Assembly (NCBI GenBank): GCA_030295235.1
Contig: AP026146.1
Coordinates: 62,001 to 126,000 of the forward strand
Direction: 5' to 3'
From: Fistulifera solaris
Taxonomy: Eukaryota
Length of the DNA: 64,000 nucleotides
A program made the position numbers and the translations under genes. The notes beneath the pieces were generated by a model. The model saw only the letters and a list, made by a program, of their open reading frames with translations. It had not been told where the DNA came from and searched no databases. Positions 1 to 64,000 of this stretch are shown here, piece by piece (the first letter of the stretch is position 1; every line of letters begins with the position of its first letter).

Positions 1-492
1 GCAATCATAACGCGCACTATTTGGATTCTACGCTAGAATCTGCTATCTCATACTATACTGCTTCGAGAAGAAGGAATCATCATTGGGAGGATCGACGTCA
101 ACGAAACACTTTGTGACTGATTTCTTCCCCCCTCGGACTGTTTGTCTATTTCTCTACATGTCTATACCTATGTTCTTACTGTAATAACTGCTAGTTACAT
201 TTCTATTATAAATGCCTTTCAATAGTTTTATACGGAGTACGTTTTTATCGATTCTTGCTGTTTCAGTGACAAAACAGAATGAACGGACAAGAGCATCAAG
301 CATCATCGGCATGGTCCCAGTACTAGCCGAATTCATTCCCGAGTAATAGAAAATAAGCCTCAAACGACAAAGATAATCATATTTTCTTTCATTAGTTGTT
401 ATTTTGATCCCACTTTCATTCACCTCTATCGCTGCATCGCTACATCCTGCTCTCCATTCGTTCCATCGCCGCTCTTTTTCTTCCAACTTCTT

Positions 493-2289
493 CTACCACA
501 AATGAAATTTGGGCAATCGATGCATCACTTCGGCTTTCAACACTAAGGGCAGCGCTACGGGGATCACTTTGAGATCGGGAGACAAGGCCGACGCAATCCC
601 TTCCATGATTTCGACGGCCAAGGCGGCACTGACAAAACTCGGTTCCAATTTGACCTTGTGCATACAGGCCAAGTAACAAATGTCCACAATGTAATCACCG
701 ACATTTTCGACAAAGTTATTCCCCTTATCGGATTCCACAATCTTTTGAATGCCTTGAACAAAGAGTTGCACATCGACATCACTGGCTTGATGTCGTGTGG
801 ACGACGTATCGACCATGAGTTGTCCCGCCTTGGTGCCATCCTGTCGTGTAAAGGCCCCCAAGATCTTGACAACATTCACGTGTTGTTCCGGTCCCATTTC
901 CAAGACAATTCCACAATCGAGTAAATGTAAATGGGGCTGTTGTGTTTCTTCGTTCCAACTGACCAGTATGTTACCCGGATGCAAGTCTGCGCGAGGATGA
1001 AAAGTAATAACAATAATAAGTAATGAGAAAGTATGTACGTTTGTGAATGAGTGAAACAACGAAAGAGAGAACAAGTCAAGTCAAGTCAAGTCAAGTCAAC
1101 TCAACTCAACTCAACACATTATGAAACGTACGCACCGCCATGTAAGAAATCATCCAAAAGATCATTTTCAATGTTGTTTCCAATCCCAACAAGGCAACTT
1201 GTTGTCGAACTTTTCCGAATATTTTGTTTCGTTGGTAAATTCCAAAATGGGCGTCCCGTGAACAAAGGTTTCTGTCAAGACTTGTCGTGTCGTATACTTC
1301 ATCAAGGGCGTGGGAAACGATACACGAGGATTGGAAGCGAAATTGTGTTGAAAGCGTTGTAAATGTTGCGCCTCCAAGGTCAAATCCAATTGCGGTAACA
1401 TGATATCCCGAAATTGTGTCACGGTATCGACCAAACTCAAATACTGCAAATTCAAATACGGCAAGGCTTCCAACCATTGTGCGACTTTGGCCATGATATA
1501 AAAATCAACACAAACTTTGTACAAGATTCCTGGATGTTGGACTTTGACCGCGAGCGGTGTCCCGGAAGGATACTTGTCGTAATTGTGTAACAAATGACCT
1601 TTATACACTTGCGCAATACATCCCGAACCAATGGGTGTTTGTTCCAAAGCCACGTGTTGTAGAAAGTTGGGTGGTAATTGTTGGACGGTTTCTAACCAAC
1701 TGTGTCCTACCGTTTCATCACGCAATGCCCCAAAATACGAACAAAATTCGGGTGAAAACAAATCGTGTCGTGTCGTGGCCCATTGGACCAATTTGACAAA
1801 GGTCGGTCCCGCTTGTTCCAATCCCCACAATGCGTATTGCCAATGATATTGTTGCAAAGTCGTTGAATATGCCGCGAAGGGATACAGTAACACAAAGGGC
1901 GTCGCGAGAGCTGTCAACGACAGTAAACGTGTCACGGCACGATACCATCGTTCTAGTTTGGTCGAACCTAATTGTGCCAACAATTCATCCGTCCAATCTT
2001 TCCGAAACCAATCCATCCATTGTGTCGGTGGTGCGTGAATCATACTAGTAGTAGTCGAAGTAGTTGCATCGAGACGTGTCGGGGTGATATTCCCTGTTGC
2101 TGTAGCTGTAGCTGTTGCTGCTACCGCCGCCGCCGCCGCCGACAGTGCATGACGAATTTTTAATTTCAGACCATTCTTTTGAAAGTACAGCAATTGTCGT
2201 TGAATAGTATGCGAAGAAGGCATAGCAAAAAATCGACTGCCGTATCGTTGTACCATCATCGGTGATGTATAATACAAAAAGCGATGCAT
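493..2289 (-). CDS. ABC1/UbiB (ADCK2-like) atypical kinase, probably mitochondrial; intron 987-1135; two homopolymer frameshifts near 1160 and 1212
   Basis: ABC1 motifs GPTFVKLVQWATTRHDLF, IGSGCIAQVY, AVKVQHP, QLDLTLEA and LLDCGIV. The catalytic HG-DLHPGN motif is restored by splicing gtgcgt...cag. The basic, Ser/Thr-rich N-terminus resembles a mitochondrial transit peptide. Confidence 0.9.
1074..1115. repeat. Intronic pentanucleotide microsatellite (GTCAA)n grading into (CTCAA)n
   Basis: gtcaagtcaagtcaagtcaagtcaactcaactcaactcaac, read directly inside the ABC1 intron. Confidence 0.9.
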
Positions 2290-2893
2290 GTTGTTGCAAC
2301 GTAAGAAAAAAAAAAGAAAGAAAGAAATTGAATAATCCGAGCAAAAGAGAAGAAAAGTTATTCACACAAGTGTAAGTATGTATGACAGAAGAACGGAACG
2401 GAAGGACTGCGCAGTAAAATCTATTTCAAGAACATTTATACTGCATTATCTTTGATCGTTGTTGCTTCTTTTTCTTTCGTCTTTTCATCGCTCATCGTGT
2501 CATATCCAACCAAAGCGTCGCGTTCGCTATATTGTCTCATCGACGCTCCTCATCGGCGTTTGCTCCTCGTAGCTCGTACGTGCGTGTTCGGAAGGTCGTC
2601 TGTCTGTCTGTCTGTCTGTGTCTATCCGCTAGATGGAATTCGGAATGTTTCCATCGTTCGAACCCGCAAAACACGAAAACGCCTTTTGCGAAAAAGAAGC
2701 ATTCCATTCGAGCGAGATCTTTTTTCGAGATTGAAGGAAGAAAGCACGAAACGACGAAAAAAATTGGGAGAGACCGAAAGCGTTCTCATTTTCATTTTCA
2801 TTTTCCATTGTACTGGTATTGCAACTCTCTCTAGAACGATCAAACAAGTAACAAGTCCCCTTCTTCTCTTAATAACAACTACTAACACGAACA

Positions 2894-5027
2894 ATGTTAT
2901 TACATGAAAATGATAAACGATGGACGCAAACGCAATTGGTGGTGTTTTTTGTCCTCTTTTTGTTGGCCGTCCCCGAGTACGTTACTTGTTGTTGATGAAT
3001 GAATGAAACGTGAATGTGTATGAATGTATAGGACTGTATTCGACTCACACACACTCTTCACTACCTTTTCTAGATTCAATCCTATACAAATGCTTTATCA
3101 TACATTTTCGACGTTACAACCGTGGCAGGTCGGTTCCTTTTGCCTACTGATGATGGTAACAATCTTCCTTTCGGATGCTCCGCATTTACTCTATGTGGCC
3201 ATACGCATCTTTTTTCATTCCATTCTCAGTATTTTCTTTGATAAAGTTGAAATTATAGGAGCCTATCAGAATATTCCACCACAAGGACCCGTCATCTTTT
3301 GTATCAATCACGCGAATCAATTCATGGATGCTGTCATGGTCTTGTGTACCTTACGCAATCATCGACCCATTTCGTATTTAATGGCCGAAGCCAGTTGGAA
3401 ACGACGGATTATTGGAGATTTCGCTCGGGCGTTGCAAGTCATTCCGGTCAAACGAGCGCAAGATGAAGCGCGGAAGGGTAACGGGCGAGTAGAACTCGTA
3501 CTCGAGAAGAATCAAGAACAAGACGAACAACAACAAGACAAGGACGACAACCAGTCAATCACCCAGCAACTGACACTCCAAGGACACCAAGGTACGCAAT
3601 TTACACAACACACCAAAGTCGGTGACAAGATACGATTGGAAGGTATGGCGTATGCCGCCAAGATTGTGCACATTGAAAGTGATACGTGCTTGCACTTGGC
3701 GTGGGACTCTCCCACAACGCCGCCCCTACACACACGCTTGCAATACGACATTTTGCCGCAAGTCCCACTCCAAGTCGTTTTTGAAAAAGTATTGGATCGA
3801 TTGGCGTTACAAGGGGCGGTCGGGATCTTCCCCGAAGGAGGATCGCACGATCGGACGGATTTGTTGCCACTCAAAATTGGCATTTCCTTATTGGCCTATC
3901 AAGCCTTGGATACACACGGGTTGCGCGTACCGATTATCCCCGTTGGATTGTCGTATTTTCATGCGCATCGATGGCGGGGACGGGCCGTGGTGGAATATGG
4001 AAAACCCGTCTATGTGGATCCTTCCACCTTACCGCAATTCCAACAAGGTGGAGCGGCGCGGCATCACGTGTGTCAGGCATTCTTGTCGCAAGTCGAAGAT
4101 GCCATGCGGAGTGTATTGGTCCAAAGTCCAGATTATGAAACACTCCAATTGTTGCATACGGCCCGACGATTGTATCAACGACCGGAACAACTGTTAACAC
4201 AAGAGAAACAAGATCTGGCGCGGCGTTTTACCGTAGGGTATCAACGATTTGTACAACAAATGGCCGAACATCCCGACGCCATGCCACCGGAATGGATGGA
4301 CTTGCAACGACGATTGAAAGAATACGCGAACGAATTGAAAGAATTGGGTTTGAAAGATTATCAAGTCAACATGTTGGTGGCGTCGGAAGATGAAGAAAAG
4401 GAATCGTCGACGTTGTATGTTGGCTTACAATGGTTGTATGCGGTCGTGCATTTGGTTGTCTTGTTGATGATTGCGGCCGTGCCGACCTTACTGTTGAATT
4501 TACCGGTCGGTGTTCTGGCAGGATTGTACAGTGAACGGAGACGTCAAAAGGCCTTGCAAAAATCCAAAGTCAAGGTACATGGATACGATGTCATGTTGAC
4601 GGAAAAGGTAGTATTTTGTATGGTCATGGTCCCCACCTTGTGGTTCATTTACTTTTTGATTTTACGGTTTGGAACCAACTTGGAAGGTCCGACAGTTTCA
4701 TTGATCATGCTATCGTTGCCCGTCTTTTCGTACATTGGCATCATCGTGGCCAAAGCGGGCATGGTGGGATGGAATGATTTGCGTCCGCATTTGATGCGTT
4801 TGTTCCCTACGACGCGTCCTCGTTTGAAGGCATTACCCGCGACACGAGAAGCTTTGCAAAAGGATTTGCGGGCCTTTATCAAACGGATTGGACCAGAATT
4901 GGGTGACTTGTATTACGAAAAGGAAGTGGATTGGGCGGCCGTGCAAGAAAAGTATCGTCGTAGTAAAGAAGAGTCGTCGGTGGCAGAAATGCCGTTAGAC
5001 AAAAAAAGAGCAGTAGACTGGAATTAG
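2894..5027 (+). CDS. Glycerol-3-phosphate O-acyltransferase, fungal Sct1/Gpt2 type (ER); exons 2894-2976 and 3074-5027
   Basis: Motif I NHANQFMD (HX4D), IPVKRAQD, IFPEGGSHDRTDLLPLK and IIPVGLSY, plus C-terminal TM helices. An upstream exon (MLLHENDKRWTQTQLVVFFVLFLLAVPE) joins in frame through gtacgt...tag. Confidence 0.92.
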
Positions 5028-6222
5028 TAAAGTATGATAAAATATAAATGCGTGAGGAAATGTTTGCATATAATTGATCATCAAGTTACGGTAGGAACCT
5101 CACGAGCGCGTTTGAGTCTCGCCATTTGAAAATGTGAGAGGACAGCAAAGAGAAAAAAAGTGAAGCTATTGTCATAGTCAGGTCGTGTTGATTCAGTCCT
5201 GTGGAGATGCTCTTGACTTGACTCATGAAGCATGCATTGAAATGATAAATAATTTATGAGCACGTTAAAAGCTAAAGTCTAAAGATGACCAGGACGCAGT
5301 TCTCTGTAGGCAGATTAGAATTATTGGTGAATGGGATCGATAATCGGGCTGACAGACTGACATAACCCTTAGCCTCTAAGCTCTAAGGTCAGAACGTAAA
5401 GAACATGCTGAGGACATGTAGTGTACAAGTACTGCAGAATTAAGTCGGACTCGGACTTGGACGCAAGAGGGGCGCATTTGCGGCATAAGTGACGTGTGTG
5501 AGAATCGGGGATTTAAGAAGCAGCCTATTTTCATTGAGTTCCGTGGAGTTCCAGCTTCGGGAAGTTGTTGTATAGCCCAACTCGTAAGGCAGAAAGCTAG
5601 CAACGATGACGACGAGAGGTTCGCATTCGTGGTCGTCAAGTTCCAACCAGTATTCTGCATCAAATTGTTCTTCGTTTACGCCGATGAGTCAAAATCCAGA
5701 TTCCAGCCTTGAAATTCCACGATCGTCTTTTCATCAACTCAGAAGTTGGTTATGATGTTTCTTCATTGAAACTTTGCACATAGAAAATACGTGTGCTTGT
5801 GCGACAGGGATCCCCGACATTGCTGATTATGGTGTGTACGTTTCAAAGTGCTCATCAAAGATACGATTCTGATTGGTCGGGACGATCTGACAATTCTTGA
5901 CTCCTGTCCTGACACGTGACACCATCCTTCCCTTCATTTTCATTATTTGTGGATCGTGTAGAAAGAGTACTGCTTTGCACAAATACATTCATCAATCTGT
6001 CAAAGAACATGTACATCAAACGCTATACAAAAAATCCGCGAAAAAATTCGAACCTTCAAATCTTGGCACCGTTTTCTCTTTCTCAAACACCCATCAAACT
6101 CACTTCATACATTCCCATCAAGCTCATGAGAAAGCAGTTGCTTTTCAAACGGGTAGAATGATGATGGAAACACGTCAAAAAGGCCAGATGCGGCACATCC
6201 AAGTCGCTGCGATCTACTGAGA

Positions 6223-6633
6223 GTGCCCGCTCCAAATCGTACCTCGAAGAAGATAAGGATCATTGAGAAACAAAAGCCCTTGCACTTGCCCTGTCAACAA
6301 GATAGTCCGCCTTCTTCTTGTTTCTTCCGTGCCATTGACGATGTTGAATTTCATGGCGGCACATCAAATCTAGATTCCCCGGATCCTTCGATTATAGCGA
6401 CGAAATCGGAAGTACCAGTCGATCAAAGAAATCAATGTGGAACGATTCTATTCGTGGATGCATCTACCGCGCCCCATTTAATTGCTCAGTGCCCACGATT
6501 TCCTTCATTGTCCGACCTAGATCAGACTCTTAGTCCCCCCAGCTTTACTTTGCAACCTCGATCGATGAGACGACCGAACAGTTGGCCGGGGGACCAAGAG
6601 ACGAGATACACTGGCGATCTCTTGGGATTGTGA
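6223..6633 (+). CDS. Small hypothetical protein (FPxL...LxPR motif family); true start uncertain
   Basis: The frame is open from about 6157. It contains PRFPSL...FTLQPRSMRRP, similar to other small ORFs in the window. There is no clean in-frame ATG. Confidence 0.45.
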   Translation: MPAPNRTSKKIRIIEKQKPLHLPCQQDSPPSSCFFRAIDDVEFHGGTSNLDSPDPSIIATKSEVPVDQRNQCGTILFVDASTAPHLIAQCPRFPSLSDLDQTLSPPSFTLQPRSMRRPNSWPGDQETRYTGDLLGL

Positions 6634-8169
6634 ACTCATCGCATTCTCCTTTTCTTGGACCATCTTTTGCTACTGCTATCTTAATGCTATCGTTCGCTCC
6701 ATTGTTTCCAATCATCAAGCTGCTGTTAATACATTAAAATATATCCGCTATTTGTTCTGAAGTCATTAACTTTTTAACGCTAGATGATGGCAACTAGAAC
6801 GAATGCCATCCAGCTTTGAATACGGTAACTGGTGTGTGCTTTTGCGGCGAAATAGGGTTCCATTTCAAAAATCAATTGACCGCTGTCGTGAGGATATAGA
6901 AAGCTTGAAATAGTTATTGCGAGGCGTCTTAGTTGGTGTCAACATCGTCAACATCGCCAGAAGGTAGGTGCCAGACTTTTTCCGCTCGAAAATTCATCGA
7001 AAAAGTTTCTTACTTTAGAAGTCACTCTCCAAACAATTGTCTAAGAAGATACGGATACTTAAGACCGATGAGAAACGCTAAACCGCTAAACGCCTTTCGC
7101 GTGTGCGCTTATACTGAACAGATTGTACTCGAGGAAAGTCCCTGAAAATCCGCAGACAAACAACGAGTACCGTACCGAGATCGACACCATGACCAAAGAC
7201 GGTCTTTCATTCACGATGAATCGTGAGTCGTGGGTCGTCGTTCTTTGCGCAGTTTAAACGATCTACTGCGACTTGCTTTGCTTGCAAATTATTCTGCTTT
7301 CAATCTACTGTATACAATGTGCGACAAGCGAGTAAGAAGGTTGCTACTACAAAGTGTCTTCATGTATTGTTATTAATTATCATCATGACCCTGCGTCGCA
7401 GATCGCGTCGTAACCGGGGAGGTTACGGGAGATAGCTTTAAATATGGAGACCCACGCTACAAACGATCACATTAACCGTGGCAAGAGTTTTTATGGGAGT
7501 CGCTTTCTTTCAGTCAAGCTGTTTTGACTAGATGGAGTCATTTTATGGGCCATTTACCTGTTTTCTTTCTGAAAGTTGTCGATGCGCTACAAAAGACGGC
7601 ATCAACTGAAATAACGGAAGGAAAGGATTAGGATACGATGATGTCGCGGATCACAACTATAGAAGAGAATGCCATATTCTCTAAACTTCGTACTTAGCTA
7701 GAAGGATTTTCGCTTATAAGCATCATAATTCATGACTCGTTACTCATGATTTTTGATGATCGATTAAATGATAAATTGATGGAGGATGTTCATTCATCAT
7801 TATTATTTTTTTGCGAATGTCGGAGAGGTTGGGGCTACTTACTTGAAATTCGATTGTTAGGGTAAGTTATTTAGCGTTAAAGCGTCTAAGTATTCCATGG
7901 CGATAACGGTTCAACACCAGTATTTAAGAAGACTGGTTCATTATTTAGATATAAATACAACTTCCTTAGTGTGATAGGAAGTCGGATTGGGCCTTATCAG
8001 ACGTCATAAGAGCCATAAGATTTGTTTGTAGATTCGCGCAAAAGTTCGAATCAACGTCGAAAGAAGAAAAGAAGCTTTGAAGAGAGCGCACGGCTAAAAG
8101 AAGAATTCTGCACCGACCCATCACAAGCAAAAGTCGCTGGTATTCAGATACCCACTTCATTTTGAACCA

Positions 8170-8664
8170 ATGAACGAAGCAACTTCTGTATCCGAGTTTT
8201 CGGTATCCGTGCTGAAGAGAAAGGGGCAAAGCTCCGCCCTTCCACTGATGCCGTGTCTTAATGCAACGGAAAAGCATGATTCTCATCAACTGACTCCACT
8301 TCCCATGACAACTCTGAAGCCGAGAACAACGCTTCACTTCAAACGAAAACAGCAGTTAAACTCATTTGATCCTGAAGAAGAAAGGAGGACATGTGTTGAT
8401 CTTACGCCAAAGTATTCCTTCCCGAATTTATCGGTTCTCAATGTCTCAAGTAAACGAGATTTGAGTTCAGTCATCGAACAAAGCGAAACAAACGGAAGCA
8501 AGAGATCGAAGCACTACAGCAAATCGGATTATCTGCGTATCGGAAAAGAAGCGACAACGTCGCTGCTTTTACCGACAGATTTACGTAGTGAAACTCCTAA
8601 CCAAGTTATCAATTTACGTCGAAGGAAAACAAGAGATTCAGTTACGAGCCTGCTCGATTTTTGA
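8170..8664 (+). CDS. Small hypothetical protein (LPxL...LxPR motif family)
   Basis: ATG-initiated 164-aa ORF flanked by AT-rich DNA. Motifs LPLMPCL...TLKPR, FPNL and LLLP...INLRRR. Confidence 0.6.
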   Translation: MNEATSVSEFSVSVLKRKGQSSALPLMPCLNATEKHDSHQLTPLPMTTLKPRTTLHFKRKQQLNSFDPEEERRTCVDLTPKYSFPNLSVLNVSSKRDLSSVIEQSETNGSKRSKHYSKSDYLRIGKEATTSLLLPTDLRSETPNQVINLRRRKTRDSVTSLLDF

Positions 8665-9326
8665 GAGTTTTAATGTATGCATATACTTCATTAAATACAT
8701 TTTTGTTATGGGTTATCGAAAAAAACACGTTGCTGTTATTCAGTATAGTTTCAAGTATTGCCATAGCCGAGTGCATCTCCGAATTCTACATCCCCAACTA
8801 GACCTCCAGATGACAACAATCCATTCTCCATTCCATTCTACTTGTAACCCGTAACGCTTGAAAGATCCCGCTACCGTAACGGCAGAACCAACTTGTTACA
8901 CATCCAAGCGTTTGAGCTCCTGACTCCTGGACTCTTCGCGACTCGCGACTCCGAAGGCAAGAAGCAAGAAAGAAGGGAGAAGATGGCAGAAGGCAGAAAC
9001 CAGAAGGAAACGTGCCATCCGGAATGCCAAATGTATCACGTTATCACTATTTCCCTTGACAAAATAATGCATGACTCATGAATGACCGCCCTAGTAGCAT
9101 TAGTTTATGTTTTTAAAGTGAATCTGTAATCTAGAGTGTGCTGCTTTACGTATTAAAGTGACGCGCGGCGTACCGTTTCTCGTCCGTTACATGTAGTGCG
9201 CAGTGCCCCCACGATTTCGAGAATCAAAAGACTTTTATTAATAGGTCTTTGCCGCATCCTTCTTCATTCTTTCTTCGTTGAGCGAAATATCCATAAAATA
9301 AATTATTGAAGAAAATTGCAACAATC

Positions 9327-9755
9327 ATGGCAACAAACCGAGATACCATCAAGTCAGACGCGCTGGAGACTCCACCATCGTCACCGAGATCAGGTATCGA
9401 CAGACTATTACACCAAAATATGGCGCATGTCGCTCATGTAAACATGTTAGAGCCATCCTCGAGAGTATTTTTACCCATTCTTCCTTCGTTGGAACAGGAT
9501 TCTGGCAAATCGAACGCTGGACGGTCCTTGTTTTCTTCGCCGCATCCGCCACGAGTCCGCGCGATTTCCTTGTCGAGTTCGAATGATGATCCCAACAATG
9601 CAACCCGATCGACTCGATCCGACAGCATTGAATTCATCACTGCAAAAGATACGACACCATCTTGGCCTTTGCTACCCGACGACTCATGTGACTTGGTCGA
9701 TTGTTCGAGTGATACTCGTCCCCGTCTGGAGATGCGAATCTCGCCACGACGATGA
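9327..9755 (+). CDS. Small hypothetical protein (TP...LPxL...LxMR motif family)
   Basis: ATG in an aatcATGG context. Motifs TPPSSPR, FLPILPSL and WPLLP...RLEMR. AT-rich 3' region. Confidence 0.6.
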   Translation: MATNRDTIKSDALETPPSSPRSGIDRLLHQNMAHVAHVNMLEPSSRVFLPILPSLEQDSGKSNAGRSLFSSPHPPRVRAISLSSSNDDPNNATRSTRSDSIEFITAKDTTPSWPLLPDDSCDLVDCSSDTRPRLEMRISPRR

Positions 9756-10096
9756 AGGACTTGTTCTTCCGTCGGACATCCGCTCCTCGTTTTTTCTTCT
9801 CACTGCATATCTTTCGTAACTCAATAATATATAAGTTTTTATATTATTCTTGTTGAATGGTGAAATTATGTTTTCTAGTTTGACAAAGAAAATCGTGTAA
9901 GCCATACACCCATTTTTTTAGATGCCAAAGTAGTTGTTGTTGTTTCAAGTGGTTCTGGGAAGGACGTTTAAATTCTGCCTCCCAGTACAAGATTCTACGC
10001 AGCGTCTACGAGTGGTTGTGGTGGTGGTGGTTGGGCAGGGTGTCCGAACAGTACAGTGCCGAAACGATTGTACGAAAAATTGGGCAAAAAAAAAAC

Positions 10097-10533
10097 AGAT
10101 TAAGGTTCTGGCTTCTCAAGAGCGTGAAAAGCGTAGTATGTACGGACCCCCTTGCCACGAACGCAGACGAGACTTCACTCCCCTGGTCTTTTCCATTGAC
10201 GGAATGATGGGACAACAGGCTATTTCAGCATCGAGACAGCTTGCAAGAAAACTTCAGCGGAAGTGGAACAAGCCATACTCCGAGATCTGTGGCTTCATCC
10301 GGGCGCGCATGAGTCTTTCCCTGGTCAGGTCAGTTAGTATGCTTCTGCGAAATCCAAGAGAAGGAATGCCAAAACGGAATCCCCTCATTGGGAAACGGGC
10401 TCGGGACTGGCCCTCTACTAGCGCACTAAGGCTAGGGAGTTAGAACCAAAGCTTACTCATTGAAGTGTCAGACTGAAATATATGTGAATGAAAAGTGGAA
10501 AATTCAGTCGAATGTCAAGATTAGATTCTGACG

Positions 10534-10570
<37 letters not shown>

Positions 10571-10575
10571 AAAAA
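10097..10575 (+). mobile_element. 5'-truncated CRE-clade-like non-LTR retrotransposon (restriction-like endonuclease C-terminus, 3' UTR, poly(A) tail)
   Basis: The translation EREKRSMY...FTPLVFSIDGMMG...LARKLQRKWNKPYSEICGFIRARMSLSLVR resembles the RLE tail of CRE-type elements. With one frameshift it ends PHWETGSGLALY* (stop 10419-10421). An A29 run follows at 10537-10565. Confidence 0.8.
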
Positions 10576-10658
10576 GCATGCCTTACAAGAACAACGGAAA
10601 AATCAGTCGAAATAATCTCAAAATGCATTCTGACTTGTAGGAAATTAGGAAATCATCT

Positions 10659-10822
10659 CATTTCATTCGCGCGCGGACAGAGATAGATCTTGGCATGTTA
10701 TTATGATGATTGATGATGATGATTCATCATTCAGAATTCAGAGTGATGAGGAGTGAGTCTTCAGGAAACATCATCATTTCATTCGCGCGCGGACAGAGAT
10801 ATATGGTAGATCTTGGCATGTT
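10659..10822. repeat. About 45-bp imperfect direct repeat, two copies (about 10659-10699 and 10775-10822)
   Basis: catttcattcgcgcgcggacagagata...gatcttggcatgtt occurs twice; the second copy has a short insertion. Confidence 0.85.
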
Positions 10823-11636
10823 GGTTCCGAAGCCGTTTTCGAAAAACAAGGCTTTTCGATCGGACAGAGTACCATTAGTTGCACTCCACCATACCCTGAC
10901 GTCCTGCTGACGGACAAGCTGACGTGGTGTCCGTAGACGCCAGTTATCGTACAATCGTACAAGTAGTAGTAGGGAAAGTGGACCTGACGGGCCAAACATG
11001 TCGACACTTATGAATTTCAGCGCCGTCAGAATGGCCTTTAAAAGCCTTGATACTTGAACAAGGGACTTTGATGAATAGCCTATGTGAATGAAGGAACGCG
11101 TCCAAGTACACGTTGAAAAATACTCCACCGTGACAGTCGTCCATTGACTCTCTGGCCTTCCAAAGCGCCTCTTTTTTTGTACTTTTACAGGCGTTTTAGG
11201 CTTGACCGAAAGCGCCAATCAAGAGCCTTGGGTTGTTGGGTTTTTTCGGTTCCAGTGGTTGTTTCTTTTCTTTTTTTTGCGAAGCGATACCGTCGGCGTT
11301 TCATTGCACGATGCCTGATATCGTTGCTTGAACTACCAGGTACTTCTTATCCATTGAAGCCATTCGTATCCCATTGACTCCTAAAAAACCTCTCTCCTGC
11401 CTGAAGCCAGAGTAGAGCTTTCCTATTTATATTCTCTCACAGGTAAGGGAATCGGCAACCAAGCAACGCTCCCCCCACACACACAAGTCTCGAAAAACAA
11501 AAAAGAAAACAGATCGTACCGTTTTTTTCTTTTGTGTATCGTTTGGCGTTTTTTCGATATCATCTCATCTCATCTCATTATGAAAAAAAAACGTTTTTTC
11601 TCTTGATCAATAGAACAAACAAAGAACCCATAAACG

Positions 11637-12847
11637 ATGAGTAGTAGTAGTAGTAGTAGTAGTAGTGAAGACGAAAAACCGTGGGGTGATGTGGTGTTGG
11701 CATCACTGGCGGTGCAAGTGATTACATTTTCCGGATTGTTGTTGGTGGCCTTTTCGGCCATTTGTCACAACAAAGGTAAATTGGTAGCCCATTTGCAGTC
11801 CTTTTTGGTTCCAGCCTTTGCGGCAGGAGCCTTGGGAGCTACAACGGTCTTCCTTTTGATTCCGGAAGCGTTGTTGTTGTTGCAAGCCGGCACCGCCGAA
11901 GTGCATGCGGAAGAAGAAGCTCATGCGGCTTATGAAGGCACCAATTCGACAACTACGGAAGAAGAGGGCCATGAAGGACATGATCACTTGTTGTTGCTTC
12001 GTCGCGTCTTAGAAGAAGAAGAAGAAGTTCATACGGAACATGCCGAAGAGAATACTTCGTACATGTGGATGTTCGGTGTTGCCGTCTTGGCCGGTTTCCT
12101 TTACCAGTACTCATTTCTACATTCTTTCCTTCTGTCGATCCGGAAGAATGTGAAGTGTGTGCGGCCACCGCACAAGAACAATCCAAATTGGCCGGTATTG
12201 ATGAACAAGGAATTGAACAAGAAGAAGAAGACAACAATAGTTATCCAAAATCAAATATGGAAACGGTCGATATGAATTGTGAAGAAGGGGTGTGTGGACA
12301 TTCTCCCGGTGATCATGTCCTCAATAAGACCAACACTCCGGTGGCGCCCACCACACACGGCGTCCGCAACTGGTCGCTGGTGGCCAGTATTTCCGTCGGA
12401 GACGCATTGCATAACTTTACCGATGGTGTCTTTCTGGGAAATGCCTTTTTATTATGTGGTAGATCCGTAGCGTACACCATGGTTGCCACCACAATTTATC
12501 ACGAACTGGCGCAAGAAATTTCCGATTTGGGTTTGTTGACCAATCATTGTGGCTTGCCGTTGTGGTTGGCGTTAGTGATCAACTTTTTTACCGGGTCTTC
12601 GACATTGATTGGAGCGTTGATCGTCTTGAGTTTGGATATTTCAGAAAAAGCGACCGGTATCTTTTTGGCCATGAGTGCGGGTGTCTATGTCAATATTTTC
12701 GCATGTGAATGCATGCCGCGTGTACAGGAGCAATTGAAATCTCCGTCCAGGACGTTGCAGTTCATGGTGTCGTTCGCCTTAGGGGCGATTCCAATTGGGC
12801 TAGTTCTTTTGAATCATGGACATTGTGAAGAAGGGCATGATCATTAG
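11637..12847 (+). CDS. ZIP-family (SLC39) divalent metal transporter; one frameshift near 12100
   Basis: AFAAGALGATTVFLLIPEA (TM2), His/Glu-rich loops, TM4 GDALHNFTDG and TM5 HELAQEISD. Two overlapping ORFs join at a T-run. Confidence 0.9.
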
Positions 12848-13001
12848 AGTCATGACGTTTCATAGTCTCTGCACGGTGCGCGCTTTGCAGCATATTGGAA
12901 AGAGAAGGCTATGAGTATGTTCAAAAATCATGTCAGATGAAAATACTTATAACATTATCATATCGTTACATTTACACAATCAAAATAACTTTTTATTCCT
13001 T

Positions 13002-16000
13002 TCAATAGTAAGGACGAGGATGTACCTTACGTTCCTCGTTTTCACGGAGACCTTTCAAAATACTTTGTAATTGCTGAAATTTGACTTCATTAGAAGACGC
13101 AGCACTGTCGATTTCCAATTCGTCTTCGGACGATTCATCAAAATCAAACAAGTCATCTTCGTCTTCCTCCATATCGTCGTCATCGTCGTCGTCATCCGCT
13201 AAGGCATATGTTTGTCCTTGTGCTGAGCGAGGAGACAATGTTTTGGCACGATCATTCTCAATACGGTCAAGTAGTTCTTCATGGGCCGAATCGTACTCCC
13301 TGATCACGGTGGTAATAGCGCCGGTTTGTCGAAGCCGCTGGGCGTCGTTCATGGATACGACTAGCACTAGTCACCGATGAAGGGTGACTGTATCCCGAAA
13401 AAGACTGCTGATCACGAACCGGAGACAGCTCGCGACGTTGCAATTGCAGTCGATTCTTGAATGTGTGCAATTCCATACCAAGACGTTCTTGCGAATTGCG
13501 AATAGCCGCGGATGCTTTCAAGGCTTGATCCAGCTGATAACGCAAACTGCGGGCTTTTTGCGATGGAGTTGTGGTCTCAGAGCCAAATGATGTCACCGGA
13601 TTTACATCTTCGTCCGATTCATCGATGACATTCTCTGATTGATATCTGACTCCACGCTCTAGATCACGCGAAAAGTGCAAGTGGTCTTTCCCCGTAGACG
13701 CGAGGCGTTTGGGTAGTTCTGACAGAAAAGAGCCACCGGAAGTAGAGCTTTGCTCGGATCTTTGATCCGTGACATCAATTATTGCGACATCCTTGTTCAC
13801 AATGGGCTGTGGTAGCTTTTGGTCGTCCAGGATCACCATGTTCTTAACAATATTATCGAATCGAGAAAAAAGATAATCGATATCCACTGGATCCGTGTCC
13901 GAAGAGGTTATTGACGCATCACCGTTAGTTGATTTCGAACTATTGGCACGAATACGATCGAGCGTTTTGCGAAGCGAAGCCGATTGTGTGGCATTTTTTC
14001 GTTTCGCGAAGCTTGACTTTCTTCGTAATAAGTCGATTCAATGGCATCACCTTCAGCTTTTGCCATTGCCGTATTCCGAACAGGCTCCGTCTTTTCTGAT
14101 GCAGATTCTTTGACAGCTTCTCCTCGACTTGGCGGCGACGGGTTTGAGGCCAACGAAGGAGACCTGGGAGACGTCAGCAATGGTTCCTCTCCTTCCGATC
14201 GAGTTAAGGCAAGTAACAGACTTGAGCCATCCGCCTCAGTGGAAGAATCATCTTCAGAAACGATTTCCATTAATTGATAATCATTGCTGTCCTCTTTATC
14301 CTTCTGAGTCGACGGAGGATCCGATGACTTATGACTTGCGCTCGCTTTATCGGTCGATTCAAAACTCTCACTAGCACAGTTACTAGTTGCCGTGGATGTC
14401 ATTGATAAGGTACCCGAAAACGATGCAGGCCGTCTCGTAAAGGAGCTATTTGACCTTATCTCGTCTCGTTTAAGCTTTCTTTGCTGAAGTTTCTTCATCA
14501 AGCTTGAAGTGTACATTTGCGGTTTCTGTTCCAAGATTGGTGAGGTTCGAGGCCTTGGAGCGGACGCAGAACGTTGCTGTGTTCCCGCAAAGGTTGGAGA
14601 AGCGTCCTTTTTCTGTCTGGTAGTTATACCTAAAGTACCGCAAGGATCGATTCCGTCCATATCCTTTGGCATGATGTCCACAGCGTTGTTGTCATGAGCG
14701 GGTGACAAGCAAGGAAAGAATCCCAACGGATCTATATCGGTAAGCCCGTAATGACTGACAGCTTCTGCCGTAACCAGTGTTGTTAACGGCTCGTCGGCAG
14801 TACGCGACTCGTTGATGTCTGGGCCCACAGCATCACTTTGTGAATCGCATACCATAGGTTCGACTTGCTTCTCCATCTCAATCTGGTTGCTTCCAAGTAG
14901 CGGCCCCTCGTCATCCAATAGACGGCTCTCCATCGCATGGCTTGTAACAACTGGCTTGTCACTAACTTCTATTCGTTCGTTCGTTTCAGCTACCGCTGCA
15001 GTCGCTGGCAGAAGTTCATCTGCTTCCTCTACCGTTGGTATTGTACCAGTAACGACTTCTTCACCCTGTACAATGATGAGGTTTTCACAAATGCTTTGAA
15101 CGGCCACACCAAGTACCACACTAGAGTGATACTTTTCCAAGTACAATCTTTCCAAGCCTCTCTCAAATGTACCCGAAGACAAGATACGCATTAAACTCTC
15201 CTCGTTGCCTTGGCCTTGCTCCGTTTGAAAATCATCTTCAATTCTGCCTTCTTCAATGACTGGTAACTTGAACGGTGTATTTACTTCAGCACCTGCCGCT
15301 TCCAGTGAAAAGGAGCTACTTTGAGATTCGAGACGCGGCGAAAGCTCGTCAAGTACTTCGACAATACTTTTTTCGCTTGCGTTCGATGGAGTGCTTGTAT
15401 TAAATGTGAATTTAGTTGGTAATCCTTTTTCTCCTTTGGAGGTTTGGCCAACTTTCGGTGATGTGCTTACGTCAATGATCACTTCCGCAGATGATACGTC
15501 GTGGCTGATAATTGGGACAGATGAGGTACTGACAGAAACAGTAGAGTTTGGTCCGATAATTGGATCGAGTATTTCAAGGGTCTCAACCTTTGATTCAACA
15601 GTATCTGCTGAAATGGATTTCATAGGATTTTCATTATGAATCCTCGAATCGGATAGCGATGAGCTTTTTGAAGGTGATAATGACGGATATTCTTCGCGCT
15701 CCACCGAACACTCTTCGGCGCTTGATGATGCCGAGTGGCTTTTCTCGTACGAGTTGGTAGGAAGATGACCTTCTGTGATCAACTGCAAGCTTTCTTCCCA
15801 GGAGCTGTCGAGATGTTGTTGCGAAGAAGATAAATCCACGCGGCAGTCTTCTACAGTGGCGACAATTAACTCCTCTGGCGTAGCAGGTTGAACGTCTGCG
15901 TCAAAAGAACCGCATTTTATGGCTGAAAGAACTGAATCGCCAGGTTGCAATGATTTCCTATTATCAGTGCTCTCCATTTCTTCCTCGTTCTCGAGTGTTT

Positions 16001-19000
16001 CAGCGATTCTTTCTTTTCAGCACAAAAAGATTGTGAAGAAAGTGAATTGTGCTCATTAGTTTGATCGATTTCATTTTCCTCAATCGCTGAAACAAATGAG
16101 GGGTTGGTCAACTCCTCCGCCGTCTCAGAGTAATTTGAAGCTTGCGTGCCGTTTTCTGCATCGGTAAGCATTGTTTGCTCCACTCGAGCGTTCGCATTCT
16201 CTAGCGATTTTTCAGCTCCTGATATCCATCCATGTCCTGTCGTGAACAGTGCGCAAGTAATCGACGTAACAAAATCGATCTTGTCGATTTCCTTGGGGCT
16301 TTGTTCCATTTTACTAGCATCGTGAATGTCGACACCATGTTCAGTGTCTCTTTTCACCTCCTGTACGCTGAGGCCGCTTGTCGTGCTTGTCGTGTTGATA
16401 ATGTTTGACGAATTGATTTGCTTTTTCATTAGGAACGTTTCTGGTCGGGGGCCCTTGCTTTTTTGGTCAACGGTCTCGAATTTTTTATTCAAAGGTAGGC
16501 AAGATTCAGGGCGAGGGGCTTCCCTGGCCTTCTTTTCCGAGAAAGGCTTGTTGTACATTGCACCGACACCAGCTTGTAGCGAGGTTTGCTGTTTATATCG
16601 AAGACCGTCAATCAATTCCTCTGGTCTAGGGGGCTGAACAACCTTGCTGTTTACCGGACCTTTAAACAATATTTGCTGAAGAACTGAGTCAGGAAGGCTA
16701 TCCTCATCAAAATCGATCTCCATGCTCTGTCCGTGTGATAAAACAATGTCAACGGCATCATCTCTTTCGCTCGAGCTATTTCCTTGATTTTTCATGCCAG
16801 ACGCTGGGGCGACATGCTCGGAGGACTCACATAAAGGAATTGTACGAAAGGCAGCGTCGCCTTTATTGGTTTGGGCATTTTCAGAAGCGAGGCTTTCGCT
16901 CGATTGCTGCTTGAAAACCGCTTGCTCTCCATCGATTTCACTGTTTACTGGGGACGCCGGAGAGGCAAGTGCCGGCATATGGACTTCTTGTACGCCTGTA
17001 AGATCAATGACCACACTGCTGCTTCCTTCATCTGCGTCGTTCACCGATTTCAGTTCCAGACTGAATGGTAGACATGTATCTTCGTGCATTTTGTCTCGTA
17101 TCTCTATTACTTTTGGAAGCTTGTCGTCCCCACAAAGTAAAGTCTCTGTTTGCTCAAAAATTGCATCAAGAAGGTCTTTTCGATCATTGGCAACAACAAG
17201 TTCGTTTTTCTTTGTAAAAACAGCAACCTGCTCTGGGATTTCGGTCGATTCGGCAATGGGATTTACCTGTGCTTTATTTTCTGGTATTACTGCGGTCAGT
17301 TTAGGATTTCCCACTTCGGCCAGAGACGCATCGTGATCGCTAGGATCTGCTGCTAGAGTAGGCGGAGTAGGCGATGAGTCTTCTGGATTAAAAGCAACAC
17401 TCTCTTTGGTTGCTATGGAAGGAATGAGCTCCTTGGTGTCCAATGCGTTTGATAATTCGTCTTTACTTTCTGTTGCTTTCGATAGCACGATCTTTTCTTT
17501 GTATTCCGTTGAGAACGTGGATGAAGGAGAATTGATAGTTGCGAAAATGAGTGAAGGTGGCTCAGTTTGATGAGTGAGATACGACTGACCGAAAGTATCT
17601 TCTTCGTCTTCGCCTTTTTCAAGCATGAAAGCATTTCCGCCACAAACAAGTAATTCGGCCTGTTCAAAGAGGGAGAACAGAATACCCGGCTTGGTCTTTG
17701 GCTTTGTAATATCTTTCGAGCAATCTTCTTTGATGGATGATATTGCGTCCTCCTTCTTTTATTTTTGTCCTCCTGAACAACGCTTTTTTATTTGGATGTT
17801 TTGATCCTCCGTAGCCTGTAAGGACGTGTTAACTGTATCACGTATTTCTTCCTTCGGTGAAAAACTCTTCCCCACTACGATTTTGCCTTCAGGTAGCACA
17901 TCGTCATCCACAAGAGTTCCATCGACAACATCAACCTCCCCTTTTATCTGATCTTCTTCCATTGGCTGGTATTTATCTACCATTTTCACGTCGACAAGAT
18001 TCTCATTATTTTCGTCGTTTGCAAAGGTCAGGATGGAATGAACTGCGCCAGCTTGTTTGGGAGACAGGTCGAAAAGCCACACCGCCTCCATGTCTTCTAG
18101 ATCGTCCGAATTTTCAATGTTCGTCAAATCAATAATATCAGGGTTCGCTCTGTCGATGGATCTAATCAAAACACCTTTGGCTGAGGGTTTCAGTTTATTG
18201 ATCTTCTCATGGACTTCCATTTGCTTTTCTGAAGTCATTGCAATAACTTGTTTACCAAAAGAGAGAAGCCGCTGTTTTAAAGATGGCGTTTCTTCGATAC
18301 TACAATCAATAGAGACTTGAATTTTCTTGCGAATCTGGTCTCCCTGGTCGTTCATGTACTTTGATAGATCAAAAGATTCACTTTCTTCCTGCAAGCTCGA
18401 CACTTTAGAGAACAGATTCACTGACGAGTCGATTCCCAACGATTCGTCGTCAAGTCCCAACCGATGAATTATTTTGGAGCGGAAGCTCGCATCATCTCTC
18501 TGAGCTCGCATATCCGATTCTTCAGGACGGAGCGGAGAAGCCGTCGATGATTGACAATCGGCACTCTTGTCGTCGTCGTCGTCGTCATCGTCGTCTCTAT
18601 CCGAGCTACCGTTTCGGGCCAGTTGCTCATCTTTGCCGGTGACATCATTGTCGAAAGAAAAATTTTTCCGTGCGTGCGAGCCTCCCGAGGAATGTGATGA
18701 TATCCGGTCCAGCTGTTTTTCGGAAGTGGACGACACCGTACTAATATTGCCATCACTTATGTTAATCTTTGCTGATTTTGAAACGAAGTATCGATCATGA
18801 GTGTTATCCTCGTCATCAGAGTCGTCACCACAAACATCGCTCTTGTCGATGCCAATCTTGGACGATTTACACGTGTATCGTCCGGAAGCGTCGTCGAGCT
18901 TGTCATCAGCTTCGTCCACAGGTTCGCGATTCCTTCCATGCTTTGACGATACATCAGCAGATCTTGTGATACGAGGCGTCGCTGGTCCAGTTGGTACATT

Positions 19001-21649
19001 GGTGTAGCAACGCATGGGATGCATCTGTTCCTCCGAATTCGACAACCTCGATTCCTTTGACGGTGCAGTGTCTTGCGTCTGATCCTCTTCCGTTTCACCA
19101 AAGAAATGGCGATTAGACGTCAATGGGGTCTTGTCGTGAGCTCTGTCGTACCCAGACGATGCAATCATACCAAATAGTTTGTTGACCAAATTATCCTCTT
19201 CCGCAAATCGAACACCCGGCCTATCGCGTCCAGTACTATGGTTTGGTGTAAAACAGTCCTTGCTTTGAAATTCTTTGGTGTCTCGAATGCATATTTGACC
19301 AAACGGAGTCTGATTGCAGCTGTTCAGCACAACTTCCAAAGCTACTTCAGCTGTATCCCCGGTACGAGCTGTATTGTCAACACTCCATTCCGTAATCGAA
19401 TCAGCTAGTGCGTCTCCAATTTTCTCCGGATTGGTGTAAGATTGGTTCAGGCGCATCGGAGGAGGAACCGGCGATCGTGGTGAAATAGGACGACTAAATG
19501 CGTCCGGCGACATTGGAATGTATCGGTCTTCGGTTATGGCATATCGATCTGCCGTGAGGTCATCTTCCTCCGAATCACTGTTGTGCTTCGTCCACTCCAA
19601 ACTGGACAGACCTTCCACGTCCGGTCGGGCGATGACCTGTCTCATTGGGAAATTGCGAACCGACTGATCCAAATCCGATATGAGACTGTCGGAAAACACA
19701 ATGTTGCGGGGCAGACTAGGCGTGGCCGTCAATTCATGACTGGAGGAGACGGTCGGACTCAAAGCGGGGCCATCATTAGGGTCTCTCGACGGACTGCGCT
19801 CCGGCTTGACACTCCCCGGTGAAGCACTCTTCTTGCTTGTTACAGGATGCTGTTTGCGGCTTTGTTGGAGTTTTTCTGCTTTTTGGGATGCTTTCTGTGC
19901 AAACTTCTGCTGTCGACGCCGAGGACTGTCTGCAAATGCCGAACGATATGGGGAGGATCCTTTCTTCTTTCGTTCCGCGCGCTGTGATTTGGGAGGTAAA
20001 ACGGAATTCAAAGCTGCCATCATGGCAGCGGTATCTACCGCGGGTTTTGTAGCTTTAATTTCCTTCGCTAGCGACGAAAAAATCTTCGTTTCGGGACACT
20101 GCTCTTTGGCCATGGACTGAAAATTGCGCTCAAAGAGACGTTTTCGCATAGACACTTGTGGCCGAGCAACATCCGGTTGTGATTGCATCATCATGCCATG
20201 GAAGAATGTTTGTGAATCATCCTCTTCCCCGGCAATATCTTCGACATCACCATCCGCGCCTTCATCGGGGGCATCCCGACTCGTCGGTGCATCTACATGA
20301 TGCTCATCCTCCGAATCCGGCGGTTCGAACGAAGTACGTCGAACGGAAGGACGTCGGATTTTGTGAACTGGCGTGGGAGCATTGGGAGGACGAGGACCAT
20401 CGAGCTCGACCAGAGACACAATCCCATCCATTTCGGGATGAGGTTCCGCTAAACTGCGTTGCGGTAGTGTTTCTGGTGGTTCTTCTGGTTTATGCGTGGG
20501 GGGAATAATGGCTTTGGGAACCGCCTTTTCACGCGAAAGCAATAAAATGGAAGGCTTGTTCTCTTCCAACACTTGCAACAACGTCGTTTTCTTGGCGTCA
20601 GTCGAACTATGTTCCTCCTCGGTCGTAGGAGGAGCAATGACACTCTTTGCAACGCTTTGACTCGATCCATTGGATTTATTCGATGCAAGAGAGCTTTGAC
20701 CTTATCAAACTTATTATTGTGATGGTTGTTACCCTCTTCACCTTCTTCTTCTTCTTCTTCTCCTTCTTCTTCTTCTTTTGGGAGTTTCGGCAACTCCACG
20801 GATTGGTTCTCGTTCTCCACAACATTCACTTCTTTTTCTTCCCTCCACCGTGTTTTTCTTCCCTTACCATCTCCGTAGTCGGTTCTTGGGGAACGTCACG
20901 TTCGATATGATTGGATTCGACCTCTGGTACATCCACCACCGTACGATTGTCCGCTACCGGTGTCACCTCCTTTTGACTTTGTGGTGTAGTGGCGGAAAAA
21001 ATAGTCGGTAACACGGGACGGTCGGGTGGTACAGTGCTTTCTTTCGGCGGCTCATTATTGGTTGAATCACTCAACAAAGCCGAAGGAGCCATTATTTGCG
21101 GCTGTACTTTTGCAAGTCCATAATTTTGTGATGACTCATGTTGTCTTTAAAGTCTTGTACTTTTTGTTGTCGCCGCAAACGTTTGGCCTTGTAGTATTTG
21201 TATTGTACCGATGCTTGACTCAAACTACTCATATCCTGTTCTCCCGTCGCGGTCTCGACACAGGCCGGCAACATGCGCTCATGAGTCAATTCCGAAATGC
21301 GACTGTGTTGATCGTGATTATTATTTTCATCATACGCAATGGCCGCCACGGGTGGTTTCTTGTGCGACGACAAGAGACGTTGATGCGGTGTTGTTTTGGT
21401 TTTTCGTAAGAGAGAAGGAAACACGGTCGTTTTCTTTTTGGGAATGTTCGCATTCGCCGTCGTCGTCGCATGCGGCGACGGCTGCAGCGGTTTCATCTTG
21501 ATGATTTCGACGATTGAGAGATGATGCTGATGATGTTCAAAAAAACGATCGTCTCTTAACAAGGAAAAAATGGTTTGTTTGGATGTGATGATGGCTTCCT
21601 TCTTTATTGCGATTGTTTTCTGGCGTGCCTTTGGCGATCTTGTCCTCAT
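13002..21649 (-). CDS. Very large (about 2,800 aa) acidic, Ser/Pro-rich, largely disordered hypothetical protein, split into eight ORFs by frameshifts
   Basis: Consecutive same-strand ORFs 21092-21649, 20826-21092, 20449-20829, 17759-20581, 15917-17626, 13908-15977, 13279-13887 and 13002-13367 share composition. Most junctions are repaired by restoring one A in an A-run. C-terminal coiled-coil segment. Start is 21649 or 21496. Confidence 0.7.
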
Positions 21650-22146
21650 TCATGTGGGTCGGCACAATCATTTCCGCGAAAGATCGGCTGACGTGCTAGA
21701 TCACTAAGCATCCTAAGACCAATTAGTCCTTGAATACCGTATACATTTCGTCTGTCGTAGTATTCATGTATCCCAACATGTATTTCTGTAAGAAACATTC
21801 CATTTTCACTATACAACAGACCCAATTGTTTAGTACTTATTATGGAGAGTCAAGGGTGCGCCAGTCGAAAAATCCATATAGGACTGTACACGGACGAATA
21901 TCAGTCGTGTGGAGCTTCTAGCAGACACGTTTCGACTGAAATCAAAAAAAGGGAGCCGTTTACTATCATCACGGCGCACATTGGTTCAACGGACGCTTTG
22001 CTTTTCACCCACAAAAACGCCCATTATTATTTCTTCTACGGTTGCATGAGCACTTTGTCGCAATAACAAATCCAGAACCAGCATTATCGTTTCGTTGTAT
22101 AATCAATAGGCACAACACAATCAATAGGCACAACACAATTTCAACT

Positions 22147-22315
22147 ATGGTAACCATTCGTCGCAATCCTTCCAAACGATTGCTTTCGTTCTGGCGATGC
22201 CATCCGTTGTGGTCTTTCTTGTTGGTGTGTGGTTTGTTTTCTGTCGGTTTTCTCTTTTTAATGTCCTTTCAAGCCAATGAACAAATCCTGTTGGACCACC
22301 ATACACGAGGGAATC

Positions 22316-22352
<37 letters not shown>

Positions 22353-23598
22353 CAAACCTCTATCGGAAGACGAACGCAAGGAAGCTGTCAATACGTTGTT
22401 GAATCATCGGAATATTGACAATGCAAAAGCGAAAGAACCAGAAGCAAAGCAGGCAACGACGAAACACCAAACCATCATTCAACGTCCGCCACTCGAGCAA
22501 TTGATCAAAGACGAAGAACGCGGTGTCAAAGGAGATGTCTCTTTTTTATTGAATTGGGCCATTCTCGGACACGCCAAGGCCGGTACGACCTTTATTAAGA
22601 ATTGGGTCGGTCGGCATCTCGACATTTCCACATGGGAAGATGAAGTGTGTGACTTGTACGACAACAAACCGGCGGGGTTGGCCAAACGATTGTATACGGA
22701 ATTGGCACCCGACAAATTACGAGGCTTTAAATGTCCTGGACATTTCTCACGGCGATCCATGCGTCATTTTCACAAGTATTATCCTCATACGAAATTAATT
22801 GTCGGAGTGCGGTACGTGCGAAAAAATAGAAGCATGATGACGAATATGTTCGAATAAATCTTTTTCAATAGTGTCTCACACTGTTTTTACAACGTCAGAC
22901 ACCCCATCCGATGGTTCGAATCGTTTTACAATTTCCGCATGCGCCATGCGGCCGAAAATTACAGTCTGCCTCACCCCAATGAATTGAGTGGAGAATGTAC
23001 ACCGGAAAAGGATGGAGTCTGCACGGAACGGGCCAATTTTCAAACCAATTTGGCCGTCTTTGGCAAGACACCCATGAAAAGCAAACACGAACGCAATTTG
23101 ATTCGTTTCACCAAATATACGTACGAAAGTACCTTCGAAATCAGTAATCCACTCTTCCTTTATGATGTCGATCAATTTGCGGAAGGAACCGAACAATTTG
23201 CGTTAGATTTGCAAGACTTTTTGGGTTTGGAGACGCCGTTACCGGAACCGACCAAGAAGGATGCGGGCATGTCCAGTCGACCCAAACCCAAGGCACTCAA
23301 TATTTGTGAGGATGAATTTGCACCGTTGCGGAAAGAATTGATTGACATTGGAAGTCGGGCCAGCGAGTGGATCTTGGAGTACTTCCTTGAGTCACCACAA
23401 GTTGTTGTCAGTCAGGAGGAGCAGTTTCGGAGAATTGTGGAGGCATGGAAAGTAGATCCTTGCGACAAAAAGAAAGCTGCTGCCAAGGAAGAAGTGAAAC
23501 ACGAAGAAGAGGAGCATGAAGAAGAAGAAGAGGAAGAAGAAGAGGAAAAAGAAGAAGAAGAAGAAGAAGAGGAAGAGGAGGACGAGGACGAAGAGTAG
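22147..23598 (+). CDS. Type II membrane (Golgi) sulfotransferase-like P-loop protein; intron 22812-22898
   Basis: N-terminal TM helix and polyQ stem. 5'-PSB-like loop AILGHAKAGTT. The 3'-PB-like motif LIVGVR|HPIRWFESFYNF is restored by splicing gtacgt...cag. PolyE tail. Confidence 0.8.
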
Positions 23599-24570
23599 CT
23601 ACATTACTCTTCACGCTTATTTACTTTATAAAGACACCATTTTCTTTGATTCAACATCTGGCAATGTGCTTGCTATGTACGCGCATGCACATGCAGAAAA
23701 GCAAAACCCAGTCAGGGACACGAAGCACATAGTTCTATTATTATCATCTAGTGTCTTCTATATCATCATAGCTTTACTTAGATAGCCCTAGATTTTAGCC
23801 AAAGTGTTGAGCAAGGGAGCGTAGCTCTTTCCTTCCATCATTCCCATCTCTCCCGCCATTATAGGTGGGAATGCAACAACCCAAAATGGTCCGGGATGAG
23901 AGTCTTCGTTGGGTAAGTGCAGGGCAACTACAAATGGAGATATTCTTGGGTGTAATGATGTATAATTTCCACATCGTGGAAAACCTGAAGAGAGTAGATG
24001 TTGCTTGTTGCTTTACCTGGTACGTCACTCATGTAAGGTTATGCGTCGTTGGTGTTAGCCGTTCGCACGGCACACGCACACGCGCTAAAGTTCCACTTTG
24101 ACACCGGTTCGATACTTCGGATCAGAATGTACTATACGCATCCGTTGGCTATAGCACATCAAGTACATGACTGTATCTTTGAACTGCACTTGGAGCAGGA
24201 CGATCAGAAATTTTTCCACCTAAAGAGGCACGATTCACTATCTAACACGCAACACCCAAAGATGAGGTGTACACTCCGAATGTAGGCCAGCACATTCGGG
24301 GATTCGGGTGGCTTCATTGGACAGAGCCACGTGTTGCTAATTATCACATGTCGCCACGACGCGGGAAACCGCAAAGAACAGTCCACGTAAAGTGTCATCG
24401 AACGCATTGCGGCACATTGAATTCCGCAAACAGGCAAATGATCCATTCGTGTGTTTTTCTTTACTCGATCGACGTCGAACGAATCTTGCCTATCTTCTTT
24501 AGAAGAATTCTTCGTTCCTTCCAAAAACCTTTCTCGCGAGTCTCGCGAGATCTCTAAAGAGAGGCATAAG

Positions 24571-24573
<3 letters not shown>

Positions 24574-24625
<52 letters not shown>
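24574..24625. repeat. (GA)n microsatellite, about 25 units
   Basis: Read directly; lies about 70 nt upstream of the 24694 ORF. Confidence 0.95.
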
Positions 24626-24628
<3 letters not shown>

Positions 24629-24693
24629 ATATCTGTCACCGAAAGACTTGATTCTATTCCAGAAGAATCATAAAAAACGCACAGAGCGTCAAC

Positions 24694-25089
24694 ATGATTT
24701 CGACGCGGAAGACGATGGAGCCCCGCACTCCTCAACACGTATGGAGAAATAGTGAGAATGCAGTGTTCCATTGTCCTCACCCACCACAACGACACCGAGT
24801 GGAAGAACTACCGGATGAACGATTGTTCCCTCTTTTTCCTTTGCCGTTAGAACAAGAGGAAGATGACGAACGAATGATTGTGCAGTCCTTGCAACGAGTC
24901 TCTCTGCAACCCCGGAAGACGGCTCCCACAAATTGGAAACTGGACACGAGAAGCCCCGAACGACGATCGACCCATCATAATCACTCAGTGCGAGAGTGTC
25001 CCAAGATCCCCTTGAGCGTGGATCCCGAGCATACTTTGCGTGCGCCGTCTTATTATCTTTCCATGAAACCAACTCGGGCATTCATGTGA
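24694..25089 (+). CDS. Small hypothetical protein (TP...FPL...LxPR motif family)
   Basis: ATG in a caacATG context. Motifs PRTP, LFPLFPLP, VSLQPRK and YLSMKP. Confidence 0.6.
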   Translation: MISTRKTMEPRTPQHVWRNSENAVFHCPHPPQRHRVEELPDERLFPLFPLPLEQEEDDERMIVQSLQRVSLQPRKTAPTNWKLDTRSPERRSTHHNHSVRECPKIPLSVDPEHTLRAPSYYLSMKPTRAFM

Positions 25090-25810
25090 GCTAGCTGGGT
25101 TTTATATTCACAGCATTCTGGCTTGTATCTTTTTGTTTCCGTGTCGCAACGATTGTCTTGATTAGCTTATGATGATGATGATGATGTAGAGTTTTGATCC
25201 GAATGTGATTATTAGAAATCGAACATTAATATTTAATGGACAAGTCGTACTAGGTACCCAACGAATAGTAAAAATAGATGTTAGTGAAGAATACACAGTC
25301 GAGTTGCAGCATTTCGTTTCTAGGCGTACAACATAGCAATTGTAACAACCTACTCCGTATATGAGAACAGGTTAAGCCATTCCAAATCAAGCGAATCCAA
25401 CAACGAAAGAGACAAAACGTTGTCATGACACAACGACACGCAGCCATTTCGGCTAGATGAAACAACACAGCTAGGGATGAAAGCTCCTACTAGTCTACGT
25501 GGAGATAGATAGTACACAAAACACCTAGCACTCCGACCAAGGATAAGCCCCAACGTGCACAACATAAAATATTCAGAAAAGTCTCATTTTTGCCATTTCT
25601 TCCAAAAGGAACAAAGGCAACACACACACTTGAGCTTTCTTTGTTGTTTATGACATCAAAAAAGCCACGACGAACCATCATTTCCTATTTGTTCCGTGTC
25701 ACTCCATCAACATCCCAACGATCTTGCGTAAAATCCTCAAATTTTCTCGCACCTTGTTTTTACTAATTTCCGGCTTTTAGATTAAGAAGAATGAAAATGA
25801 TAATAATAAT

Positions 25811-26220
25811 TTACCGCAAACGACGTGCTTCACGTTCCCATTCCAACAAGCACAGAATGTCTCCCTCGCGGACGGGTCCCTTGACGTTGCGGACGATGGA
25901 ACGTCCCGTGGTACCACCACCTTCGGCATCCATGAATTCGACACGAACTTGCGTGACATTACCGGTATTACCCGTTCGTCCGAGAACGCGGTTGACTTTG
26001 GCTAATTTGACGGGTTGATCCTGTTGAAAACAAGCAAACGATAAGTTTTTAGTAATGCGGTAAGTGGTGTGAAGAAGGAACGGAACGAAGGTTGTTTTTG
26101 CAATTGCTCGCTCGTTGTAACGGTCGTGCGGGTTCTCTCTGAATCATTTTTTATTTATTTGAAGAAAAGGAACGAAAAAGAGAAAGAATAGATAAAGACG
26201 TCGAAAAGAAAACGTACCAT
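25811..26220 (-). CDS. RPS28: 40S ribosomal protein S28 (eS28); exons 26218-26220 (ATG only) and 25811-26020
   Basis: The spliced product is [70 protein letters not shown]. The intron is gtacgt...cag. The ORF track does not list this gene. Confidence 0.96.
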
Positions 26221-26567
26221 GGTTGCTTTGTTGTTGTTCAAAGGATTGTGGGCATTTTATTCGATAACACAAAACAAGGGGCGAATGGAGGAACGCCTCA
26301 AACGGATGTGCAGACAGACGAGCGGACGGCTGAACGAGGATTGGACAGAGGGACAGACAATGTCAGATATGAGTGAGTATTGCATTGGTTTTCGTTTTTC
26401 GTAATCCACCTTTGCGTACCGTTCCGACATTGTTTCATGCCGCTTTTGCGGTTGGATGAAAATAGACGCGATCATCGGAACCTATTTTTTTGGGCTTCGA
26501 AGGAACAAAAAGGCAATTGTGCATTGCCTTACTTTCATTATTAGAGCGAACGAAGCTCCCAGTTACT

Positions 26568-27386
26568 ATGAAATATGGTTTACTTCTTTGTTCCTTGTCT
26601 TGTTGGACGGAAGGATGGATGCATTCTGTTTCAAGTAGCCGAAGAAATTACGACAGCAAGTCGCTGAAGACCCTTCGACACTCCAACACTTCAAACAACG
26701 CCATTTCGACGACGACTCGTGAACCTTCCGAGAGAAAATCAAAAAAGAAAACTGAAACAAGTATCAAATCAACGACACCACTGTTTTGGTACAATGCTTC
26801 GGATCCTACCGTCTTTCATTATCACAATAATACTACCACTCTCACCGGTCTGACGTTCCGCATTCGCGGCAATCCCCTACCGTTGCAACGACACCGTCAA
26901 ACCCGACGTGGATTTGTGTACAATCCGTCCTCCATAGCCCAAACGGTCTTTCGACAAGTCCTGGAAACCCAACTGGTATCCCTACCAGAAACACCACTGT
27001 TCCAGGATAATATTCCCCTCCACATGTCTTGTCATTTCTATATGAAACGATCCTTGTCTGATTTTGTCGCCCAAACGCGTGGACGACCTTTGAAAACGGC
27101 AGCCGCCACCGTGTTGTCCACACGGACTCCCGATGTCGATAATTTGGCCAAATTTGTTTTGGATTCTTTGAATGGTTTGTTGTATGCGGACGATCAACAG
27201 ATTGTGTCCTTGTCCGTTCAGAAACTCCGAGACAATGAAGGAGAGTGTTGGGGTTACACGGATGTACATGTATCAGTTGTGAGTAATAAGGACGGGAGTT
27301 CTTTGTTGTTGATGGATGATCTAGATGCCATCCGTCATGTACAAGTATTTCCAACAAATCAACATGGGTTGCAAACTAATCAGTAA
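26568..27386 (+). CDS. RusA-like Holliday junction resolvase with a predicted bipartite (signal + transit) plastid presequence
   Basis: RusA signature PDVDNLAKFVLDSLNGLLYADDQQIV and N-terminal strand FRIRGNPLP...R. Presequence MKYGLLLCSLSCWTEG|W followed by an S/T/R-rich segment. Confidence 0.85.
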   Translation: MKYGLLLCSLSCWTEGWMHSVSSSRRNYDSKSLKTLRHSNTSNNAISTTTREPSERKSKKKTETSIKSTTPLFWYNASDPTVFHYHNNTTTLTGLTFRIRGNPLPLQRHRQTRRGFVYNPSSIAQTVFRQVLETQLVSLPETPLFQDNIPLHMSCHFYMKRSLSDFVAQTRGRPLKTAAATVLSTRTPDVDNLAKFVLDSLNGLLYADDQQIVSLSVQKLRDNEGECWGYTDVHVSVVSNKDGSSLLLMDDLDAIRHVQVFPTNQHGLQTNQ

Positions 27387-27784
27387 CACATGTCTAGAAT
27401 TCTGCTCTTTTGTATTCATTATTCATGTGCTACGGTGTCGATTTCTTTTGAATAGTAACGTTCGAGCGGCGTCAAGGCCGAGCGTGAAGCAACTATATTA
27501 TAGCGTTAGCGAACGCTCCTCCAAGATGCGCCTTGACGTGAAGCGTCAACGGAAAAACCAAAATGTCATCACAATTGTATACTGCACTCTACTCCACGCG
27601 AGTCAGACAGCAAGACGTTTTCCCTCCTTTTTTTCGTTTCCTCGCAAACACGGCACCCTCGCGTCCCTTGTTGTCATTCTTCATCAACTTTTCTCCCCTT
27701 TATATCAAACCGCTCTCTTTCTTTCAACACAACACAAACGAACAGCTCATAAATAAATAAATAAACACAAAGCACAATATAGGT

Positions 27785-28446
27785 ATGAACACAGCACAAT
27801 CATCACTGTTGTTACCGGCCGCCGGACAAGACGGATCGTCCTTTCGGGCTTCCTTTTCCGCCGAAGAAACGTTGATACAGGTGATTCCCGATTTCACGGC
27901 CTCTCCCACATTCATGGCGGGTGTTCCGGCTACAGTTCCTCTGTGGCAAGCAGAATTGTTGCAAACACGTTCGTTGGGTCGCATTGTCTTGCCGGAATGG
28001 TTATCCGTTGATAAATTGCGTCCGATTTTGCAACAAGAAAAGACCCAGCCTTTATTAACGACATCCTTGCCTTTTTATTACTACGAAATTACACGGAAAC
28101 TCACCAATCGACCTCGACATGACGACACAAATCCCGATGTTTTGCGTTTGTTGGTGGAAGACATTTTTCAAGTGCGGGTCGAGAAATTGCGACAACAATT
28201 TCCGGCCTATCTCGCATTAATGGAAGATCAAGAAATCCCCAAAGTCGATGTTCCCGGAATTGCCAGTGCGGAACTGGCACTTTTGGGACCCTTTTATTGC
28301 AAGCACTCGGAGATCGGGCGTTGTTGTTGCATCAAAAGGAAACGACCACGACGACGAAGAAGAATGATTCTGTAGAGGAGGGTGGGGAAAGTATCGTCGG
28401 TGAACCCATTCGACCCAAAGTTCCTCTGCGACGCTTTCGGCGTTAG
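27785..28446 (+). CDS. PSF2: GINS complex subunit Psf2; frameshift near 28293
   Basis: FSAEETLIQVIPDF, AGVPATVPLWQA, IVLPEWLSVDKL, LPFYYYEI and LVEDIFQVRVEKL. Restoring one T gives a C-terminus ...PLRRFRR* with the stop at 28446. Confidence 0.88.
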
Positions 28447-28478
28447 TCGTATCAGTTGTGGTCGTGTTCGAATGCAAT

Positions 28479-28716
28479 GGAAGTGACTCTATTGGGGACT
28501 TGGTTGATCGATCGACGATTTAGGAGTAGGTGCGATTCCGGATAAAAGACGCGATCTCATTCTGTCGCAGCCCCCTGTTCGGGGGCGGTAGTTAGTGCAA
28601 AACGAAGTTCTAATGAATAATAGTGGTCAAAAACACGAGATAACGACTTGCAGGCATAGTAGGCATACTAGGGGCGACCTCTCCTTCACTGTTTTCCGTC
28701 CTCCGAAGTCACTTTT
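28479..28716 (+). ncRNA. Candidate structured RNA or structured 3' UTR (unidentified)
   Basis: Nested long-range complementarities: 28479-28488 with 28707-28716, 28494-28499 with 28698-28703, and 28522-28531 with 28677-28685. Internal GCCCCC/GGGGGC hairpin. Ends in TTTT. Confidence 0.3.
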
Positions 28717-29012
28717 CAATCGGTAAATCATCATCGAAGAAAAAAAGGGCCTTTACGGATGAGTCACGTGACGTTGAGTGAGAGTTTGAGACCGAACTTG
28801 TGTGCGTTCCTTTACAGCGACCGGAGATACGCGATTTACGAAATAGATGAAAAATGTACACACTCGTCGTTATAAATTACGTAAGGAGGAGAAAGGTCAC
28901 TTTCTCCTTTCGTGACAGGACTCGCCATCGTCGCAAAATAAGAAGAACAATAACCAAGAGAGAAAAAAAGAACAAATTGGTTTTTTCCTTGAGCTCGATC
29001 GACAGTTGCTGA

Positions 29013-29426
29013 TCAGCTCGCCTTTTTGTTGAAATCCAAAATCGTTCTTGCTTCACGAATGCGCTCCAAGTCTCCACTGGCCTGTGCCGCTTCCAGTTCT
29101 TCCTCGGCGGCCATATCCAACATTCTCGTCGTTGCATACTGATCCAAAAAGGCGATATTGTTCGGAAGGTTGTATGGCTTTCCCAGACATCCTTGACACT
29201 TGTTATTCCATTGAAGACGCGGGTAGAGCAGTGTCGGAAAGGGCCTTCTTCGTGTGTCAAAACAGTCGTTACTGAGATAGTCTGTCATTGGGCTGCTGTT
29301 TTCGTCGGCGCTGCAGTTCTTGCACATGAAGGAATGTTCGTCGGCAGAAGGATGATACGTATGACGAGGGTCTTGTTGCTGTTGATGATGAGATGGATCG
29401 CTGTAAATATGTCGTTTCTCAATCAT
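29013..29426 (-). CDS. Hypothetical protein, 137 aa
   Basis: ATG-initiated ORF in an aatcATG context, with His/Gln-rich N-terminus, two CxxC pairs and a helical acidic C-terminus. No recognised family. Confidence 0.5.
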   Translation of the reverse strand: MIEKRHIYSDPSHHQQQQDPRHTYHPSADEHSFMCKNCSADENSSPMTDYLSNDCFDTRRRPFPTLLYPRLQWNNKCQGCLGKPYNLPNNIAFLDQYATTRMLDMAAEEELEAAQASGDLERIREARTILDFNKKAS

Positions 29427-30225
29427 GATTTGAAGAAAATAATGAACGTTTGTGTTAAGATGATCACTTCATTGAATGTGGTGATTTAGAAGAGTATTTA
29501 TGAGACTTTTTGACAGGTCAGTTTTTCGCTTCATTGATTTGTTTGAACGGAACGAAAAAGTATCGTGTCTGGGATGTTACACAAAAACGCAAGACTGCTC
29601 TCTGGCACTGTGTACCATAATTATTATTTCGTGCAACTTGCGAACCCACGTGGTGGGCATCACGAATCGTGAAATTCGAATTTAAAACGACAGTGGCGTT
29701 AAGTGTAGACAAGGCTCGACAGGCGCGAAGCCAATTCCGTCTTAGAAAGCGTATCACGCGTTTTTGGAAAAAGAGACGAAAAAGGAAGGATCCCGTGTCT
29801 CACTTTGGGAGAGCTCTTTTCTTCTCGTTCTTTTGTTCGGTCCTGTGCTCGCTCGAAGTCGATAGTACTAAGTATCAAGTATTTTATGAAACAGAATGTT
29901 CGACGACGACTCGTGACCTGACGAAAGCGATCCGGGATATAACGGTTTTGCTTCGTTGACCTTCTTCGAACATGCCTCTTGTCTCTAAATTACTTTGTAT
30001 TTCGAAGATGCAGATGGCCGAAAAGTTTGCACTGTCAAGTGCACGTCTCCAAGGTATTCTCCGCCTACGGAGTTGTGCGTCTTATACTCCATAGATATTT
30101 CAGCATTTCGAACCATCTGTTACTTGAAACTTACGGACAACGCCATGGCAATCCGTGGTCTCGTTTGATTCCATAAACTTTAACCTTTACATAATTTTTA
30201 CGCTTATTTATGGTCAGACACCAAA

Positions 30226-33200
30226 TTAGCTGGATCGAATGTTATTCAGCATGTTCAATGCTTCATCTCCGACCTGGCTCCAAAGAACAACGGAGTGGTC
30301 CAAAAATTCATTACAGCTTGCTATAGTCGACCACATCTCAAGAAAAAGTAGCTTTCTTTCGGCGGTGTCCAAGTCCGACTGAACCTCATGCGTTGCATAG
30401 TACTGTCCATAGAAGCCGAGAGCAGCCTGTTTCGTTTCATCGGATACCTTCAACTTTGTCTCAGATAATACACTTCTGACATTCGTGCTCAAGGTAGCTG
30501 CTGTCGTCAGGGTCACCCAAAACGAGTTTTGAAGACCAGAGTTGGCGTTGCCTGCAGCTGAAACCATGTTAGAAGCAAGCCGTCCGATAACCACTTTCTG
30601 TTCGGGAACACGGCTGAGCATTTGCGCATACGCTGTCAAGAAGGTGCGCTGCGCTATCTCCGAAACCTTCACGACGGCGTCTTTGATCAATGCATCCTTC
30701 GCAGCAAGATCCTTTCCGTACGGACCATGCGACGCCATGAACGCTTCTCTGCCTGTAGTCGACATCTGCATGGCAAGGGAACTCATTGCAAGTACATGCT
30801 GTCTTAAATGTTGTATCAATACAGATGGCATTTGTTCGAGCTGCAACTTTGCGACCTCCTTAGCTGTGTTACAAAGAGATGAAAGTAAAATGAGCAAATG
30901 CAGATGTTCGGGGAAGAGCGTCATCGGTGCGGGGTAGAGTCCGTGAGATGCAAGCACGGCTTCTCTTGCACTATCGGACCACTGATTTGGTGAGTAAACG
31001 ATCCGCAGTAACGGTTCAACGTTTATTGTTACTGGTGAAACAACCAATGACTTGAAATGAGCTCCATGAGAGATCTGAAACGCCTCCTTTGTTTCGTTAG
31101 ACACTTTCAAGGGCACACGAAGTTCGTTGAGCATCCGACATAGAGTCGATTGGATTACAGTGTGATCAGGCAGCAAGTTTGTGATATTGGCTCGATAAGT
31201 CGATAAGACCAATGGTTTCGACAGTACCCCATGCGACGTAATAAAAGCATCCTTGGCGGTCTCAGACAAAATCAAAGGTTTTGTCATTGCCGAAAGTAGT
31301 TGCTTCATTCTCGTTTGCAGTGGCGTGGAGGCAGTCTCTTGGTAGAACGCCCACGATCCATAATGTAATCCAAATGGGCCAAGGGCAGCCTGCTCAATAT
31401 CTTTCAAAGTTGTCATTTTCATATCAAGCGAAAAATGTTTACTATTCACCTTCAACGGCGTTGACACGAGCCTTCTCGCTTCCAAAATGAGGCCATGGAG
31501 TTGAAGAAGAACTGATTTAGATAGATCAGATACTTTTCGTTGCGCTCGATTGTTTACTGCAAGAGAACTGTCTGCACTCGTCGAGTTTTGCAAAACTGAG
31601 CTCGCAAATAGTTCGACAACCGAAGTCTGTTTGACAATACATGATTCACTCGGCTCTTTAATTTCCACTAGCGTAGCTTTGAAGATGACCGGCAGACCTG
31701 TGTCAATAAAGCTGGTGCCATCAAAGCCAAAGATGGGTGCATCCTTAGCAACGTTCGTCACGTTGAGATGTTCACTTTCGACTGACTCAGATATGAACAG
31801 ACCCTGGAAGATCGAGCTGGCGACACCAGTCTCCGAGTCGGTACAGAAATTGTCGAAATTAAAGCGGCTCGGCTGCTCGGCAAGATTAGACACATTGGAT
31901 AGTTCGCTTTCCTCTGGGGCGGAGTCGAGCACGCTTTCTTCTATGAGGCTGCTAGTATCGCATTTCAACGAGATTGATACAGTCTCAGTGCTCTCCAATG
32001 CGGATGGCTTTGTATGTCCCCCAAGGAACTCGGCACTTTGCCAAGGCCAGGAACGGTGAAGCAATAGAACCCCTCCGCATAGTAGGAAGATAGACGCTTT
32101 TCCAATGAATGTCCCTTTTCGTGACGCAGTGATCTCTGATAAATTGTCAAGCGGCTGCCGGGCAGAAATTGAGCTAAGTGTTAGATCAATGTGAGCCTCA
32201 TCATCATCAGCGGCACTGGTGTCGTCGAAAGTAAGCGTGTCAAGTTGTAGGATGCCGGGTATATCATCGTCTTCTTCTTGAAGCTTTGGTACGTCATTGA
32301 CAGAACAAGAGGACTCGTCATGTTCATCATGTTTCACGCTTCCTTGATCATACAAATCCTTTGTATCGGGTTTGACTTCGCCCTGTTGATCTTCTTCACG
32401 ATCCTCGGTGCGGTAACTGACATCGGAGTCGTCTGACTCTTGATCGACGAGCAATTCTTCAAGAGAATGTGCAGCGGAATCGCATTGTAAGATTTCTTCG
32501 TCAGTCACAACAGCTGGATCTTCTTCAACGATAAAATTGACTGGAGACGGAAAATGAGAAGGTTCTTCGGATGCTCCTTCGCTTGCCTCGTTGACACCAG
32601 ATGTATCTAGCTTGGTTTCGGACTTTGTCTGGATTATTTCTACCGACAGCGGAGCTTCCACGAAGCTGGCTTCGTTCACCAGAAAAATTGCTTGACTAGT
32701 TGTTGCGCCGTCACGTTCGTCATCGAGTACGGAAGCATGTATCTCAAACTCATCGAGAACGTGTCCATCCAACGCGACTTCGTTACAATTCTGGTCAATC
32801 ACACTCCTTTCAGGTTCACCGGCCTCTTCGAAGTTACCTCCTTCGTGTAAATGCAATTCGATGGGTCCACTGGTATCTCTGCTATCACTCTGGTCAGCAA
32901 CTTCGTCTCTACCATCAACGTTGTATTCTTCTTCATCTGTCAGTCGCACGCGGGATAGCATGTCGACCTTCTCGTCGATTTCTTGGTCGGAGGCATCCTG
33001 AGTCGTTTCAGCGGTTACATCTGCGTCGACCCGCTTCTGTGCGGACTCGAGAGAGACCTCACAAATGGGGACTTCTGCTTTAACCGAATGATCTTCTTCG
33101 ATAATTTCCGTTGCATGACCTGGCACGTTGTCACCATCTGGAAGCTCGACAATGTTCGACACTTCATTGCATGCCAGCTGATTCTCCGAAGTTTCATCGA

Positions 33201-34203
33201 CAACCAAATTCATTTCTCCGAAATTGACTTGATTGCAATCAAATACGTCTGCTTTCTTGTTTTGTTTCTCTTCGGCCACTGCATCCATATCTTCGCAAGC
33301 TAGTTCGTCGCAAGCAAACACTGCTACGATTGCATCCCAGTCGTCGACAGTCACTTCATCGCCAACAAATAGCTTCACTTCCATGGTCTGTCTCTCTTCG
33401 ACATTAATATCATTCCAATCCTCGACAGTCACTTCCTCACAAGCTAGATCTTCAGCCATTGACTCCTCGGCAGAAACTTCGTGACGAGCCGGTGCCTCCG
33501 CAAAGGATACATCTTCCTTGTCCACTACTACCACTACTGGAGCTTCTTCGACCGTATTTGGTGCTGCGGCACCCGACGATACTGAAACTTCAGTTGTTGG
33601 GTCCTCTTCGACTACAGTGAATGCATTAGCTTCTTCGACAAGGCCCGCGTCGTCCCGCGGTTCCTGACTCGAGGTGCTACTTTCGACAACACGCGCTGTG
33701 ACCTGAAACACCAGCTCTTGCATACCGTAGGCCGAAGGAGTATCTTGCGTTATGCCGGCATCGCTTATTGATGAATTCTGGTGTGTTTCCTCATAAGATT
33801 CATCGCAATCGGAACATTCATTTTCCGATGCGTCTTCGCAATCATCGCTCATATTGTCAAACAAGCTGACGCACACGTCTCTTTTGGTTTCGTCGTGATG
33901 ATCATTCTCAAAAGGATCTAGTATCTTGCCGTCTCTCTTTCTTCGACCCGGCGATTTTGATTTCTTTCTAGGCGACGACCGTGACTTGTTCTTCCATCCC
34001 CACAAGGATGCCACGGATTGAAAGAGAACAACTCCAATATTCTGACTCTTTGTCATAGAAGTAGTGTTCGGACGATAATAATAATAGTAGTAAAAGGAAG
34101 CCACACTGGTGAATGTCAAAGTGCCCATGCTGGATACAATGGTGCGCAACAGAGACGAGGAGGGCGTGACAATCGCGTCTTGTCGTGTATTGGTTTCCGT
34201 CAT
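30226..34203 (-). CDS. Large (1325 aa) acidic membrane-associated hypothetical protein with two kinds of internal repeat
   Basis: Uninterrupted 3.98-kb ORF. Hydrophobic N-terminal segments and an internal ASIFLLCGGVLLL segment. Acidic repeats of about 20 aa and C-terminal EAFxxSHG repeats. Confidence 0.85.
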   Translation of the reverse strand: MTETNTRQDAIVTPSSSLLRTIVSSMGTLTFTSVASFYYYYYYRPNTTSMTKSQNIGVVLFQSVASLWGWKNKSRSSPRKKSKSPGRRKRDGKILDPFENDHHDETKRDVCVSLFDNMSDDCEDASENECSDCDESYEETHQNSSISDAGITQDTPSAYGMQELVFQVTARVVESSTSSQEPRDDAGLVEEANAFTVVEEDPTTEVSVSSGAAAPNTVEEAPVVVVVDKEDVSFAEAPARHEVSAEESMAEDLACEEVTVEDWNDINVEERQTMEVKLFVGDEVTVDDWDAIVAVFACDELACEDMDAVAEEKQNKKADVFDCNQVNFGEMNLVVDETSENQLACNEVSNIVELPDGDNVPGHATEIIEEDHSVKAEVPICEVSLESAQKRVDADVTAETTQDASDQEIDEKVDMLSRVRLTDEEEYNVDGRDEVADQSDSRDTSGPIELHLHEGGNFEEAGEPERSVIDQNCNEVALDGHVLDEFEIHASVLDDERDGATTSQAIFLVNEASFVEAPLSVEIIQTKSETKLDTSGVNEASEGASEEPSHFPSPVNFIVEEDPAVVTDEEILQCDSAAHSLEELLVDQESDDSDVSYRTEDREEDQQGEVKPDTKDLYDQGSVKHDEHDESSCSVNDVPKLQEEDDDIPGILQLDTLTFDDTSAADDDEAHIDLTLSSISARQPLDNLSEITASRKGTFIGKASIFLLCGGVLLLHRSWPWQSAEFLGGHTKPSALESTETVSISLKCDTSSLIEESVLDSAPEESELSNVSNLAEQPSRFNFDNFCTDSETGVASSIFQGLFISESVESEHLNVTNVAKDAPIFGFDGTSFIDTGLPVIFKATLVEIKEPSESCIVKQTSVVELFASSVLQNSTSADSSLAVNNRAQRKVSDLSKSVLLQLHGLILEARRLVSTPLKVNSKHFSLDMKMTTLKDIEQAALGPFGLHYGSWAFYQETASTPLQTRMKQLLSAMTKPLILSETAKDAFITSHGVLSKPLVLSTYRANITNLLPDHTVIQSTLCRMLNELRVPLKVSNETKEAFQISHGAHFKSLVVSPVTINVEPLLRIVYSPNQWSDSAREAVLASHGLYPAPMTLFPEHLHLLILLSSLCNTAKEVAKLQLEQMPSVLIQHLRQHVLAMSSLAMQMSTTGREAFMASHGPYGKDLAAKDALIKDAVVKVSEIAQRTFLTAYAQMLSRVPEQKVVIGRLASNMVSAAGNANSGLQNSFWVTLTTAATLSTNVRSVLSETKLKVSDETKQAALGFYGQYYATHEVQSDLDTAERKLLFLEMWSTIASCNEFLDHSVVLWSQVGDEALNMLNNIRSS

Positions 34204-36051
34204 CGTTTGTAAAGCTTATTCAACAAAGAATGAAAGAGGGAGGGAAGGAGAAGCTCTTTGATTTGAAACGAAGGAATGCACTTGAGTAGTTTGTTGTTGG
34301 GTATCAAATTCAAACAGTTGCTCTGCCGTACGAAAAAGGCTTCCGTTATCTGAAAAAGAGCGCCGGCGCTCGTTTCAGCTAAATGTATTCGTTTATTTAG
34401 ACCATTCCGCGTTACACAACTTAGGTAATTACAACTGTCATGTCGTAATTTGAAAATATGGTGACACTAGTTAAGTAATTAGAAAACTTGGTATGAATCT
34501 TCGACAGTTGAGTAAGTGTTGGGTCATTTCGCGTCCTTGCGTCGATCGATCGAATCAAGTCCCTTATCCCTATCTGGAATGTATCCTAGGCCGATCGACT
34601 TGGGATCAAAGAGACACCTCATCAGCGACACGAAGAAAACATGACCCTTTCTTGTCAGATGTTATCAATCATGGAAAACACCGGTTAACCTATTGTTCAA
34701 TTCTCTTGTTTGTGGGCATTAAGGCAAGAAATAAAGTACTCGAAGTGCACTTGGAGCGCGAATCAAGCCTTCCGTCTCAAAGAGAATGCTTAGAAGACAA
34801 AAGGGGGTCTTGTATGATTGATTTCCAATAGACGGATGGCATCTCTGTTGGCAATTTTAATAATGAGCGGCCTGGCGTTGACAGTGCATATTAATGGTTG
34901 CCATGCGCAAGAGGCCAAATAGACGTGATCGTAGGGACACCTACGGCAGTGTCTCATCATTGGGTGCAAAGCGTGTCGTGTCGGATTGTCCGTGTTAAAT
35001 AATGTAATTGTAAAACATCATATCTTTAGCTGTGTGAAGTTCGAAACGACATAACGGCTTTGAGCCTTGTGGGCTTGTGGGGAGCTTTACGCTTTATAGG
35101 CGGCTTAACTAAATTCTCTGGGAAGCAGCGATAAATGCAAACAGCAAACAAGGAATCAAGGAATGTGATCAATTGAGGAATCATCTCTATGGTAAACTTC
35201 GTCGTCATGTTCGAGAACTTGTTGTTACTTATTGCTTCCGTTGGACGAGCCCCATAAATGTGACGACATCTTAGTTTTGGGACATGTGCTACCAAAGGTC
35301 GTCATTATTTGTCGGTCGAATGATTCAAAATTGAAATAATTACTGTTATTCCGGTGTTTTCATGTAATAGTTCGGAATAGATGAAAACAATCATCCATTT
35401 TCAATAGATGCAGCTTCAAATTTCTCCAATTTTTCCTTTTTCAGACTTATTAGTCCATTGAGAGCAACGCGAGTAAATGAAACTTCTCGATGCCCTAACA
35501 TATCCGTTTTCCACGACGTCCCGCGTCCCGGACATACGGCATAAGTAGTGAGTCATTTTCATATATATTGTGATATAATTTTCAGTTTTCAGTATTCAGT
35601 ACCTCGATATCAACGGTGTCTCAACAGAAAATACTTGACTGTAACGGTTTATGAAGAGAGACAGACAACGTGTATTTATGCCTTGAGGATTTCCCTTGTA
35701 GCATTACCATTAAGGTACGTTTACGTTTTACGTTCGCTCCCGGTTAGCGGTTAGCTGGTTAGCGTTAGCGATACCGTCTTACTTAACATTAATGTACCTC
35801 CTACCTGGTATGGGCGACTCCCATCGCGTTTTCCTTTTGACTGTAGACTGTAGCATGAGAGAGTGTGTGTTATGTGTTCCCGTACGACCTTAAGAGCAGC
35901 AATTTTCGGCGGCCCTATGGTCACACATCGTACATTATGGGAGAGAGTGCTTCAGATTAACACCATGGAGAAAATCAAACATGACATCAAACGCTTGTGC
36001 TAAAACCCTTCCGCGTAGTGCGATTGTCACACAAAAAAGAGCCGATTGACC

Positions 36052-36507
36052 ATGAACGACAAAGAAGTAACACCGGAAAGAATGGATACCTCCTCTACAA
36101 CAACGGAGGATTCCACTGCTATTGTATCGTTATACAATAGCTGGACGACCTCGGATTGTGGAAGTCTTCCCGACGAAGAAACTCATGAAATTCGTCCGAA
36201 CGTTTCGATTCAAAATATCTTGGAACAACTACGGAAACGTTGTCGAGAGGAAGACTTACCAGCTGAATTGAAGCTTCGTCCCCGAAAACGACCAAACTGC
36301 GTCTTTCTCAATTATTTGGGTCGATTACGGTTGACTACTCGCCTACGACCCACGAAAGTCGCCTCGACAGATACTTCACCAAATGCACTCACGGGAGGAA
36401 CAACCGATGACCTTGATCCTCATTCTCTGCTAATCTGCGGCACGCAACTGCTTCCGATAGATAGTTTAGATTTCGACTGTCTGGAAGCCGTCTTTGGAGA
36501 TCTGTGA
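36052..36507 (+). CDS. Small hypothetical protein (TP...LxLRPR motif family)
   Basis: ATG ORF with VTPER, LPAELKLRPRKRP and RLRP. Flanked by non-coding DNA. Confidence 0.55.
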   Translation: MNDKEVTPERMDTSSTTTEDSTAIVSLYNSWTTSDCGSLPDEETHEIRPNVSIQNILEQLRKRCREEDLPAELKLRPRKRPNCVFLNYLGRLRLTTRLRPTKVASTDTSPNALTGGTTDDLDPHSLLICGTQLLPIDSLDFDCLEAVFGDL

Positions 36508-36778
36508 GGAATCGTAAGGGATGATTCTACTTTTTTGACAGCCAACACGCACCACGCAGAGGCAAGCTAATAATCGCGTAAAAAACATGAAATTATTTGT
36601 AGCAACTATTATTTGAAAATACATGAGTCTATTAGTGACTCGGGCCGTCTCGGCTGCAAATGTAGGTTGCCGTGTCACTGCTTTCAGTTGTTGACAGTGT
36701 TGCATGACATGATATAATATAATTGAAAAAGATCTTAGCAAGTAGCTCTCTGCTGAAATCGCAAAACCCACTTTGTCA

Positions 36779-39461
36779 TTACTGCGCCTCGTCTTCCTCT
36801 TTCTTCACCAGAATACTGTCACTGGTTTCACCTGACTCGATCTGCGAATTATGAACTGCGTCTGGATCGTCCTTCAAGATACTCTGCAAATGAGAATCGG
36901 GTGTGCCATTTTGGTCTCCCCATTGATCGACAAAATCATCCAACTGGACTTTCACATCTTGCGAATCATCGGTCGTGTCAAGAGTTTCGTGTCTCTCCAA
37001 AGTGGTGTCAGTGAGAGCACTGTCCAAAGGAACTGACGCCGACGAAATGTTCATGGGCTCTTTCACTCCATTCGGCACATCACCGAGCGCACCCTCGTAC
37101 ATTTCGACATCATCATGAGTCACCGACCCTTGGCCATTTGCTTGAGGTTTCTTGCCAAGGGACTTCTCGTTCGAAGGTTGCTGATTTGCAACTAATACAC
37201 ACTGCTGTTGCTTCTTCAGTCTATAGTCATTGAGCCCGCGAAGCGCTTTCATGTTATTGTTCAAATGTACAGTTGAACATATTGCGCAGTTTCTGGGAAA
37301 TACGCACGAAACTAGATGGTAAAGCAGATGTTTCGTCTTCCTACACCATGGAAAGGGGCAAACGTCAAAAGTTGACGTTGTGCCCGGACAATCTCGAACA
37401 TGTAGCATCATCCACTTTGCACTTCGACACACATCGTAGTGATTGGAGGATTTGTGCCTGCAATACACATGAACGAATCATGTATTAGAAAGAATACAAG
37501 TATAAGTGTACTTAGTGCTCGTAGACGTCACTTACCGGCACGGACATGTCGAAGCATGCAACATCAGATTTAGAAGACGAGCGGATTCCGAGTCAGAAAA
37601 TTTGGGACCATCGTATTCAGCACCAAATTTCTCCGACTCGGCTTGCTCTGCAGGAGACATATTTTCCGAGTCGAGAACTACGGACTCATCTGAGTCCAGA
37701 TCAAGACTCGCATCACTTAGCAGTCCATCGTCATCGGATAGATCCGAGTCATCGACATCACTGTATTCCATATCATCTCCAGCAGTGGCAGGGATTGGCA
37801 AGTCTTGCGATTCGGGGGACGCGCTTGGTTCTGCAGCGCCGCCGGCATCATCTGCGTGTGCTAGCAAGGCGGGGTGGTACTCAATAGCGTTTGCAGGGGC
37901 ACCAATGTCGAGCCGAGGAATCTAGATGACGGAAAGACGAGATGATGAGATATTATCAGCAAAACTAGCGGCCTTTCTCAACCTTGATCGGTATTTACCT
38001 GAGTTTTCTGACACTTGGGGCACTCTTCTTGAGTGAGTGCCCACCAAGGATTGTAGTCGCAGGTCGAATTATACACTTCATTACACAACGCACACATATA
38101 TTCAACATTTCGTGGTCCACGTTTCTTGCTGCCGCTGGAGCCTTTTTTTTCGTTTCGTGGTTCCCAAAGCGACATGCTGTTGCGAATCGTGCAAAAAATG
38201 ATTTTTTTTTCGTTTGTGGCGTCGTTTCCTTTGCAAACGTCTCCTCTCTGCTGACAATAATGAGTTGATCGAGTCCCCGTCATCGTTAGGTCGACCAACA
38301 TGAGCTGAGGATGCATCAGTTCGTAATGGATCATCATCATTTAAAGGATCATCCATATTTCGTTCCATGTCTTTGTTTGTTGAAGACGCGCCTCTTTCCT
38401 CCGCTGAATTTTTCACTTCATCTCGTGGACGCGTGCGACTCTTATCGGTAACATCTCTACCTTGCAATAGTAAACGATGCGCAGAACTAGCAGCACTCAA
38501 CGAACTTCGCATCTGACTCTTGTCGCTCCCGATAGCCATTCCTGCGTATAAAATTTTGCTTTCTGCCTTAGGTTTGTTGACTGTAGTATTTCCGTTGGAT
38601 CTCCCTTCCACGCCCAACGTCCTCCCATGGAGTTTCTGTGTCAAACTCGACCCTCCACCGTCCAGTGCTTTTCCAAATTGCGACGCATCACCTTCTTTAC
38701 GTTCCGAGACAACCCCTCGTACCGGCATGCCGGCAGGGTTGTGTTTCGCACCCTGCTGCGCCGCCAGTTGCTTGGCGAGCCTCACTTTGACCGGCAATAA
38801 ATTTGCCAGAATATGTTCTTCGAGTTTCTGCACGCCTTCTTCTTCTTTCTTTTCCTTCGAAGGCTTGGCTAGTCCGCTTGTCTCCTTGTACCTTTCCAGG
38901 GTGGATTTGCCCGCGGCCTCGGGATTCACATCCAGTTTGTATTTGCTGTATCGTGTCCTCTAAATGCAGAATGAAGGAATGTAGTTTTTCTCTCCGTTCT
39001 CGAGAACCATCGGACTCGCTTGCTTGTAAGTTTCTAGCGCCCAGTAGCTGACGCTCGAGTTTCTGAAATTCACATAGCATGTACTCGAGTTCGGCTAGAT
39101 ACTTTTGATGCAAGTGCCGAAAGGTAGTTGCTTTCAACGGAGCGGATTCGGAGAGATTGGACGCCGAGTCTGCCGTCGTAGAAGTAGCTTCATCGTGACT
39201 CACGACACCATGTGAAGAATCGTTCTTATTGTAATTAGGCTCGGGAGAAATGTTGATGTTTTCTCGTTTTATTGCTAATTGCGGCTCGGATGTTGAGTCC
39301 TCCGCGCGTTCAATTTCAGGGGGAGCCGGCAAGTCTTCTGAGTCTTTCAAGGCAGATGGATCTGCTGTACTCGAAAGAGAAGCTTGACTGAGAGGCCTTA
39401 AATGCTTCAATGAAGCTTCCGAAGCAGACAAATGCAATAACGATGCGTGTGATGCAGTCAT
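36779..39461 (-). CDS. TAZ zinc-finger protein with an upstream C4 zinc ribbon and helical domain; introns 37458-37535 and 37922-37998; frameshifts near 38170-38210 and 38930
   Basis: Spliced TAZ: RLLNLMLHASTCPCR|HKS...VCRSAKWMMLHVRDC...CPFPWCRKTKHLLYHLVSC...CAIC. Also YMCALC...ECPKC. The 5' end is uncertain (possible acceptor near 39477). Confidence 0.8.
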
Positions 39462-39993
39462 GGATGTTTCGGTCCCCTAACAGAATGAAATAATACAGTA
39501 AATTGTGTCAGAAACGTCGGTCACTTAATTCCGATCCACTTGGATGATATACAATCAACAAATGACAGGAAGAAAGATCTTGCAAAATGCTCAAACAGGA
39601 AACGGATCGATAGCCAGCAGCAAAAGGGCAAAAGATCGAAAGACACTCCTAATAAAAAGAGGTCTGTGAACGAGAAAGCCGCACTCTTTCCCAGCCACCG
39701 ACGTCGTGTTTTACAGTTGCCCAGTCGAAGATCAACGTCCAGTACTGCTTTGTACTCCAAAACGCAGAGAACACCATTCTTGCTTCCTTGGAAGATGAGA
39801 ATGAACACGTACGCAAAATCCTCAATAGCAAAAGGGCGGCAGAATTCCACTGAACGAAAGTTCCACAGTCCGACAGCAGAAACGGCGAGGCGGATGCAGT
39901 ACACTCATATCAGACAGTAGCACACTCTTTGTCTTGGATAGACGATGACAGACGATAGTAGTACGGACTGTACGGCGCAAAAAATCCAAGGGA

Positions 39994-40731
39994 TGACGTC
40001 ATATCAGCCGGTCGAAACGTCTGTTGACGTTGCTATACCCATTTTATGTAGGAACACTTGACAGGAAACAACAACACATCGATCAAAACGTCAAAAAATC
40101 AAAGTTGAACTTACAAGAATTCCGGATTCCATGTGACGTGATCGAGCATCCGTCTCGGCCGATGTTCCATCAACAAGTTGTTGAGGGGAAGACGTCGAAG
40201 ACGAGCACCAATGATTACGAGCTGCTTCCATTTTCTTCATTTATGCATTTGTTATTGAAATATTGTGAAGACGCGCATTGTTTTACGATGACCAAAGTGG
40301 TTGGAATTTGCATGTAAAAGATATCAGAGATTTGCAGCATCGATGCGAAATCCGAAGTCGGCCAAGCTCCCAGGAATCAGGGCGAAGAACAATGACCATG
40401 GTGACGTGTATCTTACCGGTAAACGGACGGATTATACATATACAATGAGTGAGTTCTCCCTCCTCCTTAAGTCACGAGTTGTGATCTGTTTCCCGTTTCT
40501 GTCTTTACTGGGACAAATGAATGTGTGACGTACGTGAAAAGCCGATTACGTGGTTGTCCGTTGCCCTCCTCGGTCGACATACAAACTGTCTTTACTTTGT
40601 CGGAGTACCGCTAAGAGCCTATAATCGCTAATAATTTGTCAGCCACTCATTTGGATTTCGACGAGAGGAGAAATCCCGAACCCGTAGTAGTTGTACTTGT
40701 ACTGGTAACAAGAAGTTCCTACTGTACGTCA
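39994..40731. promoter_or_regulatory. Cluster of seven TGACGT/ACGTCA bZIP-type sites in the divergent promoter region
   Basis: Sites at 39994 (full palindrome TGACGTCA), 40025, 40088, 40134, 40402, 40526 and 40726. Confidence 0.65.
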
Positions 40732-40928
40732 TACAGCCCGGTTATTGAGATGTGTCAGCGGCGGCGCCCGAGTCACTCAGCCCTTCGTTCTTTGCTGGCC
40801 ATCAACAGCTCCAACAAGCGAGAGAAACAACAGACTCCGGAGTAATCGTCATCTTCAAGAGCATCCATCAAACACAAGAAGAGAAAGTAACCGATCTGCA
40901 AACTTTGTAACTGTACATTTGAAATAAA

Positions 40929-42510
40929 ATGAGATTTGCAGCATCGGATGGGAGTCGATCACAAGCTGCTGTTTGCTTGACTGGTAAGTTCGAAAATACT
41001 TGAGAAAGATCAACATCAACGCTCTAGGAATAGATGACAATGAAATTGGAGATAGGAACTGCTTTGTTACGTTTACAAAATCATCAAGTGCGTTTTAACA
41101 AAAGAGCCCCCTGAGCCTGAAAAGATATCTGTGTTGCGTTAGAACTATTTCCTCACGTGCTTTCTTTTCTTTCGACCCTCATTTGCACTTTCAGTATTCC
41201 TATTTCTTGCCGTGGATGGCTTTCAAGGACCGCTTCCAGCTCGACCTACAGCGAACAAGGTCGGATTGAGGGACACAGAGACAGCTTGGATGACGGACGG
41301 AATTTACGATGTCTCAAAAGTTTCTACAATCGAATCAATATCGGCATCTGTTGTCCGAAGCAATTTACCTCACTTACCAGTACAACAAAACGGCGCTACG
41401 ATCCAGAAAGAAGAAGATGCAGATGAAGAATTCTTCGCGGAGCAGGATACCGATGCAAAGTTGACAACCGACATCGAGACCCCCAAAATACGCGCACAAG
41501 TTCGTGAGACGGGTTACGATAGCATGCGTTCGTATATGAAAACCATGTGCAATCACGAATTATTGAATCGAAATGAGGAGATCGTACTCGCACGAGAAAT
41601 TCAAATATTGATGAAGTGGGAAGCTGTCCGAGAGCAGTTGGAAACCGACTTGTTGCGACCTCCCACGTATCAAGAATGGGCGAATCAGATTGAACTTGGC
41701 ATGACTGTGGCTGACTTGAAGAAGCAAATTCGTAGAAGTCTGCGGGCTAAAGCAGCACTTACAGAGTCAAATATTCGTTTGGTGGTCAGTATCGCCAAGA
41801 GATATGGTCGTCGTGGACTGTCCTTTCAAGATTTGGCTCAAGAAGGAATTCTCGGTCTGACACGAGCTTGTGAAAAATTTGACCCGGAGCGAGGCTTTCG
41901 TTTTTCTACTTATGCATCATGGTGGATCAAACAGGGCATCATGAGAGCTATTGCTGATCACGGACGTATGATTCGATTACCAGTTCACATCCATGACCAA
42001 ATGAATGCTGTGCGAAAACTTGAACGCGAGATGACTGTTGAGCTAGGACGGGCACCAACTGCAAAGGAGGTTGCCGAAAAGTCCAACCTTACCTTGGAAA
42101 AAATTGAGTTTTTGAATCGAGTCACGCAGGAGTCCATTTCGATGGACGAAGAGTTGCGCACCTCCAAGAGCAAAGGTTCGTCCGCTGGATTGGGAGGAGC
42201 TGGAGGACGAGGAATTACTCTCGAAGAAATCATGGGCGATCCCGAAAGCCAGCCAGTCGAGGAAGCGACGTATCAAATGTTGAAGGACGACATCAGTCGT
42301 TTGATTTGCACACTGAACAGTCGTGAACAAGCAGTTATTCGTATGCGGTTCGGTCTTGACGATGGTAAATGCAAAACCTTGGACGAAATTGGCCGAAAGT
42401 TTTCCGTCACTCGCGAACGAATACGACAGATTGAAGCTCGTGCCTTACACAAGCTGCGACAGCCTTACCGCAATCATGCCGTTCAATGCTATGTCAAGGA
42501 CTATTCATAA
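40929..42510 (+). CDS. Nucleus-encoded, plastid-targeted RNA polymerase sigma-70 factor; exons 40929-40983 and 41195-42510
   Basis: Region 1.2 DSMRSYMK...LLNRNEE. Region 2 [13 protein letters not shown]...QEGILGL...[19 protein letters not shown]. Region 4 [28 protein letters not shown]. Spliced presequence [31 protein letters not shown] (ASAFAP-like). Confidence 0.95.
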
Positions 42511-42599
42511 ACGACGTGTGGAGAGTTAACAAATTCTGTATGCAATAGAAAGCAATATTTAAGTAGTAATGATTACGTCCACGTTAAAAATGTTTTCTT

Positions 42600-45200
42600 A
42601 TTATGAGAGCAGTCAGTACTAAGTATCGTTGGACATAGCAACAACTCATTCCTGCCGCTTATCGCTCTGATAACCTACAAATTTTTCAGCCTCTTATACC
42701 TGTACATGCTTCGACAACTACGGCATTTCTGTCCCGTATAAGCGCTCGATGATTTTAGTCACGTAAGAAGTTTTCTATTTTTCTTGACCCTGGGAACCAA
42801 ATCATGCGCTTGATAAGCTTCCGCGACCTCCAGTCCATAAAGTCATCCTTCGTCAGGATAACTCCTGATGAGGGTTAGAAAATATAGGGGTCGGCATTCT
42901 GACTTTAGGCCAAAAGGGAATAAAATAAATACGAGTCAATCACAGATTGATAAATATATGTGACAAAATGAAAAAAAATTGGAAATTTCAATGTTGGAGG
43001 CAAAATGAAACAAATCTTCCACCATCCGACCCAGCAAGATAAGAATAATAATCATCGACAATAAGTATAAAAAGATCAAAGTTCTGGTTCATTGAAATAT
43101 ATTTAAATAAAAACTGTACTCATATTGGAATTGCTGCCAGCGACCTCCCTGCCTTTCAAAAGATCCGTTAGGAAAAACAATGATCAAAAACAAAATGGAG
43201 GGAAACGATTATTCTAATTGTTTAGTTTCTTTTGAAGGATCCATAAGGATTGCAGAAAAAGTAAAAGTAAAGTAACGACGAGGATCTAAACAGGCAACCG
43301 CCTGTGTTAATCTAAGGTTGCCATCAAGGCGTTGATTTGAAAACTGGAAACGTGCTGTAAGAAATTGCTGCGTATTTCCGAGAGAAGCACAAGAGTTATA
43401 TGCAAGTGGTCTTTCAAACTGTAAGCGTAACGAGGCGATACGTTTTTTTTCTATAAGGCATCCAAGCAGCTTTTAAGCTTTTGACTAGTGCAGTACGTAA
43501 CAATTGAATTACCGACCACCAACCTCCAGACAACTCTTTTATCAAGACTTACAGCTCTTGAAGCAAAATCAAACTTTTTTCTGGAAAAAAAGAAAAATTT
43601 AGTTTAATAAGGACGGACGAAAATTATCCAACTTGTTTAGTTAATCGATAATCTACACATAGAATACCATTGTTCAACTATAAGATGTGGGATATTCTGT
43701 CATTTTGACGGCACTTCCATGGCGTTCAATGACAATCTTTCCAACATAGTAGAGTCTGCCAACGGCTTAATTAGTTTCTTTTGCGCATGCCTCCTCATTT
43801 TTAACGTTGGAAGCTGCATTTCTCGTGGCTTTCTCACTTACTTTCCCGGACTCACATTTGCCAACCTACATAAACATCCACCACGCAGTCAAGTTATCCA
43901 TAAGGGTCACATTGATTGTATTCGCTGTAATCTGAAACCCAATAAACTTGAGCCAAGCCCCGGCTCAGATGCAATTTTGCAGTTGAACCAGCAACCGCGA
44001 AAAATGCGGCTCTTCGAATGCGCTTAATAAACGACTTGCATCAAACAACTTATATTTGCAAGCAAAACATAATTATTGTTCAAATATTCATCCCGCTTTT
44101 CGTTAATTCGAGTCAATGGAAATTCGACTTTTCAACCATGAGAAAAGCTTTTATAAAATCTTTGATAAAGACTTTCGAACTTCGATGCATGACTTTTTGA
44201 TCAATTGAAAGCGATGATTTATTCCAGCTTTTTTATATCAGGACACTAGATTAATTTATCAATTGTAAAATATGTTGATCAAGCGATCATTTTTATTTTT
44301 GAAAAAGGGTGCTGCACTTAAAAGGGTTTTTTCAATCAATATTTGACGGTCTTCGTGATCGCTCGAAGTTTATTTATGTAACTTGCAAGTGCATTGTCTA
44401 TTTTATTTTTAAACCCTTTTCTGAGCTTCTTTCAAACTTCGAAGCAAGATTTTTCGATCAAGTTCAAGCTTTTTAGATCAATTATTCAAACGATTTGAAA
44501 TATGTTAATCAATCGATCATTTTTATTTTCCAAAAAAAGGTGCTGAACGTGAAAGGGTTTTTTTCAATCAATGGTTAACGGTCTTCGTGCTTGATTGAAC
44601 CTAATTTATGTGACTTGCAATTGTATGGGCTATTATATTTTGAAAGCCTACTATAACTTCCATACGTGGAATGCTTAGAATTTTGCCTATGTTGCTGTTA
44701 TCAATTTAAGAATCGAATAGGGGTTTTTTTCACACTTATCAACAGCATTCCTGAAAACGGTTCTTGTAAGTACAAACATCTATCGTGATTGTTGACTGTT
44801 GGTTTTCATTAGATCGTTTTAGCACAGATTTGACAGTTTCAGGCGCTCGACTTCTACAATTGCCTTAACAAAACTTATTATCCCTGAAATATATATTCAA
44901 TCTGGTTAATTTTTTACTTTAATTTCCTCAGTTTGCATGCAATTCTTTCATTCGGACTTATTTTTTTGTTGTCCAAAAGAATGCGCGATGGATATCGCTT
45001 CATTGGGTTTCTTATGCTGGTTTATTCTTCACCAGGATGCTACATTACCCTCTTGATGGCATTACCGACTTCAATGCGACCTGAATGTCGCTTTGTCTAT
45101 TATATTAAGATTTACCTCATAGTATTTGACCCTTCACTAGGATGCTTAACCCTTTCTAGGATAGTTCCGACTTTTAAAGCCAAGTGAAGTGACGTTTGCT
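42600..45200. other. Gene-free AT-rich island; candidate centromere
   Basis: No credible CDS. Hand counts give 15-18 G+C per 60 nt in sampled lines (42901, 43561, 44221) against 32 per 60 in the neighbouring CDS line 42181. Lies between convergent genes. Confidence 0.45.
44268..44643. repeat. Diverged direct repeat, core about 145 bp, period about 230 bp (about 44268-44412 and 44498-44643)
   Basis: Both copies read aaatatgtt.atcaa.cgatcatttttatttt...ggtgctg...aaagggttttttcaatcaat...acggtcttcgtg...tttatgt.acttgcaa.tg. Confidence 0.9.
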
Positions 45201-45332
45201 TCCGAACCGAGTAACAATTAGTGTATCGATGGCATGCATTACGAATTGTTCTGACACAGCTGTGTAATACGACGACCTCTCCTCTAAGTTGGGCTCACAA
45301 ATTTGGACGTAGGTATAATTGGTAATAAATAA

Positions 45333-47454
45333 TTAATGTCCATTTACAAGCATATCGGGTTTTGGCCGATCACTCAAGTCGGGGACCTGTCTGCCCTTGT
45401 AGAAATCAACAAGGTCCCGTCCCTTCTGAGCAATATTGTCGACAGAGTATCCAAACAATTTCATGACATCATCTCCAGGACCGCTCATTCCGAAGGTGCC
45501 AATGCTGATTGAACTATGGCAAAATCGATGCCAGCCATGAACAGCAGACGCTTCAACGGCTAGCGTGGGGATATTTCCAGGAAGTATCGAACGTTGGTAG
45601 GATTCTGGCTGGGCCAAAAAAACCTCTTGACACGGCATAGAGACAACAGCAGTCGGTACGCCATCTGCGGTCAAAGCCGATGCAGCTTTGAGCGAAGGAC
45701 CCACTTCTGACCCTGTGGCGACGACAATGAGGACTGGATTGTCAACTTCTTGAGCAACATAGGCACCTTTTAGAGCTTTTTTCGATCGAGCTGCCTGGAA
45801 TCGCCATCACTGTTGATCGAGAGAGCGCAATGACAGTCGGAGTCTCTCTGTGCTCCAACGCGCTTTGATAGGCAGCCGATGTTTCATTTCCATCGCCAGG
45901 GCGAAATACATTCAAATTGGGAATGGAGCGAAGCATTTCTAGCGTTTCAACAGGTTGATGCGTCGGGCCATCTTCGCCAAGACCGATCGAATCGTGCGTC
46001 ATGACAAAGATAACGCCAAACTTGGACAATGCTGACAAACGGATAGCTCCAACACAATAACCGGTGAAGATAAGAAATGTAGCACAGTAGGGGCGCAAAC
46101 AGCCGTGGGCAAAAAGCCCGTTGCAAACAGCAACCATCCCATGTTCTCGTACACCAAAACGAATGTACCGGCCGTCGGGGCTGTCTTGTTGGAAGTCTAC
46201 TACTCCCTGGTAATCGGTCAGGTTCGAAGGCGTTAAGTCAGCGGAACCTCCCACCAACTCTGGTAGGTTCGGGCCAATGGCACCAAGAACACCGTGACTG
46301 TATTTGCGAGTAGCAGCGTCTTTATCTTTTCCAGCCTCATACCTTGGAAGCCTTTCGATAAGCCCTTCGGGTAGCTTCCCTGCCATGCGACGAGAAAGTT
46401 CAGCTGCCTTCTCAGGGAACTTGGCGGCATATTGGGCAAACATTTCCTCCCAGGCTTTTCGCTTGGCCTCTCCTTTAGCTGCAGCTTGGCTGAAGAATGC
46501 CTGGACATCATCAGGAATATAAAACATCTCATCGGGAGGAAGTCCATAAAACTCCTTTGCCTTACGAAGTTCTTCTTTTCCGAGTGGCGCTCCGTGTGCC
46601 TCCTCTTTGCCCTGCTTTCCGGGGGAACCATATCCGATCATCGTTTTTACTTTGATAATAGACGGTTTGTCAGTGACACTCTTTGCGCTCTCGATAGCTT
46701 TGAGCAAACTCCCAACAGATTCCTCAACATCCGTGATCCTCTGTGTATGCCATCCATAGGCTTCATATCGTTTAAGTACATCCTCCGTGAAACTGAGCGA
46801 AGTTTCTCCATCAATAGTGATTTCGTTGTCATCGTACAAGACGATGAGCTTTCCTAGACCGAGATGACCCGCTAAAGAGCAGGCTTCTCCACTGACACCT
46901 TCCTGAAGACATCCGTCACCGCAAATAACATAGGTGTAATGATCAAACACTGGCATATTTGTCTCGTTGAACTGAGCTGCCAAGTGACGCTCTGCAATGG
47001 CCAACCCAACCGCATTTGAAATACCCTGTCCCAGAGGACCAGTACAGACTTCGACTCCTACGATCCAACTTAAAATGTGAGTCAAATCAATCACAATTGA
47101 ATAATTGATGGCTAAAAACGTGCCCGACTTACCAGGAGTTTGGAAACATTCTGGGTGACCAGGCGTCTTGAAACCGATTTTCCGAAAGTTCTTGAGGTCG
47201 TCGATAGACACATCGTAGCCCGTCAGATGCAACATCGAGTACTGCAAAGCACAAGCGTGGCCGTTACTCAGCACAAAACGGTCCCGATCAATCCAGGCGG
47301 GATCTTTCGACGAGTATTTCATGACCTCACCCCACAATGCGTATGCCATCGGCGCACAGCCCATGGGAGCCCCTGGATGCCCAGCATTTGCTGCTTCCGG
47401 CTGATCTGCAGAGATTGCGCGGATCGTGTTGACACATTTCAATTCGAACGACAT
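45333..47454 (-). CDS. TKL: Transketolase without a presequence (cytosolic); intron 47058-47132; frameshift near 45780
   Basis: AGHPGAPMG, DRDRFVLSNGH, TPGHPE, TGPLGQG, GDGCLQEG...YDDN, THDSIGLGEDGPTHQP. Confidence 0.96.
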
Positions 47455-47584
47455 TGTTGTGGCTTGAGTTGCTTTCAATTAAGTTGTGAGAATGTGTGCC
47501 TTCCAAGACGCCGAGATTCGACAGAAATGAATTGGTGGTCGATGGAAATCTCAGAAACTGATGGATCCGGAAAAGGTGCGGGTG

Positions 47585-47662
47585 CTACAGTACCGGTACA
47601 AGTACCAGGTACGGTACCGGTACCGCACCCGCTACCGTACCGGTACCGTACCGTACCGCACC
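47585..47662. repeat. GTACC/GGTAC-based palindromic simple repeat
   Basis: ...gtaccggtacaagtaccaggtacggtaccggtaccgcacccgctaccgtaccggtaccgtaccgtaccgcacc, upstream of transketolase. Confidence 0.85.
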
Positions 47663-48079
47663 TGTTATTTATGGTATAGACGAATTTCGCCTCAAATTTG
47701 GAATGGAAAATCGCACGATACGTAGGCCAGACGGTGCTCTGATTGAGGAACCGACGGCAGTCTAAAGCGAATGACTGATAATAATTGGTCTAGACCAAAA
47801 GATAGAACGAATTGCGTTACAGAAGAGCTCGCATTTCTTCGAGAAATCTCAGCTAATGCTCGGGTTTGTCTTCAACCGGACTGAGGACAATGGCTGCTTT
47901 AGTTCATGAAGCCGATCTCCTATATTTTCTTGTCTGCCCTGGCCCTGACTGCAGTTTTCTTCGGATCAGTCAATTCTGCGTACGTCTACGCATTCTTGCA
48001 ATGTTTGGAGCCCAAACATCTAGTTCCTTGGTGAGTATAATGAGAGTAATCGTAAATTACCTTCATATCATTATATGAT

Positions 48080-48820
48080 CTAAAAATAAAAGACGATCCA
48101 TGCCAGAAAAGTGAAGAAAAAGTAAACTGGATAGAGGGCCAGTAACCGTCGCTCTGGCTTGATATACTGACTGATAAAGAAAGTACTTGTCCGGGTTGAC
48201 CACAGGAACCCAACAGCTACCATGATTAAATCGACCCATGCCCACCGAATGATCACCATGACGGCAGCGACTAGAACCATAGGAAAGATAGAGTAGCCCA
48301 ACACACAAAGGGACTGAAAGAATGAAATCGTGCTACCCAAGAGTTGTGCATTGATTGTCACGATCGTTCCTCCAACCCATACACCGCAAAATACTGCCGC
48401 AAACACCAGAGATGCTTGCTCACTGGGCGCGCGGAAAGACAAACAGATTCCTAGTGCTAAGCACAAAACAAGCGGTCCCCACAAATCCCAATCTTTGAGT
48501 TGCTGCATGATCAATCTGTCATTCTCCGACATTTCCTCAATGTGATCTGGGTTGGCATTGGCATTACTATCTGCCGTATCAACAGCGGCGTAAAATATCG
48601 GCGCTCGGTCCATCGGTCGCATAACTACTTTCAACTTGGCACCAACGGCTCTTACATCTCGCATGATCGTCTCCATGACCGGCTCATCGAGTGTAGAGTA
48701 AGGAGCAAATAACTCGTCCTGGTGTTGCTCAACTGTGGTTGCAGGAATGCCGGACGAATTATATCCGGCGTCATTTGCTGCTGTAGTCCATTCTGGCGCT
48801 GCGCCGCTTGATTGAGCCAT
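48080..48820 (-). CDS. Yip1-domain protein (YIPF6-like)
   Basis: STLDEPVMETIMRD, LKDWDLWGPLVLCL, ISFFQSLCVLGYSIFP and RRLLALYP; five TM segments. Confidence 0.92.
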   Translation of the reverse strand: MAQSSGAAPEWTTAANDAGYNSSGIPATTVEQHQDELFAPYSTLDEPVMETIMRDVRAVGAKLKVVMRPMDRAPIFYAAVDTADSNANANPDHIEEMSENDRLIMQQLKDWDLWGPLVLCLALGICLSFRAPSEQASLVFAAVFCGVWVGGTIVTINAQLLGSTISFFQSLCVLGYSIFPMVLVAAVMVIIRWAWVDLIMVAVGFLWSTRTSTFFISQYIKPERRLLALYPVYFFFTFLAWIVFYF

Positions 48821-49245
48821 GTTGTTGCAAAGAAAGTGCTTAGTTAACGTTTTTGTTGGATGAATAAAACGAAGGTTCTCCCTTGGTGCTTTTGAGTCTT
48901 ATGCTCCTTGCAGCGCTCGCTTTATCGCGTCGCTTCTCGCTCCCCCTTTTCATTTTCAGCCTTTTCAACGCTAACCTACCGGTACTCGGTAATCCAACTT
49001 TACCCCAGTATACCGTGTCTTACCGTCTTCCATTTTTCTATTGTTTTTGGAACTACCAAATCGTACCGGTACGGATTTGATGACACTCCGACCGCGACAG
49101 GAACACCCAACACCCCACGCGAACATGATGACAATGACAAAGACCCGCACACAAAAAAAACTACCGTGAATAATCGAAGTAAAACACAAAGACTAACTTA
49201 ACCTTACAACCAATTTATATTTTGTTCATAAAAGACGACGAAGAC

Positions 49246-50022
49246 ATGGATGCATACTTCGGACCCATCTTTCAATTAGAGCTTCTTGGGCTTCTATGCC
49301 CCTGCATTCAAAAGGAGGAGAATCGAAATGCCGTTCAGGCGGTAAAGTTTCTGCGGGGTAGAGTCGTTAAATGGAACCGGTCTGCTTCTTCTGCCGGCGG
49401 CTTTTCGTTTGGGAAACTCTTTCGATCACCCTCAAAGTCAGAAAATGACACAAAAAGTGGAACAGCAAAAATCAAAATACGTGACAATGAAGATGGAGTT
49501 CCAGCGTTGGTTGTTGATACAACAACCGCACTGGAGGAGCCAACAGTCGTCAACGGTTCCGAAACATTAGACGAAACGATCCCGACTGCACCAAGTATTC
49601 AACTCTCTATCAAGCTCGGTCGTATTGATAAAGTAATCTTAGGGGAGGATGGTGAAATAGTACTTTTGGCAAAACCAATCCGTTCGAACCCGAAGCCAAA
49701 GGAGTTATTGCGTTTCCTGTTGTTGGACGACGCTAACCGCCCTGCCAGAGATGAAGTACGCAATATCTGTCAGCACCATCTCGCTGTTCTAGTTGAGTGG
49801 GAGCGACAAAGACGCTTCGAATTAGATGATCTTTACGACGAAGAGGACGATGAAGAAAATCAACCTAACTTTCTACAAGCTCGTGCTAATAAGGCGGCTC
49901 ACTTTGCGAAACGGGAGGTAGAATTGCAGCAAACGCGGAGAGAGCGAGAACAACGAAAAGCTAAATTCTCTTCTGCCGGTCTTAAGTATACCGCTTTGGC
50001 TATGGCGAACCAACAATCATAG
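49246..50022 (+). CDS. Hypothetical protein with a C-terminal coiled coil
   Basis: 258-aa ATG ORF with a beta-rich middle and a charged helical tail ending GLKYTALAMANQQS. Family not recognised. Confidence 0.7.
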   Translation: MDAYFGPIFQLELLGLLCPCIQKEENRNAVQAVKFLRGRVVKWNRSASSAGGFSFGKLFRSPSKSENDTKSGTAKIKIRDNEDGVPALVVDTTTALEEPTVVNGSETLDETIPTAPSIQLSIKLGRIDKVILGEDGEIVLLAKPIRSNPKPKELLRFLLLDDANRPARDEVRNICQHHLAVLVEWERQRRFELDDLYDEEDDEENQPNFLQARANKAAHFAKREVELQQTRREREQRKAKFSSAGLKYTALAMANQQS

Positions 50023-50356
50023 ACAAGACCATCATTTCGCTATATCCTTGCATCAAACCTTTTCATTGTCATCATTAGAATAATAATATGATTCAAGTCA
50101 TCCAGCTTTTAGACTGATAAAGTATGATTTCAGTTAGTCTTAATAGCGAATTTCACAGAGATTTATGAACTACGGAGTACAAATTAGTATCTAGCTGATG
50201 AAATGATAAAGCCTCATCGAGATCACTTTACCCCTGATGAAGTCCCCATCAAAATGCCCTCTCCTAGAATTGCTAATTCATTGAATCGTACATGCATCAA
50301 TGTAGGTGATCTGACATCTACCACGCAAGATGTAAAAGTCAAGTCCATGAATAAGA

Positions 50357-50759
50357 CTACCACCAATTCTTGTTCTTCCTTTCCGATGTCATGCGGCGCT
50401 GGATTTGGGCGTGATGAAGACGGCCATGTTCACGTGCCACACGAGCCGCTGCTGCCTCTCCTGGACTCATTCCTTGAAATGCAATGGCGTGGTTATCGCG
50501 ATTGGTATTTTTGCGCTGGAGCGCGACCTTGACGTCCTGGTAGTCGAGGCATTCCCGGGGCAAGGGGTTATCATAACAAACCTTTCCAAGCAAATCGAAG
50601 CATGATTTCTGAGTAAGAGGGCTGGAAGGGGGAGTCATCGAGTCATCTGACACCATCTCTTCCTCTGAAAGAAAAGGCATCGTGAGTGCAATGAAATTGT
50701 CGCCATGCGCCGCTCCTTTGAACTTCTCACTTACGCAAAAGGTCTGGTTCATTCTTCAT
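50357..50759 (-). CDS. Small hypothetical protein; exons 50735-50759 and 50357-50664
   Basis: A gtaagt...tttcag intron (50665-50734) gives MKNEPDLLQEEMVSDDSMTPPSSP...MSPGEAAAARVAREH...NWW*. Confidence 0.6.
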
Positions 50760-51327
50760 ACTGTGATGACGGGCGATTGTGTATGAGTATTCGTTCATGA
50801 TGCCGTTTGATGGATTTCTAAGCTTTCAAGATCTGAGGAGATGAGAGAAGTGAGATCCAGAAAAGTAAGAGAAAAGAAAAGAACAACAGGAAAGAAATTA
50901 TGCTTCACCTTTCTCGCAAACGTACAAAACCTACGTGAAGACACGTAGAAAATTTCCGCCACACGATCTCGTACTGTTTTACTGAGCATCGCGTAGAACA
51001 AAGGGCATGTACTTTGACGTCCACAGTCTGAATGATAGTTAGACGAATGGGTGTCAAACCGTGTCAGCTATAGCAAGTAAGTATGTGTCTGCTATCGTAC
51101 CAGCACCCAGCACTCTCACTTCAACTTTGTGACGTGTTCCGTGTCATACCACTACTACCGGTTGATGGACAAGCGATAACGTCCGCCTCGTATCTTTTCG
51201 ACCACTCTGATCTGAGAGCTGCGAGAGCATTGAGCACTGATCACTGAACATAATCAGCAACGAGAGCAACTCGAGGGCAACAAGCAACTTGCGCACTTAC
51301 AAAACACAATACATTGACAATTTTATC

Positions 51328-53357
51328 ATGACCGAACAGTCGAAAGCAGATGAGGGACAGCAGAAAAAGCCCGAACGCATAGTCGCGGTTCCGACGTGTC
51401 CCAGCGCCGTCTCAACAGCACTTTTGTTGCTTCGAGCAGCCATCTCCGGTGTTACAGGGGCGGCGGCTTGCGATCAAAATATCTCCCTCTTGCAAGCAAC
51501 TTATGTAAAAGACAAGCGACTGACAGGAAAATTCGCAGTTCAGCTGGGCAAAAAAACTGGAGCATGCGAGCTGGATCTTTCGGAAGACAAAGTTGAAATT
51601 GAGGCTTTATTGAATGCTATTGAAGCAGTTGCCAATCGCCTAGCAAGCGAAGATAATGTAATTCATTGCTCAAAGGTTTCCAAGAGCGACATCATCAATC
51701 TGTTCGGAAGCGACGGGAACGGTGTTCTGGATGGGTCACATGCCAATGAAAAGAAAGTGCCTCCTGAAACGATCCTCAATTTGGCGTATTTGAAAAGCGG
51801 AGAAGTAGTAGCAGCTGCCGCGCTTCCTTCAGTCCCGTTGGCTCGCACGGGACTTGTACCACGTATTGAGCTCGATCGAAGCAACTGCAGTGTCGTCGCC
51901 AATAAAAAAGAAAGCTGAAATCAGCCTGAAATTCGAAGTTATGGGTATTGGAAATGATGATACTCAGGAACTGGCGGTTGTGCAAGAACAACTATTAGCT
52001 ATTGACGTCACATTGATCCAATCGAAAGCGATTAGATGTCCAGAGGGGACTATCCTTCGAGAAACTCAGTTAAGGGTAGCAGCTAAGATGGAGGAGACAT
52101 CTGCATCTAAAGATGAACCGCCTGTGGCGACTACTGAGAGCAACGAAATGGTTGTGAATGCTTATGAAGTGAAAGGGAAGATAGACTATGAAAAGCTTGT
52201 GAATGAGTTTGGTTCTACGGTTATCTCTGATCAAGTGATGAGAAAGTTGTACGACTTGACCGTAGCCAAAGGCCGCGTTCCCTGCCTCCATCGCTTCCTA
52301 CGACGTGATATTTTCTTTTCCCATCGTGACTTGGAGGTTTTGTTAGATCAAGTGTCGAATGGAACACCTCTGTATTTGTACACGGGACGCGGGCCAAGCT
52401 CAGAGTCTATGCATCTTGGCCATTTGATTCCTTTCTTGTTTACGCAATGGTTGCAGAAAGCTCTTGATGTGCCCTTGGTGATTCAAATGACCGACGACGA
52501 AAAGTTTCTCTTTAAAGGCATATACGAAGATGAAACGGGAGATAATCTGGATAATTTCTCAAGGCTGACAATCGAGAATGCTCGAGATATAATTGCGTGT
52601 GGGTTCGACTTCGAGAAAACGTTTCTTTTCTCCGATCTCGACTACGTAGGGCGGATGTACCCCAATGTTGTACGAATTTGGAAGGCAGTAACGACCAATA
52701 AGGTTTCCAACATATTTGGCTTTGACGGCAGCAGCAATATTGGCAAGATCGCTTTTCCGGCTATCCAAGCTGCGCCGTCTTTCGCCAGCTCGTTCCCTAC
52801 CGTGTTGCAAGCCGATCGATCCTCCGACATGCTATGCCTGATACCTTGTGCGATCGACCAAGATCCTTACTTTCGCATGACGCGTGACATCGCGCACAAG
52901 TTGGTGCACAAACAGCACAAACTTGGAGGCAAACCAGCTTTGATCCACTCAAAATTCTTTCCTCCTCTCCAGGGTGCCTTGGGGAAAATGTCAAGCTCTG
53001 ACCAAAATTCTGCTATATTTCTCACCGATACAGCGGAAGAAATTCAATACAAGATCAAACACCACGCCCTGTCAGGGAGGCCAAGAAAAAGCTGCTGATC
53101 AAAGAAAGTTCGGGGCCAATCTTGAGGTGGACGTTGCTTATCAGTGGCTACGATTCTTTCTTGAAGATGACGATGAATTGGTGAGGATCGGAGACGAGTA
53201 TAGCAGCGGGCAAGGAGAGTACTGGTGCACCTCGAAAGTCAAGGATCGCTTGGCGTCAGTATTGCAAGAACTTGTTGCTGAGCACCAGAAACGTCGAGCC
53301 GAAGTGACAGACTACGAGGTGCGCAAGTGGATGAGCGAAAGGAAACTGGCCTTTTAA
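51328..53357 (+). CDS. WARS: Cytosolic tryptophanyl-tRNA synthetase with an N-terminal extension of about 270 aa; frameshifts near 51905 and 53075
   Basis: [50 protein letters not shown] and KMSSS motifs of eukaryote/archaeal-type TrpRS. Confidence 0.95.
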
Positions 53358-53517
53358 GGTTGACAGTAGCAGCGAGCTCTATTGGTGAGAGAATAACGTA
53401 AATATCGTTTTTAGTAGTGAAGGAAAAGACTAAGCTCCATACACTTATTTCTTAGAAGAGCTACAGGATATAAATTTGCGGATAGGTGCAGATTTTGTGC
53501 CAGACACATAATTATGC

Positions 53518-56042
53518 TTACGTTCTCGTACGGTCTTTGATTTGGAGCACTCCTCTGCCGGACGGAGGTGGCATTTGCAGAGAGCTCGTTCCACTATGTG
53601 TTCCGTAAGTCGACGAGGGCAAAGTAATCTGTCCGCGTTCGCCAGTGACGACGGCCGCAGAGTTAGATGAGGGGCCATGGAATGAAGCAGATCGCAGGAA
53701 AGACTGAGTTGCAAAACCACCATTGCCGTTCATGTTCTGCTCTCGTGTAACACCCAACGCTCGCGTCTCTTCTGAAAGAGATGGTGCAGTAGTAGTGTTC
53801 TGCGCAACGGTGGAACCGTCTATACTTGTAATTTCTGTAGCTGACCGTGCCTTGGCGTCCACATACGATGATAATGCCAGGTAGTGTGTTATCCGCGAGT
53901 CCGTGCTCAATGGAAATAATAAAACAAAGTGCCGAAACAATTCGCCGCTCTTTTGCTGTTGATGAGATAAGCTGCAGTCGGTCGCTTGTAACGAATTTCG
54001 TCCATCATGTAATGTAAATGGCTTGTGCTTGAGTCAGAGTTTTGAAGAATTGAACAAGACTCCTTACCAACTACTTCTTCCGCACTGTACCCTGTCATTT
54101 CTTCCCATTTCTGATTCACCTGCATAATGGTGTAAGGGGGCTCAGCCAAAGTCATCACCATGGGCTTATCGAATGCTCGTTGACATGTTTGAACTGTATT
54201 GGGAATCACTGAGAAACCATCCGAGCCGGCAGCCTGCTTCAACTGGAGCATGAATGCCATGACATCGAACATAAGCTCAAAGCCAGTAATTTTGTGTGCG
54301 TTGTTGAATTTGCAGCACAACATTCCTTGCTTGACGACCTCAGTTCGAGCCCCATATTGAACGGCATTAGTCGTTGACATAATCCACCTCGCCATCATTT
54401 GGTTTCCAGCAACGACGGCTTCCTCTGTCACCAGGGTGTACCGAAACGAAATTTTTGCGGTTGGAAATCTTTTCCTATCGACAAGAGACGTGAACAAAAC
54501 ATGGAGCGATGCAGTATCTGCCATGATTGCATCGATTCCTAATATTGTTCTTTGGCATCGTGAAACTTGCACCTCACTGGCGGGGAACGAACGATAGGGC
54601 GTGACTGGCATGACACAGGCAAAGCAGCTTTCGTCGAGGATACTTTCCCATAGGGACCTCCGCTTTTCATTGGTAGATCTCAAGGAGAAAAATGACATCA
54701 AAACTTCGGTTCTCGTGTTGTGCATCTCTACGAGGAGATTCGCTGCACCAGTTCGTTCCGACATGAGTGTATCTCGTTCGCGACAAAGATCATCGACAGT
54801 TGTTTGCAATTTCTCAAGATAGGCTTTCTTTCGTCGCCTTGTGTTTCGGGCGTGTTCCCTATTTCGATCGCGGTTGGTCTTTGCTTTGTCTCCGACAGAA
54901 TCGTCTTGTCCATCACTTAGATCTCCAGCGTCGTCAAGAATACTATCAAGCTTCAAACAAACTTTCGTTTTTGATATTTCCCCATCGGTGTCGCTTGCGG
55001 AAACAATTCCAGAGGCAACAATGCCGGTAGGCACGACGGTCGAAATGGTCGACTGAGTTGGCGACTGTATACTCTTATTCGTCTTTAGTTTCTTCTGGGG
55101 AGGTTGCGACTTCATTTTACCTTGCGTTACTGTTGGTGGTCTTGTTGTCTTTGGAGCAGGACCTGCAGCAATAGTCACTTGAGGTATTGAACGCGGTTGT
55201 TGATGAGCTTGCTTCTCTTGAATATTAATGAGCTGCTGCAATTGCTGTTGAACTTGGTGTTGCTGCGACTGAGTACCTTGCTGATGTTGAGATTGCATCT
55301 GCAGTTGCGGTTGTTGCTGTGCTGCTTGCATTGACTGCATTTGAGCAAACTGTAACTGCTGCAAAAACGCACTGGGATCGGTAGTGTACATGAGCGGCAT
55401 TTGCTGAGCCTGCTGCTGACTCGATTGCATCAACAAGCTCGACAGCATGTTTGCTTGTTGTTGCTGTTGCTGACTCGCATGGGAATCTGTAGATTGCTGC
55501 TGCTTCTGTTGTTGCGACTGTGACTGCGACAAAGCCAGCGACTGATTTGATTGCAAGGACATTTTATTAGACGACTGTGGAAGCAATCCTCCAGCTTGAG
55601 CTTGCTGTGCAAGTAACTGAGCAAAGTTTGCAGCAAGTAGATTGTGGGTGCTTTGGTTTCCTATTTGAGGCATCTGCTCCTGTCGGCAATTGTCCGTACT
55701 ACGCTGCGACGTCCCAGCATTAGCGGAAATCGACGATGAATTCGTATTAAGTTCTCTCTGCGAAAAATTCGAGATTGGAGTTGGAAGTGGTAATTGAAGG
55801 GTCAGGTTGGTGTCCTGGTTGATAGATCTAACATTACCGTCAACATTGGACGAATGAAAGTTGGAACCAACAAAAACTGGACCGTTTTCTGGCGGAGCCG
55901 ACCCCGACGTCGAACTTCCGAAATCTCGGTCGCGAAGGGCTGCGGACATGGCGGCGACATTTCCATTTACCGCATCATTGCCCTGTTCATCATCGTCCCA
56001 GGACAGAATGCTACCAAGTGCACCAATATCGTCATCGTTGTC
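53518..56042 (-). CDS. bZIP-PAS transcription factor with a polyQ region; frameshift near 53950; first exon uncertain (about 56090)
   Basis: Basic region and zipper NRDRNREHARNTRRRKKAYLEKLQTTVDDL. PAS domain PMVMTLAEPPYTIMQVNQKWEEMTGYSAEEVVGKESCSILQ. Branch point ctaac and cag acceptor at about 56043. Confidence 0.9.
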
Positions 56043-57268
56043 CTGCGCAAAAAAAGTGAAGAGTTAGTAAACTCAAACGATAAATACTCCATGATAACGA
56101 ATAAGTTTCAAGGATGTGGATGAATGATGTAGATTGTTTTCATAATAGATGGAAAGCAAACTTTCAAACACGTTGTTGTGAAGAAGGGTAAGGATTCCCG
56201 TTTTCGCTTAGCAGCTGCTCGGACAACAGTCTTGACACTTTGGGCCAAATAGTAGTATAAGACAAAGTGTACTCAACACGAACACCCAGCTGCAACTCGT
56301 CAGAACGCCTGCCAGTTTTGCAAAATACACAGTATTCCGCCTTGCAGTAACCCGTACCACGTTCGCATAGTAACGGACGGAACATGACCGTGTCGTCTCG
56401 CTATAATCTGTACACACAGGGGTACCAATCCGATTTCAGGTTTCTGCGGTGAAATCGTTGTGAAGCGCCACGGAGTGCACCATGGGATGAAAGTCGACTC
56501 TTCTTGAATCTCAATGCAGAAAATCATTTCTTCTTAAAACACTCATCATTCAACTGTTGCGTAATGATGACAAGCAGAAGATAATGTGCCATTTTTCACG
56601 GAAGACAAACTTTGAAAATTCCCAAAACAAGTTGACCGCGCTCACGCCATCATCATGGGACTTACATCGTCGAGATCGTTGCTATCCGCCAAGCTATTAT
56701 AAAGGTGATGTGCCATTGTTCATTCAATGTTTATTTTTCGTGATAATGGATTGTTTCTTGACTCTCAATTTGTATTCGGGCGTAATCACATTACTTCGTT
56801 GCGTTGTAAGCAAAGGTCGAAGCCTAAAAACGCGCTTGACAAGAGTGTCTGCTGTCCATCTGTTCACGTGATAGAATCTGCCGGATGGCAGCAGCCCGCT
56901 GTTAGGCCTACTACATTGTGGTTGACAGTTAAACGAGGTTCCAAAACACAAGCATATGCGCTACTGTCCTTCACAAAGTACTTGGCATAGTGGAAAAGAC
57001 ATGACACCGTACTTTTCATTGCAGAGGAACCATGTCGGTGGAATGTGGAATTCCCATGTGTGTTTATTATATAGAATTTAACTATATGTCGTACAGGTCC
57101 CGCCTAATTTATCACGTACTTACGTCGCCCGTGCCTTGCGATTGCGGATTGCGGACTGACTATTTTTCTTGTTGCGTTCCATGTTTCACGTCAAGAACAG
57201 AACAATCAATGGAACTAAGGCAACGAATTCAACTTCTTGACGAAAGTGTATAATTCACAGGCGCCACA

Positions 57269-60200
57269 ATGGCTTCATCAGCTGTTAGTTCCTCGTTGGA
57301 TTTTGAGGCGCTGTTGACGAGAGACTACCGTCCCGCACGGGTGACAGAGTTGAATCCTCGCGATCTGTACCGCCCGTCGAGTATGAAGTCGCATCTCAAT
57401 AAAGCGTCAACAGCTGCTTTGACCGCTGACATCCTTGGGGAAAGTGAAAAGGCGCAAGAAGATGAAGCTTCTCGAATTGTTCTTTCTCTTGTCACGCAAA
57501 CGCGTGCTTTCACTCGACATCTTGGCATAGAACCTGGATCTAATCCTCCCTCGAAAGTAATTTCTAATTTCCTGACAAGTCAACGGCAAGTGAGAAGAGA
57601 CTTTTCTAGACTGGATAAAATAGATCCTTTATTTCATGAAATCGAGCTTGGAGAATGGGAAAATCAAATCAATTGGGGGGGCTCTCTGCTGTTCCGAGCG
57701 CAGATCGAGATGCTTTGCCGAAAGCCGGTTCATTTTTGGGACGGCGGCGTAACCCTTATCTTGAAAGTTTAGAACTAGACGAAACTACCGTGTGTTGGGA
57801 CGGTGATAGAGAAAAGCTGCTTGCAAAAGCCAAGGAGGTACCGCTGATCTTGGAGCTTGGGGTAGCAGGGCTGTCCGTCGCGAAGCATGTGTATCAACAT
57901 ACCGTGTTATCTGCTCAGCGTCCTGTTCCGGCACTTAAATCCGATGAGTACCAGGATCGTCTCGACAGAGAAATAAATGGTCCGATTACTTCAACAGCCG
58001 AGCTGTCAAAGTCGTTGCACACAGACAAGGAAAAATGGAAGCTCTGATCGAAGCTAGACAGAGGAAACGAGCTCAAATGGCCAAAGACAAAACTAGTCGC
58101 GTCACGGAAGCCATGGGAACACTCGCGTTGGGCGGCGGTCGTGGCCGTACAATCACGTCCTCCTTGATGGGCCCCGGTGGAACCGAACGTACTGGTAGGC
58201 CAACTAGAGCGGCCAATTCCTCGGCAGCTCACGAACGAGAATACGTTGAACAGCTTGATTTGGTAAACAGCCACACCATTGTGAGAGATCTTTCTACGGT
58301 GATGCAGCGACAGTACCATCGACCCAAGTTGCCTCTAAGCGTCTCAAGACAAGACCTGTCCTGGCAGTTTCAAATTCGCTACTGCGCGAAGACATCGGCA
58401 AACAGTGGCAAGGAAGGAGCACCAAGCTCATCGGCATCATACACGATGATGATGGGGAGTACCCCAGGCGCGCTTTCAAAAGTCAAAATTCGTACTGAGG
58501 CTGATCTGAGTCCCACTGAGGGTAATCTTGTTCTTGTAGAATATACTGAAGAACGTCCACCAATACAACTAACGAAAGGAATGGCATTCAAAATTGTAAA
58601 CTACTATCGTGGAGACAAAGCCCATTGTCCTGTGTCCGCTGGTGGTGGCGATCGACCTGCTAGACGAAAAACACAGACAGAAAGCCGAGGTACTTTTCGA
58701 GGCAGTGGCTCTATGTTACCTAAGCGTTTAGAAACAGCTGATAAAGAGATAGATATCCAGGAATGGGTGGGGAAAATTCCAAAGCGAGCGCACAAGGAGC
58801 ACGTCGAAAAAGAGGCATTTGATGTATTACCTGAGGGTGTTACTGAAATACTCCATCCAAAGGTGCACGGTCCTTTTATCGGAGAAATCGAAAATGGCAC
58901 GACCTTGACGGGAATTGTGAGCAATTTATTCGTTGCTCCAATGGGTTGGCATGAACCAGAGTCAACCGATTTTCTGTTAATTTTGACTCCAGGCTCAGGC
59001 GCTTCAAAGGCTGGTCAACGAGAGAGTTTGGGCGTTGTTTTGCGCGATTTACCGGCGTCATGCTTCACTGTGGGTCAGATTCTCCCCCGCGCGAAAGTTT
59101 ATGCCCCAAATACACAAGGAGAAAAAAGCTTTTACTGGACCATACATTTCTTATTTGTGTGCTAGGGTAATTGCACGATCCCAGGCACGGGAAGGGCGCG
59201 GCTTAACTCTTAACGAAATTCAGGAGCGAGTTCTGCCTTACCTCGATTTGCCTCCTAATGCTTTACGACAAAGGTTAAAACAAGTTGCCGTCTCCGACAA
59301 TAGTACATGGACACTGAAGCAGATTGGTTTTGAGGACTTTCCAGGGCTGGATTCTCTAGGGAAGTCCATCTCACCAGAGGGTATAGCAGCGTTTGAAACT
59401 GCTCTTGCAGCCAGTCAGCGGCTAGCTGATTTGGGTATTCATCATCTAGTTGAAAGGGGATCGCATACTGTTGTCAGTGTCGGTGTTGCCATGGTTTATC
59501 TTGCTGGCCATCTACATGCGACGAAGGATCTAGCGAGAAAGATGAAGAAGCTCTCTGAAATCAGCAAAACGAATAAGAGCATCCAGGGTATCCAGGCGAA
59601 ATTCTACGAGAAGGCAGCGAACGAGCTCGACAGTTATTACAAAACGCTTCGCCAAAAATACGAGGTAGCTCAATTCATTTTTGAGGAGCTCCAGCTGGCT
59701 CCGTGGCATCTGACCGTTGAATTTATTGATGTTCACAAAAAGGTGAAGGAACTGGTATGATGAAACTAACTGGCCTAGGAGACCCCAGTGGAATGGGCGA
59801 GGGCTTTAGTTTTCTCCGTGAAGCGGACTCCAAACCAAGCAAGTCTGTAGGTAACGCAGCCTTGAACTCACAGATTAAAAAAGATCACCGGAACGGAAAA
59901 TGATTTGCGAAAACTTACAATGAAACAGATGGCTGCCCTGTTAAGGTCTTATGGCATGCCACAAAAGAAAATTGATACTTTGAAGCGATGGGATCGCGTG
60001 CATGTCATTCGAGACCTGTCCACAAAAGCTGCAAGCGATGGAGTTGGCGATGGACTTGAACGCTTTGCACGTGGTGAAAAAATGAAACTTTCTGAACAGA
60101 AACAAATGTATCAAGACCGCGTTCAGGTTATTTGGAAACGGCAGCTGGCTATGCTTGCAAGTGACCTGGGGGAGAGAGGTGCTGCTATCGACACAGGGGC

Positions 60201-61575
60201 GGCATCTAGCGAACACGACCTTGATGCGCCTGCAACCTCGTCCGCTCCCTCAGAAAGAGCAACTTCCACGAACGACAACGACGACTCCGATGACGATTCT
60301 GAAGATGACGATGATCTCGCCGCTGAGCTCGAAGATGAAATGATGGATAGGTCTGAAACCAATCAGTTGCTCGCAGCACAGACGCGTGGCAGCGATGATT
60401 CAAGAGACTTAGGACAATTGCGTGCTGCAGCTCAGGATCAAGACTTGACAAAAGATGCCCGGGAGTTAGCAGCATTAAAACGTCAGCGTGAAGAGGAGCG
60501 CGCGGCCGGAGATGGTATGCAAGCTCGGCCTAGCAACGATGCAACGGGAGGAACTCTTGGGATCGGTCGTAAGGTTATTCGTAAGAAAATTACAAAGACC
60601 CACCCGGACGGGAAACAAACCGTCACCTTCAAATTTGTGTTGCACCCCGAGGAGGTTGGAAAAATTATGGCGAAGCTTCAACAAAAGTCGGAGGACGTAA
60701 GAAGGCATCCTAGAGAGTTCAGATATGAGTATGGCGTTGACGAGAAACCTCCAGGCCATGCTATGTTTGAAGATGATGACGATTTTGAATATTCATCCAG
60801 AGGACGTTTGCCTGGCGGTCGTCGTAGTCGCAAGGGACGGAGAGGCGCGTCTGGGCGAGGAACACCCAGATCTCTTCACACGGGTAAATTGAAAAGACGA
60901 TTTCTTTGGAAGAAAGAATGCGGAAAAGAAAACGCGAAGAAGATGAACTTGACGCTTATGTTGCGACGTCCAAACGAAAAGGGACAAACAATCGGAGAGA
61001 ACGTGGATCCATCCGCGATCGAGCCCCTCACGTTATTTATGCCGAGAAACTCGAAGCTATTCGTGCTGCTGTGGAGGCACGACCCTATGCAGGTCCCTTT
61101 CAAAAGCCCGTCAATCGGCGACTCATTCCTACGTATTACGAAGTCATTAGTCATCCCATGGATTTATCTACTATTCGCGATCGTATTGGACGGTAAGTTA
61201 ATGGATTTGTACGTACGCTGCGACATGATGTTGGCACTCATTGTTTGTTGGTGGGTTTATAGTTACGAGTATAAATCAATCGATCGATTTGTGCGCGACT
61301 TCGAACTGATGAAGAATAATGCCATCAAGTTCAATGGAGAGACCAATACGATATCACAGGAAGCCATAGCAATATATGAGTTTGTTAAAGACACAATTGA
61401 TGCGCAACGAAACGAACTAGAAGACCTAGAAGCAGCAGTAGAAGACCAAATGACTTCCAAGCCAAAAAAGAAAAGGAAAAAGAACTCCGCATACAGAGCG
61501 TTCTCTTCACGTGATATTGATATCGATGACTTTGAAGAAGAAGGACTAGATGACTCTGACTCTGACAACTATTAG
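57269..61575 (+). CDS. TAF1: TFIID subunit 1 (TAF1) with a C-terminal bromodomain; several frameshifts; intron 61193-61262
   Basis: LVEYTEERPP...GMAFKIVNYY, LAPWHLT, GDPSGMGEGFSF and DLRKLTM...RWDRVHVIRDLS. Bromodomain PFQKPV...YYEVISHPMDLSTI...NNAIKFNG. Confidence 0.92.
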
Positions 61576-62158
61576 GTAGACGGACTGGTCACTTCCTTTT
61601 CATTGTTCAGTCGGACTTGGCGATGCTTTCCGGTGAAAAGTCGTTCGCTCAATTCGCAATGAGGATCACGGGTTTGAGGGACATGGCGATTTACAATAAT
61701 GCGAATACTAGTGATGGCAGTACTATTCGAATAATTGAACGGTCAATTTTCAGCCCAATTTTGTATCCTAGGCTATGGTGAGCATGAAGCTATTCGTTCT
61801 TCAGTTACTGTAGTCACTTCTTAGATCAACAGCAATAAGCCTTAATCTGTCGAATGTGCGAAACTGATGTGATAAGGATAAGTGTCAAGGACCTTGCAGC
61901 GTCATTTCGTTTCCATGTCGTAGCGGTCACTTCACCGTATACTGAGCATACCCGCTCCGACAAGCTATTTGCGAACCGATCGGCGTCATCCAGGCCGTCA
62001 AGCCGTTGCACGCTTCACAAGGTCCACTTTTTTCTCTTTTTTGACATCTTCGTTCCGTCATTATCTCCGAGAAGCTTTGATTCCAAAAGAGAAACACAGA
62101 AAATTCTCCATCGCTTGCCTTTCACCGACTATTTGATTAGCAAAGATCAAAATTGAAA

Positions 62159-63332
62159 ATGGCCCCAGACGATAAGAAGAAACACCCACTCCAGCACTTG
62201 CTCGCGGGGGGTGCCGCCGGCTTGGTCGAGTCATCGGTTTGTCATCCATTGGACACCATTAAGACGCGGATGCAACTCCGACGACAAAGTGCGACTGTCG
62301 AAAAAGTCGTCGTGAAGATGAGAGATTCCATGATGGAACCTGCGCTTCGTTTGCAGCATTCTCTTCAGGATCCTGTGCTCCGAACGGCCGGTGGTCTCGA
62401 ACCGGGCATCCGAATGAGCGGTCCGACGAAACTGGCGCATGTGACCATGCATCCACACACGGTGCAAGCTCCACTTGGACCTATTGGAACTGCTCGGCGT
62501 ATCGTGGAAAGAGAAGGTTTCTTTGCGCTATATAAGGTAAGAAGACATTATTTTTGTTATTCGCAATCCCATGATCTCCTCTCAATTTGTTCTATAAAAC
62601 AAGGGATTGACAGCTGTATGGACTGGTATTATTCCCAAGATGGCCATTCGGTTTGTGTCGTTTGAGCAGTACCGAGAGTGGATGGGTCCTCCTGCGCAGC
62701 AGTACGGTGTTTCTGCGGGCATGGTAACCTTTACGGCTGGTCTAGCATCTGGTCTCACGGAAGCGATTCTCGTCGTCACTCCCGCGGAAGTATGTAAGAT
62801 AAGGATGCAATCCCAGTTCCACTCGATGATGGACCCTTCACAGCTGCAGAAGCGGAAATACACGAATGTCATCCAGACGGCGTTTCTCATTGTAAAGGAA
62901 GAAGGTTTGGGTGCTCTTTACAAAGGTGTTATCCCAACGATGCTACGACAAGGTTGCAATCAGGCTGTTAACTTCACGGCTTATAACTACATAAAGAGGG
63001 AAGTCATGGCTCGGCAAGGAACTGATAGTCTCGATTCATGGCAGTCCCTGCTCATTGGTGGCTTGTCGGGCGGCATGGGCCCCTTGGTGAATAACCCTCT
63101 TGATGTGGTGAAAACACGATTACAGAAGCAAGTGATCACTCCAGGAAAAACGCCTAAATATACAGGACTTGGCCAAGCTTGTTTGAAAATTGGACGAGAG
63201 GAAGGAGTTCTCGCACTCTGGAAGGGTATTACACCGCGTCTTTTGAGAATCATGCCAGGGCAGGCGATCACATTCATGACATACGAGGCTGTGTCTGCCC
63301 AGATGACAAAAATGGGTTGGTTCAATGTTTAG
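62159..63332 (+). CDS. Mitochondrial carrier (SLC25), succinate/fumarate carrier SFC1-like; intron 62537-62603
   Basis: Three PX[D/E]XX[K/R]XR motifs (PLDTIKTR, PAEVCKIR, PLDVVKTR). Contact motifs IPKMAIRF, RQGCNQAVNF and PRLLRIMPGQA. Confidence 0.9.
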
Positions 63333-63725
63333 AGAGACGGGATGTTTGTGGCTGCTTGCTTATCGATTCAGTCAATAGTTAGACTTAACTTCTTCACAGT
63401 TAGATCGTGTAATATGCGAGATAGTTAGCCGGTAATCTTACTCTGTACTGTAACGTCTTAGTTTTAGTCCTTGTACGACACTTTTGTCAACCGAGTATAA
63501 GTTTTGAATCTATATCGTATTACCTGTAAGACAAGTAGTTCCATTCGGCTCACTATACTAAAACCAGTGCAATCGCCTGTATGTCGTTCGCATCTCTCCC
63601 TCGCTTGAACGATACCAGTGTGCGTCGCATACAGCGCAACACTAACGCGACAACAAAAGTCGTTATATGTTCTCAATTATTTGTTGATATAGAAAGCCTT
63701 TTGTTTGAAATCCAAGTCATTTATC

Positions 63726-64000
63726 ATGTCAAGTCGATCCCTTGTTGCTACAGCCTTCCGACGCTCCGGTGTAACGCGCCGTCCGTTTCATGTGACTGCG
63801 CTTCGGCAAGGCGGCGGTCACTCGCCTCCTCTGGCGCCTTTTGCGCGTGTTACACCGCAGTCCGAGTCGGTACGTTCAAAGATCTCTCTACCTACATCTT
63901 CTTTTCAATCTGTTTTTAAAAATCCCTTTTTCCCCGCAGATGACGGAAAACTTGGATGCTGTTTGGAACGACGGAGTCGCCCCGGAATTAGCACTCGACT
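63726..64000 (+). CDS. Probable mitochondrial complex I subunit NDUFB8 (plant-type), 5' part, truncated by the window end; intron 63870-63939
   Basis: Spliced product MSSRSLVATAFRRSGVTRRPFHVTALRQGGGHSPPLAPFARVTPQSES|MTENLDAVWNDGVAPELALD. It has an Arg-rich transit peptide and a W[ND]DG..PE..[IL]D motif that I recall from plant-type NDUFB8. Confidence 0.65.
   Translation, partial: MSSRSLVATAFRRSGVTRRPFHVTALRQGGGHSPPLAPFARVTPQSESVRSKISLPTSSFQSVFKNPFFPADDGKLGCCLERRSRPGISTR

Follow-up and report, generated by a model that had tools for sequence, protein, structure and literature searches.

The locus examined here raises two questions: whether the nuclear genome of the diatom Fistulifera solaris encodes a Holliday-junction resolvase of the RusA family, and in which compartment such an enzyme would act. 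The gene lies within a window of 64,000 nucleotides, by which we mean the whole stretch of DNA that was analyzed. We read it as a nuclear, intronless and expressed diatom gene for the precursor of a phage-type RusA Holliday-junction resolvase that carries a bipartite plastid presequence, and we give this reading a probability of roughly two in three.

Gene, neighbors and transcript

The gene, its transcript and its neighbors are placed in the window as follows.

25811..26220, minus strand: RPS28 (S28e); the ATG at 26220-26218 ends exon 1, followed by an intron (26217-26021), exon 2 (26020-25814) and the stop
26530..27418, plus strand: span of a cDNA-like contig, with a 38 nt 5' leader, the whole coding sequence and 32 nt of 3' UTR; poly(A) after 27418
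26568..27386, plus strand: RusA-family coding sequence, an intact 272-codon open reading frame (272 aa plus stop)
27785..28375, plus strand: PSF2 (GINS subunit); Pfam Sld5 1e-9 and PSF2_N 1.3e-6

In the list of open reading frames, no in-frame ATG stands between the preceding stop and the start at 26568. A previous interpretation of this DNA, made from the letters alone and called here the sequence-only reading, had described the gene as nucleus-encoded, intronless and located between RPS28 and PSF2. Both neighbors were identified by Pfam, with the minus-strand exon at 25814-26020 matching S28e at E 9.3e-29. Splicing of RPS28 is seen in contig X4, where the loose end behind 26021, ATGGTTGCTT, equals window positions 26219-26228. 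RPS28 and the RusA gene are divergently transcribed and their start codons are 347 bp apart. Because an intron-bearing RPS28 and PSF2 adjoin the gene, its mRNA is polyadenylated and its GC content (44.9%) is like that of the window (45.3%), the gene can be assigned to the nucleus, as had been claimed.

Contig X2 (record 11; 910 nt with 0 other letters) covers 26530-27418 without a joint. Its loose end behind 27418 consists of 21 A, which are untemplated, the genome at that place reading TTATTCATG. The RNA nature of these contig runs was deduced from the A tail together with the spliced loose end of RPS28. From the absence of a joint and the untemplated A tail it follows that the mRNA is not spliced and that the first ATG belongs to it, in accord with an intronless gene. 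The same contig speaks to the concern that transcription might start below the presequence, as it carries both the first ATG and the presequence. No ATG is present in the 38 nt leader. Contigs X3 and X4 begin at 26588 and 26576, respectively, and the M18 codon (26619) is downstream of both. Of X2-X4, only the covered stretches were drawn on as evidence.

Position M18 matters in that database gene models begin there and lose the signal peptide, namely P0002 (the called protein of the window), the Fistulifera-type P0003, and P0226. The signal peptide is hidden in these public models because the start was placed at the second methionine, and targeting predictions run proteome-wide on M18-start models would miss the protein. 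Were M18 the true start, the protein would have an S/R-rich N-terminus, possibly a mitochondrial presequence, and the enzyme could act in mitochondria or in both organelles. Besides the three gene models, this would be in line with the dual targeting in diatoms that is the subject of PMC4494062 and with Kobayashi et al. 2020, whose title assigns MOC1 of algae and bryophytes to both organelles. However, M18 is retained in the closest relatives only (P0005 has L at that place in the alignment), the conservation that is family-wide is that of the signal-peptide layout, and ATG1 is on the transcript contig with the better -3 context, A as opposed to T at the M18 ATG. A mitochondrial or dual location is regarded as unlikely.

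The RusA core and its relatives

The folded part of the protein and its tail comprise the following features.

26778..26852, plus strand: residues 71-95, a clade-specific extension at the N-terminal side of the folded domain; a beta hairpin predicted on the RusA core
26868..27239, plus strand: RusA domain PF05866 (residues 101-224), Pfam match
27132..27194, plus strand: catalytic motif D189, D191, N192, K195, D199, D208, D209, from alignment to E. coli RusA and invariance
27288..27383, plus strand: C-terminal tail (residues 241-272), disordered and poorly conserved (pLDDT 47-62, alignment)

The Pfam search that the sequence-only reading had proposed was carried out and matched RusA (PF05866) at 55.9 bits, as compared with a gathering score of 22.8 bits (E 8.6e-15, profile positions 2-116 of 124). 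The PHROG family phrog_140, 'RusA-like Holliday junction resolvase', was matched at E 1.8e-19, and PF05866 was present in all 120 homologues among those listed; an NCBIfam search with the protein returned no families. The catalytic signature was earlier described as intact and stands where it had been placed, at 27132-27194. It reads D189-x-D191-N192-x-x-K195-x-x-x-D199...D208-D209 and is invariant in an alignment of 60 sequences as well as in one of 19 homologues.

The equivalents in E. coli RusA are D70 (D189), D72 (D191), N73 (N192), K76 (K195), D80 (D199), D90 (D208) and D91 (D209), a mapping obtained by profile alignment to residues 66-102 of 1q8r, which is weak when taken alone (E 0.26). 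In that profile search of PDB sequences, 1q8r stood behind a spurious low-complexity match to a sodium channel (E 0.11), and a single-sequence phmmer search of PDB sequences gave no RusA, its sole matches being two antibody chains at E about 0.5. Both D72 and D91 have a role in E. coli RusA. The same enzyme is described in PMC12120656, where D70 and K76 are important. R69 of E. coli RusA is unmatched, with P188 at that place in the diatom protein.

An AlphaFold2 model reached pLDDT 89-97 across most of residues 71-240. When it was searched with Foldseek, every one of ranks 1-7 was an E. coli RusA chain (prob 1.00, E 1.9e-6 to 3.3e-4, TM by target 0.69-0.76), and the next matches, to MotB, had a TM by target of at most 0.38. 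In the Atlas structure search, a viral RusA cluster was matched at TM 0.75/0.82. Nothing places the protein with RuvC or MOC1: only RusA was above the Pfam threshold, and no RuvC/MOC1 chain was among the listed Foldseek matches. Prediction as a homodimer scored 0.64, with the best control at 0.00, at least 91% contact agreement between runs and a partner pLDDT of at least 84. Of 30 proteins solved as one-chain pairs, 20 reached the mark for a homodimer, as did 1 of 23 that were solved as single chains; the solved RusA dimer, if memorized by the predictor, may account for the pass. The two chains are predicted to pair symmetrically and to bring the catalytic residues to their interface.

E. coli RusA, from the DLP12 prophage (PDB 1q8r, 2h8c, 2h8e), has its fold in common with the modeled diatom protein, and likewise the symmetric homodimer that is predicted for the latter. 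D70, D72, N73, K76 and D91 are matched, yet no more than 14-15% of aligned residues are identical. An insert, RP-x-x-[HD]-F...LK, is present in the diatom core, which exceeds that of E. coli RusA by about 30 residues, and the protein, which is nucleus-encoded, has in addition a 70-residue presequence, the W74 hairpin and the C-terminal tail. Within the hairpin extension W74 is invariant and D79 near-invariant in the alignments, and the model shows strands 81-85 and 92-100 at pLDDT 89-95. All 104 homologues having at least 60 aa ahead of the domain contain an [FYHLI]W motif, which in two alignments is absent from phage sequences and from the sister group described below as group 2.

With the W74 hairpin and a basic tract added, and with no equivalent of R69 kept, the protein might be a plastid-located RusA-fold protein of a non-canonical kind, acting on other branched DNA (forks, D-loops, flaps) or in degradation of plastid DNA or defense. 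We think this improbable, given the complete acidic set with an invariant K195, an architecture that over its whole length is that of phage RusA, and a predicted symmetric dimer with catalytic residues at the interface.

Eight source organisms of the homologues are fully named, and every one of them is a diatom, with raphid, araphid and centric groups represented. Outside the eukaryote-like set the nearest relatives are tailed-phage RusA proteins of phrog_140 (e.g. IMG/VR L002-L006, and Lactobacillus, Lysinibacillus and Solobacterium phages), with 30-40% identity over residues 95-226; among named phage records identity was 26-34% for the 25 listed, of 61 with a match. These phage proteins have the same full-length domain architecture and have in common with the diatom protein the elements G-x-P-x-x-L-x-RHR, [YF][DN]PS, an RP-x-x-HF insert and PD-x-DNLAKFV-x-D. 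Unlike the diatom protein they are 135-175 aa long, with neither a presequence nor the W74 extension. In a tree of 22 viral and 51 eukaryote-like sequences the branch separating the two had support 100/99. The phage-type affinity that had been proposed was upheld by the place of tailed-phage RusA as closest outside the eukaryote-like set. In phage locus L004, the RusA gene belongs to a replication module that also contains HNH genes and loaders of the DnaD-like and DnaC-like kinds.

Closest to the diatom clade is group 2 (P0146, P0192, P0247 and others), which has 40-47% identity to the domain in the window and which the 100/99 branch does not separate from that clade. Group 2 differs from the diatom clade in having no W74 element, in PR-x-R replacing RHR, and in lacking a signal peptide (see below); its N-terminus is short and acidic with a [VI][VI]DLT motif. 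Pfam gave no families for six ORFs neighboring the group-2 loci L098 and L104. A scan of GTDB genomes with diatom patterns, limited in scope to those patterns, found a single locus in a MAG contig of Flavihumibacter, which matched over 34 residues and is of no use as a prokaryotic relative. A search for shorter proteins gave 14 matches, mainly fragments of eukaryote-type proteins.

The presequence and the compartment

Three features are found ahead of the folded domain.

26568..26615, plus strand: predicted ER signal peptide MKYGLLLCSLSCWTEG (residues 1-16), with inferred cleavage between TEG and W
26616..26777, plus strand: transit-peptide-like region (residues 17-70), with W17 at +1, 41% S+T and a net charge of +8
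26718..26768, plus strand: basic tract R51-K67, within the transit-like region

The N-terminus reads MKYGLLLCSLSCWTEG followed directly by WMHSVSSSRRNYDSK. By a crude proxy, a hydrophobic window at residues 3-10 is above the script threshold. With about 10 residues the h-region is short, and LSC, with W13 at +1, offers another candidate cleavage site. The signal-peptide segment is kept in P0004 (73% identical), and in P0005 an AAG followed by W is aligned with the inferred site. Among the first 20 residues past this site there are 7 S/T, 4 K/R and 1 D/E, and the model of residues 17-70 has pLDDT 53-69 and no secondary structure. In PMC4329603 the plastid class is SignalP-defined, with F/W/Y/L at +1 ahead of a transit peptide that is hydroxylated and net-positive. 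Judged by its residues, the N-terminus resembles the bipartite plastid presequences of diatoms.

Recurrence of this layout was examined with a proxy, a hydrophobic window followed by [AGSC][FWY], which is a crude stand-in for signal-peptide prediction. It was restricted to F/W/Y at +1; a variant allowing L picked leucines inside the h-region. The proxy layout was present in 55 of 92 full-length homologues (+1 residue F in 45, W in 6 and Y in 4), while 200 shuffled sets had a mean of 8.2 (sd 2.7, maximum 17) and reversed sequences gave 4 of 92. In a wider set it was found in 91/162 full-length homologues as opposed to 1/81 group-2 proteins. The h-region was present in 134 of the 162; the 71 homologues that the proxy misses include some visibly truncated gene models and some genuine misses. 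The layout recognized in the sequence-only reading, a signal peptide ending in TEG before W and an S/T/R-rich transit-like segment, is therefore one that recurs in homologues far above controls.

A signal peptide leads into the secretory pathway, and the protein could end at a non-stromal place (the ER, the periplastidial compartment or outside the cell), unrelated to plastid DNA. Only the signal-peptide-like segment is directly visible, and its h-region is short. We know of no DNA in the other secretory compartments of diatoms, and a junction resolvase would therefore have no substrate there. An aromatic +1 residue and a hydroxylated net-positive region are, moreover, what separates plastid from other secretory proteins in PMC4329603. 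Both features are present in the protein of the window and recur in homologues, and a non-stromal end point appears quite improbable.

Finally, the enzyme could be a nuclear or cytosolic DNA-repair nuclease whose hydrophobic N-terminus is unused, the lysine-rich R51-K67 being a nuclear localization signal. The K+R fraction has a median of 0.30 over the 30 aa ahead of the W motif (104 homologues), and the equivalent of R51-K67 is far richer in many homologues. Of 82 proteins in sister group 2, which is without a signal peptide, 64 carry [VI][VI]DLT-plus-acidic motifs; these we take to resemble the SUMO-interaction motifs of nuclear proteins. An upstream co-translational signal peptide would normally prevail, however, and a basic tract is just as compatible with a net-positive transit peptide or with a DNA-binding tail. 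The signal-peptide layout is also conserved in the diatom clade and almost missing from group 2, and the contrast of 91/162 with 1/81 agrees with a switch of compartment between these clades. We consider a nuclear or cytosolic enzyme very unlikely.

A possible role in plastid DNA maintenance

For the phage-type RusA precursor with a plastid presequence, the location, dimeric state, substrate and physiological role that we infer would be as follows. The signal peptide (residues 1-16) would bring the precursor into the ER, after which the exposed W17 and the S/T-rich positive transit-like region would take it across the inner plastid membranes to the stroma, where the presequence would be removed. 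The mature protein would begin around residue 71, with the W74 hairpin and the RusA core and possibly part of the basic tract still ahead, and would form a symmetric homodimer. This dimer may bind four-way junctions of the multicopy plastid genome that arise in recombination-dependent replication, repair and inverted-repeat exchange. D189, D191 and D209 would hold the metal ions for cutting two opposed strands, and the products, ligatable nicked duplexes, would allow nucleoids to separate.

Organelle-targeted junction resolvases have a precedent in the fungal mitochondrial enzymes Cce1/Ydc2, and phage-derived organelle enzymes have one in T7-like RNA polymerase and Twinkle, although protein families and organelle differ in both cases. 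The proposed job is like that of MOC1 of green plants, a nucleus-encoded, plastid-imported dimeric resolvase, loss of which disturbs chloroplast nucleoids; MOC1 is described for plants in PMC7078210. The resemblance is in function only, the MOC1 structure being RuvC-like (PMC7078210) and the RusA fold of the diatom protein unrelated to it.

More tentatively, and with somewhat less than even odds, the diatom plastid may use a RusA of phage ancestry instead of a RuvC/MOC1-type enzyme, re-addressed from group-2-like mobile elements or large viruses and needed for nucleoid segregation. The presequence-less group 2 with its SUMO-interaction-like motifs would then be the RusA of eukaryote-type mobile elements or large viruses, and a phage resolvase would have been domesticated twice, at first in eukaryotic elements and later in a complex plastid.

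To our knowledge no junction resolvase has so far been named in red-lineage complex plastids. Among the papers covered by our full-text searches none dealt with a diatom or plastid RusA, and the main text of PMC5462543 has no occurrence of RusA, Holliday or resolvase. The lone 'RusA' match in a Chlorovirus review was an author name.

The gene is a concrete candidate, testable in transformable diatoms, for an enzyme that may untangle recombining plastid DNA in the diatom lineage. If the reading is true, it would add one more phage-derived enzyme to organelle DNA maintenance and might represent a non-homologous replacement between green and red-derived plastids.

The RusA gene, its fold and its neighbours

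The RusA gene (26568-27386, forward strand) is an open reading frame of 272 codons, which opens with the first ATG in frame downstream of a stop codon. Residues 101-224 of the product match PF05866 (RusA) with an E-value of 8.6e-15 and a score of 55.9 bits (gathering threshold 22.8), bearing out the family proposed by the sequence-only reading; the remaining two Pfam rows fall below threshold. In PHROGs the protein matches phrog_140, 'RusA-like Holliday junction resolvase' (E 1.8e-19), and two more RusA-like families. The catalytic signature and both flanking genes lie where that reading had placed them:

25814-26020, reverse strand, exon of ribosomal protein S28e (RPS28), E 9.3e-29
27132-27194, forward strand, catalytic motif D189, D191, N192, K195, D199, D208, D209 in the Pfam-matched reading frame
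27785-28375, forward strand, PSF2/GINS, neighbour of the RusA gene

With a GC content of 44.9% (GC3 44.7%), equal to the window's 45.3%, and with RPS28 and PSF2 as neighbours, this is a resident nuclear gene, as had been claimed, and a contaminant origin was rejected. RPS28 occupies 25811-26220 (reverse strand). Its exon 1 ends with the three bases of the start codon, and the 197-nt intron that comes next covers 26217-26021. The start codons of RPS28 and RusA are divergent and 347 bp apart, so that a bidirectional promoter may be common to both.

Modelled with AlphaFold2 from an alignment of 60 sequences, residues 71-240 mostly reach block mean confidences of 89-97, the exceptions being 101-120 and 181-190, where confidence dips; residues 1-70 and 241-272 are disordered. 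When the model was searched against the PDB with Foldseek, the top seven matches were E. coli RusA chains (2h8e, 1q8r, 2h8c) with a probability of 1.00, E-values of 1.9e-6 to 3.3e-4 and TM by target of 0.69-0.76; the next matches were MotB domains, with TM by target of at most 0.38. The sequence-level link is weak: phmmer found no solved RusA sequence, and a profile search reached 1q8r at an E-value of 0.26 only, ranked under a spurious match. In the profile alignment D189, D191, N192, K195 and D209 correspond to E. coli RusA D70, D72, N73, K76 and D91, and these residues are invariant in both the 19- and the 60-homologue sets. D72 and D91 of the E. coli enzyme have a part in catalytic function. 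E. coli R69 has no equivalent in the diatom protein, which carries P188. According to PMC12120656, D70 is the key metal-binding residue of RusA and K76 is important. With P188 on one side and the invariant catalytic residues on the other, a protein that resides in the plastid but is not a canonical resolvase seems unlikely.

Two copies of residues 70-245 were predicted together with a score of 0.64 (best control 0.00), a pass that may be memory and shows likeness only, because the RusA dimer is already solved. Contact agreement between runs was at least 91% and partner pLDDT at least 84, and the predicted interface is symmetric, formed by strand 209-220 and helix 189-198. Among solved proteins, the same mark was passed by 20 of the 30 one-chain pairs and by 1 of the 23 single chains. 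A homodimer is thus predicted, with the reservation that the prediction may reflect the solved dimer. By HMM, catalytic residues, fold and predicted dimer the protein is a member of the RusA family, and by Pfam and fold search it is not of the RuvC/MOC1 type.

Two additions precede the RusA core. The first is a basic tract behind the presequence, with a K+R fraction of 0.23 here and a median of 0.30 over the 30 residues preceding the W motif in 104 homologues. The second is a conserved P-x-[FYH]-W...D element, in which W74 is invariant and D79 at least 90% conserved, and which the model folds with high confidence as a hairpin (strands 81-85 and 92-100). In alignment comparison this element is absent from phage sequences and from group 2, the presequence-less RusA-like proteins treated below; as a guess, the hairpin might provide an extra DNA contact.

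Presequence, transcript and start codon

Diatom plastid import, as outlined in PMC4329603, requires a signal peptide whose cleavage leaves F, W, Y or L at +1, ahead of a stretch that is hydroxylated, poor in acidic residues and positive in net charge. The protein begins MKYGLLLCSLSCWTEG up to the putative cleavage site after TEG, and continues WMHSVSSSRRNYDSKSLKTL, with W17 at +1. The first 20 residues past this site include 7 S/T, 4 K/R and 1 D/E, and residues 17-70 are 41% S+T with a net charge of +8, in agreement with the transit-like segment originally described.

Conservation of this arrangement was examined with a crude proxy: an 8-residue window within the first 90 residues whose Kyte-Doolittle hydropathy averages at least 1.9, and [AGSC][FWY] 7-26 residues from its start. 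From 120 homologues (excluding P0002, the window's own database protein) 10 without the strict domain motif were left out, and a further 18 with a non-M start or fewer than 95 residues ahead of the domain, leaving 92. The hydrophobic window was found in 72 of these and the full pattern in 55 (F 45, W 6, Y 4). Shuffled sets (n=200) gave a mean of 8.2 (sd 2.7, maximum 17), and reversed sequences 4 of 92. Among all stored diatom-type proteins the pattern occurs in 91/162 and the hydrophobic window in 134/162; among group 2 proteins starting with M the pattern occurs in 1/81. Among the misses, several come from models plainly cut short or have motifs beyond the thresholds, such as ISA/F (P0008) and VRA/W (P0009). 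These counts give strong indirect support to a conserved bipartite plastid presequence in diatom-type RusA. A secretory but non-stromal location would share the signal peptide, and is improbable beside the S/T-rich, positively charged segment; a nuclear role is the least probable of the readings considered.

Four sequencing runs of one study (X1-X4) were examined over 24500-29500, the kind of library being judged from the contigs. A 910-nt X2 contig spans 26530-27418 without a joint or a single differing letter, and then has 21 A. Because the genome past 27418 reads TTATTCATG, the A run is untemplated and indicates polyadenylated RNA; the RusA mRNA is therefore unspliced and includes the first ATG (ATG1), upholding the intronless gene. 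One X4 contig stops at 26021, and its loose letters ATGGTTGCTT match 26219-26228, so that a 197-nt intron was removed directly after the RPS28 start codon, a second sign of cDNA in these runs. The X1 contig continues at 28089 into CGTATAACTTCGTATAATGTATGC, which we take to resemble a loxP-type library linker; a DNA library would fit, and would account for X1 being the sole run with depth in all 30 bins.

On the X2 contig 38 nt precede ATG1 (26568), with no ATG among them, and further contigs from X3 and X4 begin at 26588 and 26576, both upstream of the codon for the second methionine, M18. A transcript starting downstream of the presequence, which would have undone the targeting claim, was not what the X2 contig showed, although the contigs are not informative on the true 5' end. 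The base at -3 is A for ATG1 and T for the M18 ATG. P0002 (255 aa) starts at M18 and so lacks the signal peptide, as does the closest named homologue, a Fistulifera solaris hypothetical protein (P0003 cluster, 82% identity), while P0004, 73% identical, retains MKYGLLLCSFCCWTEGW. The M18 start drops the segment encoded at 26568-26618 from the P0226 model as well. Use of M18 with a resulting mitochondrial or dual location would agree with these models and is, beside the transcript contigs, not likely. Two long models, P0141 (823 aa) and P0167 (743 aa), carry a full diatom-type RusA unit, internal signal-peptide-like stretch included, behind multi-pass membrane proteins; they look like merged adjacent gene models, true fusions being unlikely.

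Relatives and possible origin

A first homologue search gave 169 proteins at E <=1e-3 among 689 candidates, and PF05866 is present in all 120 of the best 120. All source organisms with full names are diatoms: Fistulifera solaris, Entomoneis sp., Arcocellulus cornucervis, Licmophora paradoxa, Epithemia clementina, Cyclotella atomus, Attheya sp. and Amphora coffeaeformis. One further name is truncated after 'Step'. Because only about a quarter of the database proteins carry names, diatom-type RusA may also occur beyond diatoms. An exhaustive phmmer search with the RusA domain covered 1.84 billion representatives and returned 4353 matches at E <=1e-3, 490 at <=1e-10 and 9 at <=1e-30, the best 150 of the 4353 being diatom-type or group 2.

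The closest relatives of the diatom clade are this large group 2 set (P0146, P0168, P0170, P0176, P0192-P0194, P0219, P0224, P0247 and others), proteins of 146-250 aa from short contigs, without a signal peptide and with 40-47% identity to the window's RusA domain. A group 2 profile gave 979 matches at E <=1e-3, diatom-type proteins among them. A [VI][VI]DLT-plus-acidic motif, which resembles SUMO-interaction motifs, is present by pattern at the N-terminus of 64 of 82. P0337, labelled as a Cetobacterium MAG, nests in group 2; its frame starts within the conserved N-terminal motif, and the contig, of 2970 bp, may be mis-binned. Group 2 RusA is also found on two divergent metagenome contigs, L098 (519-1094) and L104 (1048-1962), linked to homologous frames at 4050-5300 (forward) and 4584-6116 (reverse), respectively, that are 32% identical to each other across 173 aa (E 6e-15). 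These have no Pfam match, and an Atlas feature search gave a weak pointer to 2OG-Fe(II) oxygenases (0.92). The remaining neighbouring frames are long, with proline-rich repeats and no Pfam match; the contigs may represent a eukaryote-type mobile element or large virus.

Phage RusA proteins are more distant relatives than group 2. In IMG/VR 14 of 16 loci span the greater part of the domain, with 30-40% identity, the best 25 of 61 matching phage records show 26-34%, and the nearest Atlas clusters are Uroviricota RusA. In an alignment including phage sequences, the RusA of viral loci L002-L006 has its entire architecture in common with the diatom protein, including G-x-P-x-x-L-x-RHR, [YF][DN]PS and the RP-x-x-HF...LK insert. 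L004 RusA (phrog_140, 2.2e-32) belongs to a phage replication module that also encodes DnaD-like and DnaC-like loaders and contains HNH genes.

A phylogeny was built in IQ-TREE from 73 rows and 147 columns (28 diatom-type, 22 group 2, 22 viral and the MAG-labelled sequence), omitting L009 (identical to L008), L011, L016 and L017. A branch with support of 99/95 has every diatom-type row on one side, and another, with 100/99, has every viral row on one side, in an unrooted tree whose bootstrap had not fully settled and whose phage and bacterial sampling consisted of best hits. Group 2 is not a single clade, and the MAG-labelled sequence falls inside it. A phage origin of diatom RusA via a group-2-like intermediate would be a reading of these relationships, not a result.

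A putative plastid resolvase

We give a probability of about 0.68 to a plastid-targeted RusA Holliday-junction resolvase. The precursor would enter the ER co-translationally, its aromatic +1 residue and transit region would be recognised, and it would be processed in the stroma, where the protein would dimerise and make paired metal-dependent cuts in four-way junctions of plastid DNA; these steps draw on established knowledge of RusA and diatom import. Automatic annotations already label homologues 'RusA-like endonuclease', and in our full-text searches we found no paper on diatom or plastid RusA, with an earlier mention in plastid-proteome tables being possible. Targeting predictions on models starting at M18 would miss the protein. 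In plants, the chloroplast resolvase described in PMC7078210, MOC1, is RuvC-like; since the diatom protein is a RusA, any equivalence between the two would be functional only.
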